A stretch of 64,000 bases of DNA from Octopus vulgaris (Eukaryota): the NCBI GenBank assembly GCA_951406725.2, contig OX597826.1, positions 6,386,001-6,450,000 on the forward strand, written 5' to 3'. The stretch's first letter is position 1; each line of letters begins with the position of its first letter. A program made the translations under genes and the position numbers. Under the pieces are notes generated by a model that was not told where the DNA came from, ran no database searches, and worked only from the letters and a program-made list of their open reading frames with translations. Shown here piece by piece: positions 1 through 64,000 of the stretch.

Positions 1-112
1 TAGCTAGGTTGTGTTTCTTTTTGCTTTGTTCATCTAAAAGATTTTTAAATAATACTAATTTTTTAGTTAATAGCTGTTTTAAATTAATATCGTATAGTCA
101 GTGGTTTTTCAG

Positions 113-249
113 ATGTAACTACGGATAATCATTTTATCGATTGCCAGGTTATTTGTAATAGTATATTCTGCATGCATCACGGCACACTTATGAATGAAGA
201 GCGTGCTAGATCCAGTACAGCCCCCGTGAAAATGTTTTGCAACTGCCAG
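113..249 (+). CDS. Internal coding exon of an unidentified gene (phase 1 to 0), (x)VTTDNHFIDCQVICNSIFCMHHGTLMNEERARSSTAPVKMFCNCQ
   Basis: Acceptor tttttcag ends at 112, donor CAG|gtaggt at 250; 137 nt open in one frame; non-repetitive, Cys-rich; phase matches the next exon. Confidence 0.65.
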
Positions 250-507
250 GTAGGTCTCTAAAATTAGACCACATTTGAATTCGGCTTCTAAATTTACGTG
301 TTGAAACAATGAAGTAGCAACAAAAATGGTTCAATCGAAAATAGCTCTCCCTCCAAATATATGGACTTATAACTATATTGATAAATATTGTTATTATGTT
401 TATTATATATATGAGAAATTATCTGAATAATTCGCTTGTTCTGCTTTTGCATGTTTGTTATTTAATGTGACAAAGTAGAGTCATATGTACATTTAATATG
501 AGGTAGC

Positions 508-1330
508 GAAGGCGGCCAGCTGAAAGAAAGTTTAGCACGCCGGGCGAAATGCTTAGCTGTATTTCGTCAGTCTTTACGTTCTGAGTTCAAATTCCGCTGA
601 GGTCGACTTTGTCTTTCATCCTTTCGGGGTCGAAAAATCTACGTACCATTTAAGCACTGGGGTCGATGTGATCGACTTAATCCCTTTGCTTGTCCTTGTT
701 TGTCCCCTCAATGTTTAGCCCATTGTCGGCAATAAAGATATAAGACTCGTTAGCAAGTCGGGCGAAATGCGTAGCCGTATTTCATCTGCCGTTACGTTCT
801 GAGTTCAAATTCCGCCGAGGTAGACTTTGCTTTTCATCATTTCGGGGTCGATGAATTAAAGACCAGTTACGCACTGGGGTCGATGTAATCGACTTAATCC
901 GCTTGTCTGTCCTTTTTTGTACCTTCTTTGTTTAGCCCCTAGAGGGTAGTCAAGAAATAGGTATTTCGTCTGTCTTTACGTTCTGAGTCCGAATTCCGCC
1001 GGGGTCGCCTTCGTCTTTTATACTTTTGAGGTCGATTAAATTAAGTACCAGTTGCGTAGTGGGGTCGATTTAATCGACTGACCCCCTCACCCAAAATTTC
1101 GGGCGTTGTGCCAGGAGTGGAGAAAAATATGAGGCAGCGAGCTAAGTCGACGATCTGACAAAACCGTTAGCACGTCGGGCAAAATGCCTAGTGGCTTTCC
1201 TTCCAACCTTACGTTCTGAGTTCAAATGCTGCCGAGGTTGACTTTGCTTTTCATCCCTTCCTGGGTCGATCTATTCGAATTATTCCCGCCTCCAAAATTA
1301 CTGGCCATGAGCCAAAACTTGAAATATGAG
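508..1330 (+). mobile_element. Tandem multimer (about 4 units) of tRNA-derived SINE family A
   Basis: Repeated ~200-bp unit ttagcacg.cgggcgaaatg...ttctgagttcaaattccgccgagg tcgactttgc...ggggtcgat; B-box-like GAGTTCAAAT in the units. Confidence 0.8.
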
Positions 1331-2020
1331 AATATGATCGTCAATATGAACAGAGTACCACACATTATATCTGGTGCGGGTATAGTCGTTTGCATCAATC
1401 CTATTATTTCGGCCTAAGGATGATGGAAGTCACTGTGAACCCCAGTGGAATTTAAGCTTAAAAATATAAAGAGAAACTCGTAAAAGTCAAGCAGCTTAAC
1501 TCGGAAACTCAATCCATACCATCAAAGATATATTAAACGACCGCATAAAATTAATACACACACACACATACACACAAACAAACACATACATATGTAGGTA
1601 TGTATATGCGTATGTTTGTGTGTGTGCACGAGCGGGTGTGTGTGTTTAAATTTTTTTTCACGGCTTCCGACAACAAAATAGAAATTTTGACAGGGACGAG
1701 ATACTCTGGGGGAAAATACTTGTGCCTCAATTACATGAAATCGAACCTAGCAAAACATAGTTTCGAAACAATGTAAATCACTGCATACATCCAATATAAT
1801 TGGACAAATGGAAAAACTCGATGATAATTTCCTTGCAAAAGATAAAAGTTTTCTTTCTGGAGAAATTCCCAGACTTCTCAGGGAGAACCAGAATTGTTGA
1901 TCAATTCCACCGAATACCATCGTGTATGAACGAATACCGTCTAGGTCATCGCAACCTTTGTTGGTTTTGTTTGTTTGTTTGTTTGTTGTTGTTGATTTTT
2001 GTTTGAGAAACCATAGACTT

Positions 2021-2064
<44 letters not shown>

Positions 2065-2604
2065 TTTCATCAGTCATGGATTAATAAAATAAAACAGAAA
2101 TACAATTGATTGCACCATACATGGTCGGAATTTTGAAATTGATCCGTCACAAATGTGTCACATCAACATTCTCTGCCCCTCACCTTATTTCTTCCTCTTT
2201 CCACATTCCTTTTCACACATTCCCTCTCCCAACCTCTCCTCTATCCTTTCCCTGTCTTTCTCAATCTGAAGGGAAATCAACGGAACGCAGTCCGTTCCGT
2301 TGTCTGCAGCCGCAGCTGAGTCTATTTTTTAATGTTAAAGCGAACAGTAAGCGCATGAAAATACCCGGTAACTTTTATCATTTATTTGTTTAATTCTATA
2401 TCTTTTGTTTTTCCCTTCCTTTTTTTTGTACACTTTCGATTTTGTATTTTCTGTTGGTGCAGTTATTTTTACAATCATTTATTTATTTTTGTCGTTATTT
2501 CTTGTGGAACGTTAGCATAAAATCTCACACATTTTTCCCATATAACATTAAATCTGTTTTTCCCTCTGCTTGCTGTTTTTATTTTATTTAGTTCTTTGCT
2601 GTAG

Positions 2605-2729
2605 CTATATGACAGCGATGAAGTACGGTTTGAACTCAGTCCACCTCATCTTCTGTTGAGAGAACCAGCTGTTTGTCATGAGCAACGTGATTGTAATCAC
2701 AAATTAGCTCACATTACTTTTTCCGATTC
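2605..2729 (+). CDS. Internal coding exon (phase 0 to 2), LYDSDEVRFELSPPHLLLREPAVCHEQRDCNHKLAHITFSD(S)
   Basis: Long pyrimidine tract and ttctttgctgtag acceptor, gtaagc donor at 2730; open frame continues exon 113-249. Confidence 0.65.
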
Positions 2730-2877
2730 GTAAGCCTTGGAGGATGAACCGAACTGTGCACTAGGTGTTCCTTTACTACGCGTCTATACATCACATAACT
2801 ATTTACAGTCAAACTTTCATAGACGCACTTCTGTAAATAAATATTAGAAGTCTCTCATAAATTCATAAAATATTATA

Positions 2878-3443
2878 TTGGGTTGTCCGGAAAGTTCGTG
2901 TCGACTTTTAAAGGAAAGAAAAATCTCAATGAGTACTTGCCTTTACATTTTTAATCAACCAAATATGAACCATTTTCTTGAACAATGCGTCTCCATCTTT
3001 CCTTTAACTTGAAAACACCCTCTTCCCAGAACTGAGGTTGTTTCATGGCTAAGCATTCATCAAGGTATCTTCTTACGTCATCCAAGGAATTGAAATATTT
3101 ACCATTAAGACTATTCTGCAGAGACCTGAATAAGTGGAAATCAAAAGGAACAATATCTTGTGAATATGAAGGGTGGAGTAACACATCCCAGCCGAGCTGT
3201 AGCAATTTTTGTCTGGTTCCCAAAGCATCAAGTACCGAAAATGAACTTTCTTATCTTTCATTTTAAAGTGTTACAGAATTAACACAGGTTATAGGAACAT
3301 AGACCTTCTTCCACGAAAAGATAGCTTAAACTGTGCTCTAAATGGAGGTGTAGTCAAATCCTCTTTTATGGACTCAACCTTTTTCTAAAATAAATCGAAA
3401 GTTAAGCTACTATACATCGGCATGAACTTTCCGGACAACCCAA
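2878..3443 (-). mobile_element. Internally deleted mariner (mellifera-subfamily-like)
   Basis: TIRs TTGGGTTGTCCGGAAAGTTC(G/A)TG, TA on both sides; transposase N-terminus MKDKKVHFRYLML fused to C-terminus with HPSYSQDIVPFDFHLFRSL (YSPDLAPSD motif). Confidence 0.92.
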
Positions 3444-4092
3444 TACATTTGTATCTACCGTGTAAACTAACCCATCTGTTTTTGACTACTATTCTTTATG
3501 TTTGATATAATCTTGTAATAAGTGTTGATAAATTAAATTATATTCTCTATAACAGTCGTAATTATTTCTGTTAACTTCTAGAATTTCATAGTAAATGTTA
3601 CAAAGTGATATATAGAAACTGGTATTTAAAAATATGACACATATGCATCAAAAATATATTCCGCATATGCTATACAAGCCTCAATGCCTTATACAAAAAT
3701 ACTTTATTAGCATTTGAATTGGATAAGAGTAATATGCTGGGTTGGAAAGAAGTGATGTATAAGAATCATAAACTTATGGTTTAGAATTTGATGCACTTCA
3801 GATATAATGCCAAAGTTTCCAAAGATATGATGCGCCATCGTTTGTTTGCGACTGATACACGTTTGTTATAAATTTCTTTCAGTTTTTTTCCATGTTTGAG
3901 AATTATATTTTTCACGAGGTAATTCTAGTCGCTTCATGTAGCATACCGAAACGTAATACATATATTTAGAGATACTTAAGGCATCCTTAAAGTATTTGTA
4001 TGTTAATAAATTTGACATCACCTTCGTGCATTTATAATTTTTTCTTCGGTCCATTTCCAAATTTATGCTAGTTTAATGACCACTGTCTCTAG

Positions 4093-4141
4093 TATACTAC
4101 CACCATCACCAATGCAGATGAAAGACGATGGGTACAACTGA
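4093..4141 (+). CDS. Probable terminal coding exon (phase 2), (S)ILPPSPMQMKDDGYN*
   Basis: ctgtctctag acceptor, phase compatible with 2605-2729, TGA at 4139-4141, then unique AT-rich sequence with AATAAA motifs (about 4837 and 5761). Confidence 0.45.
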
Positions 4142-4894
4142 ACATTGTGATCCTTAGTGCTACGGAAGTGTCACTCTCTATTTAGAGATTCAAACTGCCG
4201 CTTATGCTTATTGCACAAAGTACAAGGTGACTTTTGGCTTGATAATCCTCATATATGAGTGTGCTGGATCTGTGTCAATGAAGCTGCAACGCTAGAACCT
4301 GGAGTCTTATCCAGCTGTTCTCCGCTGCTTTTCATTATTTTCGGTTTTTTAACTTTTATCTACAAAAAATATGTTCTGAAGTAACATTTTTTCAAAATGT
4401 GTGAAATAATTTGATCTGCACTGCTTTGTTCATTGAACACCAACCCATGAATGTCTCATTGCTTTCGTATTGAGTATTTTATCACCTATGACCCTAATGC
4501 GCCGCATCTATTTATGTTTCATTCTTGCACTCACTATCTTCTATTAATTTGTCTGGAAGTGGACGATGTTCCTAAGTATAACTTCTGTGATACTTGTCTA
4601 CTCTTTCACGACATAAAGCGTAGTAAGTGTATGCAACACCAATTCGACAGCGTCATCAGTTTTGATGGGATGCCTCGTCTTGTCACTGAGCTTAAAAAAC
4701 AGATCCGCTTTTCCTTATGTCCTACAACGGTAGGGCATTTATTGCGCCACATGGCACTCAGTTTTGCTTTTCACTCCTCCACAGAACGCATAAATTGAAC
4801 TCTCATCGGTTTCCAAACAACATCAATAATTAAGTAAATAAATTTAGTCTTGTTTTCGAGCATTGACGTTGTTCTTATCTTATATCCTACTTAT

Positions 4895-4965
<71 letters not shown>

Positions 4966-6203
4966 GACACCAATCCATGTCCATCGTTTCCTGATGGCTA
5001 ATAACCTGATCAATGAAAAGGGAGAAGTACTTAGAGATTTTGAATTGATAATGAAATATCACCTGAAATCTAAGATTCAACAATAAAATATGAATATTTG
5101 TCACATCAAATCTAACTGGTTTAGACTCAGAGGAAACGGATACTAGACATATATTAGATCAGTAGTATTTTGCCTACATAATTTACGGCTTATGACAGCC
5201 CATCACATGCGATAAGTGTTTCATCAGTTTTGATAGACTGTCAGTTATCAGAAGTACAAACGTTGAATTATTCCAAAGCGGAATGGCTGTATTTCAATGA
5301 CATACCTATAAAGATCACCATACCTGAAGTTAGTACGCAAGTATTCAGGATTTTTCACTTGTTTGTATCAAAGTCAAATCACATTCAATGTTAAAGGCAG
5401 TTTGTGCTTTAGATTAATAGAAATATGTTTTACTCAATTTCGAAGCCGAAAGTTTTCTTATCACCAGATTAGGTTCTTATGTTCTATCCTACAACTATTA
5501 ACATTAGGCTGATTCTTATAGAAAATAACAATACACGTATCTAAAGATATATTATGATTGGGAACGAAGATTTTGAAAGTCGCTTGATTTTAGCGAATGA
5601 TAATATAGACAAGAGAAATAATATTCGTTTGAAAATCAAAACAGTATCCCTTGCTCTACGAAGCAAATGCTTTTCAGATTTTTATCGCTCAGACAATGTT
5701 GCAGTTATACGCTTACTATTTAGACTCAATTTATTTTTTTGAATTCCCTGTACAATTCAAAATAAAATAAAGTATTAAAAAATACAAAACAAGATTTCAA
5801 GAATAAACATTTTTCATTTCCCGTCTAATGGACCCGATGTTACGTAAACGATTTAAATGAACATTTCAAAGATTTTACAAAATATCTTTAGAAATATATA
5901 CAAAATTATATTAGTTCAACAAAAATATTACAAAAATGATTTCAGGAAAAGACTGAAGCTAATTAATTAAAAGAAAAATGCCATTTCAGATCAAATAATA
6001 TAAGTAGACTCACCAGCTGCCACATATTGCTAAAGGATATTTATACTGATGAAATATATTTATTTCTGAACTAGACAAATAAAATTAGTTTTAAACAAAT
6101 ATGAAACATTAATGCCTATCAAGACTCTTAAATGGCCGTGTTTACCTCAGAAACATTGTTTCACACATATTCACGTAAACAAAACACTAGCTTACACGCA
6201 TAC

Positions 6204-6288
<85 letters not shown>

Positions 6289-6328
6289 TATATATGTGTC
6301 TGTGTGTCTGTGTATATGTATGTATATG

Positions 6329-6406
<78 letters not shown>

Positions 6407-8560
6407 TATCTATAAAATAATATGTTACAATTACTCAATAGTCAAGATAAAACTCTGAGTTTCAGATGCCGAAGAGATGGTGTTGTGGATTTCCACTTCG
6501 GCATCTGAAACTCAGTTTTATCTTGACTATTGAGTAATTGTAACATATTATTTTATAGATAAATTTCCTCTATTTACATAATATTGAGGTCTCTTTTTTT
6601 CTTTTGTTATCTTACCCTAGAAAACGTCGAAGGTTGCCTGGGGAATACGAAGCCACATCCGATAATATAAATGGGAAGCGTTCTACCATAGTATCAATGA
6701 AATCCTTCAGGTTTTCTCAATTTAGAAGCTTCGTTCATACCGGCGATATTGTACAGCGTTTATGTTATAGGTATCTAGAAACTACGACTGAGAGAAGACG
6801 TGAAACTGGAAATAGGTATAGGTATAGTTTATGGCGTGAAAATTTTGTTTAAGATTATCTCGGGTGGGGAATATCGAAGACGGCTTCACTGCTGTGGACC
6901 ATTTATTTGATGTCTCTAAAATTTTCTAAATAATTCTGATATCACTGTGATACACGTAGACTTTCGTCACAAGTTGTATTTAATGAGAGGGCAATTCATG
7001 CCTGCAAATTCACTCATGAAATTATTTGATACGCGATAAATGATTATGTAACGATGTTAAAAACCCAATGTTAGAAGCCAAATGATAGACTTAGTTATAT
7101 TAATGTAGGTTCATGCCATCCCCCTATAATATTTAAAAATTTAATTAAAAACATTAGCAAGAGAATTTCTAGCCTCTCCTCCGATAAGGACATTTTTAAT
7201 AGCGTTGCCCCAGTATATAATAAGGCTATAACCTATACACCTGCCACTAGCCCAACAATAAAGAAGAGAAGAAGAGGAGACATAGGAATAGGAAAACCAT
7301 CTGGTTCACACACCCCTACTCACCAGAGGTGACCTTCAATATAGGGAAGTATTTCTTAGTACTGACAGATAGACATTTTCCAGTCAACCACACTTACAGG
7401 AAGCACTTCAATAGACACAACTTAAAAATCAGTTTCAGCTCAACTACCAATTTTAAAAATATAATCGCACACAACACACAAAAACCACAATACGAAACCA
7501 GCTGTTCATGCAGGGATAAAAAAACTGTGTCCACTAAATGGAGCTTGCATGTCCGAGACCATCATCTACGAAGCTACTGTGGACTCTATACCCACTAAAG
7601 ACATGGTTTCCCATGCGTGGGCCTTACAGAGGGTAATTTCAAGGCCAGGTTCAATAATCACACCTTGAGCTTTAGGCACTGGGATAAAAGGAAAACGACC
7701 AAAGTATCCAGTCATATATGGTCATTAAAAGATAAAGGTGTCAGTTACAACATCCAGTGGACCTTCCACCCTGCATTTTTCCCTGTGCGTATATAGACGT
7801 GTATATGGAATCCTTTGTGCGCACATGTGGATGTGTGCGTGTGTGAGGTTTGTGTGCATATAGATGTGTACGTGTGTGCATGCATGCAAGTACGTGCGTA
7901 TATAGACGTATTTTACTCAGTGTTTTCCTGTATTATTTTTTATACGTTTGTATAATCCTTTTTGTGCGTGCGTGTGTGTGCGTGTGTGTGCGTATATAGA
8001 CGTGTACTGGTATGTACGTATATGGGCGTGTGTGTGTGCGTACATAAGTGTATGTGCGTATATAAACGTGGTTTACTCTTTGTATACTCCCTTATGCCTT
8101 TTTTCTCTATTGTTACCCTTAATCCTGTTTTTTCTTGTGCTTGTGCGTATGTAGACGTATGTATGAACTTTTACGGTTCGTGTGTGTGTGGGGTGGTGGA
8201 TGTATATACATATATTTTTGGCGAAGGATGCGAGTGAAGATGTGTACTTTTTTCAAGTGAGAGTGTGGGTGAATGTATGCGTACGCACGTGGGTGTGCAG
8301 GCGCACATGTGTAGGTATGAACGGCATGCTTACGTGAATACTATAAAATGTTTAACCCCTTACCTTACTTAGCAGTCATTCGAATAGCTCTTTCGTCTTA
8401 ATAGTGGTCAGTAACACAGTAATTTCCCTTTGTATAACGGTCATTTTTCACAGCGTTTTTCCGTTGGCCGGATAACTGAAGAGATAGTGGCATGGATTTC
8501 CACCTCGGCATCTGAAAGTCGGAGTTTTATCTTGGCTACCGAATACTTGTCACATATTAC
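6407..8560 (+). mobile_element. Decayed Penelope-like element (Neptune-type) with inverted 5' pseudo-LTR piece and 3' hammerhead-like motif
   Basis: About 7080-7760 encodes frameshifted RT-thumb/linker (YINVGSCHPP..., IWFTHPYS..., CSCR..CPLNGAC) and GIY-YIG parts (IIYEATV..., GLTEGNFKARFNNH..., HIWSLKDK); 6471-6550 is repeated at 8478-8560; bounded by (TA)n. Confidence 0.8.
8471..8531 (+). ncRNA. Degenerate type I hammerhead ribozyme in the PLE pseudo-LTR
   Basis: GATAA-CTGAAGA-stem II-GAAA-gtcggaGTT-TTATC; stem I GATAA/TTATC; the 5' inverted copy reads GAAACTCAGAGTT, restoring stem III; stem II base imperfect. Confidence 0.55.
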
Positions 8561-10059
8561 ATTTGCATATATATATATATAAATTAGAAAAAACACATTT
8601 TATCAATTCAAAATGAAGAATTAAATTACACCATCTAGAAAATTTTATATATAATAGAAATATTAAAATTAAAATAACAATAATATACCGATGAATAAGT
8701 AAATTGCAAAATGATAATAAAAAAATAAGAAATGATTATAGTAAAAAAATATAGTAGTAATAAAATCACTTCGATATAAATATATCCACTCATCAGGTTG
8801 TTTGTTTGATAATGTGTGATTGTTTGCTTCATAAGAGTCTTGGAGAACTTTACGATACTGTATTTACAGTAGCTGCGTGTCGACCTACATAATGTGAATA
8901 AAGTGGGGTTGACAAACGGCGTGTCAGCTCTCCGAATGTCGTATGCCTCTAACTGAGAGGTCCGGCTTGTATTACACATTGGCGTACTTGTACTCTACGT
9001 TAAAGTTGCACTTGATTGAAATAATAAGTCATTTACAAGATAAGAGAGTCAATGATTTGTTTTTACTTGATCGAAATCCAGAAAAGTCATCGTCGAATAC
9101 AACGCAAATCCATTAATCTTGAATTTGTATAAGATGTGTGTATTCATGCTCATAAGAACAACCACCAGTTCTTCACTTTTAAAAGCACATTTATATTGAG
9201 AAAAACTGACATTGACAGGGGAAAAAAATTAAATTTATGCAAAATGTGTTAAGCGTAAATTGACTGCTTAGCATAACTCTTTTTTCTGTCGTAGCATCAG
9301 TTTATTGATGAGTTGCACAACATGAATATCTGCTAACGAAATATATTGTTATTTTGCGTACTTCAACTACTTGGCAAATTTCATTAACTGACCGATAAAT
9401 ATTTTGAAAATCTGTTTAATAATATTTATCAAAACCTGCCTAATTTTTAATACTGGAACATATAACAAAATTTATTATATAATTGTAAGTCTTTCTCGTT
9501 GAATTCTTCAATATAATTTTAATGATCAACGACCGGAATGATACTTGCAGATCTCTTTTTACAGTATCACTAATTCTATTACACATACAGTACGTCGTCT
9601 AATTGAATTGCAGTAAATATATTTTGAAAATAAGTATTTTAAATTATGTTTATTTAAAATAACATCTTAAATAAAATATAATTGAGCCAACCCGGAATGT
9701 ATAACTGAACTTTTGTCGCGAGCGAGACATAGGTTTCAGCAAGTTAAAAACTTAGAACTTTGAAAATAAATATGGAGTTTAAAACAGTTTAAATCAATTT
9801 GCTCAGAGCAGATTCGATATAATTTATATTTCCCCACACCCAATTCAGGTTATGGACCCAAATTTGTAAGTGCAACATCGTTTTTGGAAATCTCACTAGA
9901 AATATTATTCTGGTGGACATACGTCCATACACCCACCCAAACACAGACACACACACTCACACACACACACATATATGTATATATGTATGTGTATATATAT
10001 ATATATGTGTGTGTGTGTGTCTTCACACGGATGTTTTCTTAGACACAGAACAGTGAACT

Positions 10060-11555
10060 AGTTAGTTAGTTAGTTAGTTAGTTAATTTGGCTCAAAAGCA
10101 AATAGCAAGGCCATGTAGGGGGACATGGAGTTAAGTACAGGGTGGTGTTCATGTAAAGAGTTCAGGCCACTTGAGGTCCAGGGAGGCTTTGAACAAAGCG
10201 GTCGTCGGCATCTTCACCATCTCGTCTGGCAGCTTGTTCCACGGATCCGCAACCCGGACGGAGAAAGCTCCTCTCCTTCGATTGAGATGAAATCATCGCA
10301 GGTAGAGCTTTTCGGAATGACCCCCCAGCCGACGCTCTGGAGCAGGAGTGAAGAACAGCTCTTTCGAGAGGTTACACTTTCCGCTTATGATGTTGTGGGC
10401 GAGAATGAGATCACCACGGCGGCGGCGTTTTTCCAGAGAATAAAGGTCGAGCGTCCTCAGCCTTTCTTCGTAGGACAACTTTTTGAGACCATGAACCATG
10501 CGGGTAGCCAGCCTCTGGACTCTTTCGAGATGCTGTATGTCTTTGAGGAGATAAGGAGAAGAGGCTTGAATCCCATACTCCAATATGGGTCTCACCAGCG
10601 TGACATAGAGTGGTAGGAATATGGCTGCTGTGAGCATTCCGAATGACCGTCGAATCAAGAACAGAATTCCGCGTGCTTTGTTGGCAGCATGGACGCACTG
10701 GGCCGAAGGCGAAAAGGAGGAATCCACCAAGATACCCAGGTCCTTTACCTGATCGGTCCTCTCCAGCAGCAGACGACCCGGCTCGAAATCAAGTTGAGTT
10801 GCAGGAGTAGAGCTGACAGGCAGATGACAGCACTTTGACACGTTCAGACACAGGTCCCAATCGTTAGACCACTTCCAAATTTGGTGGAGGCATCGACGAA
10901 GATCCTCTATATCACCGCGAGGAGCGACCAGTTTGATATCGTCGGCAAATAGAAGGGTGTGTTGCGTGAGGTCGTCGGGCAAGTCATTTATGAAGACTAA
11001 GAACAACAAGGGCCCAAGCACTGAACCTTGAGGCACGCCACTGCTCGCACTGGAGACGTCGGACCGCGAACCATTAACTTGGACTTGGAAGGAGCGATCT
11101 GAGAGGAAGGCACCAACCCATCGTATAATATCCGGATGGAAACTATATGCTTGAAGCTTGACAAGTTATAGGCGATGGTTTACCGAGTCAAAAGCTTTGG
11201 CAAAGTCCAATAAAACGATGTCAACAGCATCACTATCATCGAGGATGCGCGGCACCAATTCTTCCATTACTAGTAAGTTGGTCAAGCATGATCTCTTCGG
11301 CACGAAGCCGTGTTGGGAATCAGAGATAGAGGCTGTGTTTAGGAGGTGGAGCATCATACTTTTCTTAAGGATGGTTTCGAACATCTTATGATTATTGATG
11401 TAAGGGAAACCGGTCGGTAGTTAAGCGTGTCTTCGCGGCTCCCTTTCTTGAAAATTGGGCAGATTATCGCTGTTCTCCAGTCTGCAGGTATAACACCCGT
11501 CGCCAATGACATATTGAATAGTCGTGTTAAGGGCTCGCAGATGACCGGAGCCTTG
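10060..11555 (-). mobile_element. 5'-truncated CR1-clade LINE (RT pseudogene)
   Basis: NYRPVSLTS, QHGFVPKRSCLTNL, LDFAKAFDSV, PQGSVLGPLLF, FADDIKL, LERVQRLATR, RRRRGDLI; in-frame stops at 11166 and 10293; natural stop 10149-10151; 3' stem-loop and (AACT)n tail. Confidence 0.93.
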
Positions 11556-11912
11556 ATAGATTCTATATGTCATAGCAGTGAGATTTCCCTACTAAGCGAC
11601 GACCACAAATAATATAGAGCACCCTATTATGTAATATGGGGGTTCCTGCGCACATAGGAGATGATGCCTGTCTCTGCAATGTATGTGTGAGTTTTCTGTA
11701 CCAAGCACCTCTAGGAGAAGTTTTATCAAAGATAATAAGGCAATATTCGGTATTCTAAGACGACATCCAAGTTCAGTTGTATATAAAGATGGTTGTTTGG
11801 TACTAACATTCTTTCGTTCATATTTAATTAATGCACACGCATACACTCACATATATCAAGATAGAGAGATAGATTTGCAAGGATGTGTGTATGTGTGCGA
11901 GTGTTTGTGCGA

Positions 11913-11967
<55 letters not shown>

Positions 11968-12466
11968 TGTATAAAGTTTGAATGTGGATTCGTCCTTTAA
12001 TTTGGAGGTTTCCAAAAAAAGGTTATTAATGTTGCTTCTTCATATTTTGCTGGGAGTTTACCGGCATAAATTTGCGAAGATATGAAGGTAGTGCTTATAT
12101 AATAACATATGGCGAATTCATGGAATGAAGTCCCATAAAATTCATCAGTTTATTTTAAAATGGAGGAGACAATATATCCTTGCAATGATGGACAGAAGAC
12201 CAATATTGCCGGGATTAAAAATGGTCTGCGACTCAAGAGTAGAGCAAGACGCTAAAGGCGAAATTGTCAACAAGTAGATAAATGAAACAGAAATGCACTA
12301 CTATAATACCAATATTGGGAACTGAAGATTCATTGATGAGTAAAATTGACATGTGAAGAACGTCACCGCTATGCTATTCAGATATCTTTGTGAAATATAT
12401 GACTAATTAGATGGGTAATTTTAATACTATGATAGTAGTAATAATAACAACAACAACAACAACAAC

Positions 12467-15622
<3,156 letters not shown>

Positions 15623-15639
15623 ATAACGTTGACGATAAG

Positions 15640-15885
15640 ACAGACAGAGAAAATAGATGGCTGTAAATGATTAAAAGTGATTTAAATCCAGAAACGTAGG
15701 CCCTAATCTGTGCTGCCTAAGAGCAAGCACTAAGAACAAACGACATAAAATACAGAGTAGACAACACATCAGAAAGTGATAAGTGCAGAATCTCTGGACA
15801 AAACGGTGAAACCGTAGGGCATATTACCAGCTAATATATGCCACTAGCCCAGAAGGAATATAAGAGACGCCACAACAATATAGCC
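15640..15885 (+). mobile_element. Older Dong/R4 fragment (zinc-finger region)
   Basis: Reads ALICAA*EQALRTNDIKYRVD..KCRISG..ETVGHI..LAQKEYKRRHNNIA with stops; follows the same (TAA)n tract. Confidence 0.8.
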
Positions 15886-17043
15886 ATAGTTTGCAATATG
15901 TGTGGTCCAATGACACTAGGGATATATTGTATGTTCGACTCTCGTAGCTGCCACGTCTTAGCGATCACAATTCTCAACTTTTTCTCATTCTTTAATGATG
16001 ATGTGTTGATCTTCTGGCACTGCTACGTCGATTATTAGGCACTCTTGTTTGTCCCTCCTAAATGTTACTATATCCGGCCTTCGGTGTCTGTCTGCAAATC
16101 AAAGTCCCGACCTCAAACCTCGAAGAATTTTGTTTGCAGTGTATTCTTTGCAAGTTTTTCTTTCTTATTTCTTGGGTTCAAATTCGAATTTCTAATCTCG
16201 CCCATATTATGAAGAACTGATTATCTCCCTTGTAATATAAATGCCTAATAAACGGAGCTACAATAGTTTGATAAAAGTTTATACGTCTTAAAAGACGAGC
16301 TTGAGAAGACAAGAGATAAAACGATTGTACTTTTTAAAGAATTTATCATAAAATTACATAATTTTTCTTTTAAAATTATATATTCTACTTGCGATTACGT
16401 TGTTGTTCAACGCCAGATTAGTTCCGATGGGATAGTCATATAAGCAGCATATGAATTACCATCTTTGAAAGAATAACTTGTAACGCGAAATATATTTGAT
16501 GTCTCAATCAACATTGTTTTAGCTAAAAAAAATTTGTTAATTAGTGCTGGTATCGGAGATGATGTTGGAGTACTTGTGGAGATGATGTTGGTGGTGATGG
16601 TGATGTTGATAGTGATGAAGAAGACGATGGCGGTGATAGTGGTTGAAAATGATGGTGATGGTGTTGGTGATGGTGAATACGATGCCCATAATGGTACAGA
16701 CATTCCTGGCTGGTGGCGGTTGTTGTGGTTGCTATACTACTTGTGGCAATATATGCAGTGATGTTTATATTGGATGTATTTAACAAACTATATCCGCTGA
16801 ATTATTAATTTCTGACTTTCCAAACCTTAATGTCTGAAAACCAATCAATCGAATAAATTGATAGACAAACATTTAGAGTTTTGTGTAATCAAATTCACAG
16901 GACAATAATTAAGTAGCAATTACTGCTCTGTAGTTGCGTTTTCATAAAAGTCTAGCTGTGTGTTTAATAATTTCTTTCGCAAATTATATAATATACATAC
17001 ATACATAAATACACACACACACGCATATATATAAATACGCACC

Positions 17044-17099
<56 letters not shown>

Positions 17100-17130
17100 G
17101 GCATATATATATATTTATATATATATTATA

Positions 17131-17526
17131 TTCTTTTACTCTTTTACATGTTTCAGTCATTCGATTGTGGCCATGCTGGAGCACTATTTTAATCGAGCAA
17201 ATCGTCCCCAGGACTTATTCTTTGTAAGCCTAGTATTTATCCTAGCGGTTTCTATTGCCGAACCGCAAAGTTACGGGGACGTAAACACATCAGCGTCGGT
17301 AGTCAAGCGATGCTGGGGGAACAAACACAAACACACAAACATACACACACACACATATATATACATATATAGGACGGGCTTCTTTCAGTTTCCGTCTACC
17401 AAATCCACTCCCAAGGCTTTGGTCGGCTCGAGGCTATAGCAGAAGACATTTGCCGTAGTTGCCACGCAGTGGCACCGTATCTTATACATTTGTATAAGCT
17501 ACTTACCATACAGTCACTCCTGCACC

Positions 17527-17527
<1 letters not shown>
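17131..17527 (-). mobile_element. SINE family B (tRNA head, internal microsatellite)
   Basis: Reverse-complement match to the copy at 58644-59068. Confidence 0.85.
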
Positions 17528-17557
<30 letters not shown>

Positions 17558-17560
17558 CAA

Positions 17561-17606
<46 letters not shown>

Positions 17607-18822
17607 CATATATATCTATTTATATATACCCATGTATATAATCTTATACCTTTTACGTGCTTCATTCATTAGGCTGCGGTCACGCAGAGCAGCGCCCTGT
17701 TGAATTTTAGGCGAACGAATCGATCCAAGTATGCGTTTGACACCCTACTGTATTCAGCCTGTCAGTATTTTGGGAGGTAACTTTTGCACATTTAATCCAT
17801 TTTCCCGTTGGTGACAAAACCATAAAATTATATTTTCCATTTACTTCTCAGGGCCTCTTCTAAGATAACCGGAAATTAAATACTTCTACGAATAAACAGT
17901 GCGAAAGGAAATATCAAAGCTAAAATTTAATCTGAGCAGAAATATAAATGGAAGAATGCATGTAAAGATAACTTGACCAGCCATCTAACATAGGAGAATC
18001 ACAACACGAAAAATGTTATCTATATAGATCTATCGAGATCAATGTACTTGCAGTGCAATAACTGAAGGAAACAACAAGAAGCATGTAAATTGAAGAAAGC
18101 GTGGCTTACGGAGAAGTGGCCTTACTGAGAAAATTTCAACACATACACAAACGAAGTACTTCGTAAATTTAAGAAGTGTTTGCAAAGAACGTCAGAGGTT
18201 TTAATGCGAATTTTTATTTCAGTTATTATTTCTAGTATTACATGTTGCTTTTTCTTGTTAACCAAAAATATAACAATTTAAATAATCCTTCATGCTACAG
18301 CTACAAGGGGTGAAATTTCACTCCGGTGTTCAATTGCTACACATTTTATCGACTCAAAATTACGAAAATGTTAAGTCGACATCGGGGGAAAGTAGAGTTG
18401 CCATCATCAAGTGACAACGTAAAAATGTCACTTGGGATGTTTTTTTGTCCTTTCTAGGTGCACACTGTTAGCTGAGCGGTCATGTTTACGCTGTAAGCAA
18501 AGAAGAAAATTTTAGCGTTCAAGGTCAAAGATCAAGTACGTAACGAAACAAAATAGTACCACATTTCAGTCCCTGAGTGGTGAAGACAGCGTGGCTGACC
18601 TAGAGAAAGCATTAGCAAAATTACTGATAATGGTGTACTTGATTTTGTGTGTATAAATATAAATGAGTGTGTGTATGTGTGTTTGCGAGCGCATGGGTGT
18701 GTACTTTTTGTGGGTAAACAAGGCTATATTCCATGGTGTGTTTTGACTTTATGTTCGTGTTTAGTGCGTATCCGGAATAGTTATTAACGCTTAATAAGCA
18801 CCAAACGCGCTCCACTCACAGC

Positions 18823-18900
<78 letters not shown>

Positions 18901-18933
18901 CATACATGCATACACAAACACACACACACACAT

Positions 18934-18985
<52 letters not shown>

Positions 18986-18986
<1 letters not shown>

Positions 18987-19197
18987 AAGTTAATCCAACA
19001 AGAAAACACAAAAAAAAAACAACGCGAGGACGTGGAACAAATATAGTATTATTGGACGCTCAGGAAAGAAGGGAAGAAGGAGGGTCTAACGTTTCGAGCG
19101 GAGCTCTTCGTCGGAAACATAGGAGAAGGAAAGATCCCGAGAGTGGAAGACAAAGGAAAAAAATCGCCAACGGTAGACACGAGGTCACATTTTGAAA
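18986..19197 (-). mobile_element. (TA)n-embedded cassette with minimal hammerhead-like motif; probable PLE terminal remnant
   Basis: Minus strand CCGACGA-AGAGCtccGCTC-GAAAC-GTT at 19085-19117; homologous to 43245-43485. Confidence 0.5.
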
Positions 19198-19289
19198 ATA
19201 TATATATATTTATGTATATATATATATGTATGTATGTGTGTAAATATATGTATATATCAAAGAGAAAGAGAGAGAGAGAGAGAACGAGA

Positions 19290-19337
<48 letters not shown>

Positions 19338-20112
19338 GAGAGGAAGAGTTAACGTTCCTGCATGTTTATACAAATCTGAACAATTTTTAAAGGACTCATT
19401 AGAAATGTGTGTTTAGATATTCTTATAAATTTTATGAAGAGTATCTTGAAAGTGTCGCCAATATTTGTCTTCACAAGACTGAAAAAAATCCTGCTGCTGG
19501 TAAACATCGTCGTCCCAACAAGGCATGCGCTTGACTATGTGAGTCTGTGTGTATAGATATATGTAGGTGTGTGTGGTGGGGGTATGTGTAGGTGTGTGTA
19601 GATGTGTGTGTTGCGTGACCATTTTTAACTTTAGTATCACTGATGTAATGATAATATACATATTTAATAAAGTAATGGCTTTAAACATATTTTCTTTTCA
19701 TATCGCTCTCTTTCAAACTCTCTCTCTCTTCCACACACACACACACATACCAATACACACACACACACTAATTTTTGTGAGTCTGTGTGCGCATGTATAT
19801 ACTGCATCAGAATCAGTTTGTCACTTAGACATATGCAGAGAAACATTTTCTGGCTGTCTTTTTTTTTTTTTAGTTAGTTTTGTATGCTAAATATGACAGC
19901 ATTAATATATTTGTTTTGATATGATAATAGAAAATTGATTCATGAAATGTCTGTTCGTGTTGGAATATTTCAAGAATCTCAGCAAGTGCTGGTCCAATGA
20001 ATAGCTTAGTAAGCAATCTGTTTACTATTCAGAGGCTTGACTAAAATTTATCCGCGTATGATTGCAATGTTCAATAGTAATCCCGTTTAGGAGAATATCT
20101 AATTTGTTACAG

Positions 20113-20171
20113 AGACTTACCACACAGTTTTGTGACTACTGCAGTTACTCAATTCAATGTTATTAGACAAG
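20113..20171 (+). CDS. Candidate 59-nt exon (phase 2 to 1), DLPHSFVTTAVTQFNVIRQ(G)
   Basis: ctaat branch-like motif, ttgttacag acceptor, strong AAG|gtaaga donor; phase fits 2605-2729 upstream and 48008 downstream. Confidence 0.35.
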
Positions 20172-21790
20172 GTAAGAAAATAATGGATTTTCCGGAAATA
20201 GCTCGCTGAAAATAGAAGACTAACAAATGCCATAAACTAAAGCAACGTAGATAAACAATAGCTTAGTTCTTTTGGTATTGAGAAGGAAAAGAAAATAACA
20301 CTTTTTTTCGTATATCAGTTAAACGCTCTTCAAACAAAATTTTAAAAAAAGTATATCGTAATCGCTGTTGTGAAACTTGTCTGGAAGTTTTGTGTTCGTT
20401 TTGTTTTTAGTCATAGATAAAGTTGGTATAAGGTTACGAAAAGTATGCATGCTTCCTACGGGTTTTATCTCTTTTGCATTGTGCGTTGTTTTATTTTACT
20501 TTCAAACTATTTTCTTTATCTCGCAATCGAACAAACAATACAAAGATTAAAGACATACAACAATCGTTAAATGATTATTTAGATATTCGTGTATACTAAT
20601 CATTGTTTGGAGAAAATATGTACAAGTGCAAGTATTTAAGTCTACCAGGTATATCGATAATCGGTTGGACAGGATTTAACTAAAAAACAACGTTTTTGAA
20701 AATTATTTGCACCTTGATCAGACACAGGCAAACATTTCTTTGTATTTGGTTTTGTTTGGAGATTTCAGTTTGCAGACTTAGTGTAAAGAGTAGAGTATTG
20801 TTACACACTATTTTGGAAACAGTTCCACCCAGACGCAACTCATTCATTGTCTTTGTGTTTGCAACCATGAGAATGGTTCACTTGCATTACGGCACCATGT
20901 ATCTTAAGTACTACATGAGACAGTATTTAGCTCATTGTAATCTTTCAGCAATTATCTTTCTATTGTTCATTAAACAAGTTATACGGAAACTTTGTCGGGA
21001 ATGAATGTGCAAAGTATCTGTGTGTGTGTGTGTTGTAGATATATTTTCAAGAGGGATTTTACAGATTAACTAATATATTGAATTGTCCATGTTATGGGGA
21101 AAATTCTCTTCTGTACTTAGTATTTTCGGTTTGAAATTTCAAACACGTCATGGTTCAGTAGAAGCTTATATTTTCATACATTTGGGAATCAACCTCATTG
21201 CGCAATATAAAAAAAATATTGCCATATTGCACATGAATGAGTTAAATTAAATTATTATATTCCACAACTCATGAAATATTTCATTTGATTAAGTATCACA
21301 TTCAGAAACCAAAGTTAAATATACTTTCTGTGAACGATTTTACGTTGAACAACTTATTAAAAAATATACTAATGTTTCCTCACACAGTTATGCACATGGC
21401 AATCACAAGCAAAAATGAGAAATACTGTAACACGTACTGCGCAAGAATATCTAAAATTATTTAGAAAATCCATATGAGATATGTGAGCAATATGTATATA
21501 TATACATACACATTACACACACACACATACATACATATATATTGATATATATATACATATCAATATATACATATACATATATGTATATATGCATATATAT
21601 ATATATAACTATATATATATATATATTGATATATATATATATATACAAATATGTATATATACACATATATATGTACATCTATATATACATACATATAATG
21701 AGTTCAGTATGTGGCAAAGTAATTTATTTTACTAAGCCCTTTTATATAATGTAAAAATACATACATATATATATATTAATATATGTATAC

Positions 21791-21821
<31 letters not shown>

Positions 21822-23138
21822 CATATATACATATATATATTATTGTATGTATATATACAAACATACACACACACACGTATATATTTATATTTGTGTGTGC
21901 GTGTGTGTGTGTGTAGATGTGTAGATATATTGATAAATTGGTAGATAGAAAAGTACATGTATAAGAGATACAGAGATAAACGAACAGCGTTTCAATAAAC
22001 ATGAAGAAGAAACAACTCAAAAAGGAAAAAAAAACATTTTCATTCTATGGAAATGGTTAAGAAACCTCGTATTCAATAAAGTGATTCAAGAAATGGGTGA
22101 AGAAAAGTAGAATTGAATTGCTTCAGCTTTTTAGAAATATGATATAAACGGAAACTAAACTGGTGTTGGAAGGAAAACTATATCGAAATTCACAATTCTC
22201 GAACGGGAAACCCAAAAGGAAATGAATTTGCCACGTAATAAAACATATGAAATGATTATGTCAGTTAGTTTCTCATTTCCGTTTGGTAGAGCTTCGCATG
22301 TCTTTGCGTGTCAATTGATAAGTTGTGCGCTTTCCGGTGGCGGTTTATATGTACATTATAATTTTCGTACAAACATATGTACATATATATATATACATAT
22401 ATATATACGTATATATACACACATACACATATGCACACACACATGTATATATATACATAAGAAGTAGAAATTCGAAGCCAGCGGAAAATGGAACCCACAA
22501 GTTCATATTTGTATTTGAATTATATTCATCCTATTCTTTCTTTTAAGCCCTTCAGGCGTACTCGTTCGTGTGCAGGCGGACATGAGTACATCCATCCATA
22601 CATACATACATACATACATACATACATACATACATACATACATACATTCATACATATATGTACACATATAAGCATATATTTAGATATGTATATATATTCA
22701 TGTATATTCATGTATATATAAAGATGTGCAAAATTGGGTGAAACGAATATCATCGCACCAGATCAGTTCTACCTTATATATATGAATTGATTAGACAGCC
22801 TTCATAACTAAACGTGGGCACAATGCGGAGAATGCGCACCGTACATAGGAAAAGAACGCAGGAAATGTCGTCGCCTTTAAAGATTTCGATAATGAACGCG
22901 TTTTTCATGAAAATAGATGACATGTATTACTTGAGATTACAAGCCACTCATGTGAAAGATCTCCACCGATTTCTTTGGCGAGTAATGCAGGTGAAAGGGA
23001 CCTTTGGCGTGTGGTCACGTAAATGGGTTTATTCTTTCATTCTCCTGTAACGGATGTACCCAAACTGATGAAGCTCTTGTGCATTATATAAAAAAAAAAA
23101 TTTTATACCGGTTACATTTTCTGTTACAATGTCCTCTC

Positions 23139-23170
23139 TTCTTCTTCTTCTTCTTCTTCTTCTTCTTCTT

Positions 23171-23265
<95 letters not shown>
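23139..23265. repeat. Compound (CTT)n(ATT)n microsatellite
   Basis: Directly visible. Confidence 0.95.
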
Positions 23266-23267
<2 letters not shown>

Positions 23268-23649
23268 TCTCTCTCCCTCTTTGTATATATTTATATACAC
23301 ACATATATATATATACATATATATACACTATTTTATACATAGGTGAAGACGGTGAGCTCTTAGTATCATTAGCCCACTGGACATAGCATGTAGTGGAGAC
23401 TGACATGCAGGCGCACACACACAAACACACACACATACTCTCTCTCTCTCCCTCTTTCTCGTTCTCACACAGACACTAATAACACTCTTAAGTATATACA
23501 CTCAAACAGTACAGCTCCCTTAAACTACAACATACAGACAATGTATGTTGGTACAACTGAATCTGAGGACGAACACTGTATACACATACATACATACATA
23601 CATACGTACATACATACATACATACCTACATACATACATACATACACAC

Positions 23650-23703
<54 letters not shown>

Positions 23704-23708
<5 letters not shown>

Positions 23709-24276
23709 AATGAAGGAACGGCCATAATAGGCCATTCACCCACTAGAAATAACAGCCAAAGCTTCAACCGCAAAACAACATTAATTCCGCAAACCAGGAG
23801 AAAATTAAAAAAACATTTACCCTGTAGTTCCTTATACGATGCACCGTTTCATCTATTGTTTAATGGTAAACCAACCTGATTAAATTAAATCAAGCTAGTC
23901 TTCCATAGGCCGATAGATTCGTCAGTAAGAACAGCCAGATCGGAGCAGATATTTACACGAGGCACTTTTATCCCTGTCTCGGCAATATCTGACCTAAAAT
24001 TTTCAAATCATCGCACTCGCGCCAAATTTATCGGCAGCAAATATAAGCCGCCGATTCCATTACGGAATTAACCAGAAAATTCATAATTAATCAATATAGG
24101 GTGGCAAAAAATTCCGTAGAATGTTTTTGCCACCAGCGGCCTAGTGGGAAAAAGTTAAATAGTCATAGACCATTTATAAATTCAACATCACAATCAAGGA
24201 ACGGCCATAATAGGCCATTCACCCACTAGAAATTACAGCCAAAGCTTCAACCGCAAAACAACATTAATTCCGCAAA
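23704..24276. repeat. Element with ~90-bp direct terminal repeats (23704-23793 and 24187-24276)
   Basis: atcacaat(g/c)aaggaacggccataataggcc...ttccgcaaa repeated at 483-bp spacing with about two mismatches. Confidence 0.85.
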
Positions 24277-24285
24277 ACATATATA

Positions 24286-25519
24286 CAAGGTTTGTACAAA
24301 ATAATGGAAACATCTTAAAATTTCAAAGAAATTAATGTTAATATGGAGTAGGACCACCTTTGGCACTAAGTACAGCTTGAATACAACGAGGTATGAACTC
24401 GTAGTTTGAATTGTTTTCAAAGGAATTTAGTCCATTCTTCAGCTAAAACAGGCTCCAGTGCTTGTAGTGGTGATAGTTGAAGATATCGAGTCCTTATTTG
24501 TTTTCTTTCTAAAATGCACCATAAATATTCAATAGTATTGAGGTCTGGGGACTGTGGTGGCCAGGTAAGATGTTCAACCTCACTAGAATTTTCCTCGTGC
24601 CATTCAGTAACAACTTTCGCTGTATGAATTGTTGGATTATCATCCTGTAAGATTGCGTTTCCCTCCGGAAACAGTTCCGCAACAATAGGATGAATTTGAT
24701 CAGATAAAATTCTTAAATAGTCTTGACTATTAATTCTGCTATGAAGGGAAGCCATTGGGCCGACGGATTTCAAAAATATAGCACACCCGCCAAAACCTGA
24801 TCATCACAAATCCTCCTCTATGTTTAACAGTTTGAAGAAGGCAGTTTGGGTCAAATGATTCTTTTGGCTGTCTCCACACGTATACTAGGCCGGGGGTCGG
24901 AAATAAGTTAAAGGATAACTCAACCGAGAAAATAAAATTCTTCCACTGCTGTAGGGACCAATTCTGTAGGTCTTTACTCTACTTTAAACGATTTGCAATG
25001 TTTGTTTTTGAAAGTAATGATTTTCTGATTGCAGCCCTCCTACGGAATCCGGCTTTGTGAATTTCCCGGCGAACAGGCTTTGTGGAAATTCGGTTCTCGT
25101 GGTGGCCATTAAGCTCTGCCGTAATTGTGGGAGCTGTAATTTTGTGATCATTTCTAACAATTCGAATAAGAGCCCGACGTTACCTATCTGAAAGTTTGGG
25201 TTTTCTTCCTGTGTTTTTTTTCGACGAGGAGGTTTTCTTTTCCTCTTTTTCAAAGTCTGTCATTTCTTTCGAGACTGTACTTCTTGATACACCAAACATT
25301 TCGGCTGTTTTCATTACGCTAGTACCTATCATACGAGTACCAACAATGTGAGCTCTGATGATGTCTGAAAGGAAACAGCAATTTTAGCAAAACATATTAA
25401 GTAACACTAATAATAAATTAAAAAAACATAAAAATAAACAAGCTTTTGACGGTTTTATAGATATTTTAAAATTATGATGCTATGATGCGAGGTTTGTGTA
25501 TTATTTTGTCCAATCCCCC
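24286..25519 (-). mobile_element. Decayed Tc1-family DNA transposon
   Basis: LQDDNPTIH and WPPQSPDLNTIEYLW (DD34E motifs); imperfect TIRs caaggtttgtacaaaataat / attattttgtccaatcccc; TA at the left end. Confidence 0.88.
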
Positions 25520-25569
25520 CTCTCTCTCTCTCACTCTCTCTGTATATATATATATATATATATATATAA

Positions 25570-26280
25570 ACTTAAAACCGTATCATAAAAGTACAAACAA
25601 ACGGAAAACATAGAATGTCACCACCTCCTCATCAGTTATCGGTCAGAGGGCCAAACGCAAGTTTTTTGCCTTACGGCAATAATTCTTTGTAGGTGGCGCC
25701 AGCACAAAAACTACAGGGAAACGGGACCAAAGCATAACCGAATGAAAATGAACAAATAAGAAATAAATAAACATGCGAGGCAGAAGTGGACATGCGAACA
25801 TAAATAAACGTGATTCAAGATGACGGTCGATCGATGAATATGAAATACATAAACAGGTACGGACTTAGGGCGAGATTGAGAGGAATATATGAATAATGCT
25901 AAGCAGAAAATCCTAGAGGATTAGAAACAGGAAACCAGATATCGAAACAGGTTTAAATGGGAGACTAGAGAGAATGCGACTAGTTGCTTCAGCGGACGGC
26001 GTGAAAAGAAAGTGAGTAGGGGAAAAAGGAAGAAAAAAGGATGAGCACAGGCTTCTCATCAGTCGCAAGAGAGAAACAGTGATAGAAGGCATAGAGAGAC
26101 AGGCATGGCAGAAAGGAAAGATGAGAGAGGGAGAGAGAGAGAGAGAGAGAGAAAGAGAGCGTGTGGACAGAAAGACAAGAGAATAGATGGGATAGGAATA
26201 GTTGTACGAATATGGAAAAAAGTGTACATGTAAATAAAATCAAGGGTACGTAACTTACCACTAATTAATTAAAACATATT
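25570..26280 (-). mobile_element. Probable PLE-type terminal remnant(s) with decayed hammerhead motifs
   Basis: Minus-strand CTGATGAG at about 25627-25634 and 26055-26062; the latter has TGCGA/TCGCA stem I but GAAG instead of GAAA; abuts (TA)n. Confidence 0.35.
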
Positions 26281-26534
26281 TGACACAGGTTAAAAAGACA
26301 AATACAGAAATTCAAAGAATGGCTCTGGGACAGTGGTAAAAGGTCTACCAAGATTAAAGAAGATATCTCAGTTCCACTCCCATGGTGAGGACTCGCAATT
26401 TTTCACCACAGTGGTTTTCGTTATTTTTTTATTTAAAACAAAGCTTAATTGTAAGTTTCAAGACAGTCATCGAGTGCCAAGGGACGAAACTGTCGGACCT
26501 TGCGTCACTCTTTTACTTCTGCGAAATATTAATA

Positions 26535-27082
26535 TTGGGTTGTCCGCAAAGTTCGTGCCGATTTTTAAAGGAAAGGAAAAAGGTCAATAAATACTTGCCA
26601 TTACATTTTTAATCAACCAAATATGAACCATTTTCTTGCACAATGCGTTTCCATCATTCCTTTAACTTGAAAATATCCTCTTCTCAGAATTGATGTGGTT
26701 TCATGGCAAAGAATTCATCAAGGTACCATTTTACGTCATCAAAGGAATTTAAATTTTTACCATTGAGACATAGTGGAAATCCGAAGGAGCAATATCTGGT
26801 GAATATGGAGGGTGGGTTAACACATCCCAGCCGAGCTGCAGTAATTTTTGTCTTGTTCACAAAGCATCAAGTGCCGAAAATGAACTTTCTTATGTCCCAT
26901 TTTAAAGGGTTACAGAATTAACACAGGTTATAGGAACATAAAACTCCTACCACGAAAACATAGGTTAAAGTGTGCTCTAAATGGAGGTGTAGTCATATCC
27001 TATTTTATGGATTCAACCATGTTCTAAAATAAGTCGCAAGGTAAGCCGCAATAAATCGGCACGAACTTTCCGGACAACCCAA
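26535..27082 (-). mobile_element. Second copy of the deleted mariner
   Basis: Same TIRs, TA flanks and internal deletion junction as 2878-3443. Confidence 0.92.
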
Positions 27083-27544
27083 TAAAATTATATATATATT
27101 TATATAAATACGTGCGTTTTCTATACAAGAATGCATATTTAGTGTTTTTATGTATATCTCAGTATATGAACAATTATACACTTCTCCCCTGCTCCTCTCT
27201 CTTTTCTTATTCTTTTCATTAGAAAGCTTTTTAAAATTAATTTTGTATTTGTTGTTTTGTAATGTTCTACTTCTTCATAACTTCCATACTCACCTTTTCC
27301 TGTCTAGACACTGTTGTTTACAGCGTTCTTGAGAAGCCAGTCTCATAGTGTTGGTATCAGATGGACAGTAAGACCGCGTACTATGTCTGCACTCAATTTC
27401 TTTTCATGTTCTTTTTGTCGCGACCGTTCTTTTTTCTTGTCACTTCCTTATTCATCTCCGTACATTTCGAGATGTGTGTGTTTGTGTGTGAGTGTGTGTT
27501 TGTGTATGAGTGTGTATGTATGTGTGTGTGCACGAGAGTGTGTA

Positions 27545-27760
27545 TTCTTTTATTCTTTCACTTGTTTCAGTCATTTGAGAATACGGCCATGTTGGAGCAC
27601 CGCGTTTAGTCGAAGAAATCAACCCCAGGACTTATTTTTTGTAATCTAGTACTCATTGTATTGGTCTCTTTTGCCGAACCGCTACTACGGGGACGTAAAC
27701 AAACCAACATCGGTTGTTAAGCGACAATGAGAGTACAAACACAGACATATAAATACATAC

Positions 27761-27840
<80 letters not shown>

Positions 27841-27845
27841 GTATG

Positions 27846-27885
<40 letters not shown>

Positions 27886-28061
27886 AATGTATATACAACG
27901 AGCTTCTTTCAGTTTCCGTCTACCAAAACCACTCAAAAGGCTTCAGTCGGCCAGAGGCTATAGTAGAAGGCACTTACCAAAAGTGCCACGCGCAGTAGGA
28001 CTGAACCCAGAACCATGTGATTGAGAAGCAAGCTTCTTACCTCACAGCCACTCCGGCGCCT
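27545..28061 (-). mobile_element. SINE family B
   Basis: Matches 58644-59068; internal (TA)n expanded. Confidence 0.85.
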
Positions 28062-28229
28062 ATACACCACCAACAAGTATAAAACGAGTTTACACGAACC
28101 ACCGACGAATGTACATTCAATATCGACATTGCGATAGAAAACAGTTGTGATGAACTACACTCTCTCATCTCGTCTTACAGAAATATTCTTGCATTCCATA
28201 TTTCCCCACACGTTTATCTGTCATTATTT

Positions 28230-28448
28230 ATGCTTTACTTGTTTCAGTAGTTAGATTCCGGTCATGCTGGAGCACCGCCTTGAGGAATGTAGTCAAACTA
28301 GTCGACCCCAATACCTATTTTCATCTTTGGCATGGTACTTATCCTATCGGTACCTTTTGTCGAGCCTGCTAAGTTACGCGAACGTAAACACACCAAGACT
28401 GGTTGTCAAGTAATGGTAGAGGTCAGACACAGACATACACACACACGC

Positions 28449-28490
<42 letters not shown>

Positions 28491-28640
28491 TACAACGGGT
28501 TTCTTTCAATTTTCATCTACCAAGTCCACTCAGACATCTTTGGTTGGCTCGAAGCTATCGTAGAAGACAATTGCCGAATGTGACACGCAGTGGGAGCGAA
28601 CCCGGAACCGTATGGTCCATCGGAAGTAAACTTCTTACCC
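28230..28640 (-). mobile_element. Diverged SINE family B copy
   Basis: tttacttgtttcagt...catgctggagcaccgcc...cgcagtgggagcgaacccggaacc with internal (CA)n. Confidence 0.75.
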
Positions 28641-29336
28641 CTAAAATATTTTGTCTCACCATACTGCTATACATCTAAGTCTGCAGATGTCAGTGAAATG
28701 TCTTGCAGTAATCAGCACACAAAATTTGAGGTAATTTTAATTACTGTCTTATAATAGCGAGTTTCTTGGGAAACTTCGGTAAACGATTGTTCCGGAAAGC
28801 AATTTCAAATTATAAAGGCTATATAAGCGAATAATAAAGAGCAAACATCATTACACCGGTAAGTTATTGCTGGTGAGTTTGCTCTCTTTGTATCTAAGTA
28901 GCTTTCTGTTGTTTCTGAATTTATAGCCTGGAGTATATTCCAAGTCCCCTCTTATCTCAAGTAATCAAGTTTAGTATTGACCATTTAGACCCTATCTTAA
29001 AAGTGACATTGTGCAAAATTCCCGCCCTGAGTGAACATCTCAACGGTTTGATGCGTATTTTAAACGACCAGGATTGTCATTTAAGCCAACAACAGTCTGT
29101 AAACAAACATACATGATACTGGGTTTATTGGGTGCGTTGCTTTCTCTTGTAAATATAAACGTATGACTGGGTGTATTCATATTTGTGCTTGTATATACAT
29201 AAACACATTCATGCGTTTATACACATACACAGAGACAGACAGACAGGAAGAAATGGAGAAAGGGATGCATAGATAGATATATACATACATATATATATTA
29301 AAATGTTTAGAGTAGAGAAATGTTTAGAGTAGTATG

Positions 29337-29387
<51 letters not shown>

Positions 29388-29966
29388 CAGGCGTGTGTTC
29401 AGTGCAGTTTTGTCATTTATCTTCTCTCTCTCAATGATTAATTTATTAAAATGGGCTTTTATTTATTAAATATTAACACATTGTATGGCCTGTGTTTAGC
29501 AAAGTCAAACGTAGGTATGATATGGTCTTGACTACCACCAATTTAAAATCTCTTTGAACTTTATATTGGGAGTTAAAGTAAAAAGCATTCGCCGATATGG
29601 CCGTGATTTGAAAATTATAATAGTGACAATTCATTTTAGACGCAAGTCATGTCTGATTGATTATATCTGTTATGAAATTCATTACTTACCAAATTCATTT
29701 GTAGCTTTTAACCATCTCCCATTATTATATCATTGAATAATTCTGATTTATGTACTTTCAATCCTATTTTCTAATTTGAGGGCGATTTGACAGCGATTTG
29801 TACCAATTTGAACGTCAGCAGTAAAACTGCACAGCTGGCAACGGATGCTGAGTGGAGAATATATTTCATTGGTAACAAATAAGGAAATATGCAAGTGATA
29901 CAATTGTTTCTTTGTCATTTGAATCGATCTGGATGTAGATATGTAAGTGTAAAAGATGTATAAATA

Positions 29967-30325
29967 TTGGGTTGTCCGTAAAGTTCGTGCTGATTTATAG
30001 TAGCTTAAATTTCGACGTATTTTAGAACATGGCTGAGTCCATAAAATAGGATTTGATTATACCTCCATAGTTTAAGCAACCTATTCGTGGAAGAAGGTTT
30101 ATGTTCCCATAACCTGTGTTAATTCTGTAACCCTTTAAAATGGTAGATAAGAAAGTTTATTTTCGGCAAATTCTGAGAAGAGGTTTTTTTTCAAGTTAAA
30201 GGAAAGATGGAGACGCATTGTGCAACAAAATGGTTCATATTTGGTTGATTAAAATTGTAATGGCAAGTATTTATTGACCTTTTACTTTCCTTTAAAAATC
30301 GGCACGAACTTTCCGGACAACCGAA
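29967..30325 (+). mobile_element. Third, shorter mariner deletion derivative (359 bp)
   Basis: Same TIRs with TA flanks; keeps ATGGTAGATAAGAAAG start and KLKERWRRIVQQNGSYLVD* end. Confidence 0.9.
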
Positions 30326-30947
30326 TATTAACGTAAATAAAAAGGTTGAAAGAGAAAAGAATAACGGACAGAGTCAATATCCATAAACAAGGTTGCAAAA
30401 GCAACGAAAGTTTTAAAGCAAATTTATAAATAATAAATGAGTGGAAATCGAACCGGTGCGTGTGTTAGATGTTAAGGCATTAAGACAATGTGACTTTCCC
30501 CAGAGAAAGCAAAAGAATTATGCGTATGTAATATGTTATCAGGTATCTGATGCAACAAATGTTGATCACAAAAATGATGTATGGACATTAATTGGGTGGT
30601 TGCACATATTATCTATATCTATTCCGTAAGATGAGGTATGCGAATATGATGTTTTACCTAATTTCTGTTTCTGCTTATAAGATATGAAAATCTTGAATTA
30701 AATCAATTGGAATACTTTGAGAATACATTTAAATGAACGTGGATAGCCAAGGTGTTCGATAATACCTTTCAGATGTTAGTGAAGACAGAATGTCCGTGTA
30801 TTTAACTATAAAATATTTTTTCCTGAAAATTTCTGAATACTGCAGTCATTTTCTTATTTCTAAAGAATTTTTTTTATACAAAAATCATATTTCATATTCA
30901 TATCTAAGAGAATCATATTTATATTTTATTACTACTAAATGTACCAC

Positions 30948-31077
30948 CACTATTACTACTACTACTAATAATAATAATAATAAGAAGAAGAAGAAGAGGA
31001 AGAAGGGAGGAAAAAGAAGTATGATGTTGATGATGATGATGATGATGATGACGACGACGATGATGATGGTGGTGGCC

Positions 31078-31120
<43 letters not shown>

Positions 31121-31209
31121 CGTGGTCGTGGTGGTCGTGGTCGTGGTGGTCGTGGTGGTGTTGCAGCAGCAGCAGCAGTAGTAGCAGTAGTAGTAGTAGT
31201 AGTAGTAGC

Positions 31210-31249
<40 letters not shown>

Positions 31250-31652
31250 AAAGAAGAGGAAAAAGAAGAAGAAGAAGAAGGAAGAAGAAGAAGAAGAAGC
31301 GGAAGAAGAAGAGGGGGAAGAAGAAGAACAGGAAGAAGAAGAAGAAGAAGAAGAAGAAGACGAAGAGGAAGAAGAAAAAGAAGAAGAAGAAGAAAAAGAA
31401 GAAGAACAACAACAACAACAAGAACAAGAACAAGAACAAGAACAAGAACAAGAAGAAAAAGAAGAAGAAGAAGAAGAAAAAGAAGATGAAGGGGGGAAGA
31501 AGGAGAAGGAGAAGTTGAAGAAAAAGGAGGGTTAGATGAAGATGAAGAAGAAGAAGAAGAAGAAGAAGAAGAAGAAGAAGAAGAAGAAGAAGAAGAAGAC
31601 AAAAAACGATTATTAGTGCAACAATATTTACCACTACTACCGATGTTGCTGG

Positions 31653-31709
<57 letters not shown>

Positions 31710-31720
31710 GGCTACTGCAA
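30948..31720. repeat. Large compound trinucleotide array (ACT/AAT/AAG/GAT/TAG/GGT/GCA/GAA/CTA/CTG)
   Basis: Directly visible; source of the spurious 324-aa and 185-aa ORFs. Confidence 0.95.
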
Positions 31721-32942
31721 CAATAAAAAGGCGTCTGACGATGACAAGTCAAAGGAGTAAAATAATGACAAAAGGAAAGGAATAAAAGAGGGAAAGCAAC
31801 AATAATGTGTGTATATGCGTGTGTTTGTGAGTGTGTGTGTGTGTGTGGAAGGGGTGTTGTGTGTGTACGTGTATGTGTGAGTGTCAGCAACATGAAATTG
31901 AGAAAGAAAAATAACAGGACGTTACTGATAAGAAAATAGCTTGATTATTGACAATTTTTAGACACTTCCTTATTCTGGCTGCCAAGGAGAAGTTAGTGTA
32001 GGCGCTGAATAAACGCAACCGCTTAGAAAATAAATAGTATCAATCGGGAATGCTCTTCAATATAATTGCAATTCATCGTTTGGTTCCGATTGACTGAATA
32101 TAAGCAGGCGCAGTGATGATGATGTGTGCGCTGGCTTAAGTTTTACTCTAAACATACAATTGATTCAGGTAACGGCAAAAGCGACGAGTGTCTAGGCCGT
32201 AGCGCGTGAAAAATAACATCGTTATCGTCTGAGTGTCTCGATTAAATAAACATGGCCAGAGCTGTTGTAGTAACATAAACAGAAAGACTATATTGTTTAT
32301 TATGTTCTTTTATTGTACTTGTTGATTCTTATATATGCGTATATATACTACAGCTACCACCGATATAGATACCACTACCACCAAAACTAACAACAACCAC
32401 AACAACTTTCGTTTAATTGAGTGATATTGAAAGTCTGTAGACGCCATTAGCATTGGGGAGAGAAAGAAAATATAAGGATGTAAAATGTAATGCAAAGAAT
32501 GAAACAGAATAGCCGAAAGTGAAAGTGAAACAAGATCAGTCCAAATCCTACGTCGTTCATATGCATTATGGGATAGAATGACTATGACTTTCAGTTGGTG
32601 GTTGTATGTTTTTCTTTTCGTTTGTCTTTCGTTTGGAACTTTTGTTTTATTTTTGTTGTGCTTGTTGTTGCTTCACTAACGACTGCAAACATAACATAAA
32701 CGTGACAAAGAAAACAATCGAAAACTGTAAATATGCACAAAATATTGATAGAGTAAGTAATAAAATGAAACACGTTGCAAACAGGAATATAATACATCTG
32801 CAATAAGCACACATCGTCAAATACACGCATAGACTTACACGTCCACAGACACCCAGACATATTCACACGTACACACATATATATATATGCATACATACAC
32901 TTATATATATGTATATATATATATATGTACCTATATATTATG

Positions 32943-32985
<43 letters not shown>

Positions 32986-32986
32986 G

Positions 32987-33052
<66 letters not shown>

Positions 33053-33158
33053 TGTGTGTGTGCTTATATATATAGAGACACATATATATACATGCATATA
33101 CGTACACATATAGATATGTGTATATATATATATATATGTGTGTGTGTGTATGCGTGTG

Positions 33159-33208
<50 letters not shown>

Positions 33209-34619
33209 TATTTACGTTTGATAATATTCAGAGATAGATACTTGCATGTATTCGTACATTTATTTTGTTATGTCTGTATTATTGACTATTTGTACTTTAT
33301 TTCTCTTTTTTACACAGAAAATAGTACTGGAAAATTGTGGTACTCAACAGATACAGAATAATATATGTTATGGAAACATATAATATAAGTCAATAAATGA
33401 ACGTAGAGATTATTCGGAAGTTAGTAATATACATTTCTGCATTCTGTCACGTTTTAGGACGTTTCGAAACGACCTATTTTCGTGCCATGCAATTATAATT
33501 TAATTATGTGTGTGTGAACGGCCCTCCGAGGCCCTCACCCTGGTCACTTAACCTATTAGAAATAGCAAATAAATTCCTTCAAAGAAATATCTTTCACCTT
33601 GAGGCGGGAGTGTAGTATTGAGTTAATAACCTCCTAGAAATAATGCGTATGAGCAAATGAGTCAGGAGTATCACAGACGTAATGTTGTTGTCCATAGATT
33701 CACATGATGAGAGCCGATCTAATGATAAAAAACAAGAATGTTGATGTATTGTTAAGTAATGTAATAGAATACATAGGTGAAATTATATTTTATAACATGA
33801 TAATATCATGACAATGTCATTCAAATATTAAGAGGACAAGTTTATTTTCTAAGAAAATATAGCATATATTTTATAATGAATTAGCATTATTCTATTTACT
33901 TTTCCTTCCTTTCAGTATTTGGGTAGCATATTTGTGTTTGTTCCAACAAGAGAATTATTTTTACATTCACATGGGAGAAGCGAATAATTAATTTAATTTA
34001 ATACGCAAAAGGTTTCACGCAAATGTACCATTATGGTTGGTATATACACGTTCGAAAGCTGTACTCTTCCAACTTTTTCAGGTTTTCCTTGTATTCAGTA
34101 ACATTCGAGAAAATTTGAATCGAATTTTTTATTAAATCCATAAAAGTACGCCTTTAGTTTGTGATACAGCTTGACACCTTAGCAGAGCTTGTTTTCAACA
34201 TCAAATTCGCATAACTCGTTTGAACGTCGCATAGAATGTTTTGTGGCAGTCGTCCTGATTCCTTTCACTGTATGTTCAAATACCATTTCTTTTCATCCTA
34301 TCAGGATCAATAAGAAAGTATCAGTTAAAGGTGATGAATTGGCGAAATTGTAAGAAAACCAGGCTTGTTGCTTTCCAGAATCTCTTCCTGCTCTTTTCAT
34401 CCTGAGTTCAAATCTCGTCAAGGGCTTAATTGGATTGTAGCCCTAATTATTTAGTCGGTATAACCGCTCTACCTTAGCTCTTATTTAGTAGACTCCACTC
34501 TGATGCAATCATTCGAGCTACTCTACCTCCAGGGATTCTTCTCTTATTCTGTCCTACGGGAGAAGACATGGACATTGCAATGCCTCATGTCCAAAATATT
34601 GGATCCAAATTCTGACTCA

Positions 34620-34815
34620 ACATGGGCAAGTTCAGACGAGGGGTATAATCGATTATATCGATCTCAGGGATCAACTGGTTCATATTTTATGAACCCCGAA
34701 AGAATGAAAGGAAAAGTCGTCGTGGTCAGAATTTTAACTCAGAACGTAAAGACGGATGAAATGCCGCTAAGCATTCTGTCCGGAGTGTTAACCATTCTGC
34801 CAGCTTCCCACCTTT
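34620..34815 (-). mobile_element. SINE family A, diverged
   Basis: ccccgaaagaatgaaagg..aactcagaacgtaaagacggatgaaatgccgctaagcatt is the reverse complement of the family A unit. Confidence 0.7.
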
Positions 34816-35032
34816 CATGACCAAAATATCAAAGAAGAAAAAGCTGCGTTGATTCAAGCGGAACTAAAAGGTGACGTCACACAGAAATGAGAAAATTATC
34901 TACTTCCGAGGAATAACTAAAGAATTATCCATATCCTCTGTAGTAAGTTAGCGAAAAGTTAGCTTCTTTCTATTGAATTTGAGTTCGATAGCATATATTT
35001 ATTCATTTTTCATTCGTGTTTATATCGTATAG

Positions 35033-35073
<41 letters not shown>

Positions 35074-36340
35074 CTGAGTAAATAAACAGTTTGTTAATTC
35101 ACAGATCTGTCTCTACAGTACAAATCTAAAAATCGCATCAGCTACTTCCTCGGTGTAATTTAAATAGCGAGATTGACTACAAGCATATTAAATGTACTCG
35201 TGTAAACATATTTAAAATTTAATCGCACACACATGCTGTTTGAACTATTAAGTTCATTAATACGCGTCGCCAATGTACATACTGATATGTAAATGCTGAG
35301 AATCGATATTGACACAAAAATAGTGTTGAAATATTTTATCCAATTCTCAGTATATATAATGTTTAGATATAATATGAATGGAAGCACATGTAATCATCGT
35401 TGTAAACGCTTCTTTATAAGCAAACATGTGATTCACCTATATACCCATTTAATTATTTGTCAATTTATCTTCACGTAAAATCTGTCGTGGAATATTTTAT
35501 TTAATTACGAGATTCAGTAAGTGCTTTATAATAGCATATGCTTATATTATAATGTATAGGATAGTATCACGGTATATATCTATATATGTAATACTGCCGA
35601 TGCGACCACATACTCATAGTGTTGTGAATATATGGTGATATGAAGATTTTTCTGGGAGTAAAAATGAGTTTATATAAAATACTTTTGACATATCGACTAG
35701 AAGCAACCTACGAAGCATTGAATGGAATATAGCAGTATACAACCATATTTGGCATGATTATGTACACTCGTACGTTGTGTGTCATACGCTGGGGAAAATG
35801 TCTCGCTAGAAATAATTCTCCTTTTGACAATATATTTGAGAGACCCAAGATTCTTCTGTTAATTACATCATCGAATATTGTCCCGCTTGCTTTTCTAAAA
35901 CGTTTTTTTTTTTCCTTGAAAAAACATTCATGCAGAAGAAATATTTCGATGTCCATGTGTACACGAACCTACACTATTTATATTTAGTATGTTCGGTCAC
36001 TTGAAATATATTCTTGATTATGGTCCTTTGAGATTTATTCTTTTATTATTATGAATCATATGAAGGTATGCGTCTATGTAAGCATTTACTTTATCTTATC
36101 ATTGGCGAACACATTACGTTGCAGTAGCTGCATGATATATTAGTCTTTAGTTAAAGTATACATAGATACATAAATAATTATACGTACAAAACGGTTTGTA
36201 TAAACCTAAATGTAAAATACATATATAAACAATTTAATCACTCATTAATAAACTTAATAAACGCCATCTTGAAATATAAGAGCAAACCCGAATTCAAACA
36301 CTGGTTTATTCATAATATTTATAATATATATATATATATC

Positions 36341-36634
36341 ACCGTGATCAGCATAACTGATTAGGCTATCAGATGTTGCTTAACATCGCTGGTCACAATG
36401 CGCTTTGCATAGTTTTAGCCTTCAAATGACGCCACCCCGCTGGCTAAGAGAGCAGGCCAAGAGAAGAAAGAGTGAGAGAATGTTGTGGCGAAAAAGTACA
36501 GCATGGATCGCCACCCCTCCCTGCCGGAGCGTCGTGGAGCTTTTAGGTGTTTTCGCTCAATAAACACTCACAACTCTCGGTCTGGGTATAGAAACCGCGA
36601 GTCTGCTGCCCAAACCACTGGGCCATTGCGCCTC

Positions 36635-36636
<2 letters not shown>
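36341..36636 (-). mobile_element. SINE family C (tRNA head)
   Basis: Ends aaccactgggccattgcgcctcca, the reverse complement of the head at 47100. Confidence 0.75.
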
Positions 36637-36666
<30 letters not shown>

Positions 36667-36685
36667 CATATAAATATATATATAT

Positions 36686-36743
<58 letters not shown>

Positions 36744-37247
36744 TAACCATAATTTTAGAGTAGAAACATTGCATATGTGAGATTCAACGGCTTGTTCCTT
36801 TGGCCATTTGTGAGTTTATATTAAGGCTAAAGTAGATTGAAATTATTTTCATCTCATTTTATTCAGTCTGTCGTGTATAAGCATGGGATTAGTGCTAAAT
36901 TAATCATATATGAGATTAGAATTGCGAATCTATTTAGCTGTTTGTGAGTCTATTCAAAGGGTAAAACTGCTTGGAATATTTTATATTTAAGATCAAATAT
37001 TTGTAGTAAGGATTAGGCAAGATATATATATGGGATACGAAGAACATACATATATGAGGGTGAATTGGTGTACACGCATTTATATTCAGGTGTTATCTAT
37101 ATACATTTAAGTATATATATGTGTGTGTGTGTATACACATATATGTATATATGTACATATACATATATATGTACGTGTAGATATATATGCATATATATGT
37201 ACATATTTATATGTGTATCTATAGATATATAGATATATACGCACACA

Positions 37248-37282
<35 letters not shown>

Positions 37283-37284
<2 letters not shown>

Positions 37285-37442
37285 GGAGTGTCTGTGTGGT
37301 AACTAGCTTGCTTACCAACCACATGGTTACTGGTTCAGATCTAATGCATAGCATCCTGGGCAAGTGTCTTCTGCTATAGCCTCGGGCCGACCGAAGATTT
37401 CTGAGTGGATTTGGTAAAGGGAAAGTGAAAGAAGCCCGTCGT
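37283..37442 (+). mobile_element. SINE family B, 5' half
   Basis: aggagtgtctgtgtggtaactagcttgc...tgggcaagtgtcttctgctatagcc...gaaagaagcccgtcg. Confidence 0.8.
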
Positions 37443-37464
37443 ATACATATACATATGTGTGTGT

Positions 37465-37777
37465 GGTTTTACGTATGTGGCTGAGGACTCCACAGATACG
37501 TGTAACCTTAACGTAGTTCTCGGGGGGAAGCAGCGTAACACAGTGTGTGAGAAGGCTGGCCCTTTGAAATACAGGTACAAAAGAAACAGGAAGAAAGAGT
37601 GAGGGAAAACTGTGGTGAAAGAGTACAGCAGGGTTCACCACCACCCAATGTCGGGGCCACGTGTAGCTTTAGGTGTTTTCGCTCAATAAACTTTCACACC
37701 GCCCGTTCTGGGAATCTAAACCGCGATCCCACAAACGCGAGTCCACTGCCCCAACCACTGGGCTATTGCGCCTCCAC
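37465..37777 (-). mobile_element. SINE family C
   Basis: gtgttttcgctcaataaa...aaccactgggctattgcgcctcca. Confidence 0.75.
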
Positions 37778-37864
37778 ATGATAGTTGTATAATTAGATAC
37801 GTATGTTGTATACCAGATACCTTATACACATTTCCAAACTGTCAATTTCAAATATAGAAATATT

Positions 37865-38427
37865 CTTTTCGACTCTAGGCACAAGGTCCGACATTTTAGG
37901 GGTGGAGTCAGTCGATTAGATCGACCTCAGAACGCAACTGGTACTTAATTCATCGATTCCAAAAGAGAGACAGGCAAAGTCGACCTCGGCGGAATTTGAA
38001 CTCAGAATTTAAAGACAGACGAAATACCTATTTCTTTACTACCCACAAGGGGCTAAACACAGAGAGGACAAACAAGGACAGACGAACGGATTAAGTCATT
38101 TATGTCGACCCCAGTGCGTAACTGGTACTTATTTAATCGACCCCGAAAGGATGAAAGACAAAGGTCGACCTCCGCGGAATTTTAACTCAGAATGTAACGA
38201 CAGACGAAATACCTATTTGTTTACTACCCACAAAGGGCTAAACACAGAGAGGACAAACAAGGACAGACAAACGGATTAATTCGATTATATCGACTCCAGT
38301 GCTTAACTGGTACTTATTTAATCGACCCCGAAAAGATGAAAGGCAAAGTTCACCTCGGCGGCGGCAGATGAACTACGGCTAAGCATTTCGCCCGGCGTGC
38401 TAAAGTTTCCGCCAGCTCACCGCCTTT
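37865..38427 (-). mobile_element. SINE family A trimer
   Basis: Three tandem units with the same inter-unit junction as seen in 508-1125. Confidence 0.85.
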
Positions 38428-39274
38428 CAAATATAGAAAGGTTACCAATCAGTCACACCATAGCTTCACTTACCTGTATTCGATACTAAAAAAATAAAAA
38501 GACATCCGCAAATCTCCGACAACGACCGTGCATGGGCAACGCAGACACATACATGTAAGGAATACAATGCAATTTGTTTTGCGCTAAAATATTTTGCGCC
38601 AGTAATGTACCTGCTTTAGTAAATGTAAACAAATACTTTACTTTAGATTAGACATAATTATGTAAATTTGAAAATAAGAACAACATTGAATAAAAAAAAA
38701 ATACGATAGAAATTAAAAGCAATTCAAGCAATTAGGAAAGCCAATTCCTTGAAGAAAACATTGTGATATTTATGTCGGATTTAGGCTATGATATGCCCTC
38801 CAAACATTAATATAACAGAATATATGTAATAGTGTGAATGTAACACCTAATTGGTGTAATTTGAATTCATATTGTAATCTGAGCTTTTTCACTTCCTGTG
38901 AAATCATATATGCCATGATAATGTGTATTTCAAGATGTTGTAAAGCAACACTAAGACAAGTGTGATATACATTACATTGTTTAACGAAGTACTAAAACGA
39001 AGGAAATTCCTGTTACTAAATCTTCATTAAATTATCTTGCTATTTCAACAGGTAAATCATATCATATTAAGTGAGATATTAATATCGCATAGTTTGCGCA
39101 TTTACGCTATATGTTTGGTATTTAAAATGCTCATTACTAAAGATGCAGTATTTAATTATTTACATGCTACATCGTATATTGTTGAAACGCGTATATGTAA
39201 ACTTGCGAAGTTACACACAAACACCACACACACACACACACATAAACTCACACACTATTATATACGTGTGTGTA

Positions 39275-39316
39275 TATATTATTTGTGTTTGTGTGTCTAT
39301 GTGCTTGTATGGATTA

Positions 39317-39356
<40 letters not shown>

Positions 39357-39704
39357 TTTTTTTATGTATCTATATCTATGTGGAAATATGGATATATGTG
39401 TGAGCATCAACAGTAGCATTTCCATCATTAAAGACAGTAGATCAACGTATCCATCATTATCATTATCAGTCTTCATTTCTACATCACCATCATCATTATC
39501 ATCATCATCTCCGCGACCAACACCACGACTACCTCCACCACTACCATCATCATCATAAACCAAACTTATTCATCGAGTCCACCCAAATACTACTACTACT
39601 ACTACTAATACTACTACTACTACCACTAACACCACCACCGCCACCACCCAAATACTTCTTGTATATATTATTTTGTTTGTGTGTCTATGTGCTTGTATGG
39701 ATTA

Positions 39705-39742
<38 letters not shown>

Positions 39743-40047
39743 TTTTTTTATGTATCTATATATATGTTGAAATATGGATATATGTGTGAGCATCAACAGT
39801 AGCATTTCCATCATTAAAGACAGTAGATCAACGTCTCCATCATTATCATTATCAGTCTTCATTTCTACATCACCATCATCATTATCATCATCATCTCCGC
39901 GACCAACACCACGACTACATCCACCACTACCATCATCATCATAAACCAAACTTATTCATCGAGTCCACCCAAATACTACTACTACTACTACTACTAATAC
40001 TACAACTACTACCACTAACACCACCACCGCCACCACCCAAATACTTC
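39275..40047. repeat. Tandem duplication, two copies of ~389 bp
   Basis: 39275-39659 and 39664-40047 are near-identical, including embedded microsatellites; ORFs 39297-39563 and 39668-39949 are near-identical. Confidence 0.92.
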
Positions 40048-40948
40048 TACCTCTACTACAACTACTACTACTACTACTACTGTCACAGTAGTCTTATTCC
40101 TATGGCGTGCCTTTACTGCTCTCCCGAGGGCAACTCTGTGTGCCTTCGATTTGTACTATTTTATTTTTCGTATATGTTGCTATTTTTGCTATATTGCAGA
40201 TGCTCTACGTATGAAGCGTTCGGTACCTAGCAGAGTTATTTCCTATATGTCATAGATATTCGCACGTCTTGGCGTTTTGATTATGCAATTCCCAAAGCGC
40301 TTATATTTATAGGGATATTTTTTCTTTTTTTCAGGCTCCATATTCGGAATATCTGTATTTGCAGTTATTTGTATTTCGATGGGTTTTTTTTCGATTTATT
40401 TCCCGCACACAGCAACATCTGTTGGGACTGATGTGTGAATTAGGAATAATTTCTCTTTTCTTCATTGTACTTGTAAACATCTGGTCGATTAACTTGCGCC
40501 TCTCTACATATATGGTAATTCTACAAAGCATGTGTATCAGCGATCTTCTCTGGGACGAAGAGCGCACAATCAGTGTATACCATCAGTATGTGTGTGTGCG
40601 TGAGTGAGTGTATGTATGTATGCATGTGTGTACGTGTTTGAGTATGTATATATACATACGTACATACATACATACATGCATACATACATACATGTAAATG
40701 TATCTGTTTAGTGTTGACTGTCGGCAGAAAAAGTTCTTAGTACACCAGTAACGAGTAGCATTGTATTTCATTTCGGTCGAGTTAGACTTTGGTACTCTGA
40801 TTCGCCTGTGTAAGTATAGGGTCTTCAGACGCGACTTATGAAGTATAACCACACGTATATCATTAGTTGCCTGAAGTTAATGTGCATATATGGGCGAAAG
40901 ACAAACCAGTAGGAGATCTGATTGATTCGACCAAAACAAAATACTATA

Positions 40949-41004
<56 letters not shown>

Positions 41005-41050
41005 GCAAGATTTTTTATTGGCTAAACCGGCAAAATGACCATTCCGAAAT

Positions 41051-41149
<99 letters not shown>

Positions 41150-41317
41150 ATATAGTGCGATATTGACGTTATAAGATATAGTGGGATCACTGAGACACTA
41201 AGGTGTCAGGTAATGCTGAATAAGTGCTATAGACAGACCATAGTTAAGTTCCAGATTCGGTAATATTGCGAATAAGGGGTTCAAAGTTGGTTCTATGTCA
41301 GCGTGTGCAGATAAGAG

Positions 41318-41467
41318 TTTTTGCGTAATAAAATAAAAGACCAAGGGTGTGTAGATATTAGAGCATTTATAAATAGAAGGTCTGCCTCGACACAGGCAGG
41401 CAGACCTTCTATCTATAAATGCTCTAATATCTACATACCTTTGGTCTTTTATCTTATTACGCAAAAA
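41318..41467. repeat. Long inverted repeat (arms ~70 bp) beside (TA)n
   Basis: ttttgcgtaataaaataaaagaccaagg...aggtctgcct / aggcagacct...ttggtcttttatcttattacgcaaaa. Confidence 0.9.
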
Positions 41468-41471
41468 AATG

Positions 41472-41520
<49 letters not shown>

Positions 41521-41810
41521 TAGACTACCACTTGCTAGTAAGTGTAGCTAACACTTCAAAACTCAAATTTCTCACAACTAATGAATACGCACGGTGAATG
41601 CAGCGAATATAATAAAATAGGCTTACCTTGTATAAGCTACAATGGAAGAAACAGATATCAATCGATACCAGATATCTGTTTCCTTCTTTGTAATTTATAC
41701 AAGGTAAGCCTCTTTTATTATATTCTTTCTATCCACCGTGCGTATTTAATAATAGTGAGAAATTTGTGGTTTTGGAGAGTTAGCTCCTCCTTCTAGCAAG
41801 TGGTAACTTA
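41521..41810. mobile_element. Palindromic MITE-like element (arms ~138 bp)
   Basis: taccacttgctag...ggcttaccttgtataa...aaacagatatc / gatatctgttt...ttatacaaggtaagcc...ctagcaagtggta; TA at both ends. Confidence 0.75.
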
Positions 41811-41867
41811 CTTTTCTTATTTGTATATTTTACACATATCTTTAAAAAACATGCGGTTCATTTTACG

Positions 41868-41943
<76 letters not shown>

Positions 41944-41944
41944 T

Positions 41945-42282
41945 ATGTTTGACTTTTGCTTTATATTTGTACAAGTTGGATTCAAGTCTCACCCAGAGAC
42001 CTCAAGAGACAACAGGTTGGAAGTTCATGTTGTTGTTATGCCTAGTGTGCCATATATTTGTTTTGTTTTGTGCTGTACTAGTGAGTGTCGGAAAAAAGTA
42101 TGTTTGTTTTATACCTTGAGATTACATAGAAAGTATTTTGCGTAGGATATGAGCAGTTCCTATGAGCACTACCTTTTGAATTTCTGCCATTTTTGGGGTT
42201 TCTTGGTATCTGAGTTAGGTAGCAATCAGCCCCTTTTGCTATCATTCCCAGGGAACCTATGACAACAGGTATTGTTTTAGTC

Positions 42283-42285
<3 letters not shown>
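41945..42285 (-). mobile_element. Dong/R4 3' end fragment between (TTA)n tracts
   Basis: Minus strand KTIPVVIGSLGMIAKG...EIQKVVLIGTAHILRKILSM* plus 3' UTR. Confidence 0.85.
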
Positions 42286-42360
<75 letters not shown>

Positions 42361-42624
42361 TTCCTCTTCTTTCTTCAAATTTTCTTCCATTTCTCGCCGA
42401 GTCTTTTCCGTACATCTAGGGCAGAGAACCTTATTGTATGCATTCCCAGATTACACACGCAAATTCAAAGGTAAAATATATATTTAAAAAATTCATGAAT
42501 GGATGTTGTTTTCACAGCGATAATGCTCTTCTCAGTACATGAGTTGTTCCAGTTAACACGATTTTTTGCACTTCCTGTAGGAATGGTAACACTGGTATCA
42601 TTTTCAAATAAGTTTCAGTACCTT

Positions 42625-43095
42625 TTTTAATCATCCCTAGAGATCCTACAATCACTGGTATTGTAGTCTCCTTGAGGTGCCATATTTTTTTCAGTTACTA
42701 TTAGCAAATCTTTATATTTACTGATTTTGTCAACTTCTTTCGCCGCTATATTTTGATCGCGAGGAATACTCATGTCAATTAATAAACACACCTTTTTTGT
42801 CTGATTTTTCACCCGGTTTATTAGCTTTTATAGATTTGTCGGTATGTACGGGGAAGTGCCAGAGAATCGACACAATTTCTTCCTCAGTCACATCTTCAGG
42901 ATGGTGTTTATACTATTTGTCAGCGGTTTTGATTTTATAATGGCGACATATTGTCCAGTATGAACACTGGCCGCCTCTGTCATGCCTTGCTTTATATTCT
43001 ACAGGTTCTAAGACTCTACACCCTGAGATTAGGTGGTCTATAGTTTCAATCTCATCGTTACAGAATCGGCATTTTGGATCCGCTCCATCTTTTAT
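42625..43095 (-). mobile_element. Dong/R4 zinc-finger/endonuclease fragment
   Basis: DPKCRFCNDEIETIDHLISGC...YKARHDR; CLLIDMSIP...KISKYKDL; (TTA)n at its 5' junction. Confidence 0.85.
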
Positions 43096-43244
43096 TATTA
43101 TTAATATTTTTATTATTATTATTATTATTATTTTCATCATCATCAATAATAATAATAATGGTAATAATACTTTATCTAATTATATATATATATACATACA
43201 TACATACATACATACATACATACATACATACATGCATATATATA

Positions 43245-43485
43245 ACGGGAAAGTTTACGAAAATAAACAAAAGACGAAGGCAGGTGGAGTACAAACAAAC
43301 ATATGTATTAGTATAGCGCTCAGGAATAGAAATAGGAAAAATGTATTTTACGTTTCCAACCTACGCTCTTCGACAGAAAGATACACAGAAAAAACGAGGA
43401 GAGAAACAAGGAGAGAAAAAAGGAGAGAAAAAAATGCGTGTAGGAGCTAACGATCTATCATGGCGTCCTGACTTCGGACAGCGGT
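43245..43485 (-). mobile_element. Microsatellite-embedded cassette homologous to 18986-19197
   Basis: Shared gtgga..acaaa..gtatta...cgctcagga...acgtttc...gctcttcg layout. Confidence 0.5.
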
Positions 43486-43492
43486 GCATGTA

Positions 43493-43612
<120 letters not shown>

Positions 43613-43859
43613 TACGTGTATCTAAGTATTTGGAGGTGTGTTGACTATAATCTTAGCAACGACAAACAGTTAATTCTTCTAAAAATATTGACACGGGTAC
43701 GAAATACTGTAATGATAATTACACATTATCATTTAACACAGACACATATCATAATGGACAACATGCAGTTTAAATACAAACCTCACTCTGATATCAAGCA
43801 ATTGATCACCTTCATAATTATTATTATGCTCAACGGCATCATATCACTATTATCCTCAT

Positions 43860-43930
43860 TCTCCATCATCATCATCGTCATCATCTTCGGCATCATCATC
43901 GTTACCTTCATCATCATCAGCATCATCATC

Positions 43931-44010
<80 letters not shown>

Positions 44011-44025
44011 TATAATCATCATGAG
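43860..44025. repeat. (CAT)n microsatellite
   Basis: Directly visible. Confidence 0.95.
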
Positions 44026-44692
44026 CATCGTCTTAACCAATATCATCATCCGCGGCAGCATCGGTAAAATACGTGTTGTCACCATCAATGTTGTTTTTTT
44101 TTTCCAGTTGTCACTAATGTATCAACGAACATCAGGAATTATTATCTCGCAATTCATTCCGACATCAACGTACATATCTGTATCATTAACATCATCATCC
44201 ACATCTGAATAATCATCTTCAACATCAACATCATCTTCAACATCTACAGTAATTTTATCATCAGAAGTGAGAATAAAATGTTCACATTTCGTACAAATAT
44301 GGAGCTGTTCTTATCAACGCTTAAATCATGAGATTTTATTTTATCTCCAAGTCTCTATCGTTGGAGTTTGGTATATTTTCTTTTAATTATATGTTCATAT
44401 ATTGATTTTCATATGTTAATTCTACGAGGAATTTACACCAGTGAGTTTGGAATGAAACTGGAATTTTTGAAGATGAAAAATATAAAATATTCCGGGTGAT
44501 ATTAAATTAAGTGATAATGTCATCAAGAATATCAAAATGCCGAAATATTATACGTAAATATTTCGATACACAAATACATACATACAGACATACATATATT
44601 TATGTAAATATATACATATGTAAACACACACGCGCACATATATACAAATATATTATATAAGGTATATAGAAATATATACATATATATGCATA

Positions 44693-44744
<52 letters not shown>

Positions 44745-44822
44745 CGTAGAGCGTAAGTGAAGAAAGAGAGAGAGAGAGAGAGACTGAGAGAGAGAGAGAG
44801 AGACTGAGAGAGAGAGAGAGAG

Positions 44823-44868
<46 letters not shown>

Positions 44869-45354
44869 AGAGAGAGAGAGAGAGAGACTGAGAGAGAGAG
44901 AGAGACTTACATACACACTTATAAATATTTCTGGAAGAGATAAAATGTGGTGAATATAATATAAAATGTGTTTCTTTGTTAATTTGTTTACGAATAATTG
45001 AATATTTGCGATAACGTTTTACAGTGCTCTAAGTGCATTGTTCTGCGTGTGTCTATATTCTAAATGATGCGTGTGCTTTATGTGTCTCAGATCTTTGCAC
45101 TTTCGATTCGGAATTAGTGTCTAGAGACTCTGGGAATGCACTTTCACTTTCTCCACCACTCGCTATCTTGCTCCGCATATATATATATGTATGTATATAT
45201 GTAGGCATGTATGTATACCTCTATCAACATAATGCATATATATTAAATACATATAAACTTATATTTCTTCATTTCCCTTTGTAAATACCATTATGTAATT
45301 CATGTTTCTTGCCATTCAATTATATACATATATATATATGTATATCTATCTATA

Positions 45355-45428
<74 letters not shown>

Positions 45429-45506
45429 TGTATATATATGTATACACATACATATATATATATGTATATATATATACATATATGTATATATACATATATA
45501 TATACG

Positions 45507-45537
<31 letters not shown>

Positions 45538-45642
45538 GCGTTTATGTGTGTGTTGCTTCATACATGCAAACGTATACATATATACATAGTGGTAGGATTC
45601 CTGGTTTCGATTCCTGGCATGGAAACGGCGTTACATACGTGC

Positions 45643-45816
45643 AGTAATGGTTCTGTGCTAAGTAGCTTGGTTATCAACCACATGGTTCCGGGTTCGGTCC
45701 CACTGGGGGAAACTTGGGCAAGTGGCAAGTTCTTCTATAGCTTCGGACCGACCAAAGCCTTGTGGTAGATAGAAACTGAAAGAAGCTTCTCGTATGTGTA
45801 TGTGTATATATATATA

Positions 45817-45881
<65 letters not shown>

Positions 45882-46092
45882 CAATGATTGTGTTTCTGTG
45901 TTCTCCTACCCAACATCGCTTGATAATAATATCTATGGTGTTTACGGGCCCGTAGCTAAGCGCTTCGGCGAAAGAAACTAATAGAATAAGTACTAGGCTT
46001 ACAAAGAATAAGTCCTGGTGTCGATTTGCTCGATTAAAGGTGATGTTCTAGCAGGGCCGCAGTCAAATTACTGAAACAAATAAAAATAAAGA
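45643..46092 (+). mobile_element. SINE family B
   Basis: catggttccgggttcggtcccac...ttgggcaagt...(TA)n...gaataagtactaggcttacaaagaataagtcc...ggccgcagtcaaattactgaaac. Confidence 0.8.
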
Positions 46093-46306
46093 ATATAGGT
46101 ACAAACACACACACGCACACACATGCGGACATATACATAAGCATGCATACTCGTATATACGTGTGTCTGGATGTATGTGTCTATCCTTGTGTAGTAAATT
46201 TTACTAGAAGTTTATCAGTGAATTTAAAGTTTTGCTGTCTTAGAGCAGTCATCGTATTTAGTCAATGCCAACATTTTCCTTATATATATGTAGTCATTCT
46301 TGTATG

Positions 46307-46520
46307 TTTCTTTATTACCCACAAGGGGCTAAATATAGAGGGGACAAACAAGGACAGACAAATGAATTAAGTCGATTACATCGACCGCAGTGCGTAACTG
46401 GTACTTAATTTAGCGACCCTGAAAAAATGAAAGACAAAGTCGACCTCGGCGGAATTTGAAAACAGAACGTAACGCCAGACGAAATACAGCTACGCATTTC
46501 GCCCGGCGTGCTAACATTTC
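46307..46520 (-). mobile_element. SINE family A unit
   Basis: tttctttattacccacaaggggctaaa...gtcgacctcggcggaatttgaa...cgcccggcgtgctaac. Confidence 0.8.
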
Positions 46521-46842
46521 TCAACCGATTGTTCAAGCTCATATGTTAATGGGCTGGAAACCACACAATAGTTATGGCAAAAATATTTTGGCTAGACTAT
46601 TCAGTTGTGGATTACCAAAATCCATAGAGTCGCTTTTACCCAAATCTATAGAATTGCTATTCTGAAACAGGCAGGCAATGTACCTGAGAAAAAAGAAATT
46701 ATATTTAATTTCCCTTCTTTATTCTTTCCACGTGTCTTTCTCTACTTCAGTTCTCTTCCTGAGTTTCTTTGCTCTTTTTTCCCTTACACTTTCCATCTCT
46801 TATTTTCGTTTCATAATGTTGCTACTCTATTGCTTATATTTG

Positions 46843-47408
46843 TGGTGGCGCGTGGCTTAGTGGTTAGGGTGTCAGCATCATGATCGTAAGATAGTGGTTT
46901 CGATTCCTGGACCGGGTGACGCGTTGTTTTCTTGAGCAAAACACTTCATTTCACATTGCTCCAGTCCGCTCAGCTGGCAAAAGTGAGTAATGCTGCGGTG
47001 GACTGGCTTCCCCTTCGGCTGGGGAACACATACGCCATAAAAACCGGAAAATCGGGAACGTGAGCCTGGCTAGTCTTTAGAAAGGGCGCATTTATTTATG
47101 TGAAGGTGCAATAGCCCAGTGGTTAGGGTAGCGGACTCGCGATCGGAGGCTCGCTGTTTCGATCCCCAGACCGGGTGTTGTGTGTGTTTATTGAGCGAAA
47201 ACTCCTAAAAGCTCCACGAGGTCCCGGAAGGGTGTGGTGGTGACTCCTGTTGTACTCTTTCACCACAACTTTCTCTCACTCTCTCTTCCTGTTTCTTGAG
47301 TAACTCTGCGAAAGACTGGCGTTCCGTACAGATAGGAGGAACACATACGCCACAGAAACCGGGAAACCGAGCCCGTGAGCCTGCCTAGGCTTGAAAAGGG
47401 CGACGCTT
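46843..47408 (+). mobile_element. Two adjacent tRNA-derived SINEs (46843-47095 and family C 47100-47408) sharing a 3' tail
   Basis: A-box TGGCTTAGTGG / TAGCCCAGTGG and B-box GTTTCGATTCC / GTTTCGATCCC; both end gaacacatacgcca..gaaaccgg...tgagcctg.ctag.ctt.gaaa.gggcg. Confidence 0.8.
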
Positions 47409-47704
47409 TCTTTTTTTTATTGCTTATATTCAGAGCATTGCAAAATGTTAGATATTTGGACGTTAACATTTGTAATTTTGGTATCTAATTCTCCAATCTC
47501 TTACTGATTCTCTGAAAGTCTCGTTTCGATAACGTCTCCATCAACTAAAAGACTTAACTTGTATTCAATGACGATAGACGAAACTGAAAGTAATTTGGCA
47601 GTAGAGCGACATTAGTAGTAGCTTCTATTATCATTACAGCTATACTTTATGGATTCAGTATGTTTTCAGTCTATGAAATTATAAAGATTTACACCCACAT
47701 GCAG

Positions 47705-47760
<56 letters not shown>

Positions 47761-47784
47761 GCGTGTGTGTGCGTGTGTGCGCGC

Positions 47785-47835
<51 letters not shown>

Positions 47836-48007
47836 ATTGCATGTATGTAACTCTTTTACCTGTACTAACGTAAGTCTGCATGTCGAACTTTTTTGCGAGT
47901 GAACAAATGACAAATCCAACAAATGACAATTTGCAAAACTAAATTCCATTATGGAACTTTGGAATTCTTTTTTTTTTTTATCTCTTACAAGCTGCTTATC
48001 TCTACAG

Positions 48008-48087
48008 GAGCGGACGAAATTTCATTCACTGAAAATGACATTATCAACGATGGCAACCGAGGACTAACGTCTAATACCAGTAAATAA
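48008..48087 (+). CDS. Candidate exon (phase 1), (G)ADEISFTENDIINDGNRGLTSNTSK*
   Basis: Strong poly-T/pyrimidine tract ending tctctacag; DEISF..NDII resembles an SH3 RT-loop; may instead end at a weak donor (gtaaat, 48080). Confidence 0.35.
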
Positions 48088-50389
48088 ATAGTGACGGGAG
48101 ATACTGTACTGATTTGGGCGTTGATGATGGTTGTGATTTGGTATATGGTTCGGTACCGTTTTTGGCAAACTGACAGCTGATGTTTGCATTGTACCGGTTT
48201 TTTTTATTTTGGAAGCTGATATTGACGTGAATCTCGTATTTTATACTATTATTCCAATTGTTTAGTTTTGTGACATTCCATAAGGCATAAATCTGTGGTG
48301 AAATGATTTATGCGTTCATACCTTTAAAGAAGAAGCGCATAGAATACGTTCATCCATACTGAATGCGATATATTTTAATTTGATGGGCATTTCGCTGCTA
48401 TTATCAACATGTCAACTAAACAAGTGAAGGCCCCCATCCTTTGTTCATTAGAATGCTGTTTCTTCTTGTAGCGATAGTTTATGTAGTGGTCTTGGATATT
48501 GTTGTGCCTATTATCGTTAGTAGTTTTATAATATTATTAAGCAGAATGATGTAATTAGAATGTATTCCCAATTGTGTCGTGAATTGTTTTGCTCAGTGGT
48601 TGTTTCTGTCGACATCGTTATTGTTGGTGTTGTTGCCCTAGTCGCTTTTAATACTTTTGTCATTGTTAGTGTTTGACGTATGACCAGAATCTACCCCCCC
48701 CTCTCTCTCTCTCTCTCAGGAATGCACTTCGTGGAGAATAATTCCATCTGTGTCATTTGACATTTCATAAAACAAGGTTATAAACGCTTAACCTGACACC
48801 TTGTCGGTGGTTTATTTCTACTGCTATGATTTGTTTTCTTACCTGATTATGTATTTTGTATATATTTTCTTTCTGTTTTGCTCCATCCCTTTCATTCAGA
48901 AAGAGGTTTGGTCTTGTGCTAACCAAGCAGCTATTCTTTCTCACAGTCTGAATATATCCAACCCTTAAATTTCTATACACAATTTTTGTATCAATGCTCT
49001 CAGATGATGGTCATGAACAAGCTTCTCTTCTACTTTCTATTGTTACAGTTACGTCTTGATTCTGATCGCTTTCCAAGCTTTCTATTCGTGTTTCAGTATC
49101 CTCCTGTCATCTGCTGTAATATCTAATATATTACACACCTTTAGCTACTTTCTGATTAATTATTGTATTCAATATATCACTACTAGATTCAATTAACGTG
49201 TTCATCTTACAATTTTCAGTCACGTAGAAATGTCTATCCACGTACACATGTCTTCCTAGAATTTCTGATAGTCATACGATAGACTGTTGTGCATCCTTTA
49301 ATATTTGAGAATTAAATGTGTGGAGGTGGACGTGATTTACTGGAAATTTTCTTTTTTAAAAAAAAAGACCACCGCCTGATCAACATAATTAAGCGGCTTC
49401 TTTTCAGATGATTTCTGCACCCGATCGTAATTTGGTATGGCCGCGCCGTTTGCTATGACTATACCACTGTAATCTTTCTCAAGCAGAAAGATGTCAGACT
49501 TCTCATGCATAATCTGCTGTTTTGCTTTGTCTCCTTGTGTTTTTTTTTTTATGTGTGTTTGTTTTTAGTATCCTAATTTTTACAGCTTGTTCACGTTGTC
49601 AATCTTATGACAGCTGGAAGTTCATATGAGTACCACACGGAACTTTTTCATCATGCATTTCACATTCGCCGGCTAGAATTTATCGTCATATCAACCTTCT
49701 CTTTTTCATGCCAATAATGTGAGAAAGACATTCAAATATATAAAGAGAAGAGCATGAGGAAGGAGAGAGCGAGAGCGGAGCGGGCGAGAGAGATTATTTT
49801 GATTAAGTCTAGCGCATCGAGTGCAGCTATAGCTGATAACGTAGTTAATTTATTTCTCTAGTAAATGATATCAGGTGTTTGCTTAATCTTTCACATATAA
49901 AGAAACGCAAAAGCAATATTCTTGCGTGGTTCCAAGCAGAATTACATATTTGTTTTATTATTATTGACTGTTTTCCGTACGATTTAATCCAGTTTTTCAT
50001 ATAAACATCAAGATCAAGATCAATATATTAGTATATGATATATCAATCAGAGACTTTGATAAGTTTCCTTTGACGAAGGTAATGGACGTAACATTTTCAC
50101 CATTTGATCTTTAATATAGCCATCATATGTTACTTCTATACGAGTCAACGGGATTTAATCCTTATTACCATCATTAGCATCAGATGTAGCGACGGCGATG
50201 GCAACTCTGCATCAAAATCGTTATTAAAATCAGCATTTCCATAATTAATATCCTCATCATTATGAACACTATGATGACTACGATGAAGGTGATCAAGGCC
50301 ACCATCATTATAATAATAACAACCCACATCAATATGACCACCGTTTCATTTCTACACAACTCTCTCCCCGCATTTTCCATGTGGTTGCT

Positions 50390-50719
50390 GTTGCTCTTCT
50401 TCTTCCTCCTCTTCTTTCTTCTTCTTCTTCTTTTTCTTCTTCTTCTTTTTCTTCTTCTCCTTCTTCTCCTTCTTCTTCTTCTTTTCCTTCTACTTCTTCT
50501 ACTTCTCCTTCTTCCTCCTCCTCTTCTTCTTCTTTTTCTTCTTCTTCTTTTTCTTCTTCTTCTTCCTTTTCTTCTTCTTCTCCTCTCCTTCTTCTTCCCC
50601 TTCCTCTTTTCCTTCTTCTTCTTCTTCTCCTCCTCCAACGCCTCCTCCTCCTCCTCCTCCTCATCATCATCATCATCACCATCACCATCATCATCATCAT
50701 CATCACCACCACCACCACC

Positions 50720-50753
<34 letters not shown>

Positions 50754-50760
50754 TCACCAT
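50390..50760. repeat. Compound (CTT)n(CCT)n(CAT)n(CAC)n array
   Basis: Directly visible. Confidence 0.95.
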
Positions 50761-51033
50761 AGGCTGAGAATGTCTTTGAGTCGTCGATCCATAAGCGAAG
50801 GCGGTTGTCTCTATTATAATATGACGTTCCAATCTCGTTTAACAGCAATCTAGTCGTCGGTTACATCCTCAGATAAAATAATGATCAGACAGTAATTTTT
50901 CTATCAACATTCTGCACGAAGATCATTTATTTCAGAAACATACACTAACTGACGTCAAACATGAATAAGTGCACTATACAACCCCCTTTATTATACCGCT
51001 CACGTTTATCTTCTTTATCAGAATATATCATGC

Positions 51034-51089
<56 letters not shown>

Positions 51090-51365
51090 TACTCAATTGT
51101 GGCCTTTCATATGAAAAGCATTCATATGTAACTCATTACAATCATATGTTGCGTATAGCAAAATTTTCTATTAATACGCTTAATGACTAATTTTATTTGG
51201 AATCATTTGAATATTATGTTCAAAAATATAATTTAATGAATGGATATTTTTCGCACATTAATATTGGCATTCGAACAGCCTTTATCATATTATATTTTTC
51301 AGGGAAATATAATGAATTTCATATCTGGAATTAGTAATATTTTCTTATTAATATTCCATTAGGGT

Positions 51366-51580
51366 TAAGGTGGTGAGCTGGTAGAATCGTTAGTTACGAC
51401 GGGCAAAATTTTAGAAGCATTGCTTCCGCTTTTACGTTCTGGGTTCAAATTCCGCTGTGGTCGATTTAGCTTTTCATCATTTCGGCGTCTATAAATTAGG
51501 TACCAGCCGCGCACTGTGGATGATGTAATCGACTGATCCCCTCCCCCGATTTGTTGGCCTTGTGCTAAAATTTGAAACAA
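51366..51580 (+). mobile_element. SINE family A monomer
   Basis: aaggtggtgagctggtagaatcgttag...ttctgggttcaaattccgctg...taatcgactg...ggccttgtgctaaaatttgaaa. Confidence 0.8.
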
Positions 51581-52476
51581 GTATTCCATTAGATAGTGGG
51601 TAGCTATTTTCCTCATTACTCAGGGTGTGACGACCCTGCCTGACACGAGTCCGAGGCTAAGCTGGCTCCGGCTGACAGTATCCGGTATTGGCCCCTATCC
51701 AGCGTTAAGGAAAGGAGACAAACTTCAAACAAATCCTGAGTGGAGCCCCGTTGGCGGTTTAGTGTACTATGGTTCCGACAGCTCCTACAACCAAGCTGGT
51801 GGCAAACTTAATGCTCTGCATTCCTTTGGAATACATTAGCAAGGTCAAGAGAAGAATCCTGACGATTGGACTACCCAGGATTTTCTTACATCTAGCCCGA
51901 GCCTGCGCGAAACTGGAGAGGACAGGAAATGTAAAATCCAGATTGGATTAGTTCATCCACAACTCCATTGTCTTCCACGACAAACGGATGCCAACAGCAG
52001 CAGTAGCAATTCCATTACTGCTTTAAATTGTTGTCTCTAAAATGTACCAAGCTGGATATCACGTTAAATGGTCAGTTCTCGTTCAAGCTACAAGCTAGAT
52101 ATACGTTAAATAGTCAGTTCCCGTCCAGTAAATCTAGCCATGTATACAAATGTGCCAATTAATAAATCAAATAATCTTATCAGCTGTCGATTTTCTTCCG
52201 CTTCCTGTGCAAAATACCACCATCCACCATTGCTCTATAAATGTAACCTTTACTTCAGAAAAGCTACTTAAATTTAGGTTGAGCCTTGCTATACTTAGTT
52301 TTAGAATGGGCCTCTGTGACGTGAGAAAGTGTTAAGATAAATACGGTGTCGGTAGAAATTAAGGTAATCCCGTCACTTGTATCACACTTATGTTTATATG
52401 CATGTGTTGTTATTCTATTAGGTTGCAAATATATATTTCTATATGTAAGTATGTATGTATTATGTATGCATGTATG

Positions 52477-52549
<73 letters not shown>

Positions 52550-52564
52550 TGATATCATATAAAA

Positions 52565-52612
<48 letters not shown>

Positions 52613-52626
52613 TTGATAGATGGAAT

Positions 52627-52684
<58 letters not shown>

Positions 52685-53149
52685 AATATAGATAGGTCGA
52701 TGAATAGGTGAGCGAAGAGAAGGTATGGGCAAATGCATGTCGAAAGTGAACAAAACTCTTAGAGTTCAAACATTACCCAACATATTTTTTACATATTTTA
52801 CTCTGATTTTTATATATCACCATTATTTCACCTCTGTATATTTATATATGAATTATATGCTAATATTTCTCTCCAAATGAAACTTCTATACAAAAAATAA
52901 TATTCACTTCTTATCTTCCACAATAGTATTTAATCAAAGCAAAAAACTATTTATGATCTAACAACTAAAAGCACTGTGTATCTGCAACTGTGTTAAGATC
53001 CCCCTCCTTCAATATGGCAACACATAACGCTTCACCACAATCTGAATACATGTAAAACTAGCCGTCATGCTTACTTGAACTCATCATATTTGATGATCTG
53101 TTAAAAGTGCAACATAGTCCGGCGTCATTCTGTTCCCGACAAGAAATTA

Positions 53150-53342
53150 GTTTCAAATTTTGGCAAAAAGTCAGTAAGAGATACGTCAATTACATAGACT
53201 CCAATGATCAAATGGCACTTATTTTATTGACCTCCAAAGGATTAGGAACAAAGTCGACCTGAACTCAGAAAGTAAAGACGGACGAAATGCTTCTCAAGCA
53301 ATTTACTTACCCGTACTAATGATTGTGCTTACTCACCGCCTT
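53150..53342 (-). mobile_element. SINE family A, diverged
   Basis: aaagtcgacctgaactcagaaagtaaagacggacgaaatgc...ctcaccgcctt. Confidence 0.7.
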
Positions 53343-53349
53343 ATATTCA

Positions 53350-53718
53350 CTACGAGCAAACGACCCCCGTCCGATGGGCCGTGCTGAGTTGTCGAGCATT
53401 TAAATCAAATTTTCTCAAAACAACTTTTCTGACCGTCACATAGGCCTCCCCTTTGAGAAACACTGATTTAACCTAACTTTGAGACACCAGCAAAAGACGG
53501 ATTTCGACTGATGTACTTGTGCGTACAAATGCCCGTTCCCACGGCTTTATCGATTACATTCTCACCTGGAATCGATATTTATAATTTTTCCAAGACCTAT
53601 ACACGCCCTGATGCCGTCGGTATCTACATTTCAAATTTGAGCGCAATCGGATCGAGGATGCCCGAGAACCTAGAACACACACACACACACACACACAGAA
53701 AGGGTTTTATATAATAGA
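53350..53718 (-). mobile_element. Non-autonomous Helitron-like element
   Basis: Minus strand starts A|TCTATTATATAAAA then (TG)n, ends with hairpin CCCAT-cgg-ACGGG about 15 nt before ...GTAG|T; inserted between A and T with no TSD. Confidence 0.7.
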
Positions 53719-54354
53719 TAAAATATTAACACTTACCTTATAACCAATTTCCACCTAAGTACTAAGCTCTTGTATGCAGTACATTAATTAACTTTACAAA
53801 TGCGAAATGGTGCTGGTAAATAACTTACAACCAACACAAGCCCGGTGAAAGAGGCATTTGGCATTTTGCAGATAGAACTCAAACACTAGCTACATATCAG
53901 TGACTGAAAATTTGTCATTTATTATCCTCAGATACCAAAGTTGCTTCATTAATCCGTCATAGTACATTTGGGCAAGCTCTATTCATAGCTTTTTATTTTG
54001 TTCTTAATTATATTCAGTAGCACTCAGTGTCAACCGTATACGATGGTATTGTTCTAACATTCTCGAATATGCGATTTATGCAACATCCAATTATATAATC
54101 TTAAGGAAAATAATAGCTAAAACTCCATCTGAATTCAATATAATTTAACGCCTACGAATCCTGATTACTATCTTTCAAGTCATCAATTATTTATTAACAT
54201 CGCGTTCATTTATTATAGAGATATACAAGTTATTGTAATTTCAGAAAATTTTACAATGACAATCATGCACCAATATACATTTATATACATATATATGATC
54301 ATATATATACATATATATGATATATATGCATACATCTATATGTATGTTTATATA

Positions 54355-54415
<61 letters not shown>

Positions 54416-54911
54416 TGTATATATATATTATATATATATATACGTGTGTGTGTGTGCTTATATATATATAACTATATATATAGTTATATATACACATGTA
54501 TATACATTTATGTACATATAAATACATATATATTTATACACTCAAAATTATATATATGTTTATATATATATATGTGTGTGAGTGTGAATGTGTGGGTGTT
54601 TGTGTGGTGTGTGTATGTATGAGTATGTGTCTGTGTGTATGTATGATTATGTGTCTGTGTGTATGTGTGTGTGCTTGTGTGGTGTGTGTGTGTATGGGTG
54701 TGTATGTGTGTGTGCGTGTGTGTGTGTATGTACAATTCACCTATTTCGGAACAAATGAACACATTATAAATAAATGATGAATTCAAATATATTAATGAAG
54801 ATACATAGGTGGTGACGCATCCTGAATATACATGTGCTTCGTTTTTTCTCAGATTATCATTATGGAATTAGAGGATGCACAGAGTATACGACTCACCCAC
54901 ACACACACATA

Positions 54912-54959
<48 letters not shown>

Positions 54960-55481
54960 CATCGGATGTTCCGGGAACACCTTTAAGCAATATTTTTATG
55001 ATCCTGGAGGGACGCTATGCCATGTCCTTCGCCAGTCACGTTTTGCCCTTGAAGAAGGAAGGGGCTCCACAACTAATCACAGAGAAAATCCTTCAGATAC
55101 TGGGTCCCTACATAAACGGGAGTAAAAGTTGGAAGCTGTGGGTAGTGAAACGCGCAAGGATCTCTTTCGACCTGGGGAACTTCTTAAATTCCAGGACGTA
55201 AGCTTTCGGGCCCTGCTTATATTTCGGGCTACTGATATACTAGGCTCTGGGTAGATTCCGGTCTAAGGGAGACAATCCATTACATTTGACTATGTTCAAA
55301 AACTTGCCACGAGCTCTGTCTTCAAGAGAGTATATAAGGACCGCCACCTATTAAATTCGCTTTATACTTAGGAAACCCTGTGAAAAAGTCATGGCTATCT
55401 TTCTCTCTCTCTGTTTCTTACTTTCTTTCTTTTTGTCTCTATCTCTCTCTCGTTCTCTGTTTCTCTCTCTGCGCCTCATCA

Positions 55482-55518
<37 letters not shown>

Positions 55519-55545
55519 AAAATAACAACAAGAATGGATTAAAAT

Positions 55546-55631
55546 CTCGGTACAATTGTTTCGTACGAGGACATCTTTAATAAGCTACAAAAATTGCAGT
55601 AAATACAGATGACTCGTACTCGTCAGCCGAA
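55546..55631 (-). ncRNA. Type I hammerhead ribozyme, intact core
   Basis: Minus strand: stem I UUCGG, CUGACGA, stem II GUACGAG...CUCGUAC, GAAA, stem III C-AAUU-G, GUA cleavage triplet, stem I' CCGAG. Confidence 0.88.
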
Positions 55632-55791
55632 AAGACATCAGAGAATTCCCAAAACATCAAAAGGGGTAGATACAAATGAGGGTGTAAGATTAACTGCATT
55701 GAAGAAAGTTCGATTCCTGGAGATCCGATGAAAGGTCTTGAACTTACAGAATTTGTGCATGTCTATATATAGCTCATATTGAATTGTTAAT

Positions 55792-55821
<30 letters not shown>

Positions 55822-55827
<6 letters not shown>

Positions 55828-55918
55828 ACAATTGAGGGTAAAATTAATTAATCAATTTCACCAATTTCTGAACACTTGGTGAAATTGATTAATTTATTTT
55901 ACCCTCAATTGTTGATAT
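55822..55918. repeat. Fold-back (43-bp arms, 1 mismatch, 11-nt loop) adjoining (TA)n
   Basis: atatcaacaattgagggtaaaattaattaatcaatttcaccaa / ttggtgaaattgattaatttattttaccctcaattgttgatat. Confidence 0.92.
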
Positions 55919-56134
55919 TATAATTCATTTCTCTCTGCCATACTGCCTTGGTTCTCGCGGTTAAAATATAATGTTTGCTAGATAGACCACGTGAGTGGAA
56001 AAGGAGTGCAGAAATTTACGCCGCGCATTTTGAATTTGTTAGCACTTCAGTTGGAGCTGGTTCATTTGAAGCGACAAGTTCGCAGAGAGGTAAAGTTCCT
56101 TCTTTTTAGTGTTTCCAAATCCAAATTAAGAAAT

Positions 56135-56197
56135 TTTGAGCTGACGAAAGAAATGCTGATTTTATTTGGCTAATCTTGAAACGTTGACGTACTCAAA
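56135..56197 (+). ncRNA. Type I hammerhead ribozyme, intact core
   Basis: Stem I UUUGAG, CUGACGA, stem II AAGA..GCUGA/UUGGC..UCUU, GAAA, stem III CG-UUGA-CG, GUA cleavage triplet (after 56191), stem I' CUCAAA. Confidence 0.85.
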
Positions 56198-56379
56198 CGA
56201 TCTATGTACTTGTGATATTTTTCTGTATTTACCTCCAAACCTTCGTGAGCTGTCTGGAGTAAACATTATCTGAGAGAAATTTTCTTTAAGTAGTAGAAAT
56301 GGCTAAAAAAATTTTTTTTGGCTGCTATTTCTACTTAGTTCAGTATGTGGCAAAGTAATTTATTTTACTAAGCCCTAAT

Positions 56380-56432
<53 letters not shown>

Positions 56433-56796
56433 TATCTCACCCGTGAGTGGTCAATGCTAGATGTGTCGAAGCAATTGTCGTAATTAATAATAATTCTCGT
56501 ATTTCCATCTTCCGTCATTCATTTACCATATATTCATATATATATGTAATATACTGCATGTTGTAACGAATGTAATGCACAGTAAACTACCAATTCTTTG
56601 CAATATTAGTTGATGTGTCAGAGGAAAAGGTATCACGCGCAAGGGAATTTGGGAATCAAGATGGAAAGATCATTTTAAAATACAAGATTATTGTGATATT
56701 TTCATGCAGTGTGAGACCGCTAAAGTTAAGAAACGTAAAAGATACAACACTAGTTGTCAAACATTTGTGCCCTCACTACATCTATCTATCTCTCTC

Positions 56797-56830
<34 letters not shown>

Positions 56831-58120
56831 GATCTATCTATCTATTTATTTATCTATATATTTATCTTTCAACCTATCTCTCTGTCTCTCTCTCACTCTC
56901 ACACACACACAGAGTATATATATTTATATAAACACGAGCTATTGGACTCGGTGTTGCTCGTATGTTCCGTGTTGAAGTGAACCTCATCTCTGGCCTTGTA
57001 TTGAAATCTTGCACGTTCACCGAGCCAACTATTACCCGTTAAGATTTTCTATCTGGTTCAGAGCAGGGATTTAATTCGGTTAACATTTTCGACATACTCC
57101 TACATACTGAACCGTCTGAAATCGCAGTCAAACCTTTGGGTGTTCCTCGACCCGCTGAGAGTGATGTTTGTTTATTTCTCTGCCCTTAATGCCACCAACT
57201 GTAGAAAACTGATCAGCGTGTCAAAACTCAGCAAAATACAATCCATGTGACCATTTACATGAAAATATGCCATTGACTTTTAAATCCCAATACACTATAT
57301 GAATACTCATATTTCACATGTCGGAGTGCTAAATTTTACTCATAGGTCAATTTTCTTCAAAATCACTTCATTATTTTATTGTGACTGAATTTTGACGATT
57401 TCTGCATGTCACCAGTTTAATTGTTTTTCTCCATGATTCCAACCATAAACTTTACCTCAATGTCAAATTTAATTAAAATCGGATAAATTATGTAAAGGTT
57501 ACAGCATAAAATATTAATCCTATGGGTAATTGCATACAAAAAGTGTATTGATTTCTTAAAACTCCTCGCTCGCGCAAATATCAATTCTTGTCAACTCTTC
57601 ATTTTGGCATCAACTAATGGACTTGAATTGAATCACGTGTAAAATTTCGACAAAATCGTAAAGAATAACTTTAAGGAAAAGGTTAGTTGCATTTGTGACC
57701 TTTTCAGGCCCTTTTGAATTACATAAACACATTCGCCGTCTCCCCCACCACAAAATTTACCTACATCTCAAATTTCATTAAATTCGAAAAAAAAAATAAA
57801 ATATACGGCCAAAAATAAAATCCCTATGAATAATTTGCACGCAAAAAAACTATTGATTTTATAAAACCATAGGTCAGGCGCAATAATTGATTTTTTTTTT
57901 TATCAACGCCATATACTGACATCAACTCAATTTAACAACGGGCGTTTGTTGGAACATTAACAGAACCTATCATGAGGAGTAAATAAGCGAAATAAGGATC
58001 AACTTGAAGAAGTTTTCAACTCAAAGAGAAAAACCATTGGAGGGCTGATTTGCAAACCACGTTTTTAGTCAATCTTTAGGGAGCGTAGCAGAAGAGATTG
58101 GCCGTGTGATATATATATAT

Positions 58121-58156
<36 letters not shown>

Positions 58157-58584
58157 ATGGTGACCCTGGCACTTGGTCTATTCGGTCTTAGCCCGAGTAC
58201 AAATTTAGTAAGGTGAGCATGTATTTGCAAGCTGATTTAATTTCTACCAACAATAACTTGAAGTATGTAACTTCAGCCAATAAATCGGGTTCCTCTTATT
58301 GAGCCTGGTTGCATTTCAGCGTCTGGCGGTCGTCTTCTAGGTGTTCTCCTGACATCATTCATAAGCCCGTGACTCGTGCTGAGAAGTTGAAGTCCGAGTT
58401 GTTATCTATGATCGTAAATATATATATATAATAAATACAAGTATTTAAAAAGAACTTAGCACTAGTGTTGCTTCATTCGATTAAAAATTATTCAAAACGG
58501 TACCACAACGCGGCCGCAGTCTTCTAACCGATATAAATATAAGGTAAAATATTTAAAAAATGTAAATGTTATTAGGTATCTACG

Positions 58585-58643
<59 letters not shown>

Positions 58644-58644
<1 letters not shown>

Positions 58645-58809
58645 GGCGCAGGAGTGGCTGTGTGGTAAATAGCTTGCTAACCAACCACATGGTTCCGGCT
58701 TGAGTCCCGCTGCGTGGCATCTTGGGCAAGTGTCTTCTGCTATAGCCCCGGGCCGACCAATGTCTTGTGAGTGGATTTGGTAGACGGAAACTGAAAGAAG
58801 CCCGTCGTA

Positions 58810-58851
<42 letters not shown>

Positions 58852-59068
58852 TGTGTGTGTTTGTGTTTGTCCCCCTAGCATAGCTTGACAACCGATGCTG
58901 GTGTGTTTACGTCCCCGTCACTTAGCGGTTCGGCAAAAAGAGACCGATAGAATAAGTGCTGGGCTTACAAAAAGAATAAGTCCCGGGATCGAGTTGCTCG
59001 ACTAAAGGCGGTGTTCCAGCATGGCCGCTGTCAAATGACTGAAACAAGTAAAGGAGAAAAGAGAAAAA
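58644..59068 (+). mobile_element. SINE family B, best-preserved copy
   Basis: A-box TGGCTGTGTGG, decayed B-box, CORE-like cttgggcaagtgtc, internal (TA)n(TG)n, tail ggcggtgttccagcatggccg...gaaacaagtaaa. Confidence 0.88.
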
Positions 59069-59657
59069 ATACCTACAGGTATAAGTAAGTGTAAATGTAC
59101 TGCGACATTGATTGATGACACGTAATTCATAAGTTCACTCCTTAAAATAATTGAACGGATATATATGGTTTAAGTGTTCTGAGCCTCGTATGAAGATTAG
59201 TAAATTTAAAAGAACATGTTTTCTTCCTGTTAATTAAAATCATATCACTGAGCAGAGTAATTTGTTCGCCGGAAATTTTCATTTTAGAAATATATTCGAT
59301 TAAATAAAACATTCGTATGATTTAGAAGTATGAATCCTAGAAATTGTAATATTTATACTAATGAGTGGAAGATTAATGCTTCAGGGTTATAATGGAGTGA
59401 TATATTTTCAGTATATAAGATCAGCTACGTAGAAATATTTCCGTTAGGAAGCCTGCCTGTTTAAACGATATATAATTTATTGCTGTTCGGCAAATTCCCA
59501 TCGTCTCTGTAATACTTTCCTGTTATGAATTTCATTGAAAACAATATCATTACTAATTTATGGATAGTAACATAATACATATATCCACACACACATACAC
59601 ACACACACACTCACACACATATACATATGTGTATGTATATGTATATACAGAATGTAT

Positions 59658-60474
59658 ATATAAATACAGTGTACATTTAAACGCATAAGAGGTATCCGTC
59701 ATAGTAATCATGGTACGCTAGAACAGCCAAAGTGCAAACCACTATTAGGGATAAAACTTCGAAGGGAAAGAAAAATGAAAACATTTACCATCTATCTCCT
59801 GGACCATGATTTCTGACATTTTTTTAGCAAATAAAATAATTTGCTAGGCGAAGTTTTCATCAACAGGCACGCCAAGATCAAACATATAAGTACGAGGAAA
59901 TCCAGCATGCGTCACGTGCTTACTCATTTCAACCTTTCAAATCCAGCGCGCAAGCGCTGTTTTTTGTCGCCAGCAAAAAGAAAATGTAATATCAGCGTTA
60001 CTTCGAAAGTCAATATTTAATAATATCAGGGTAATAATTTGTTTATATATTTTTACTACCAGTGACCTAGCGAGGAGAAAAATTAGTCAATAGACTATAC
60101 ATTATTCATATAAATACAGTGTACCTTTGAAAACATAAAGGGTATCCGTCATAGGATTCCTGGCATGCTAGAAAGAATAGCCAAATTAAAATGTATAATC
60201 AAGAGGCACATGTTGGATTCGCCTCGTACTTATATGTTTAATCTAAGCGTACCTGCTGATGAAGACTTCGCCTAGCAAATTATTTTATTTGCTAAACATT
60301 TCATTCCCTTCGAAGTTTTATCCCTAATAGTGGCTCGGAATTTGGCTGTTCCTTGTAGCGTGGCAGGAATTCTATGACGGATATTTCTTGTGTTTAAATG
60401 CGCACTGTATTTATATGAACAATATGTAGTCTATTGACTAACTTTTCTATACGCTAGGCCACTGGTAGTAAAAA
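59658..60474. repeat. Complex direct plus inverted repeat (A 59658-59904, B 60050-60186, inverted C 60214-60474)
   Basis: C is the reverse complement of a B+A composite; A and B share ataaatacagtgtac...ggtatccgtcatag...agccaaa. Confidence 0.85.
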
Positions 60475-62123
60475 TTACCTTGATATTATTAATTATATGT
60501 ATATATACACGCATGCAGATATATATACATGCACACGCACACACACACACATACACACACACTCTCGCACACACACACGCGTGTTTGTGTGTGTGGACTT
60601 TAAAGTTTCAAATATTAAAATTAAAAGCTCGACCAAGCATGGGACAAAAATTTCCTCGTTAGTTATCGTTCGAAAAATCATTACAATTTCACGCCTTTAA
60701 CGTTCATATGGCTCAATTTTGGTGGCGTATATATTCAATGGATTCTATGAGTATGAATATGCTTCGAACACAAATGGCCTTTAGAGAAAAAAGCTAGAAC
60801 AGCCAGTGGCTGAAAGATAACAATTTAAGACTAATGAATTCATATTAAACACCTCAGTTTTCTGTTTTGCTTTTTTTTTTTTTTTGGTTTTTGTTCCTGT
60901 CCTTTATGGAAATACTAATCGGGAGCGGTATTAAACAAATGCATTCTTGGAATTTTAAATAACTCCGAACGAGAATAGGAGAGATAATTTTAAAAATTAA
61001 GACCTTCACTTAGTGAAGTACAAATGCTTGTCACCACGTATCCTCTTCTCAGCATATTACTACACTGTTTATTTTTTCCATAATGGCACATTAATTTTGT
61101 AGAATCACGTTTATTCTGACGGCGAGTGCAACAACACTAACGCATTTCTTTAATTTTCTATGCAAGAGAAGGTAACTTCATTAAGGCGATAAGATACATT
61201 GCATGATATGAACTGGATATATTCCGTATTCGATATTGTGTGTGCATATGTGTATGTAGTATGTGTAATTGTTCTACATGAGTGTGTATGTGTATTTGCG
61301 CCTGTGTGTGTATTTTATACACAGATGTATACATATACCTGCGTACATGTATTTTCACACACATAAACATACCTACAAATTGAATATATATCTTTCGTAA
61401 GAATTATCTGATTATATGTATGTAAGCATAAATGTAAACTTTTGTGTTGACGTATAAACACAATTTAGCATTACAGTGAGCTATCACTCAATGTATTTTA
61501 ATGAGGTATATATTTAATATTATTTACGATGAAAAATTTAACAAACTTCGGGTTCCAAACTTCATCTTGCTCGACGTCATCACTATCACATTTTACATTG
61601 CACACACATACACACATACACACACACACACACATCTATACATATAAATGTGTGTGTATTTGTATACACACACACATACATATATATATATATGTGTGTG
61701 TGCGTGTATGTGTGTGTATACATATATAAGCATTTTTTCTGTAGTCTGAGGACCGAGCTGCGGCCATATATATACATATATGTGTGTGTGTATACGCGTG
61801 CGTGTGTGTATACGCGTGCGTGTGTGTAAAGAGAAGGGTCTATAGTATGCTCGGTATGGAGCTGGAAATCTATATATGAACTGAACATTCAGTGGTATAT
61901 GTTCGTATTTTCAAACTGTTTGAGCTCTCTCTAAGGCGTTTTGCTAACAAATATCCAGGTATGCGTATGTGTGTGTGCGTGTGAATATGTATGTACGTAC
62001 GTATGTATGTATGTATGTATGTATGTATGTATGTTTGTGTGTGTGTGTATGTATGTATGTATGAATGTATGAATGTATGTATGTATGTATGTATGTAAGT
62101 ATGTATGTATGTGTATGTGTATG

Positions 62124-62154
<31 letters not shown>

Positions 62155-62223
62155 ATATGTATGTATGTATGTATGTATTTATGTATGTGTGTGCGTATGT
62201 ATGTATAAACACAGACACACGTA

Positions 62224-62260
<37 letters not shown>

Positions 62261-64000
62261 GGAAATACGTATAAAATATAACTCCATGCATATATAGGTT
62301 GGTAGCTTCCTTTGTTATACTATGCTATTGTGAGGAATTGATTCATATTGTATGCAACTAAAACCGACTGCGATAAGATTTAATGTTTGCAATAAGAATA
62401 ACAATATCGGTATCGTCTATTCAGTTACCCGCAGCGAATATCAGATAATTATTTTATGTAGGCTGTATACTAGGTGAATCGAACTGTCTTCGTCGACATT
62501 GTATAGAAAAACACTGTTTTGTACATGTGCGGTACTTCTGAAGCAACGCTCGCTAATGTTCAAATAACATCGATTTTAATAATCTGAATTGTCTTTCACA
62601 AAATTCTGTGTCGAGCGTTTCAATTGTGTCTAATTATCATTATTTCTCTAGAAGTTGTGCCTAAAGACAAAGAAACTGTTAAACTCATGTGAAGAAACGT
62701 TTCAAAGTGATTTGTTTGTTTGAGAAGTGAAATCTTATTCTTCATTCATGGGCACTTTACAGACAACTTACTGTCTGTAGTTCTGGATCTCTGATTCATT
62801 AAGAATGTTCCTTTAAGCTAATTTAGATTTAATTCTTTAACGGTCACTGAACTAATACAGAGGAAATATACCGGGATCGAACAAACGCGCAAATCATGGT
62901 TTATTATTGGAAATTTAAAGATAATAAAAGTTTACCATTAGATTTATGTTCTTTTATTTATAAAGGAAACTTGCGGCTAGCTGAGTCAATACATTATCGG
63001 ATTGTTAGCTTAAAAATCGATCATTTCAGTATCGTCACTGGTACTACACAATGACTATAGTAAACGCACATAGTAGTCAATGTTGTAATTCAGTAAGATA
63101 TAAATCACTACCTTGAACTGGAGACAAACATTCTTATGAGAAACGGAACAATTTATCATTAAAATGTGTTTCATTATATTACAGAAATTGAACGTCATGT
63201 CGTTGTATAGACAGACGTCTTTGCAATATCAGCAAAATTATTTGAGCAGCTGTCTTTAGAAAAGAAAGGGATAGATCTGAAAGATGCCAAAAAGCACCCA
63301 GAGAAGAAGCTGAAAATGTTGACTGGAAATCTGCATTGGCCGTATCCCAAACGATCTTAAAAGAAATACACTGGGAGAACAATGATATACCAGAGTATAA
63401 CAGTCAATTGGCTTCGAATGGGCAAAGGTCACACAAGTTACTGGAGAATTGCTTGAAAGGAATGCGGGAAAATGTAATTAATATCATTAGCAGCAGGCCA
63501 TAATACAATGAAGACGTCTTACATCACATTCTACTGTCTTTTGAGAAATATGCTTTATTCTGGCATATATGTATCAGCGAGTTGTGAATATGAAAGTGTT
63601 AGAAGTACTATTACAAATAGACGGTTGTGATCTTGTTATGAAGGAATAGAGAAAATCAGAGAAGAGGAAGTACCACTACTAAAAATGTAATGCGGAATGT
63701 ACTAATAAAAATATGAAAGCTTACCTAAGATCTAACGGCACACTGGACCCAAATATAGAGTACATGAAATACTTCAAAATAGAGTTAGATTCATTGTAGC
63801 ATAGTTTCTGCAACGGCAGTAAAGTGAAATCTTTTAATATGTCGTTCAGTCCGAAGCTTCAAAGGACGAGAGATGATGGGTTATTGCGAACATTTTGGTA
63901 GGTCTCACGCAAGAATAAGCTGAGAGTTGGCAAACGCGTTTTATATGTCCATTATTGTATTACTTCCTAACGCCGAGCATTCACAACTGCATTATTCAAG

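Follow-up and report, generated by a model that had tools for sequence, protein, structure and literature searches.

What larger element does a small hammerhead motif in a 64-kb stretch of the Octopus vulgaris genome (the window) belong to, and how did it come to lie between two tracts of (TA)n? With a probability that we put at roughly four in five, it is part of a protein-free hammerhead repeat of 561 nt, a non-LTR retrozyme, which is pasted into (TA)n by a borrowed Penelope-like RT/GIY-YIG enzyme. Directly established are the unit and its dispersal, the arrangement of its arms both in tandem and head to head, the two fixed 3' ends within (TA)n and the lack of an ORF.

A descriptor search yields three hammerheads in the window, one at 56135 on the plus strand and two on the minus strand (55632–55545 and 23931–23829). 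The first of these comprises the following features:

56135..56197, plus strand: type I hammerhead motif from the descriptor search, with a GUA site and a predicted cut after 56191
56129..56203, plus strand: predicted extension of stem I past an internal loop, 56129–56131 pairing with 56201–56203; one pair is changed on both sides in subfamilies

The sequence features of type I are present (CUGANGA core, GAAA, NUH site, stems I–III, open stem I). Stem I consists of 6 bp (56135–56140 with 56192–56197), the core strand CUGACGA occupies 56141–56147 and the GAAA strand is also in place; stem II has 4 bp plus a 5-bp upper helix, and stem III an A-U pair and 2 bp closed by a 4-nt loop. Thus, every part of the hammerhead named in a preliminary description of this DNA (stem I, cores, stem III, GUA) was recovered at its position. 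Not one of 200 block-wise dinucleotide shuffles contained a hammerhead of this quality, and loose matches occurred at a mean of 0.055 per shuffle. Hence, the motif exceeds chance expectation. It resembles the canonical metazoan type I hammerheads, for which passages in Cervera and de la Pena 2014 (PMC4209133) give a helix I of 6 bp, a helix II of 4 bp and a short helix III with self-complementary cap. It differs from them in that G10.1-C11.1, highly conserved according to the same passages, is absent, and in that an internal loop and a further helix lengthen its helix II. At the base of stem II the window copy has A-U, where seven of eight aligned variants have no pair.

Activity of the lone window copy is uncertain: compensatory change inside the hammerhead is weak (two pairs; 450 of 500 shuffles scored as high), and stem II begins with A-U or with unpaired bases. 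The 63-nt motif alone is of unexceptional stability (folding z -0.73), and the hammerhead fold at -9.2 kcal/mol is near the minimum (-9.6) without being the minimum. The pairing probability of stem III is about 0.1; that of stem I is predicted at about 0.3 in the linear context of the window versus 0.64–0.77 in a circle. In Rfam no hammerhead model matched the motif, whether at the gathering score or with E relaxed to 10. The internal loops of the extended stems I and II, candidates for a tertiary contact of loop 1 with loop 2, are conserved. The stem III region is self-complementary if G-U pairs are included, so that a dimeric fold between tandem copies may be possible, as passages in PMC4209133 describe for animal hammerhead motifs.

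The preliminary description had placed the hammerhead in a cassette with a fold-back 5' end, a 97-bp hairpin, a conserved end and flanking (TA)n. In the numbering used here the unit starts at the first base after end A, the window position 55868 corresponds to unit position 42, and the cut follows position 367. The parts of the cassette are:

55794..55825, no strand: left (TA)n target tract, its final bases being common to end B
55822..55864, minus strand: short arm in inverted orientation, unit positions 50–92, with the fixed end B as its terminus; left arm of the hairpin
55865..55867, no strand: three unmatched bases where the arms meet head to head
55868..56385, plus strand: long arm, unit positions 42 to 561, ending at the fixed end A, without ORF; 97.5% identity to the unit of locus L003
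56338..56385, plus strand: conserved end; it would supply the 5' half of a branched RNA structure predicted to enclose end A in tandem or circular RNA; common to a clan of sister families
56386..56430, no strand: right (TA)n target tract

Flanks and conserved end are thereby confirmed, the latter recurring elsewhere in the window as a 54-bp stub of the family's end A (21701–21754). The hairpin (55822–55918) also exists, but 97 is its length in nucleotides, whereas its paired arms measure only 43 bp, with one mismatch and an 11-nt loop. As it is formed by the long A arm (42–561) together with the 43-nt B arm, the fold-back is an insertion scar and not a conserved 5' structure; it does not belong to the unit but is an inverted second arm of 43 bp. 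MicroRNA-like Rfam matches on the hairpin were discarded, as they lie far under the gathering scores and any long stem yields them. The window copy is a single, 5'-truncated, two-armed monomer, and a young one, given its 97.5% identity to a dispersed unit. Since it holds one ribozyme only, it could not excise a monomer alone.

A search of the 2.8-Gb genome gave at least 87 matches to the cassette, with 95–98% identity for the best, after scoring of 40 among 1,436 candidates. Exact copies of a 51-nt core number 251 (control 0), so that the lack of other copies with preserved core, named in the preliminary description as a refuting outcome, is not what the genome shows. The copies are dispersed over many contigs. 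From tandem copies a unit of 561 nt was defined, with a GC content of 34% and a longest frame of 49 aa. We mapped 97 loci, namely those from the cassette search plus 73 stretches surrounding cores, for which the first 100 among the 251 were taken. Arm counts leave out L005, L016, L027 and L030 (overlap with other loci), L078 (nearly identical to L077), L119 (without any arm at 85%) and arms below 88% identity; L077 was in addition excluded from the counts of polymorphisms and private variants. This left 162 arms with a median length of 488 nt, 61 of them longer than one unit and 21 with at least two ribozyme units.

One tandem row belongs to a diverged subfamily:

L216:1349-4795 (G000:C1): array of six units from a subfamily of 76% identity, the site being GUU and stem II having U-U at its base

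Its five full units differ at 0–2 of 560 sites. Among 19 segments from 10 loci chosen regardless of the ribozyme, most of them about 78% identical to the unit, 18 have an intact ribozyme core. None of 23 common non-CpG polymorphic sites falls inside the 63-nt motif; 73 of the mapped loci were selected by an exact ribozyme match, so conservation counts in that set are biased. A loose hammerhead pattern, run over the whole genome, was of no use because of its noise (1,060 matches versus 454 in the control).

Most arms of the family end at one of two fixed sites. Of the 162 arms, 79 end at A (about position 561), 67 at B (about position 92 of the next unit) and 16 elsewhere; A and B are 92 nt apart, and (TA)n follows in 143 of the 146 A or B ends. 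The 58 head-to-head pairs divide into 48 A+B, one B+B, no A+A and nine with one unclassified end (p 9e-14), that is, one A and one B are found in 48 of 49 classifiable two-armed insertions. In 40 further loci chosen by the end motif alone, all 15 classifiable pairs were A+B, six of which have one common arrangement and are therefore probably not independent. An identical short head-to-head A+B layout recurs in L225–L227, L230 and L235 and is probably carried inside another repeat. In 17 of the 48 A+B pairs neither arm is nested in the other, hence the two arms were probably primed separately. These un-nested pairs rule out fold-back synthesis from the first cDNA as sole source of the second arm. 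Twin priming of the L1 type, which partitions one linear RNA, is ruled out by the wide overlap of the arms.

The following course of events would produce such insertions. Tandem loci would be transcribed, two hammerheads would cut out a monomer, and this would be ligated into a self-paired circle. A Penelope-like enzyme would nick both strands of (TA)n, reverse transcription, beginning at A on one strand and at B on the other, would travel around the circle, and a head-to-head junction would unite the two cDNAs. In the window copy the B arm would have halted after 43 nt, leaving the hairpin. Parts of this scheme have a precedent in the purified Penelope-like protein of the anole, which acts on AT-rich DNA, cutting and extending each of the two strands, and initiates at two internal sites of the RNA that bound the genomic tail (PMC11167929).

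With regard to the template, 130 of the 162 arms cross the cut site and a single one starts there, which rules out the cut linear monomer. No indel was seen at 158 crossings of the cut site, in a sample partly selected for an intact core. Differences at common polymorphisms amount to 2.1 per kb within insertions, as against 12.9 per kb in comparisons between loci. Private variants common to the tandem units of one arm number 20 (at 12 loci), those common to different arms of one locus 16 (at 10 loci). From the private variants common to the units of one insertion and the lack of indels at the cut site we infer one circular template. One circular RNA per insertion fits these data, with which a homogeneous linear multimer would also be compatible. 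Of 69 within-locus comparisons, 10 show differences at two common sites or more, in one case at five, and 132 private variants are present in only some copies of a locus, versus 29 in all copies. The unit, the cut site included, is covered by contigs of four runs presumed to be RNA; as contigs reveal neither strand nor ends nor circles, we give them no weight on either side, and none of the sequencing runs containing the unit is on record as RNA.

Folded as a circle, the unit is predicted to reach -147 kcal/mol in sense (z -4.9), compared with -105 kcal/mol in antisense. The monomer is thus predicted to be highly self-paired with the ribozyme free to fold. Circles of a 602-nt sister family and of the third hammerhead family of the window gave predicted z values of -6.7 and -6.1, respectively. 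The 76% identical subfamily has 111 of 180 predicted pairs in common with the unit, nine of them changed on both sides. A branched head around A and B is conserved over seven diverged copies, with seven pairs changed on both sides; this was reached in 3 of 500 shuffles, a figure inflated by the relatedness of the copies. The end motif of this head has 6,687 exact occurrences. The 602-nt sister family has wholly different ribozyme stems at a nearly equal distance to A (192 versus 194 nt).

These observations lead us to a more detailed proposal, which we advance tentatively, at somewhat less than even odds. One closed RNA of 561 nt would serve each insertion; a Penelope-type dimer would sit on the branched head with its sites starting at A and B, and the head would be a covarying cis-recognition module of a retrozyme clan that swaps ribozyme stems while the distance to A is kept. 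If so, the insertions of the family would record rolling-circle, double-primed retrotransposition in the genome, and the family would offer a substrate ready for use in reconstitution.

The advice in the preliminary description to seek a Penelope-like link was apt. A copy of the unit joined to an RT/GIY-YIG ORF, which it had suggested looking for, was not found among the fetched loci; L096 and L117 were inspected as candidate joins and rejected. Neither did the sampled families (150 of 6,136 and 150 of 10,406 candidates scored) include an autonomous element sharing sequence with the unit. The partner candidates considered, a 781-aa RT/GIY-YIG family (CxxC linker), a 717-aa family and several fragments, were dismissed as having no sequence in common with the unit.

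Both candidate families are young. In the 781-aa family (L065:781-5470, G000:C5) an upstream frame of 479 aa overlaps the RT/GIY-YIG frame, and many copies are intact. It sits in (TA)n and has two 3' ends about 35–38 nt apart, i.e. a short tail. Its 3' region holds a hammerhead-like motif with an altered first core strand. The Penelope-like 717-aa family (L256–L267, e.g. L258:2100-4541) forms full-length tandems of about 2.59 kb and two-armed insertions in (TA)n, and carries a hammerhead-like motif in which C replaces U4. A Pfam search of its protein gave no match; a distant likeness to the 781-aa protein exists (23% over 219 aa). Its tail measures 70 nt, and its two-armed insertions are A+B in 8 of 8 cases, so that the A+B layout is found also in an ORF-bearing family. 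The 602-nt sister family (L146–L165; 2,056 candidates) has the end structure in common with the 561-nt family, a different hammerhead and a tail of about 110 nt; where the query forced one B end, the partner arms ended at A in 9 of 11 and at B in none of 11.

The hammerhead immediately upstream belongs to a different insertion:

55517..55793, minus strand: truncated copy of another hammerhead family, an independent neighbour; motif at 55632–55545

This family (1,173 candidates) has two 3' ends of its own, and the 561-nt unit occurs in none of 19 other loci of it. The view that the two hammerheads represent two families and not a duplication is upheld; the two ribozymes, which point away from each other, are independent insertions, and their adjacency is incidental. 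The suggestion in the preliminary description that the ribozyme may be sense within or downstream of the transcription unit of a long gene model found no confirmation: among 72 open frames of at least 55 aa between 25,000 and 64,000 none reached the Pfam cut-off, a test that short exons could escape. The stretches at 7075–7750, 10293–11420, 12411–15428 and 24417–24800 contain a broken Penelope-like ORF fragment and, judging by how their motifs look, putative remains of two LINE-type reverse transcriptases and part of a Tc1-like transposase.

How well do other explanations account for these data? The ribozyme might be a mere passenger of transposition and the template an uncut linear read-through RNA from homogeneous tandem loci, with no need of a circle. 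We regard this as rather unlikely. In its favour, the anole Penelope-like element inserts from unprocessed RNA, with uncleaved RNA as main substrate and ribozyme mutants still being inserted (PMC11167929), and in the octopus family the 5' ends disregard the cut site, alleles are mixed at some loci, and a homogeneous source array would equally give like units. Linear copying, however, only shortens arrays, and yet a near-identical hexamer exists; the private variants that tandem units have in common at 12 loci and the retention of the core in subfamilies of 76–78% identity argue in the same direction, as does its maintenance in the sister family despite wholly different stems, 192 versus 194 nt from A. 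It appears improbable that the copies are instead pseudo-LTRs, i.e. 3' stubs left by an autonomous Penelope-like element of which the copies with ORF escaped our sample. The family was fetched in part only, and stubs with tail and inverted arm are, in passages of PMC8557442, the commonest product of such elements. However, past end B the same non-coding unit always continues, 61 of the 162 arms exceeding one unit, 14 free 5' ends outside (TA)n (one masked) have no flank in common, and the ORF fragments nearby are wrongly oriented or parted from the copy by (TA)n and other repeats.

It is still less probable that the two divergent hammerheads and the hairpin, three structured elements within 700 bp, act as one functional cassette or regulate a host transcript. 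Among the fetched loci the two families are never together elsewhere, the hairpin is accounted for by the B arm, the copy is young at 97.5% identity to a dispersed unit, and the nearby exons are without Pfam support. The lowest probability of all we assign to a satellite-like repeat amplified at the DNA level. Unequal crossover has been proposed for tandem retrozyme arrays of vertebrates (bioRxiv 10.64898/2026.07.22.740005), but dispersed, short (median arm 488 nt), 5'-truncated copies with fixed 3' ends in (TA)n largely refute it here.

As far as sequence can tell, the family has the features of the animal non-LTR retrozymes, i.e. of non-autonomous Penelope-like elements, and would be a new member of this group. 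The metazoan non-LTR retrozymes of Cervera and de la Pena 2020 (PMC7229834) are, in the available parts of that paper, likewise non-coding tandem units of low GC with one type I hammerhead each, predicted to form self-paired circles and coexisting with Penelope-like elements. They differ in size, 150–450 nt there versus 561 nt for the octopus unit; those same parts mention neither the two-armed A+B layout nor (TA)n targeting nor cephalopods. Li, Clavereau and Pollet 2026 (bioRxiv 10.64898/2026.07.22.740005) also regard retrozymes as non-autonomous Penelope-like elements and propose the same mobiliser; 561 nt is within their range of 51–972 bp, and they recognise solo monomers, too. Their link rests on co-occurrence and pseudo-LTR homology in frogs, whereas ours rests on insertion scars, no homology having been found; their sample covers 31 vertebrates, 3 insects and a coral. 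Of nine predicted frog retrozyme dimers, one cleaved in vitro (bioRxiv 10.64898/2026.07.22.740005).

The endonuclease-bearing Penelope-like elements (Craig et al. 2021, PMC8557442; Frangieh et al. 2024, PMC11167929) leave similar marks, for which passages of PMC8557442 list partial tandems, an inverted 5'-truncated copy, a one-end tail and a (TA)n bias; judging from the portions of these two studies that treat initiation, two internal start sites and priming on both strands are likewise common to them and our proposal. The portions on the tail give 30–40 nt versus 92 nt in the 561-nt family, which in addition is without RT/endonuclease ORF. In vitro the strands showed no difference in start site (Frangieh et al. 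2024, PMC11167929), in contrast to the strict pairing of one A with one B in the octopus family. Among the papers listed in literature searches none deals, judged by title or abstract, with this family, with a retrozyme of cephalopods or with a counted rule of A+B pairing; families of this kind may be listed in the supplements of the retrozyme papers.

Taken alone, the locus is unremarkable, a dead-end copy from a repeat family, and both the retrozyme class and its proposed mobiliser are already in print. The family as a whole constrains the open question of how animal retrozymes are mobilised, as strict A+B pairing is common to it and to an ORF-bearing Penelope-like element of the same genome; it also adds evidence for one template per insertion and for a covarying RNA head at the start sites.

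Type I hammerheads are not confined to the families considered so far. The third one of the window (23706–24278, minus strand; motif 23931–23829) forms part of a tandem unit of 483 nt that ends in (TA)n, and represents another retrozyme-like family. Further type I families, all with a long stem II, were seen in the flanks of the fetched loci L008, L012, L034, L038, L039 and L042, as well as L066, L089, L090, L124, L127 and L176.
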